In this document: one piece after another, positions 1 to 22,507 of the stretch
How positions within the stretch are numbered: the stretch's first letter is position 1
Layout of the letters: every line of letters starts with the position of its first letter
NCBI GenBank assembly: GCA_038851755.1
Contig: JAWCKR010000021.1
Span: 1 to 22,507, forward strand
Source: Candidatus Hadarchaeales archaeon
GTDB lineage: Archaea; Hadarchaeota; Hadarchaeia; Hadarchaeales; WYZ-LMO6
Length of the DNA: 22,507 nucleotides
Reading direction: 5' to 3'
Made by a program: the position numbers and the translations under genes
The notes under the pieces: generated by a model
Database searches by the model: none
Told to the model about the DNA's origin: nothing
What the model saw: the letters and a program-made list of their open reading frames with translations, nothing else

Positions 1-2
1 CG

Positions 3-335
3 GCCGTGAACCCCGTCCTCACCACCATGAAATACTTCGGGGAGGAGTACGAGGCCCATCTTAGGGGGAGGTGCCCGGCGAAGGTGTGCAAGGCCTTGAC
101 CGCCTACTCCATAAATCCCGACAGGTGCCAGGGGTGCCTGGTGTGTTTCAAGAACTGCCCCACTGGTGCCATCCGAGGTGAGAGGGAGGTGGTGCATGTG
201 ATCGAGCAGGAAAAGTGCATCAGGTGCGGGATATGCTACGCCACCTGTCCCTTCGGAGCGGTGGAGAAGCTCTCTCCACCCGTAGCCCCCCCGGCCACGT
301 ACGGGCTGAGGGTGAAGAAGGAGGTGAGGAAGTGA
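3..335 (+). CDS. C-terminal part (5'-truncated by window) of NuoF/HydB (BfuB)-like flavoprotein subunit with C-terminal 2x[4Fe-4S] domain
   Basis: NPVLTTMKYFGEEYEAHLRGRCPAKVC matches the HydB/NuoF C-terminal signature; two CxxCxxCxxxCP motifs follow; frame open from window start. Confidence 0.85.
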   Translation, partial: AVNPVLTTMKYFGEEYEAHLRGRCPAKVCKALTAYSINPDRCQGCLVCFKNCPTGAIRGEREVVHVIEQEKCIRCGICYATCPFGAVEKLSPPVAPPATYGLRVKKEVRK

Positions 336-925
336 AGGAGGTCACGCTGGAAATCGACGGGAAGGTCGTGAGGGCCAGGGAAGGCATGACCGTGCTCCAA
401 GCGGCCAGAGAGGCCGGAATAGAGATCCCCACCCTCTGTTACCACGAGGAGATGGAGCCCTACGGGGCCTGCAGGATCTGCGTGGTGGAGGTGGAGAGGG
501 GAGGGAGGTCCAGGACCGTGGCCTCCTGCTGCTACCCCGCGGAGGAGGGCCTGAAGGTGAGGACGAGGACCCCCAAGATCGACAGGGTGAGGAAGACCAT
601 CTTGGAGCTGGCGGCCGTCACCGCCGGGGAAGATGTGGGTGGAGAAGTAAGGGCCCTGGCCCACCAGTACGGGGCAAACCTTTCGCGCTTCGCCTCCCTG
701 AACCTGGTGGAGCCCAGCAAGTGCATCCTCTGCGGTCTCTGCGTGAGGCGCTGCATGGAGGCCCAGTGGGACAACGCCGTAGACTTCGTGGGCAGAGGGG
801 TGGAAAGAAGGGTGGCGCTGATGCCCGGAAAGGAAGAAGCTTGTAGGACGTGCTCCTACTGCTACAGGCTTTGCCCCACCGGGAGGATCACTTCCTTCGG
901 GCCCAACCCTCCTTTCTCCCTCTAG
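332..925 (+). CDS. NuoG/HydA N-terminal-like Fe-S protein ([2Fe-2S] plus 2x[4Fe-4S]), no catalytic domain
   Basis: GTG start overlaps upstream stop (GTGA) with GGAGGTGA RBS at 320-327; IPTLCY...GACRICVVE...ASC [2Fe-2S] motif; CILCGLCVRRC and CRTCSYCYRLCP. Confidence 0.85.
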   Translation: MKEVTLEIDGKVVRAREGMTVLQAAREAGIEIPTLCYHEEMEPYGACRICVVEVERGGRSRTVASCCYPAEEGLKVRTRTPKIDRVRKTILELAAVTAGEDVGGEVRALAHQYGANLSRFASLNLVEPSKCILCGLCVRRCMEAQWDNAVDFVGRGVERRVALMPGKEEACRTCSYCYRLCPTGRITSFGPNPPFSL

Positions 926-926
926 G

Positions 927-1589
927 TTATCCCAGTTCCAGTAGCAGGAAAGTCAGGATTCTGTCCAGCCAGAAGCGCATCAGATCCAGGAGCGGCCCGT
1001 CCGTCTTCCACATGTAGACTCCGTAGGTCCTGGGCTCCTTTCCAGGGGAGAGAGGTATGAGTTTGGGGAATTCCCCCAGCTTCTTGTGTTCGGAGAGTTC
1101 CCTCAATTCCTCTGCCAGCTCGTTGAAGGATTGCAGCAGCTCTTCCACCGAGCGCTCCCCCTCCTCCGCCCTCTCCACCCCTATGGAGAGTTCCATGGCC
1201 TTCAGGAGGAGCCGGTACCTCGCGGAGAGCCTGGGATCGTCCAGCTCTCCTCTCACCTTGTCCAGGTTCTCCAGCGCCCACCCCCAGAACTTGTATTGCA
1301 GGAGCCTCTCCTTCTCCTCCAGCTCCCTCCTCGCCTCCGCTATCCTCTTCAGCTCTCCCATCAGCTCTCTTCTCTCCTCCTCCGCCAGCTCGCCTATCCC
1401 GCGGGAGGTGATGCGCGTTTTTCGTCCTTCCTCCTCGATGAGACCCCTCAGGCGCAGTTGCCTCAACTCCTCCTCCAACATGGACTCCTCCAGGCGCAGG
1501 CGAGAGGCCAGTTGCTCGAAGTCCAGGTAGCGGGGATGCGTGTCCCTCAAGAGCTTCAGGATTTCTCTCCTGCGGGTTTCCGGGGGCAT
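927..1589 (-). CDS. Hypothetical protein: N-terminal winged helix-turn-helix, coiled coil, unknown C-terminus
   Basis: 220 aa ORF with genome-typical E/R/L usage; EILKLL...LASRL...LRQLRLRGLIEE...RITSRG is a wHTH pattern. Confidence 0.65.
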   Translation of the reverse strand: MPPETRRREILKLLRDTHPRYLDFEQLASRLRLEESMLEEELRQLRLRGLIEEEGRKTRITSRGIGELAEEERRELMGELKRIAEARRELEEKERLLQYKFWGWALENLDKVRGELDDPRLSARYRLLLKAMELSIGVERAEEGERSVEELLQSFNELAEELRELSEHKKLGEFPKLIPLSPGKEPRTYGVYMWKTDGPLLDLMRFWLDRILTFLLLELG

Positions 1590-1732
1590 CTTCCCATTTT
1601 TCCTGGGATGAAAGAGGGAAAAAGACTTCCCTTATATCAGTATTTACTTCAGGAAAACGTTTTTTTCCTTCTTTCTCGACCAGAGAAACCTTCTTCCCCG
1701 TTCTGGTGGAAAGGGGGAGAGGATTCGCTTGA

Positions 1733-1740
1733 TTTATATA
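1733..1740 (+). promoter_or_regulatory. TATA box of nfnAB (probably leaderless mRNA)
   Basis: TTTATATA ending 24 nt before ATG 1765. Confidence 0.6.
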
Positions 1741-1764
1741 GGAGGGCCCGACAAATCTTTGCCG

Positions 1765-4031
<2,267 letters not shown>

Positions 4032-4074
4032 AGCGTCGCTCGGGTACCCCGACGCTGGCGGTGCTCTCCCACCG
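4032..4074. other. Two adjacent stem-loops just after the nfnB stop (possible terminator or element end)
   Basis: AGCGTCG(4032-38)...GGGTACCC...CGACGCT(4050-56); CGGTG-CTCTCC-CACCG(4059-74). Confidence 0.45.
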
Positions 4075-4076
4075 AG

Positions 4077-4096
4077 GAAAGTATAAATGGTATACT
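4077..4096 (+). promoter_or_regulatory. BRE/TATA promoter of TA operon with overlapping palindromic operator
   Basis: GAAAAGTATAAAT about 25 nt before ATG 4111; AGTATA-AATGG-TATACT palindrome 4080-4096. Confidence 0.65.
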
Positions 4097-4110
4097 GAGA
4101 ATACCTGCTG

Positions 4111-4329
4111 ATGTCCGCCACCACGATAAAGGTGAGTTTGAAGACGAAGGAAACCCTGCGTTCCCTCGGCGAGAAGGGGATGTCGTATGACGAGATCATC
4201 CAGGAGGTCGTGGCGGGGTATCTGGCCCACGTTGAAGAGCTGCTCGAGAGGCTGAAGGAGTTCCCGAAGGGCAGGTCGCTCAAGGAGATAGTCGATGAGC
4301 TTGAGGGTCGTTCTCCACCCAGCCGCTGA
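4111..4329 (+). CDS. Antitoxin, ribbon-helix-helix type
   Basis: MSATTIKVSLKTKETLRSLG..GMSYDEII is the archaeal TTI.V...T...L..L....SYD..I RHH pattern; 72 aa, directly upstream of and overlapping a RelE-like gene. Confidence 0.75.
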   Translation: MSATTIKVSLKTKETLRSLGEKGMSYDEIIQEVVAGYLAHVEELLERLKEFPKGRSLKEIVDELEGRSPPSR

Positions 4330-4618
4330 GCGCGAGTTGAAGAAAATCCATAAGGAAAGGGAGAGCTTCCGGAGAATCGTTAAGGCAATCAGCGACTACG
4401 CCGAAACCGGAAGGGGAGACGTTAGGGTGGTGGCATCGGCGAAGAGGCAGGAAGAAACCCTGCTGGCCCTGAGGGTTGGTGAATGGAGAATCCACTTCGG
4501 TGTCATCGGTGACACGATGTACGTGGTGGGGATGGAAAGACGACCGAAGGCTTATCAACCCTGGGTCCTTGAGGTGGCGAGGCGCAGACTGAGGGAGCTT
4601 GGTGTCGAGCTGGGGTGA
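4295..4618 (+). CDS. RelE/ParE-family type II toxin
   Basis: VVLHPAAERELKKI...GRGDV...LRVGEWRIHF...RR..AY; 107 aa. Confidence 0.8.
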   Translation: MSLRVVLHPAAERELKKIHKERESFRRIVKAISDYAETGRGDVRVVASAKRQEETLLALRVGEWRIHFGVIGDTMYVVGMERRPKAYQPWVLEVARRRLRELGVELG

Positions 4619-4721
4619 GGCAGACCCTCGAGCCCCCCAGGTGCCTGAGAAAACACCAGCGGGAGTCAGTCACTCGTGGCTTGAACGAGGGCCGATGGGT
4701 GGACCCAACCTCCCAAGATAC

Positions 4722-4748
4722 TCGGACTGGGAGCCGGTCAACGCCTGA
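4722..4748 (+). repeat. Direct repeat copy 2 of nfnB 3' end
   Basis: TCGGACTGGGAGCCGGTCAACGCCTGA, reads SDWEPVNA* versus SDWKPVNA* of NfnB. Confidence 0.9.
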
Positions 4749-4782
4749 GGACCATCTTTTTAAATCCGGAGTGAAGAGCTGG

Positions 4783-5178
4783 ATGGGGGAAAGCTTGGGA
4801 CAGGTGCTGGCGAGCAGGTTGCGGGGCATGACCGTGGTGACGGACAGGGGGTTGAACCTGGGCAAACTCTCCGACCTGATTATGGACGAGAACACGGGTG
4901 CCATTCTCTCCCTGGTGGTGAAGCCCGCGGAGAAGGGACTGCTGGACAACCTCCCCAAGGACGACAGGGGGCTGCCCGTGATCGCCTACAGCTCCGTGAT
5001 CGCGATCAAGGAGCTCATCGTGGTGAACGAGAGGGTGCTGGCCATCCACCAGATGAAGGCCTCCGGGGCGGGCGTCTCCTTACCCAGCGCACCCGCACCG
5101 GCGGAGGCCACCACCGTTACCACCGCTCCACCTGCCGGCACGGGTCAGACGGGGTCCGCGGGGCAGGCTTCCTCCTGA
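4783..5178 (+). CDS. PRC-barrel domain protein (CdpB-like) with Ala/Pro/Thr-rich tail
   Basis: LASRLRGMTVVTDRGLNLGKLSDLIMDENTGAILSLVV...IAYSSVIAIKELIVV; TTTTTAAA at 4757-4764 favours start 4783 over 4615. Confidence 0.8.
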   Translation: MGESLGQVLASRLRGMTVVTDRGLNLGKLSDLIMDENTGAILSLVVKPAEKGLLDNLPKDDRGLPVIAYSSVIAIKELIVVNERVLAIHQMKASGAGVSLPSAPAPAEATTVTTAPPAGTGQTGSAGQASS

Positions 5179-5179
5179 G

Positions 5180-5869
5180 CTACCATCCCACGAACAGACG
5201 GGAGGCGAGTTCCGGGGGGAGTCCGGCTTTCCTTATCCCCTCCGCCGCTTCCTCGACGTCGTATTCCACCCTCCCGAACTCCGCCTCCACCTCCCCGTCC
5301 TCCACCTCCAGCACCAGGTAGCTGGCCCTGGGGTCCCTGTCCCTGGGCTGTCCCACCCCTCCCGGGTTCAGCACCAGCTTCCCCTGGATGAGCCGCCGCA
5401 TGGGGACATGGGTATGACCCAGCAAGATCACCTCCGCCTCGACCTTCCTCACCAGCTCCAGCAGGGAGTGCTGGGGGAGGTCGGGGAAGACGTACTCGAA
5501 GAGGGGGTCGCGTGGGGAGCCGTGCACCACGTAGAGCCTCACCCCCTCCCTGGTGAGCCTGAGTTCCTCGGGGAGGGAGCGCAGGTACTTCCGGTTGGGC
5601 TCCGTTAGCTGTTCCTTCGTCCAGAGGGCGGCCCTCCTGGCCGAGGGGTTGAACCACTCCACCTCCCCCGTGACGGCCGCGTAGTCGTGGTTCCCCATCA
5701 CCGCCGGAAGCCCCTTCGTGCGGAAGAGGTCCACCACCTCGTTGGGCTGGGAGGCGTAGCCCACCAGGTCTCCGGCGCAGAGGAGTTCGTCCACCCTTCC
5801 CATGTCCTCCAGCACCGCCCTCAGGGCAGGGAGGTTGGAGTGGATGTCCGAGATCACCCCGATCCTCAT
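5180..5869 (-). CDS. Metallophosphoesterase (calcineurin-like, YfcE/MJ0912 type)
   Basis: SDIHSN, GDLVGY, GNHD, HGSP, GHTH, NPGGVGQPRD; ATGA overlap with Elp3 stop. Confidence 0.9.
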   Translation of the reverse strand: MRIGVISDIHSNLPALRAVLEDMGRVDELLCAGDLVGYASQPNEVVDLFRTKGLPAVMGNHDYAAVTGEVEWFNPSARRAALWTKEQLTEPNRKYLRSLPEELRLTREGVRLYVVHGSPRDPLFEYVFPDLPQHSLLELVRKVEAEVILLGHTHVPMRRLIQGKLVLNPGGVGQPRDRDPRASYLVLEVEDGEVEAEFGRVEYDVEEAAEGIRKAGLPPELASRLFVGW

Positions 5870-7260
5870 CCTCCCACCTCCTTGCACATGTACGGTCCCT
5901 CCCTCCTGTACCCCAGCCTCCTGTAGTACTCCCTCACCCCTATCCCGGAGAGCACCGCCACCTTCTCCTTTCCCCTCTCCACCGCCAGGCGCTCGGCCTC
6001 TTCCAGCAGGGTCCTGCCCAACCCGCGGTGCTGCCAGGCCCCCTCTCCGGGTTTCTCCCCCACGGGCACCAGGGGGCCGTAGACATGGAGTTCCCTCACC
6101 ACGGCCGCCCCTTCCAGCTCCGGTCGATGGGCCCTTGGAGAGGGGAGCCTGAGCCTGAGGAGGGCCACGAGCACGTCCTTCTCCGGTGCCTCCCAGGAGA
6201 GGAAGACCTCCTCACCTCCCGAGGCCCTGTAGCTCCTCCTCACCAGCTCCAGTTCTTCGGGGCGCAGCTTCCCCCTGAAGCGTCCCACCTCCCTGCAGCG
6301 GATGCACCGGCAGCGCAGGCCCAGGGAGGCCATCCTCTGCTGGACCATGGCCCTGAGGTCGCCTCTCTCCGGACCGGCGGAGACCAGGTTCAGGGGGATG
6401 TCCCTCTGCACGCGCTGGATCCTTACCCAGGGGGGAACGAGGAGCTTGATCCTCAGGAGGAGGTCCAGCAGGGTCTCGGGGGGAAATGGCCGGTACTCGC
6501 CCCTTTCCCACCTCCTGTGTAGCTCCGTGCCAGGCAAGACCAGCGTGGGGTAGAGCTTCACGGCATCTGGCCTGAACCTTTCGTCCTCGAAGACCCTCCT
6601 GCACACCTCCAGGTCCTTTTCCGGATCGGAGCCTGGTAGGTTGAGCATCAGGTGGTATACCACGGCGAGTCCAGCGTCCCTGGCTACCCTCGTAGCCTCC
6701 TCCACCTCCTTCGCCCCGTGTTTTCTCCCCACCTCTGCCAGGACCCCTTCGTCGAGCGTCTGCACCCCCAGCTCCACCCTGGTGGCCCCCAGCTCCAGCA
6801 TCAGGTCCACGTGTTCTTCACGGCACCAGTCCGGCCTGGTCTCGAGCCCCAGGTCGCTCACCCTCACCCCTGCCACCTCCCCCTTGCCTTGCGCCTCTTC
6901 CAGGGTGGAGGAACGGGTACCCGCGAGGGCGTCCAGGCACTCCTTCACGAACCACCTCAGGTATTCCTCGGGGTAGGAAGTGAGGGTCCCGCCGAAGAGG
7001 AGGAGTTCCACCTTGTCCACCCTGTGCCCTATCTCCCTCAGCTGCTCCACCCTGCTCCTCACCTGCAGGTAGGGGTCGTACCCGTGCTGGAGGGCCCTGG
7101 CCGAGGCCGGTTCCTTCCCCGTGTAGGACTGTGGGACCCCCTGCTCCGGTCCGCCTGGGCAGTAGGCGCACCTCCCGTGGGGGCAGGGACGCGGCTCCAC
7201 CATCGCGGTGATCACGCACACCCCGCTCAGGCTGCGCACGGGTTTTTTCACCGCCTGCAT
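5866..7260 (-). CDS. elp3: Elp3 tRNA uridine(34) acetyltransferase (radical SAM plus GNAT)
   Basis: CPHGRCAYCPGGP, PQSYTGKEP, ETRPD, ELGVQT, RVQRDIP, CRCIRCRE, RELHVYG, QHRGLG, GVREYY. Confidence 0.95.
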   Translation of the reverse strand: MQAVKKPVRSLSGVCVITAMVEPRPCPHGRCAYCPGGPEQGVPQSYTGKEPASARALQHGYDPYLQVRSRVEQLREIGHRVDKVELLLFGGTLTSYPEEYLRWFVKECLDALAGTRSSTLEEAQGKGEVAGVRVSDLGLETRPDWCREEHVDLMLELGATRVELGVQTLDEGVLAEVGRKHGAKEVEEATRVARDAGLAVVYHLMLNLPGSDPEKDLEVCRRVFEDERFRPDAVKLYPTLVLPGTELHRRWERGEYRPFPPETLLDLLLRIKLLVPPWVRIQRVQRDIPLNLVSAGPERGDLRAMVQQRMASLGLRCRCIRCREVGRFRGKLRPEELELVRRSYRASGGEEVFLSWEAPEKDVLVALLRLRLPSPRAHRPELEGAAVVRELHVYGPLVPVGEKPGEGAWQHRGLGRTLLEEAERLAVERGKEKVAVLSGIGVREYYRRLGYRREGPYMCKEVGG

Positions 7261-7280
7261 CTCTCCACCTCTTTCCCCCG

Positions 7281-7290
7281 GAAATAAATC
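7281..7290. promoter_or_regulatory. Probable shared bidirectional TATA element for elp3 and hel308
   Basis: Only AT-rich tract (GAAATAAATC) in a 52-bp divergent gap, about 21-30 nt from both starts. Confidence 0.45.
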
Positions 7291-7312
7291 GTGGGGGGAA
7301 GAAAGGGGGGAG

Positions 7313-9478
7313 ATGAGGGTGAGGGAGGTCTGCGAGAGGTGGGGGATTCCACAGGTGGCGGAGGTGCTGGAGAAGGAGGGAATGGTTGCCCTCTATCCCC
7401 CCCAAGAGGAGGCCGTGAGGAAGGGGGTGATGGAGGGAAAGAGCCTGGTGCTGGCCGTTCCCACCGCAGGGGGGAAGACCCTGGCGGCGGAGCTGTGCAT
7501 GCTCCGCTCCATCTTGGTGGACGGGGGAAAGGCTCTATACATCGTGCCCCTGAGGGCGCTGGCCAGCGAAAAGTACGAGGAGTTCAGGGGGAGGTACGGT
7601 CCCCTCGGCGTGAAGGTGGGGATAAGCACGGGGGACTTCGACACCGCCGACACCAGGCTGGCCAGGTACGATCTGCTGGTGGCCACGTCTGAGAAGGTGG
7701 ACTCCCTCCTGAGACACAGGGCGAAGTGGCTGGCGGACGTGGTCTCGGTGGTGGTGCTGGATGAGGTGCACCTGATCAACGACCCGGACAGGGGACCCAC
7801 GCTGGAGGTCCTCACCGCCAGGCTCAGGCAGGTGAACCCGGGGGTGCAGGTGCTGGCCCTGAGCGCCACGGTGAGGAACGCGGAGGAGCTGGCGGAGTGG
7901 CTGGGGGCGGAGCTGGTGAGGAGCGACTGGAGACCGGTGCCCCTGAAGAGGGGGGTGTTCTGGCAGGGGAGGATCTTGTTTGAGGACGGGGGAAAGAGGG
8001 AGGTGGGTGAAGGAGAGGCCCTCACCGCCCTCACCCTGGACACCCTGAGGGAGGGAGGGCAGGTCCTGATTTTCGTGAACACCCGCAAGTCCGCCCAGAC
8101 CGTCGCCTCCTCTCTCTCCGAGAAGGTCGCCCCGCTGCTGAAGGAGGAGGAGAGGAGGGAGCTGGGTGAGGTGGCAGGGAGGGTGGAGGGGGCGCTGGGG
8201 GAGCCCACGAGGACCTGCAGGGAGCTGGCCAGGTGCGTCCGCGCGGGCACGGCCTTCCACCACGCGGGACTCCACCACGACCAGCGCAGGGCCGTGGAGG
8301 AAGCCTTCAGGGGGAACCTGCTGAAGGTGGTGTGCGCTACCCCTACGCTGGCGGCGGGAATGAATCTCCCCGCGCGTAGGGTGGTGGTGAGGGACTACAG
8401 GAGGTACTCGGAGACCTTTGGCTCCACCCTCATCCCCGTGCTTGAGATTCAGCAGATGATGGGGAGGGCGGGGAGGCCGAAGTACGATCGGTACGGGGAG
8501 GCGGTGATGGTGGCCAGGAGCGAGGGGGAGGTGGAGGTGCTCATGGAGGAGTACGTGAGGGGGGAGCCGGAGCGGCTGGTGTCGAAGCTGGGGACGGAGC
8601 CGGCCCTCCGCACGCACGTGCTCGCATGCGTGGCCTCAGGGTACGCGGCCACGGTGGGTGACGTGCTGGGGTTCATGGGAGGGACCTTCTTCTCCCACCA
8701 GTTCGAGGTGAGGGCCATGGAGGGTGTGGTGGAGAGGGTGCTGGACTTCCTGGAGGAGGAGGACATGGTGAGGAGGGAGGGGGAGAGGCTCACGGCCACC
8801 CCCTTCGGGGAGCTGGTCTCCCGCCTGTACGTCGACCCCCTCTCCGGGGTGGTCCTGAGGAGGGGACTGGAGGGAATCTCGAAGGGGGAACCGGCTCCGC
8901 TGGGCCTCCTGCACCTGATCTGCAGCACCCCGGACATGGAGAAGCTCTACCTGGGAAGGGGGGAGGAGGCGGAGTTCGAGGCCCTGACGGAGGAGAGGTG
9001 GAGGGAGTTTCTGTTGCCCATTCCCGAGGACCCGGAGGACTTCGAGTTCTTCCTGGCGGAGGTGAAGACGGCCAGGATGCTGGAGAGCTGGGTGGAGGAG
9101 GTCCACGAGGAGAGGATCCACGAGGAGTTCGGGGTGGGTGCGGGGGACATAAGGAGGATGGTGGAAACGGCGGCCTGGCTTCTGCACGCCGCCCACGAGC
9201 TAGCCAGGCTCCTGAGGGCGAGGAAGGCCCTTGCGCCCCTGAGGAAGCTGGAGGAGAGGGTGAGGTACGGGGTGAAAGAGGAACTGCTGGAGCTGGTGCA
9301 GCTGTCCGGGGTGGGGAGAGTGAGGGCCAGGAACCTGTGGAGGGCGGGGTACAGGAGGCTTGAGGACCTGAGGAGGGCGACGGTGGAGCAGCTGGCTTCC
9401 GTTCCCACCATAGGTCCCGAAACGGCGAAAAGTTTGAAGCGCCAGGTGGAGGAGGGAGCATGGAGGAGTGGGACCTGA
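7313..9478 (+). CDS. hel308: Ski2-like ATP-dependent DNA helicase Hel308/Hjm
   Basis: LYPPQ, PTAGGKT, PLRALA, DEVH, LSAT, HHAGL, TPTLAAGMNLPA, QMMGRAGRP, GVGRVRAR C-terminal HhH. Confidence 0.95.
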   Translation: MRVREVCERWGIPQVAEVLEKEGMVALYPPQEEAVRKGVMEGKSLVLAVPTAGGKTLAAELCMLRSILVDGGKALYIVPLRALASEKYEEFRGRYGPLGVKVGISTGDFDTADTRLARYDLLVATSEKVDSLLRHRAKWLADVVSVVVLDEVHLINDPDRGPTLEVLTARLRQVNPGVQVLALSATVRNAEELAEWLGAELVRSDWRPVPLKRGVFWQGRILFEDGGKREVGEGEALTALTLDTLREGGQVLIFVNTRKSAQTVASSLSEKVAPLLKEEERRELGEVAGRVEGALGEPTRTCRELARCVRAGTAFHHAGLHHDQRRAVEEAFRGNLLKVVCATPTLAAGMNLPARRVVVRDYRRYSETFGSTLIPVLEIQQMMGRAGRPKYDRYGEAVMVARSEGEVEVLMEEYVRGEPERLVSKLGTEPALRTHVLACVASGYAATVGDVLGFMGGTFFSHQFEVRAMEGVVERVLDFLEEEDMVRREGERLTATPFGELVSRLYVDPLSGVVLRRGLEGISKGEPAPLGLLHLICSTPDMEKLYLGRGEEAEFEALTEERWREFLLPIPEDPEDFEFFLAEVKTARMLESWVEEVHEERIHEEFGVGAGDIRRMVETAAWLLHAAHELARLLRARKALAPLRKLEERVRYGVKEELLELVQLSGVGRVRARNLWRAGYRRLEDLRRATVEQLASVPTIGPETAKSLKRQVEEGAWRSGT

Positions 9479-10368
9479 TCGTGGTGGGTGGAGGGCCAGC
9501 GGGTCTCACGGCCGGAATCTACGGGGTGAGGGGTGGACTGAGGACGCTGGTGCTGGAGGGTAAGGGGGTGGGCGGCAGGATGCTTGAGGCCCCCCTGATA
9601 GAGAACTACCCGGGAGTCCCCCCCATGCCAGGAGCGGAGCTGGCGTCCAGGATGGCGGAGCACTGCAGGAGACAGGGGGCGGAGGTGAGGGAGGGGGAGG
9701 AGGTGAAGGAGCTGCTGGTGGGGGAGAAGAGGGGAGCGGTGACGGAGAAGGGGGAGTACCGGGCCGGGGCCCTGGTGCTGGCCATGGGGGTGAGGCACAG
9801 GACGCTCGGGGTGCCGGGGGAGAAGGAGTTCGCGGGGAAGGGGGTGAGCTACTGCCCGGTGTGCGACGGCCCCCTGTTCAGGAGGAAGAGAGTGGTGGTG
9901 GTGGGGGGAGGAAACTCGGCGGTCTCCACCGCTCTCTACCTGAGCGGCCTGGCCTCGGAGGTAACGCTGGTGCACCGGAGGGGGGAGCTGAGGGCGGATC
10001 CCGTGCTGGCGGGGAAGCTTGAGGGAAAGGTCAGGATCCTGTGGAACAGGGTAGTGGAGGAGATAGCGGGAGAGGGGAGGGTGAGGAAGGTGAGGCTCAG
10101 GGAGGTGAGGACAGGGGAGAGGGAGGAGGTGGAGACGGACGGGGTCTTCGTAACGGTGGGGGAGGAGCCGAACAGCGAGCTGGCCAAGAGGGCGGGAATA
10201 AGGACGGACGAGGGGGGGTACATCGTGGTGGATAGAAGGCAGAGGACGAGCGCGGAGGGGGTGTACGCGGCGGGTGACGTGACGGACTTTCCCGTGAAGC
10301 AGGTAACGGCTGCCGTGGCGCAGGGGATGGTGGCGGCCTTGGAGGCCCGTTCCTTCCTCAAGGGTTAA
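9460..10368 (+). CDS. trxB: Thioredoxin-disulfide reductase
   Basis: GGGPAG, IENYPG, GVSYCPVCDG, GGGNSA, HRR, YAAGD. Confidence 0.92.
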   Translation: MEEWDLIVVGGGPAGLTAGIYGVRGGLRTLVLEGKGVGGRMLEAPLIENYPGVPPMPGAELASRMAEHCRRQGAEVREGEEVKELLVGEKRGAVTEKGEYRAGALVLAMGVRHRTLGVPGEKEFAGKGVSYCPVCDGPLFRRKRVVVVGGGNSAVSTALYLSGLASEVTLVHRRGELRADPVLAGKLEGKVRILWNRVVEEIAGEGRVRKVRLREVRTGEREEVETDGVFVTVGEEPNSELAKRAGIRTDEGGYIVVDRRQRTSAEGVYAAGDVTDFPVKQVTAAVAQGMVAALEARSFLKG

Positions 10369-10402
10369 GGTTTTTGGGAGAGAAGGCACAAAGGAGGAAA
10401 GT

Positions 10403-10490
10403 GCGGGGGTAGCCAAGCCAGGTCAAAGGCGCCAGATTCAGGGTCTGGTCCCGAAGGGGTTCGGGGGTTCAAATCCCCTCCCCCGCACCA
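10403..10490 (+). tRNA. tRNA-Leu (anticodon CAG), long variable arm, encoded CCA
   Basis: Acceptor GCGGGGG/CCCCCGC, anticodon arm CCAGA-TTCAGGG-TCTGG, T arm GGGGG-TTCAAAT-CCCCT, ends ACCA then TTTT. Confidence 0.95.
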
Positions 10491-10571
10491 TTTTCAGTGC
10501 TCGTGGAAAAGATAGCGTCTAGAAGGGGGGTTTACATCGAGATTAAATGGCGTCGTATTTACTTTCATTAA

Positions 10572-10721
10572 ATGTGCCCAGAGGAAGGCACAATCGTTGA
10601 GGCACCTTCTTGGCCAGAACCTGTCGAGATAGAGAAAATCGAGGATTTAGGCAGTGTTCGCATAGTGGGTGCGATGATTTACTCTGACAGAATCCTGGTT
10701 TTCACGCTCCATATCCAATAG
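10572..10721 (+). pseudogene. N-terminal remnant of an SNF2-type (DUF3883-associated) helicase
   Basis: Manual translation MCPEEGTIVEAPSWPEPVEIEKIEDLGSVRIVGAMIYS... resembles, from memory, the G.IVEGPFWPEPVEI..IE..G...IVG N-terminus of these helicases; low GC; stops after 49 aa. Confidence 0.55.
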
Positions 10722-10795
10722 ATATTGGAGCATCATAGTAGCAGTTCTGACAGCTTCCGACAGGGCTTATCTCTTCTTTCCTCCACCCTTAGAGG

Positions 10796-11554
10796 ATGGG
10801 AAGGAGCTTGGTGATTCTCTCGGGTGTTCTCGTGGGTGTGGCCCTGGCCTTCTTGGCCTTCCAGCTTCTCAGCCAGGTCCTTCCCTACTTTCTCTACCAG
10901 CCTCCTCCCCTCCCCCCCACCGTCAGGGAGGAGAACGGCTACTACGTGGTCCACTACCAGTGGAGGTACCCGCAGGGTCTGAGGGGGAAGACCTGGACCT
11001 ACGACACCAGGATCAACGTGGAGGCGTACAAGTGGTTCAGGAACAGGCCCAGGGTCAGGGACTACAGGGAATACGTGGACAACCCGGCCGACGACCAGTG
11101 GATCTCCCACCTGGCGGGCCTGCTGGAGAACGCGGCCAGGGGGGAGGGATGGGGTGAGTTCGAGACCCTCAGCTTCGTCCTCTCCTTCGTGCAGGGCTGG
11201 CCCTACACCGTGGATGACGTCACCACCGGTTACGACGAGTATCCCCGTTATCCCATCGAGACCATCGTGGACGGGGGAGGGGACTGCGAGGACACCTCCA
11301 TCCTCTTCGCCTCCCTAGTGAGGGCCATGGGATACGACGTGGTACTCCTCTACCTGGAGCAGGACAGGCACATGGCCGTGGGCGTGGCCATCTCCCGGAG
11401 CGTGGTGGAGGGGTGGAACAAGAGCTATCCCCTCACCTACTATACCTCCAACGGGAAGATCTACGCCTACTGCGAGACCACCGGAGAGGGCTGGGAGCTG
11501 GGGCACAAGCCCGAGCAGCTGAAGAGCACCACCGCCCGTCTGGTGGAGGTCTGA
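10796..11554 (+). CDS. Membrane-anchored transglutaminase-like cysteine protease
   Basis: N-terminal TM helix, Pro linker, EYPRYPIET..DGGGDCEDTSILFASL, HMAVGV, YCETT. Confidence 0.8.
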   Translation: MGRSLVILSGVLVGVALAFLAFQLLSQVLPYFLYQPPPLPPTVREENGYYVVHYQWRYPQGLRGKTWTYDTRINVEAYKWFRNRPRVRDYREYVDNPADDQWISHLAGLLENAARGEGWGEFETLSFVLSFVQGWPYTVDDVTTGYDEYPRYPIETIVDGGGDCEDTSILFASLVRAMGYDVVLLYLEQDRHMAVGVAISRSVVEGWNKSYPLTYYTSNGKIYAYCETTGEGWELGHKPEQLKSTTARLVEV

Positions 11555-11584
11555 GCACCACTCGGTGCGGTGCAGGTTGAATAC

Positions 11585-12973
11585 CTAGAGCAGGATGGGC
11601 TTTCCCCTCTCCGGGCAGATTACCTCCGTGCTCGTCTTTCCCAAGAACTTCTTGAAAAGCGCGGGTCGCTCGCAGTGGACCACCACGACCTTCTTCGGGG
11701 AGAGGCGCTCCACCATCTCCGCCAGTTCGAGGGAGCTGGCGTGCCCGGAAGCGTGGATGTGGAACATGGGCATGCCCAGGAACTCCAGCCAGTTCGCCAG
11801 CTTCTCGAACTCTATCTCCCCTTCCTCGTCCCAGGGCTCGCTCTCGGAGTAGATGAAGATCGAGCCGGGTTTAGGTTTGATGCTCAGGAGCTCCAGCATG
11901 TCGTAGTAGGTGGCGAAGAGTAGCACCTCCTCCTGGTGCTCCGAGACCCAGGAGCTGTCCACCGTTTCGTAGGTCTTCAGCTTCTGTTCCCAGTCGGACG
12001 TCGACTCCTTCCTCCTCCTGTAGATCTTCACCCCAAGGTCTCCGAGCTTGAAGGGTAAGTCCACGAGTTCGGCCTCCACTTCCGGCCTGACAAACTCCAG
12101 CAGGGCGGCCTGCCTCATGGAGAGCACGAGTTTCCTTCCGTTATCCCTGGCCACCTGGGAGAAGGTCCTCATGCGGTCGATGTCCATGCTGGAAAAGCTG
12201 GCCGCCACCAGCCCCCTGGCCTTTTCCACGACTTTCTCCGCCTTCTCCCTTACTTCTCCCTCGCTGGAGGGCCTGGACTCGAGCACGTTGGTGCCCTCCG
12301 TGATCAGCACCTCGCATCCCTCGGCTTTCTTGAGGAACTCCTCGGAGAACTCTTTCTTGGGTCCGTGAAACCTGATATCTCCGGTGTAGGCTACTCCGCC
12401 TTCGGGCCCGTGGAGGATGAACCCGTAGGAGGCCAGCATGGAGTGGTCCACGTGCACGGGATTCACCTCGAACTCCCCCACCTGCACTTTCCTTCCGGTC
12501 CTGAAGTTCTTCAAGTTAGGGCGGAGCACGCAGACACAGTCGTAGAGGGCGGCGGCCCCATCCTCGAATTTCGCCAGTCTTTCCTCCGCACTTTTCTTAC
12601 TCGTGATCTCCCTGGCCAGGATGACGCGCCAAGTCCCATCCCCCGCCCATATGGGTATCTCCTCCCTGAGGTACCTCACATAGTCCATGTGGTCCAGGTG
12701 GGCGTGGGAGAGCAGGACGCCGGAGATTTCTGGTTCTCCCCTGTCGTTCCCTACCCTCCCCTCCTCCCAGCGGTAGAGGCCTGGCACGCGGGGAAGGAGG
12801 CCGAGCTCGTGGAGCTGCTGGGGCTTCCTCGCGGTGAGGTACGGATCCTCGAAGTACCTTCCCTCCCTGGCAAAGTTCTTCCCGAAATCTAGGAAGACCT
12901 TGCTCTCCCTCCCCTCCAGCAGGATCTGGTTCCCCCCTATCTCCCACGTGCCTCCGAAGACGGTGATTTTCAC
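11585..12973 (-). CDS. beta-CASP metallo-beta-lactamase nuclease (RNase J-like)
   Basis: GTG start with GGAGG; GGTWEIGGN, DFG, SHAHLDH, VDHS, YTGDIRFHG, EGT, HASGH, VHCE. Confidence 0.85.
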   Translation of the reverse strand: MKITVFGGTWEIGGNQILLEGRESKVFLDFGKNFAREGRYFEDPYLTARKPQQLHELGLLPRVPGLYRWEEGRVGNDRGEPEISGVLLSHAHLDHMDYVRYLREEIPIWAGDGTWRVILAREITSKKSAEERLAKFEDGAAALYDCVCVLRPNLKNFRTGRKVQVGEFEVNPVHVDHSMLASYGFILHGPEGGVAYTGDIRFHGPKKEFSEEFLKKAEGCEVLITEGTNVLESRPSSEGEVREKAEKVVEKARGLVAASFSSMDIDRMRTFSQVARDNGRKLVLSMRQAALLEFVRPEVEAELVDLPFKLGDLGVKIYRRRKESTSDWEQKLKTYETVDSSWVSEHQEEVLLFATYYDMLELLSIKPKPGSIFIYSESEPWDEEGEIEFEKLANWLEFLGMPMFHIHASGHASSLELAEMVERLSPKKVVVVHCERPALFKKFLGKTSTEVICPERGKPILL

Positions 12974-12985
12974 GGCCCTCCACAA

Positions 12986-13001
12986 GAAAAGGGTGCGGGG
13001 G
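12986..13001 (-). repeat. Inverted copy of tRNA-Leu 3' end
   Basis: Minus strand CCCCCGCACCCTTTTC versus plus strand 10480-10495 CCCCCGCACCATTTTC (15/16). Confidence 0.7.
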
Positions 13002-13030
13002 CCCAAAAAGATGGCGGCAACAGTTTTCCC

Positions 13031-13579
13031 TCAGGCGGAGAGGTTTTCCACCCCCCTCATCACCCCCCTGGTCTCCAGGATGGTGACGAAGGCCCTGGGA
13101 TCCACCTGATCGATGAAACGCAGGAGCTTGGAGAGTTCCCTGCGCGGTATGACGATTTGGTAGATGGTCCTGGGCCCCTCCCTTCCCCTGGCCTCCAGGG
13201 AGGTGAGGGGGAAGCCGCTGGAGAGGAGCCTCTCCCTCAGCTCCTCCTCCTTCTCCACCGAGATGATCTGGACGGTGGCGTATCCCCTGGCCATCCTCTC
13301 CTCCACCTCTATCCCCAGGAAGGTCCCGGCGGCCCACCCCGTCAGAAAGGCGGCGGCCTTCAGCACGGCGACCAGGTCGAAGGGTCCGGAGAGGAGGTCG
13401 CCCATCACCACGCAGAAGGCCACGAACCAGACCGTGGTCTCCGCCAGGCTCAGCAGGCTGGCCCCTGCCCTTCTCCCCCTCACCATCAGGATCTCCCTCA
13501 CGGTGTAGAGGATGCTCTGGAGCAGGCGCGCCAGGAAGATCGCCGCCACCCCCGCCGCGGTCAACCAGAGTCCGGCCAT
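13031..13579 (-). CDS. DUF2179/UPF0316 (YebE-like) membrane protein
   Basis: IFLAR...LYTVR.ILMVRG...SLAETTVW, GWAAGTFLGIEVEERMARG, G..LT...GREG, I..VDP.AF; start ATG 13579 with minus-strand CTTAAA about 26 nt upstream. Confidence 0.85.
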   Translation of the reverse strand: MAGLWLTAAGVAAIFLARLLQSILYTVREILMVRGRRAGASLLSLAETTVWFVAFCVVMGDLLSGPFDLVAVLKAAAFLTGWAAGTFLGIEVEERMARGYATVQIISVEKEEELRERLLSSGFPLTSLEARGREGPRTIYQIVIPRRELSKLLRFIDQVDPRAFVTILETRGVMRGVENLSA

Positions 13580-13662
13580 CTCGCCTCTCTCCTTGCTTTT
13601 CCCCTTTAAGTTAGTGGGCCCCCTGCGGAACACCCTTTAAGGCGGAGTTTCCATTCCCCTAT

Positions 13663-14526
13663 GTGCGACCGCCCGAGAGGATAACCCTGGTCTCCATAGC
13701 CCTCACCACGGGGCTGGGTCTGGTGGAGGTGGGTCTCTGGTCGGTCTTCGGCTTTCTCGTCTTCCTGGCAGCGGGACTCGACGCCCTCTTCGACACCTTC
13801 ACCTCCGTGTGCGTGTTCGGGGGCCTGAGGGTCTCCAGGCGCCCCGCCGACCGGAACCACCAGTACGGCCACGGGCAGGCGGAAATGCTGGTCTCCCTCC
13901 TCCTCTCCTGCGTCCTGATTTTGGCGGCCCTGAGGATCATCCTGCTTTCCCTGCGGGCTGGCGAGCCGGAGGAGCCACCGGTGTGGCTTTTCCCGGTGGC
14001 GGGTGCCACCGTTCCGGCTTTCCTGGTCCTGGGTGCCGGTAAGCTCAGGGTGGGGAGGAGGTGGGGGAACCCGTCGGTGGTGGCTGACGGCTACCACACC
14101 CTCTCCGACGCCCTGGCCTCCACGCTGGTCCTGGCAGCCCTGGTCTCGGTGAGGGCGGGCTGGGGGTGGATGGACGCCCTCGCTTCCTTCCTCATTTCCC
14201 TCCTCCTGATGTACTGGGGAGTCTGCGTGGGGAGGGAGGCGGTGGGTTCCCTGATGGGGGTGGCCCCCAAGGGCTTCGCCTCCGAGGTCAGGAGGGCCTG
14301 TTTGGGTGTGAGGGGGGTGAGGAGCTACCACCGCTGCAGGGCCAGGAGGGTGGGTTCCAGGATCCAGGCGGACCTCCACCTTCAGGTGGACCCCTCCCTG
14401 AGCGTGGGGAAAGCGCATGAAGTGGCGAGCAGGGTGGAGCGGAGGTTGAGGCGCAGGGTGCCCGAGCTCTCCTCCGTGGTGGTGCACGTGGAGCCCTCCA
14501 ACGAGAAACCGCGCAGGAGGAGGTGA
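13663..14526 (+). CDS. Cation diffusion facilitator (FieF-like) transporter
   Basis: DALFD, PAD.NHQYGHG..E, ADGYHTLSD, DLHLQVDP.LSV..AH, VVVHVEP. Confidence 0.92.
   Translation: MRPPERITLVSIALTTGLGLVEVGLWSVFGFLVFLAAGLDALFDTFTSVCVFGGLRVSRRPADRNHQYGHGQAEMLVSLLLSCVLILAALRIILLSLRAGEPEEPPVWLFPVAGATVPAFLVLGAGKLRVGRRWGNPSVVADGYHTLSDALASTLVLAALVSVRAGWGWMDALASFLISLLLMYWGVCVGREAVGSLMGVAPKGFASEVRRACLGVRGVRSYHRCRARRVGSRIQADLHLQVDPSLSVGKAHEVASRVERRLRRRVPELSSVVVHVEPSNEKPRRRR
14477..14507 (+). repeat. Direct repeat copy 1 (near 3' end of CDF gene)
   Basis: TGGTGGTGCACGTGGAGCCCTCCAACGAGAA, identical to 16039-16069. Confidence 0.95.
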
Positions 14527-14664
14527 GACCCTGGGCTCACAGGTCGGTTCGGGGGGAAGGAGTTCCTGGAGGGGTCCGTCGCACAGGAGGACAATCCCAC
14601 ACGTGCTTCAAGATACACCGGAAGCACTAGGCAAGCTGATTTCTAAGCTGGGGATATATCCTGG

Positions 14665-15921
14665 CTACTCCGTTTCTGACCGGAGGAGTTCCCTCTCGAG
14701 GGCATAGACAGGTACCACTTTGACCCTTCCGAAATCCTCTTCCCGCCCCCATGAGACGAGCAACCCCCTTCTTGCCCCCAGCCTTTCCACCCTTTCCGAG
14801 AACTCCTTCGCCTCCCTTTCCCCCGCGCTTTCCTTCACCTCCACGGGCAGCACTTCCCCGTTCGTCAGGATCACGTCTATCTCTTCCTTCCTCTCCCGGT
14901 AGTAGTACTTGGGCCTGAGAACCGAGACCACATAGGTTTCAAGAACCGCGCCAATCTTGGTTTCGAAATCCCTCCTTGAGCAGGCGAAGATCATGGAGGG
15001 TGTGGCTGGGTAGTACCGCTTGAGCTTCCTTGAACCCGAAAGGGAGGAGGTTCTGAAGTTCGAGAGGGATCTAACCAGCAGGGAGAGCTCGAGGAAGCGG
15101 AGGTAGTGGGAGATGGTGACCCTGCTCCTTCCAAGGTCTCTCGAGAGATTGTTCACGTTGATGGTCAGTCCGGGGGAGGAGAGGACGAGCCTGAGCAGTT
15201 GCTCGGCCAAGACGGCGTCTCTCCCTCCCGAGAGGAGGGGAAGGTCGCGGAACACTACCCTGTCCACCACCGAGCTCCTCACGTACTCGGCAATCCTGTT
15301 CTCGTCCTCCCAGCCCGCCAGCTCTGGAAAGCCGGACTTCCTCAGGTAATCCTGAAAATAGGCCTCCACCCTCCTCTGCTCGGTCGTCTGCAGCCCCCTG
15401 AGTTCAAGAAACTCCGAGAAGAGAAGGGGCCCGAGCTCGACGGTGAAGAACCTCCCCGCCAGCTTTTCCATCGCCTCCTTCGAAAGCGGCAGGGCGGAGG
15501 AGCCGGAGAGGATGAACTTCAGGTTTGGGTAAAGATCGTAGAAGCGCTTGACGGTCGAGGCCCAGCCCGGCGCGTACTGCACCTCGTCCAGGAAGATGTA
15601 AACCCTTCCCGCCTCCTCGAAGGGTTTCGCGAGGATCCTCTTCTCGTAAAATCCCAGAACCTCAGCAGGGTCCCTGAACTCTTCGTCGAAGGAGAAGTAC
15701 AGGATGTTGGAAGGCGGGACCTTCTCCAGCAGCCCCTCTATCGTCTGGTAGAGAAGCGTGCTCTTCCCAACCCTCCTGGGTCCGACCAGGAGGAGGGCCT
15801 GCCTTTCCCGCAGGGTCCCTGCCAGCCTTTTGAACGCATACCTTTTGAAGGGCGGGGCCAGTTCTTTCCTAACCTTTCCCGTGAACCACCACTCGTTGAA
15901 CCTCTCTAAGGTTTCTTTCAC
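14665..15921 (-). CDS. AAA_14 ATPase with DUF4143, HTH and C-terminal PD-(D/E)xK nuclease-like domain
   Basis: N-terminal NEWW, Walker A GPRRVGKS, Walker B IFLDEVQ, SGSS, GFPE, KLKRYY, EIDVI...PVEVK. Confidence 0.9.
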   Translation of the reverse strand: MKETLERFNEWWFTGKVRKELAPPFKRYAFKRLAGTLRERQALLLVGPRRVGKSTLLYQTIEGLLEKVPPSNILYFSFDEEFRDPAEVLGFYEKRILAKPFEEAGRVYIFLDEVQYAPGWASTVKRFYDLYPNLKFILSGSSALPLSKEAMEKLAGRFFTVELGPLLFSEFLELRGLQTTEQRRVEAYFQDYLRKSGFPELAGWEDENRIAEYVRSSVVDRVVFRDLPLLSGGRDAVLAEQLLRLVLSSPGLTINVNNLSRDLGRSRVTISHYLRFLELSLLVRSLSNFRTSSLSGSRKLKRYYPATPSMIFACSRRDFETKIGAVLETYVVSVLRPKYYYRERKEEIDVILTNGEVLPVEVKESAGEREAKEFSERVERLGARRGLLVSWGREEDFGRVKVVPVYALERELLRSETE

Positions 15922-15951
15922 ATTGGTATAGTAGAATTAACCAATATTTAA
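15922..15951 (-). promoter_or_regulatory. Promoter of AAA_14 gene with inverted repeat between TATA and start
   Basis: Minus-strand TTAAATA at 15951-15945; ATTGGT(15922-27)...ACCAAT(15940-45). Confidence 0.5.
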
Positions 15952-16038
15952 CTTTTAGGTTAAGTGAAGAAGAAATAGTGGGAGTCGTGAGAGGCGAAGG
16001 GGCAGGATGAATTTTCTAAAGGGGAGGGCAGAGTAACA

Positions 16039-16069
16039 TGGTGGTGCACGTGGAGCCCTCCAACGAGAA
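16039..16069 (+). repeat. Direct repeat copy 2 of CDF 3' end
   Basis: Identical 31-mer; continues in the CDF frame as VVHVEPSNEKRGGRKG* with stop at 16089-16091. Confidence 0.95.
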
Positions 16070-16087
16070 GCGCGGGGGGAGAAAGGG

Positions 16088-16480
16088 ATGAGGTTCAGCG
16101 GGAAGGAAAGGGAGTTCCTCGAAAGGAACGAGGTCTGCAGGCTCGCCACCGCCGGGAGGGACGGCCTTCCCCACGTGGTGCCCGTCTGCTACCTCTTCCG
16201 CGGCGGAACCTTCTATGTGGCCACCGACTACGGGACGAGGAAGTACAGGAACGTGAGGGAGAACCCCAGGGCGGCGCTGGTGGTGGACACCTACAGGCCT
16301 CACCGGGCCGTGGTCGTGTGGGGCAGGGTGGAGGTGCTGGAGAGGGGGGAGGAGTTCAGGAGGATCAGGGAGGAGTTCTACCGGAGGTTCGACTGGGCGA
16401 GGAAGGATCCGTGGGAGGAGGGGGAGGCACCCATCCTGAAGCTCGTTCCGGAGAGGAAGGTGAGCTGGGGTCTGGGCTAG
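16088..16480 (+). CDS. Pyridoxamine 5'-phosphate oxidase-like (PPOX/F420-binding split barrel) protein
   Basis: CRLAT...G.PHVVPV, TRKYRNVRENPRAALVVD, VVVWGRVE, SWGL. Confidence 0.88.
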   Translation: MRFSGKEREFLERNEVCRLATAGRDGLPHVVPVCYLFRGGTFYVATDYGTRKYRNVRENPRAALVVDTYRPHRAVVVWGRVEVLERGEEFRRIREEFYRRFDWARKDPWEEGEAPILKLVPERKVSWGLG

Positions 16481-17205
16481 GCCTTCCTCACTTCCTTCCC
16501 GCAGGAGGGGCAGAAGCGGGCTCCCTCAACTCCCAGGGGGGAGCCGCAGAAGGGGCAGTATTTCGGGCCTTTCACGGCCCCTGGTTTTTCCTCCACGGCC
16601 TTGGCTATCCTCTTCAGGTAGGGGGCCTCGGCATACTCCTCCTGGTGCTTGAAGATGAGGTCCTTGACCTCAAAGGGTTCCTTGACCCCGTACAGGCAGG
16701 TGGAGGGGGAGGCGGAAGGAGCGACCTCCCCCACGATGGGTCCTCCCACCACTATCGGACCCGTAGTCCTCCCGCCCCATCCTCCCCCCATCTGCCATCC
16801 CCTCATCTCGGTCCCCAACCCCGACTTGGTGATCGGGATCACGTTCCCGAAGCCGAACAGGCGACCCACGATCCCCTGGTCCACCACCACATCCGATAGG
16901 TCGTCGTACTGGATTTGCCGGGAGGAGATGGTGATGAACTTCCGGTAGAGGAGGATCCTCTTGCTCGTGAGGTAGTAGGTGAAGGCCCCGCTGTAGAGGA
17001 AGGAGGCCACGAATCCCAGGACACCCATGGCCGTGAGGAAGAGGCCCACCGGAAGGAAGAAGGGGAGGAAAGCCACCCCCACTGCCGTGAGCACCCCCAT
17101 TCCCAGGAAGAGCCAGAGGAAGGCCAGGCGCTCGGGCCTGAGGACCCTCAGCACCTTCTCGTCCGGGAGGGTGGAGAAGACCTTGGGCAGGATCTGCTCT
17201 CCCAC
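16477..17205 (-). CDS. Membrane protein with bacterial PH (bPH_2) domain and C-terminal zinc ribbon
   Basis: Two TM helices, YYLTSKRI...I.YDDLSDVVVDQGIVGRLFGFGNV, CPFCG...FCPSCG. Confidence 0.8.
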   Translation of the reverse strand: MGEQILPKVFSTLPDEKVLRVLRPERLAFLWLFLGMGVLTAVGVAFLPFFLPVGLFLTAMGVLGFVASFLYSGAFTYYLTSKRILLYRKFITISSRQIQYDDLSDVVVDQGIVGRLFGFGNVIPITKSGLGTEMRGWQMGGGWGGRTTGPIVVGGPIVGEVAPSASPSTCLYGVKEPFEVKDLIFKHQEEYAEAPYLKRIAKAVEEKPGAVKGPKYCPFCGSPLGVEGARFCPSCGKEVRKA

Positions 17206-17230
17206 ACCTATCCTCGCTCACCGGATTAAA

Positions 17231-17337
17231 ATAGCGTGCCGGAAGGCCGAGGGACCTGCAGAGGCTTACGGAGAGGGTGGAGAACTCGTCGCAGACCCCA
17301 ACCCCACCTCCAGCACCTGCGCGTCGGTGAGCCTCAT
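17231..17337 (-). pseudogene. Frameshifted fragment of a transglutaminase-like core
   Basis: MRLTDAQVLEVG then, in a shifted frame, GVCDEFSTLSVSLCRSLGLPARY, matching G.C.EF..L...LCR..G.PAR. Confidence 0.6.
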
Positions 17338-17396
17338 CCCATGCCCACGGTCTCTTTCTTTTGGGTTTGAGATAAATAGCCCAGGGGCCGGTTAAC

Positions 17397-17798
17397 ATGG
17401 AGGGAGGGATGCTCCGGGTGGTGATGGAGGGGAGGCTGCTGGAGGAGCTGCTGGAGAGCGCCCGCAGACTCCATCCCAGGGAAACCCTCCTCCTGCTGAG
17501 GGGGAGGAGGAAGAGGGGGGAGGTGGAGATCACCGAGTTCCTCCTCCCGCCCTTCTCCGCCAGGGGGAAGGACTTCGCCTCCTTCCCCGTCCACGCCCTA
17601 CCCCTCGACCCTTCTCTGGTGGGGACCGCCCACTCCCACCCCTCGGGGGACCTCTTCCCCTCCGTCACCGACCTCAACCGCTTCTTCGGCAGGGTGATGG
17701 TGATTCTGGGTTTTCCCTACCGGGACGAGGGTAACGTGGCGGTCTACGACGGGGAAGGGAGGAGGCTGGAGCTGGAGTTGAGGAGGGAGGAAAGATGA
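17397..17798 (+). CDS. JAMM/MPN+ (Mov34) metalloprotease
   Basis: HPRE...LLRG, GTAHSHPSGDLFPSVTDL (HxH-x7-S-x2-D); GATAAATA about 20-26 nt upstream. Confidence 0.9.
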   Translation: MEGGMLRVVMEGRLLEELLESARRLHPRETLLLLRGRRKRGEVEITEFLLPPFSARGKDFASFPVHALPLDPSLVGTAHSHPSGDLFPSVTDLNRFFGRVMVILGFPYRDEGNVAVYDGEGRRLELELRREER

Positions 17799-18004
17799 GG
17801 TATGAGGTCGAGGTCAGGTTCCACGCGGACTTCGTCAGGGTGGAGGGAGAGAAAATTGTGGTGGGGCTGACCTCCAGGCCGGAGGGAGGAAGGGCGAACC
17901 TGGAGCTCGTGAAGAAGCTCGCCAGGCACTTCCGCGTTCCCCAGACGCAGGTGAGGATCGTGGCGGGCTGGACCTCAAAAAGGAAAGTGGTTGAGATAGG
18001 GTAG
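17795..18004 (+). CDS. DUF167 (YggU/UPF0235) protein
   Basis: P..GRAN.ELVK.LA.HF.VP...V.IVAG.TS..KVVEI; ATGA-coupled to JAMM. Confidence 0.88.
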   Translation: MRYEVEVRFHADFVRVEGEKIVVGLTSRPEGGRANLELVKKLARHFRVPQTQVRIVAGWTSKRKVVEIG

Positions 18005-18976
18005 CTACTCCAGGCCCCCCTCTCCTCCCTTCTTTTCCCTGATGGAGGAGAAGGGTACCCCCACCTTCCCGCAGAGTCTCTGGTAGTACTCCTCCACCTC
18101 GACCTTCCTCCTCCCCTCGCTCAGTTCCCTCCTCCAGGCCTCCAGGAAGAGGTTCTCCAGCCCCAGGAACTCAGCGGCCGAGAGGAGGCGCTTGCCCTTC
18201 CTCTCCGCCACTTCGAAGACCTTTCCCATCTTCTCCCTGTAGTTCAGGTCCCGCAAGAGGTGGTGCTCCAGCAGGATGGTCTCGGCCTGGGTCTCCCCCA
18301 CCGCCCTCTTCAGGTTCTCCATGGAGGCCTCGAAGGCTTTCTGGCTCATGCGCCACCCCACGAAGAGGGTGGGGTAGCCGTCCAGGATCATGAACTCCGG
18401 GTTCTTCTCCAGCACCCATTTCAGGGCCTCGGGGTCGGCCAGGCTCTGGGCGTCGGAGCCGAAGAGGAAGCCCCCCTTCTCGACGTAGAGCATCGTCACC
18501 GTTCCCACTTTGCTCCCCACATCCCCGTGCCAGACCGCGGGGGAGAACTCCACCCTTTCCCCCAGCTCGAACTCCCTCCCGTCCGCCCACTCCAGCCCGC
18601 CGGCCAGGCGTGCCGCCCTCTCCTCGAAGAGGGCACCCCTCTTCTTTCCCGAGAGGTTGATGTTCTTCTTCCGGTCCTTCGCCAGCACCATCTTTCCTTT
18701 GAAGCATGCTTCGTACATCTCCCCGTCCTCGGGGAAGGGATGGTGGTCGTAGTGGTAGTGGGTGACGGCCACGGTTTCCGCCCTTCCGGCGGCCTCCAGG
18801 ATGAGGGCGCGGGAGAGCTCCAGGGCCCTCCACTCCTCCTTCGTGGGACCCAGCCCGTACCTGGTGGGGCCCAGGGCCACCCCCGGGTCGATCAGGAGCC
18901 TGAGTTTTCCCGCCTCCAGGAAGGTGCACATGCTGCGCACGCCGAAGGAGTCGAAGGCCAGGGGGAGGACCTTCAT
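18005..18976 (-). CDS. UPF0282-like archaeal MBL-fold hydrolase
   Basis: PLAFDSFGVRSMCT, IDPGVALGP.RYGL.P, THYHYDH, HG, SD.Q, EHHLLRD, LEAWR. Confidence 0.85.
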   Translation of the reverse strand: MKVLPLAFDSFGVRSMCTFLEAGKLRLLIDPGVALGPTRYGLGPTKEEWRALELSRALILEAAGRAETVAVTHYHYDHHPFPEDGEMYEACFKGKMVLAKDRKKNINLSGKKRGALFEERAARLAGGLEWADGREFELGERVEFSPAVWHGDVGSKVGTVTMLYVEKGGFLFGSDAQSLADPEALKWVLEKNPEFMILDGYPTLFVGWRMSQKAFEASMENLKRAVGETQAETILLEHHLLRDLNYREKMGKVFEVAERKGKRLLSAAEFLGLENLFLEAWRRELSEGRRKVEVEEYYQRLCGKVGVPFSSIREKKGGEGGLE

Positions 18977-19067
18977 GCCGTTTCACCTTCACCGCGGCAC
19001 AAATAGGGCTTTGGTTTTCCCGCTCGATGCGACAGCTCCCCCGTTTTGGACGGATCTCGGGTTCCCT

Positions 19068-19092
19068 TAAATTTAGATACCATCTAACTTTA
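19068..19092 (+). promoter_or_regulatory. DtxR-type operator overlapping TATA and start region
   Basis: TAAATTTAGAT-ACC-ATCTAACTTTA, 10/11 inverted repeat with TTAG...CTAA core, 4 nt before the regulator ATG. Confidence 0.75.
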
Positions 19093-19096
19093 CTCG

Positions 19097-19507
19097 ATGT
19101 TTACTGAAACGGAGGCCAGGTACCTGCTCTTCCTCTACCGCAGGCAGGAGGAAGAGGGAAAGAAGGTGGGAACGGTCGCCCTCGCGAAGGAGATGGGGGT
19201 GAAGCCGGCCACCGCCACCCAGACCCTCCAGAAGCTGGCCACCAAAGGGTTCCTCCGCTACGCACCGTACAGGGGTGTGGAGTTCACCCCCCGGGGCAGG
19301 AGGGAAGGGAAGGAGCTCCTGCGGAAGCACAGGATCTTGGAGTCCCTCCTCTGCAGGCTGCTGGGGTGCGACCCCCCGACCGCCTGCAGGGAGGCCCTCA
19401 GCCTGTTCTCAGCCTCCACCCCCCTGATCGACTCCCTCTGCAGGGCCATGGGCCACCCCTCCACATGTCCCTGTGGAAAGCCCATCGGGAGGTGCGGGGG
19501 GAAATAG
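19097..19507 (+). CDS. DtxR/MntR-family metal-dependent transcriptional regulator (no FeoA domain)
   Basis: YL..LY, LAKEMGVKPAT....LQKL, Y.PYRGVEFT..G, RKHRILE, GHP.TCPCGKPI. Confidence 0.9.
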   Translation: MFTETEARYLLFLYRRQEEEGKKVGTVALAKEMGVKPATATQTLQKLATKGFLRYAPYRGVEFTPRGRREGKELLRKHRILESLLCRLLGCDPPTACREALSLFSASTPLIDSLCRAMGHPSTCPCGKPIGRCGGK

Positions 19508-20148
19508 TGCTCAGGGCGGACCTGATCCTGCGGGAGCTCAGACACCACGCCCCCTTCACCTCCCTGGGGGCCCTCACGGGGGTCTTCCTGCTTGCCCTCA
19601 CTGCAGATGTTTTGGTCAGGGTGGAGCACGAGTACCTCTTCCACCTCCTCCACCCCTCTCACCTCTTCTTGAGCGCCATCGTGACCACGGCCGTCTACAG
19701 GAAGTACGGGAGGGGAAAGGGGGAGGCCCTGGCGGTGGGCTTCCTGGGATCGGTGGGGATCTGCACGCTGAGCGACATCCTCCTCCCCTACCTGGGCGGT
19801 CTGGCGCTGGGAATCCCCATGCACTTCCACCTGTGCTTGCTGGAGCATCCCTGGCTGGTCCTAGCGGCATCCCTGCTGGGGACGGCAGTTGGGATGGGGA
19901 GACCGAGGACGGAATTCCCTCACTCCTGCCACGTGCTGGTGAGCACCTACGCCTCGGCCTTCTACCTCACGGCCTTCGGCTCCCCCTCCAGCTGGCTCCC
20001 GCTCCTCCCCGCCCTCTTCCCCCTTCTCTTCGTGGCGGTCTGGCTTCCCTGTTGCACCAGCGACTTCATCTTCCCCCTGCTCTTCGTGGAGGAAGAGCGG
20101 GAGCACCGAGAAGGACCTCCCTCACCCACGGGCAAAGCTCCCTCCTGA
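19507..20148 (+). CDS. Uncharacterised His/Cys-rich polytopic membrane protein (putative metal transporter)
   Basis: GTG overlaps regulator stop (TAGTG); about 6 hydrophobic segments; HHAPFT, FHLLHPSH, CTLSD, HFHLC, PHSCH, PCCTSD. Confidence 0.75.
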   Translation: MLRADLILRELRHHAPFTSLGALTGVFLLALTADVLVRVEHEYLFHLLHPSHLFLSAIVTTAVYRKYGRGKGEALAVGFLGSVGICTLSDILLPYLGGLALGIPMHFHLCLLEHPWLVLAASLLGTAVGMGRPRTEFPHSCHVLVSTYASAFYLTAFGSPSSWLPLLPALFPLLFVAVWLPCCTSDFIFPLLFVEEEREHREGPPSPTGKAPS

Positions 20149-20668
20149 ACCTGAAGAGATGGTTCGGGTGGGGGGTGAAGAAGACCTCCCTTTCCCCCAC
20201 CCTGGTCCAGGAGATCGCCCTCTGGTCGTCGGGAGGGCTCAGGCCCAGCAGCTCGCAGACCGAGGCCGAGGCGAACCTCCCCATGGCCACCACCCTCCTT
20301 GGGCGGAGGGTCTCCAGCTCACCCTGGAGGAGGGGGACGCAGTTCCTCCTCATCCCCTCTATGCTCCTCCTGTCCGGCGGACGGCACTTCACCGCCGCCG
20401 TGAAGAAAACACCGTGGCGTCTGAGGGTCTCCAGCACCTCCTCCATCCTCACCCCCAGGATGAGGCTGAGGGAGAGCCTGAGCCTGTCGAAGCCCTCCAG
20501 GTGGTAGAGGGAGCCCACCTTCCTTCCAGGTGGGGGGGACTCTCCTATGGCCAGCACCCTCACCCTCTCAGGTAGCCAGGAGTACACCCTGTCCAGGAGG
20601 AAGGGCTGATCCACGAAGCGGCAGAGGCGGCAGGAGCCCACCGCCCTCTCCAGTTTTCTGGCCCCCAT
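20066..20668 (-). CDS. Uracil-DNA glycosylase superfamily protein with probable [4Fe-4S] cluster
   Basis: CRLC, IGESPP, AVKC, NC...L..EL..L.P.RVVAMG..A, TPHP. Confidence 0.8.
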   Translation of the reverse strand: MGARKLERAVGSCRLCRFVDQPFLLDRVYSWLPERVRVLAIGESPPPGRKVGSLYHLEGFDRLRLSLSLILGVRMEEVLETLRRHGVFFTAAVKCRPPDRRSIEGMRRNCVPLLQGELETLRPRRVVAMGRFASASVCELLGLSPPDDQRAISWTRVGEREVFFTPHPNHLFRFRRELCPWVREVLLGAPALPPRRAGGR

Positions 20669-20814
20669 CTCCCTGCAGGGGAGCGGCGGGGTTTAACCCC
20701 ACCGCCGGGTTCCATTGGGCTCGTTCTGGTGCCTTGGAGGAGAACGGAAGTGAGAAAGGAACAGAGCTCCGGGTTTGTTCTGGAGGATGGCGCGGTCCGG
20801 GTGAGGGCACGGGG

Positions 20815-21228
20815 TTGACCGGCTGGTGGCGGGAGAGGTGGCTGCGGTCTGGCAACGGGGAGAGGGCCCTCCTGGCTTTGGGGGTCCTCTCCGTGGTCTT
20901 CGCAGGGCTCCTCACCTGGGACCTGGTGGTCTACCGGGGGACGGCCGTGGAACTCACGGAGGGGTGGGCCCGCCTCTTCGCGGAGTGGGGAGCGTGGGGA
21001 GTGGTGTTCATGGGTGCCCTCAAGCTCACGGGCTTTTTGCTGCTGTGGGGGATTTGGCCCCCCCTCTCCGTGATCCTCTGTACGGCCTTCGTGGTGGACC
21101 TCCTCCACGATCTGCTCTTCTGGGCCTTCGGATCCGACCTGCTGTTCCCTCTCCTGGGAGCTCCGGAGGTGGTGCTGGGCTTCGTGCTGGCCTTCCTGCT
21201 GGTGAGGCTGAGGTGGATCGGGGCCTAA
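20815..21228 (+). CDS. Hypothetical small membrane protein (about 4 TM)
   Basis: TTG start with GGTGAGG upstream (start uncertain); strongly hydrophobic ORF ending in overlap with aldolase stop. Confidence 0.55.
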   Translation: MTGWWRERWLRSGNGERALLALGVLSVVFAGLLTWDLVVYRGTAVELTEGWARLFAEWGAWGVVFMGALKLTGFLLLWGIWPPLSVILCTAFVVDLLHDLLFWAFGSDLLFPLLGAPEVVLGFVLAFLLVRLRWIGA

Positions 21229-21866
21229 AGCCCACCCAGCGCCTCGAAGAGTTCTTTCTGGAGCTTCACCACCTCTTCGGGCAGGTACCTGGGTCCGCCC
21301 AGCAGGAGGGAGAGGAGGTAGGTCCTGCTTACCCTCTCCAGGGCCTCCGAGGTCTCCAGCGCCCGGTCCAGATCGGGCCCGCAGCACAGGGTCCCGTGGT
21401 TGGAGAGGAGGACCGCGTTCTTCCTCCCCAGGGCCTTCACCACGTTCCTGGCGAGTTCCTCGCTCCCGGGAGGGGCGTACTCCGCCACCTCCACCTCCCC
21501 TCCGAAGAGCACCACCACCTCCTCCAGGAAGGGCGGGATCCCCAGTCCCACGGCGGCCAGGGCGCAGGCGCAGACCGGGTGGGCGTGCACCACCGCCCCC
21601 ACCTCCGGCCTCGCCCGGTAGACTGCCAGGTGCATGGGCAGCTCGGTCGAGGGGGTTAACCCCTCCACTAGGTTCCCCCGGAGGTCCACCACCGAGACCT
21701 GATGGGGCTCCATGCGCTCGTAGGGGAGGTGGCTGGGGGAGATCACCACCAGGTCCCTGGCGGGGACCCTGAGGCTCAGGTTCCCCGTGCTCCCGTGGGC
21801 CAGCCCCCTCTCCACCATCCTCCTCCCACCCTCCACGATCTTTTGCCTGAACTCCTCCAGCTCCAT
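21225..21866 (-). CDS. Class II aldolase/adducin family (FucA/MtnB-like)
   Basis: GNLS.R, ISPS, PSTELPMHLAVY..RP, VVHAHP, LLSNHG. Confidence 0.92.
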   Translation of the reverse strand: MELEEFRQKIVEGGRRMVERGLAHGSTGNLSLRVPARDLVVISPSHLPYERMEPHQVSVVDLRGNLVEGLTPSTELPMHLAVYRARPEVGAVVHAHPVCACALAAVGLGIPPFLEEVVVLFGGEVEVAEYAPPGSEELARNVVKALGRKNAVLLSNHGTLCCGPDLDRALETSEALERVSRTYLLSLLLGGPRYLPEEVVKLQKELFEALGGL

Positions 21867-21915
21867 CGTTCTCCTTCCTTCTCTCCCCCTTTATCGGAAA
21901 CGGAAGTTCTTCAGT

Positions 21916-22506
21916 TCACTCGAAGGAGACCACGGAGTAGCAGTGCAGGCTGGGGACGGTGAAGGTCACCCTGCCACCCTCCAGGCTGAACGCCAGCTCC
22001 TGCTCCGCGGCGTCGGGGCTCACCAGCCTCAGGGTCTTCCCCTCCAGGCTCACCCCCTCCGGAAGGGTGAGGGTGAAGGTCAGGTCGGTGAGGTCGGAGA
22101 AGTCCCTCGCCCCCCTGTCGTACTGGTAGTTGATCAGGTGCAGGAGCAGGGAGTCGCCCTTCCTGTAAAGCACCATGCCCAGGTCGGAGGGGGCGTCGGT
22201 CTCCACCCCCAGGTCCACCCCCAGTCCCCTCAGGGTGGGAACGAGGAGGCTGTCGCTGGAAAGGGTGTCGCACCTCACCACCTTTCCTCCCCCCGAGGAG
22301 TAGAGGGAGAGCAGGTTCTCCGCCCCCGCGTCGAGGTCGTAGTGCCTGGGGACCACCACCACGCTGTACTTCCCAAGCTCCTCCGGCGTCATGGGCTTCT
22401 GCACGAACTCCCCGTCCCCCCTGTACGCCACCTCGAAGGGGAGGTGGGCCTCCTGCAGCGCCAGTCCCACGTTCTCGAAGCTCTCCCAGGCCAGGTTGGC
22501 CCTCCA
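21916..22506 (-). CDS. C-terminal part (truncated by window) of a putative glycoside-hydrolase-associated protein (GATase-like/trimerisation domain plus beta-sandwich)
   Basis: Frame open to window end (WRANLAWESFENVGLAL..AHLPFEV); L..Y.VVVVP, GGKV, LLLHLINYQYD, FTVPSL..YSVV. Confidence 0.55.
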   Translation of the reverse strand, partial: WRANLAWESFENVGLALQEAHLPFEVAYRGDGEFVQKPMTPEELGKYSVVVVPRHYDLDAGAENLLSLYSSGGGKVVRCDTLSSDSLLVPTLRGLGVDLGVETDAPSDLGMVLYRKGDSLLLHLINYQYDRGARDFSDLTDLTFTLTLPEGVSLEGKTLRLVSPDAAEQELAFSLEGGRVTFTVPSLHCYSVVSFE

Positions 22507-22507
22507 G

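Follow-up and report, generated by a model that had tools for sequence, protein, structure and literature searches.

An ATPase gene of a candidate defence type appears to have entered the last codons of a cation-efflux (CDF) gene in a Hadarchaeales archaeon of hot-spring type, as a 1.53-kb segment with this single PDC-S01-type gene and its own promoter/operator. We analysed a window of 22,507 nucleotides (the whole stretch of DNA), and the reading that we favour, with a probability of roughly 0.55, is that this cassette is cargo inserted in trans via att-like (Campbell-type) recombination, which would have left an integrase-less mini-element. The target would have been a formerly translationally coupled pair, the CDF gene and the gene of a PPOX-class oxidoreductase. 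The insertion would have duplicated 31 bp of this target. The left insert end would have given the CDF a five-residue basic tail and a stop, and the right junction would have formed an ATG, with the old tail persisting as a mini-ORF that still overlaps the PPOX start. Because the CDF tail was replaced and the old tail was kept at the PPOX start, both neighbours remain intact. The features of the locus are listed in Table 1.

Table 1. Features of the interrupted CDF-PPOX junction, with positions in the 22,507-nucleotide window
Feature	Positions	Strand	Basis or remark
CDF cation-efflux gene, present form, 287 aa	13663..14526	+	last 6 codons and stop from the insert
Upstream repeat copy, attL-like	14477..14507	+	encodes (V)VHVEPSNE(K), including the invariant HVEPS end of the CDF
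Inserted segment, 1,531 bp (1,562 bp with one repeat copy)	14508..16038	.	bounded by the repeat
Replacement CDF tail (third base of K, PRRRR, stop)	14508..14526	+	left insert end; stop within AGGAGGAGGTGA
Left non-coding part of the insert	14527..14664	.	without homologue in the window or 18 related loci
AAA_14-DUF4143 ATPase, 418 aa, PDC-S01-type candidate defence protein	14665..15921	-	Pfam, PADLOC, models
Promoter/operator block of the ATPase, about 45 nt	15922..15966	-	palindrome around the TTAAATAT box, then a third half-site abutting the GTG start
Right non-coding part of the insert	15967..16038	.	GGAGG-like stretch some 10 nt upstream of the junction ATG
Mini-ORF, 17 codons (MVVHVEPSNEKRGGRKG, then stop)	16038..16091	+	junction ATG and displaced, putatively ancestral CDF end; TGA overlaps the PPOX ATG
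Downstream repeat copy, attR-like	16039..16069	+	exact repeat search
PPOX-class oxidoreductase, probably F420/FMN-dependent, intact	16088..16480	+	Pfam PNPOx_N, 1.8e-22

An earlier note on this DNA had reported a perfect 31-bp direct repeat, and we found both copies present and identical (31/31 bp). The 31-mer, TGGTGGTGCACGTGGAGCCCTCCAACGAGAA, occurs exactly twice, both times on the plus strand and with a spacing of 1,562 bp. It is the longest exact repeat of the 22.5-kb window, was matched in 0/100 dinucleotide shuffles, and has no further copy with three or fewer mismatches in the window. Its edges are sharp: the preceding bases are G and A, and the following bases A and G, in the upstream and downstream copies, respectively. 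Inspection of the 31-mer by eye revealed no obvious two-armed recombinase-site symmetry, and no arm-type repeats above chance adjoin it.

The annotations of the three genes as CDF, AAA_14-DUF4143 and PPOX were upheld by Pfam. The CDF matches Cation_efflux (4e-31) and ZT_dimer (2.6e-22), as well as the NCBIfam CDF superfamily (3.1e-61); both Pfam domains are complete, and the frame stays open through PRRRR to the stop. The PPOX gene also matches NCBIfam TIGR03618 at 5.2e-21, which is under the cut-off of that model. In translation, the present CDF C-terminus reads ...VVHVEPSNEKPRRRR and stops, whereas the downstream repeat copy, read on, gives ...VVHVEPSNEKRGGRKG and a TGA (16089-16091) that overlaps the PPOX ATG (16088-16090). 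The translation thus confirms that the downstream copy keeps the old CDF tail with its overlap, and that the present CDF ends differently. The last insert base and the first two repeat bases create an ATG at 16038, so that the displaced tail is now a mini-ORF. The earlier statement that such coupling is used throughout the window stood in part: two further 4-bp overlaps, both GTGA (2592-2595 and 4615-4618), were found at the five gene junctions checked, but the arrangement is not used throughout.

Comparison with relatives also points to an interrupted gene pair. Residues H275, V276, E277, P278 and S279, which the repeat spans, are invariant in 8/8 closest CDFs. The displaced tail (RGGRK / ..KG) resembles the tails of two CDFs of 89-90% identity (P0006 and P0004), and the present tail is unlike them. 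In a CDF of 99% identity (P0003), the only differences are two substitutions among the last 8 residues, E to Q at a repeat-encoded residue and R to G in the PRRRR part. Equal contig size suggests that the CDF and PPOX genes share a contig in 2/7 nearest relatives (size 10316, CDF P0004 and PPOX P0246; size 2992, CDF P0005 and PPOX P0249), and no PPOX homologue was found on a size-matched contig for the other 5/7 nearest CDF homologues. None of the best 120 of 591 ATPase hits lies on a contig of either size. The proposal of a coupled CDF-PPOX pair, interrupted by a cassette of about 1.5 kb with a new CDF C-terminus, is therefore supported by the sequence itself, by the tails of the relatives and by the size-matched contigs. 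We consider the former coupling and its later interruption to be well supported, if indirectly.

If instead the ATPase gene were the original occupant of the space between CDF and PPOX, with the 31-bp repeat a later product of local duplication or gene conversion, the near-host codon use of the ATPase gene (given below) would be expected. However, the ATGA overlap of the displaced tail with the PPOX start persists, and in one relative CDF and PPOX lie on one 2,992-bp contig (pairing by size). Furthermore, no non-self ATPase of more than 61% identity is among the best 120 of 591 hits, though CDF and PPOX relatives were sampled at 83-92% identity, and the closest ATPase relatives are in other phyla. 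We regard this history as barely credible.

An artefact of assembly would require an uninterrupted CDF-PPOX chromosome and a separate 1,562-bp circle or tandem array that share the 31-mer and were threaded together. Thirty-one is a common k-mer size, and one common 31-mer gives exactly such a two-in, two-out ambiguity. But the independent record P0003 encodes a full-length CDF with the same type of replacement tail and two substitutions, and an identical ATPase was found on a 5,109-bp contig, which is longer than the putative circle. Moreover, the artefact would still need a real small replicon that shares 31 bp with the CDF end, which amounts to an attP/attB pair. An artefact is thus very improbable.

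The ATPase gene is the sole gene in the insert, and it has a foreign character. The GC content of the insert is 0.57 compared to a window mean of 0.634, and the GC3 of the ATPase gene is the lowest of 17 genes. Together with the distant relatives in other lineages, these values were counted for foreign insertion. The codon use of the gene is near host-like (rank 11/18 in distance from the pool), and AGG makes up 71% of its Arg codons. Such codon use is hard to reconcile with recent transfer from the AT-rich lineages where the nearest known relatives occur; it calls for a GC-rich donor that has not been sampled, or for movement inside the lineage.

The left end of the insert (14508-14664) has no homologue in the window by blastn or in 18 related loci, and the right non-coding end shares chance 12-13-mers at most with the related loci. 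The extra DNA beyond the unit common to relatives amounts to 157 bp and 72 bp. No recombinase family was detected in the window by Pfam (28 ORFs), PHROGs (10 ORFs) or NCBIfam (10 ORFs). At gathering thresholds, Rfam found nothing in the window and in the related locus L006 but a tRNA at 10403-10487. A promoter/terminator scan of 14300-16300 gave nothing useful, its model being of bacterial type and wrong for an archaeon. We also rejected a resemblance seen by eye between 14508-14600 and the PPOX start (RFGGKE..FLE and RFSGKEREFLE), which had raised the idea of a diverged copy: the 8 best blastn hits of 14508-14664 in the window (all E 0.09-0.27) do not include the PPOX start, and 12% of 4,423 random windows scored at least as high as the local alignment (score 12).

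The encoded protein is composed of a P-loop ATPase, a helical/HTH-like middle part (weakly supported) and a C-terminal PD-(D/E)xK-like nuclease. AAA_14 (PF13173) matches residues 40-172 at 2.9e-35, and DUF4143 (PF13635, PD-(D/E)xK clan) matches the C-terminal part at 1.2e-17. The protein is matched by seven PADLOC PDC-S01 models, of which the top one reaches 1.4e-58 (196.8 bits) over residues 26-405 of 418; PHROGs gave no match to it. The Walker A/B residues G47, K53, T55, D112 and E113 are invariant in 31/31 aligned homologues. E328, E347, E361 and K363 are also invariant in the 31 homologues, and position 349 is D in 16/31 and N in 15/31. The C-terminal fold is predicted to run helix, three strands, helix, strand. 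Its closest folds are those of Can2, Cdn1, DdmD, restriction enzymes and Hjc, at E 2e-3 or weaker and a model pLDDT of 72.

The fold neighbours listed overall are STAND/AAA+ sensors, clamp loaders, RuvB, Orc and defence nucleases (Can2, DdmD), and no transposition ATPase or TnsA-type protein is among the fold matches listed. A search of solved structures with the single ATPase sequence gave 0 hits, and a search with a profile gave a weak match to 2qen alone (E 0.005). Judged from the predicted folds, the protein is most likely an NTP-driven sensor with a nuclease effector, and it may serve in defence as a candidate system.

The promoter/operator block of the gene is conserved in 19/19 sequences examined, across archaeal phyla. 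The operator pattern matches the window once, at 15939-15961, and 0/100 shuffles match it. DNA homology between the related loci begins at this block. The layout of the block suggests that the gene is leaderless and that the ATPase probably represses its own promoter through the palindrome. This palindromic block offers a concrete DNA site for testing the HTH domain of the ATPase. The literature searched, in its accessible parts, contained no description that we could find of a conserved promoter/operator block or an insertion scar of PDC-S01 genes.

Among the best 120 of 591 hits in a collection of 5.8 billion proteins, the closest non-self ATPase match is 61% identical and none lies between 62 and 99% identity; the one match of 100% is the protein itself. 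In the same set, the nearest relatives (55-61% identical) are found in at least 7 other archaeal lineages, including other phyla. Relatives have the promoter block and the ORF alone in common, a homology unit with sharp edges, and the related loci show no conserved 3' end that would move along with the gene. Decayed ATPase copies were left in place at three of these loci (L012, L017 and L018). A flanking repeat above the shifted-window null was found at 1/15 related loci (L006) where both flanks are present; L007, L010 and L016 were left out because a contig end truncates the gene there, and L003 and L004 represent one locus. The L006 repeat is a diverged direct repeat of 55 bp and 87% identity (60 bits; the null reached 22 at most). 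Its anatomy differs, and it also encloses a fragment of another gene. The idea that other DUF4143 loci would carry direct repeats of 20-35 bp was thus not borne out.

The earlier note had taken this locus as possible evidence that DUF4143 genes are mobile, perhaps self-mobilising. The comparison of loci argues clearly that the AAA_14-DUF4143 family is horizontally mobile as a promoter-plus-ORF unit, but in the form given the claim is not supported. Self-mobilisation would have the HTH of the protein bind the element and its PD-(D/E)xK nuclease cut the target, which would make the cassette an autonomous mini-element. The intact P-loop, the conserved nuclease-type residues, the HTH-like middle part (weak), the position of the ATPase gene as the sole gene of the insert, the patchy distribution across phyla, the sharp-edged homology unit and the diverged repeat at L006 are in keeping with it. 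In addition, the repeats around old insertions would have disappeared, which makes the 14 negative loci weak evidence.

On the other hand, the marks of self-mobilisation are absent. As terminal inverted repeats, 4/40 end positions of the insert match, and no motif is common to both ends: about 70% of 1,000 shuffles gave a longest common k-mer of at least the same length. The sole cis element that is conserved is confined to one end, and the window holds no second operator site. No conserved 3' end moves with the gene, near-identical copies are missing from the best 120 of 591 hits, decayed copies stay in place, and flanking repeats do not recur, the one at L006 being of different anatomy. The listed folds are those of sensors and defence nucleases, not of transposition proteins. 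That the gene moves itself is not supported, and we hold this mechanism to be very improbable. The same low credence applies to the general form of the idea, in which PDC-S01 genes would be minimal self-inserting cassettes whose own protein recognises the 5' palindrome and cuts the target about 31 nt apart; we would call it a long shot. If it were true, it would explain both the cross-phylum spread and the habit of lying 'embedded' inside operons. In that case, the present locus would be the first example of a recent insertion that still has its full target duplication, and L006 an older one.

In the favoured reading, that of cargo inserted in trans, a small circular DNA with the same 31-mer would have recombined with the chromosomal copy through a single crossover, carried out by a recombinase or a homologous recombination machinery whose genes lie elsewhere. 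This would have produced a CIME-like mini-element without an integrase, perhaps what is left of a larger element. A conserved target and a prompt closure of the reading frame are usual for elements that integrate at gene 3' ends. Here, the CDF frame closes 5 codons past the repeat; by chance, so early a stop would occur at 11-13% of positions. The position of the repeat on the invariant HVEPS end and this prompt closure were counted for att-like integration. The absence of an integrase from the window, of arm-type repeats by the 31-mer and of obvious two-armed symmetry within it are points against it, as are the near-host codon use of the ATPase gene and the 5/7 nearest CDF homologues for which no size-matched PPOX contig was found.

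The 31-bp duplication could equally have come from a staggered break. In such a one-off illegitimate insertion, which needs no att site, a 31-nt staggered break would be filled around captured DNA, or a replication fork would switch template, copy the cassette from another place and resume 31 nt upstream; both would duplicate the target. The unconserved extra DNA on both sides of the common unit (157 bp and 72 bp) resembles the ends of a donor fragment cut at random, no recombinase, arm motifs or terminal inverted repeats were found, and 14/15 related loci lack a flanking repeat. But this account needs the repeat to fall on the most conserved CDF end, the frame to close after 5 codons (11-13%) and the junction to form an ATG, all by coincidence. 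To our knowledge, 31 bp is also long for staggered-cut enzymes. We therefore consider an illegitimate insertion unlikely, though it deserves serious weighing.

The gene family is already catalogued as the 'embedded' candidate defence system PDC-S01 and is very common. In the accessible text of one report, PDC-S01 is an ATPase fused to a PD-(D/E)xK domain and the fourth most common candidate defence system, enriched in archaea with about 10,000 archaeal instances and repeatedly transferred between domains, and its validation as a defence system is pending (PMC12988326). The ATPase described here matches the PADLOC models of this system and both Pfam domains (AAA_14 and DUF4143; COG1373). PDC candidates were defined as genes that lie between the genes of other multi-gene systems, and the accessible part of that study offers the idea of a 'genomic sink' as the sole account of embedding (10.1101/2024.01.29.577857, Payne et al. 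2024). Like the 'embedded' genes as that part describes them, our ATPase gene sits between other genes, here two formerly coupled ones. Unlike them, its hosts are a transporter and an oxidoreductase, it lies on the opposite strand, and the junctions are kept.

The accessible text on CIMEs describes them as elements that have lost their integration genes and kept attL and attR (PMC5704250). As far as that text goes, CIMEs and 3'-end integrative elements share with our cassette the flanking direct repeats, the gene 3'-end target and the substitute end from the element. CIMEs are bacterial there and derived from ICEs or IMEs, whereas our case is archaeal, 1.5 kb long and holds one gene, with no sign of lost genes and no known cognate integrase.

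Transposons, insertion sequences and casposons likewise leave a short target duplication around the inserted segment. In contrast to them, the locus has no transposase, Cas1, terminal inverted repeats or multiple copies, and the 31-bp duplication is longer than any target duplication of these elements known to us. Acinetobacter pdif modules, other Xer-dependent elements and integron cassettes are units of one or a few genes without a recombinase, bounded by short sites. By analogy, the cassette may be compared with pdif/Xer modules as a recombinase-less single-gene unit; unlike theirs, its 31-mer shows no obvious two-armed symmetry, and unlike integron cassettes, its gene brings its own promoter.

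The intact 31-base duplication is a rare clue to how single genes enter operons. Both junctions of one embedding event are perfectly kept, and how embedding happens thus becomes testable here. If the cassette is passive cargo, it is a tidy but ordinary integrase-less mini-island, and its chief point of note is that both neighbours are so little disturbed.

Some further loci were examined. L010 and L017 were considered as a filled and an empty site of another AAA_14 gene and rejected as such, because the difference is a replacement (2,423 nt versus 272 nt) with edges that carry no repeat. Distant family members are common on Acinetobacter plasmids (172/345 plasmid records). No flanking site pair was found around the one plasmid copy examined (L019), and the DNA that it shares with other plasmids is an unrelated 370-bp stretch alone, so that module boundaries could not be mapped; the plasmid analogy was dropped. 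At L006, the ORFs that cross the repeat gave no family match, and an ORF neighbouring the repeat matches the very end of MR_MLE_C (E 8e-4).

The 31-bp direct repeat is perfect and has sharp edges on both sides; no other exact repeat in the window is as long. With up to three mismatches allowed, we still found only these two copies of the 31-mer in the window, and none of 100 shuffled sequences gave a match. The anatomy described in the earlier note comprised this repeat, a displaced tail of the CDF gene, an overlap between the TGA of that tail and the ATG of the PPOX gene, and one AAA_14-DUF4143 gene (hereafter the ATPase gene, 418 aa). Sequence and domain matches confirmed that it is correct. 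We also found that the junction formed a new ATG at 16038, which turns the displaced tail into a mini-ORF of 17 codons with a GGAGG-like stretch ahead of it. Coupling of this kind had been proposed throughout the window. Five junctions were checked, and 4-bp overlaps were found at two others, both of them GTGA (2592 and 4615), not ATGA.

The present stop of the CDF gene sits in AGGAGGAGGTGA (14515-14526), a ribosome-binding-like stretch with a GTGA overlap of the same kind as at the native junctions 2592 and 4615. The GTG of AGGAGGAGGTGA begins a 35-codon ORF; no significance could be shown for this arrangement. The features of the window, and those of the related loci discussed below, are listed in the table.

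Coordinates of the insertion, of the repeat and decayed gene copies in related loci, and of other features of the window (window positions unless a locus is named)
Feature	Position	Strand	Remarks
CDF transporter gene	13663-14526		Cation_efflux and ZT_dimer domains; contains the upstream repeat copy; present end NEKPRRRR, then stop
31-bp repeat, upstream copy	14477-14507		
AAA_14-DUF4143 (ATPase) gene	14665-15921	minus	sole gene in the 1,531 bp separating the repeat copies
Promoter/operator-like block	15922-15966		the same block (45 nt) precedes the ATPase gene in L001-L018
31-bp repeat, downstream copy	16039-16069		
Displaced CDF tail			continues from the downstream repeat copy as NEKRGGRKG, then stop; TGA overlaps the PPOX ATG (ATGA, 16088-16091)
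Diverged direct repeat in L006	2705-2758 and 4750-4804 (L006)		55 bp, 87% identical; patchy similarity to about +370 bp
Decayed ATPase copies	about 5001-6257 (L012); 4998-6263 (L017); about 6550-6700 (L018)		
Small ORF	4295-4618		weak RelE-like match (PHROG, 1.5e-5); overlaps the next ORF by GTGA
PRC-barrel ORF	4615-5178		
tRNA-Leu(CAG) gene	10403-10490		followed by the 252-aa ORF
252-aa ORF	10796-11554		no family match in Pfam, PHROGs or NCBIfam

Direct evidence of an insertion comes from the duplicated target, from the former CDF end, which remains coupled to the PPOX gene, and from the lower GC between the repeat copies (0.57 in the insert, 0.634 in the window). The GC3 of the ATPase gene, 0.79, is the lowest of 17 genes (range of the others 0.80-0.92). 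Indirect evidence came from a comparison with the seven nearest CDF homologues (P0003-P0009, 99-68% identity). The two with 90% and 89% identity end in GGRRGKG and RGGRKR, and these tails resemble the displaced tail (RGGRKG), not PRRRR. CDF and PPOX homologues occurred on contigs of equal size in two of the seven cases (P0004/P0246, 10,316 bp; P0005/P0249, 2,992 bp), and no matching PPOX contig was found for the remaining five. Among the best 120 of 591 ATPase matches, none came from a 10,316- or 2,992-bp contig, the best non-self match was 61% identical, and no orthologous ATPase was shown for relatives that are 83-92% identical in both flanking genes. Taken together, the anatomy, the GC content, the tails of the relatives and the lack of an orthologous ATPase in them make it very likely that the ATPase segment was inserted into the CDF-PPOX junction, within the CDF coding sequence as first proposed.

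P0003, the 99% identical CDF protein from a separate record, ends in the replacement-type tail. Only two residues separate it from the CDF protein of the window, E to Q and R to G, and both changes fall among the final eight residues (window 14503-14526; chance by position 7e-4). The new tail is thus confirmed by a second record and seems to be unconstrained. An assembly artefact might be suspected, since the repeat length of 31 is a common assembly k-mer size. Given P0003, and a 5,109-bp contig on which the identical ATPase is recorded, we consider an artefact unlikely. We regard the insertion of a PDC-S01-type cassette in the operon junction, with its scars intact, as real.

PDC-S01 is a PADLOC candidate defence system, and its models match the ATPase with a best value of 1.4e-58. 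PMC12988326 describes PDC-S01 as an ATPase fused to a PD-(D/E)xK domain, ranking fourth in abundance among candidate defence systems, with 9,986 archaeal instances, repeated transfers between domains and no experimental validation. According to a preprint (10.1101/2024.01.29.577857), PDC candidates were chosen as 'embedded' between BREX, DISARM or type I RM genes, and the mechanism of embedding was left open. A table in PMC3424549 places DUF4143, its function unknown, in the PD-(D/E)xK clan, and COG1373 is listed among genes co-shared between gut genera (PMC10782964). The accessible portions of the literature on DUF4143, COG1373, PDC-S01 and archaeal AAA_14 contained no description of self-mobility or of a conserved promoter.

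The residues of Walker A (G47, K53, T55) and Walker B (D112, E113) are invariant in 31/31 homologues, as are R157, E328, E347, E361 and K363, and at position 349 there is D in 16 homologues and N in the other 15. The full-length model (mean pLDDT 81.7, pTM 0.82) is nearest to the archaeal AAA+ ATPases SSO1545 and PAB2304, the STAND defence NTPase Avs5, clamp loaders, RuvB and Orc (E 1e-7 to 1e-5). Modelled alone (pLDDT 71.9), the C-terminal domain is nearest to Can2, Cdn1, DdmD, restriction endonucleases, Hjc and NucS, at E 2e-3 or weaker. No transposition ATPase or TnsA-type nuclease was among the fold matches listed. These fold neighbours fit a predicted sensor ATPase with a nuclease effector, other roles being possible.

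A scan of species-representative genomes yielded 18 loci (L001-L018), none of them from the source genome. They belong to MAGs of Bathyarchaeia, Nitrososphaeria, Caldarchaeum, Micrarchaeales, Culexmicrobium and Thermoprotei. In 17 of them the scan hit a relative with 52-65% identity; in L018 the hit was a 22% paralogue, and a decayed close copy of the ATPase gene is present at another position of that locus. We found a block of about 45 nt immediately 5' of the start codon in all 19 sequences (18 loci and the window). It consists of a palindrome, TACCWAAA...TWWGGTA, around a TTTAAATA box, and a third TACC half-site abutting the ATG or GTG. The strict palindrome pattern matched exactly in 5/20 loci. 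In the window it matched once, with three mismatches (15939-15961), and 0/100 shuffles matched. This promoter/operator-like block, conserved across archaeal phyla, is newly noticed here. We infer from it that the ATPase gene is leaderless and autoregulated.

All-against-all blastn showed that homology between loci runs from the block to the stop codon and that the flanks are unrelated; L008 and L017, for instance, share 87% identity over 1,311 nt, ending 2 nt past the stop. No conserved 3' flank of the ATPase gene was found in the loci. This confinement indicates that the travelling unit is the promoter plus the ORF. The 157-bp left and 72-bp right non-coding parts of the insert had no homologue in the window or in the loci. 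Since they lie outside the unit shared by relatives, they fit a fragment cut from a donor, not an element with defined ends.

In the flank test, the two 600-800-bp flanks of a gene were searched for their longest exact match and their best blastn match, and the null was obtained by shifting the same arrangement along the locus. The window stood out: its 31-bp match scored 60.3 bits, where the null reached at most 27.6. Of the 15 loci with two flanks, only L006 did so as well (60.3 bits, null maximum 21.8). L007, L010 and L016, in which a contig end truncates the gene, were excluded; L003 and L004 represent a single locus (99.7% identity over 2,160 nt), L002 had no null window and L011 one, and L018 entered with the coordinates of the 22% paralogue. 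In L006 the ATPase homologue sits inside the diverged repeat, together with 438 bp on its upstream side and 333 bp on its downstream side. The enclosed DNA contains the C-terminal end of an enolase-superfamily gene (MR_MLE_C, E 8e-4), and the repeat occurs nowhere else in the loci. It is the older of the two repeats, and L006 may be a second, decayed insertion scar.

We found no terminal inverted repeats (the insert ends match at 4/40 positions) and no recombinase in the tested window ORFs. The longest k-mers common to the ends, 7 nt direct and 6 nt inverted, were equalled in about 70% of 1,000 shuffles. The earlier note had suggested that AAA_14-DUF4143 genes may be mobile, possibly self-mobilising, and had proposed a check for flanking repeats at other loci. 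With neither inverted repeats nor conserved ends, and a flanking repeat in one of 15 loci, diverged and enclosing extra DNA, mobilisation by the cassette's own protein is possible but unsupported.

The insertion could also have arisen by a single staggered break or by template switching during replication, and we regard this as a serious rival. We favour a single att-like crossover acting in trans, in which the chromosomal 31-mer would have recombined with the same 31-mer on a small circular DNA. This preference rests on three points: the invariant HVEPS end of the CDF protein is encoded within the repeat, a stop closes the CDF gene only five codons further on (expected for 11-13% of positions), and a length of 31 bp suits att cores better than transposase target duplications. 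The product of the att-like crossover would be an integrase-less element resembling a CIME, a cis-mobilizable element that keeps attL/attR without integration genes, in the sense of PMC5704250. Integrase-less elements flanked by att sites and embedded defence genes are both known kinds, and the insertion in the window is a variant of both. This locus is valuable mainly as a way into the mechanism of embedding and for its promoter/operator block.

Regarding the source of the cassette, the GC3 of the homologous genes (0.09-0.62) follows the GC of their loci, each matching the composition of its own genome. The ATPase gene of the window is nearly host-like: AGG accounts for 71% of its Arg codons, and its distance from pooled codon use ranks 11 of 18. 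A search of 5.8 billion proteins gave no ATPase relatives between 62 and 99% identity among the best 120 of 591. Either the cassette came from a GC-rich donor that has not been sampled, or it was moved within the lineage.

The neighbourhoods were described from 115 ORFs annotated within 3 kb in 17 loci, leaving out seven ORFs inside ATPase genes or pseudogenes. No integrase was found among them. Toxin-antitoxin modules (PIN, MazE, HEPN/nucleotidyltransferase, UPF0175) are frequent neighbours, and plain housekeeping genes also occur. L003, L005, L010 and L017 carry extra AAA_14-DUF4143 paralogues (two genes each), and L014 carries three in 5.4 kb (2962-8315), adjoining a Cas6 gene. Other neighbours are an IS1 transposase (L009), a TnpB fragment (L012) and a McrB-like ATPase (L015). 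The three decayed ATPase copies, in L012, L017 and L018, show between them a lost start, frameshifts leaving four ORF pieces, and an internal deletion; the upstream block is kept in all three.

L010 and L017 are syntenic Bathyarchaeia loci with a replacement just upstream of the ATPase gene, and no repeat was found at its edges. In L010 (334-2756) it spans 2,423 nt with another AAA_14 gene and MazE-like genes, and its equivalent in L017 (4627-4898) is 272 nt. A family member with 30% identity lies at 4989-6269 of the Methanomethylovorans hollandica plasmid pMETHO01, with a viperin gene and the nearer of two IS transposases each about 1.8 kb away, a setting that resembles a defence island.
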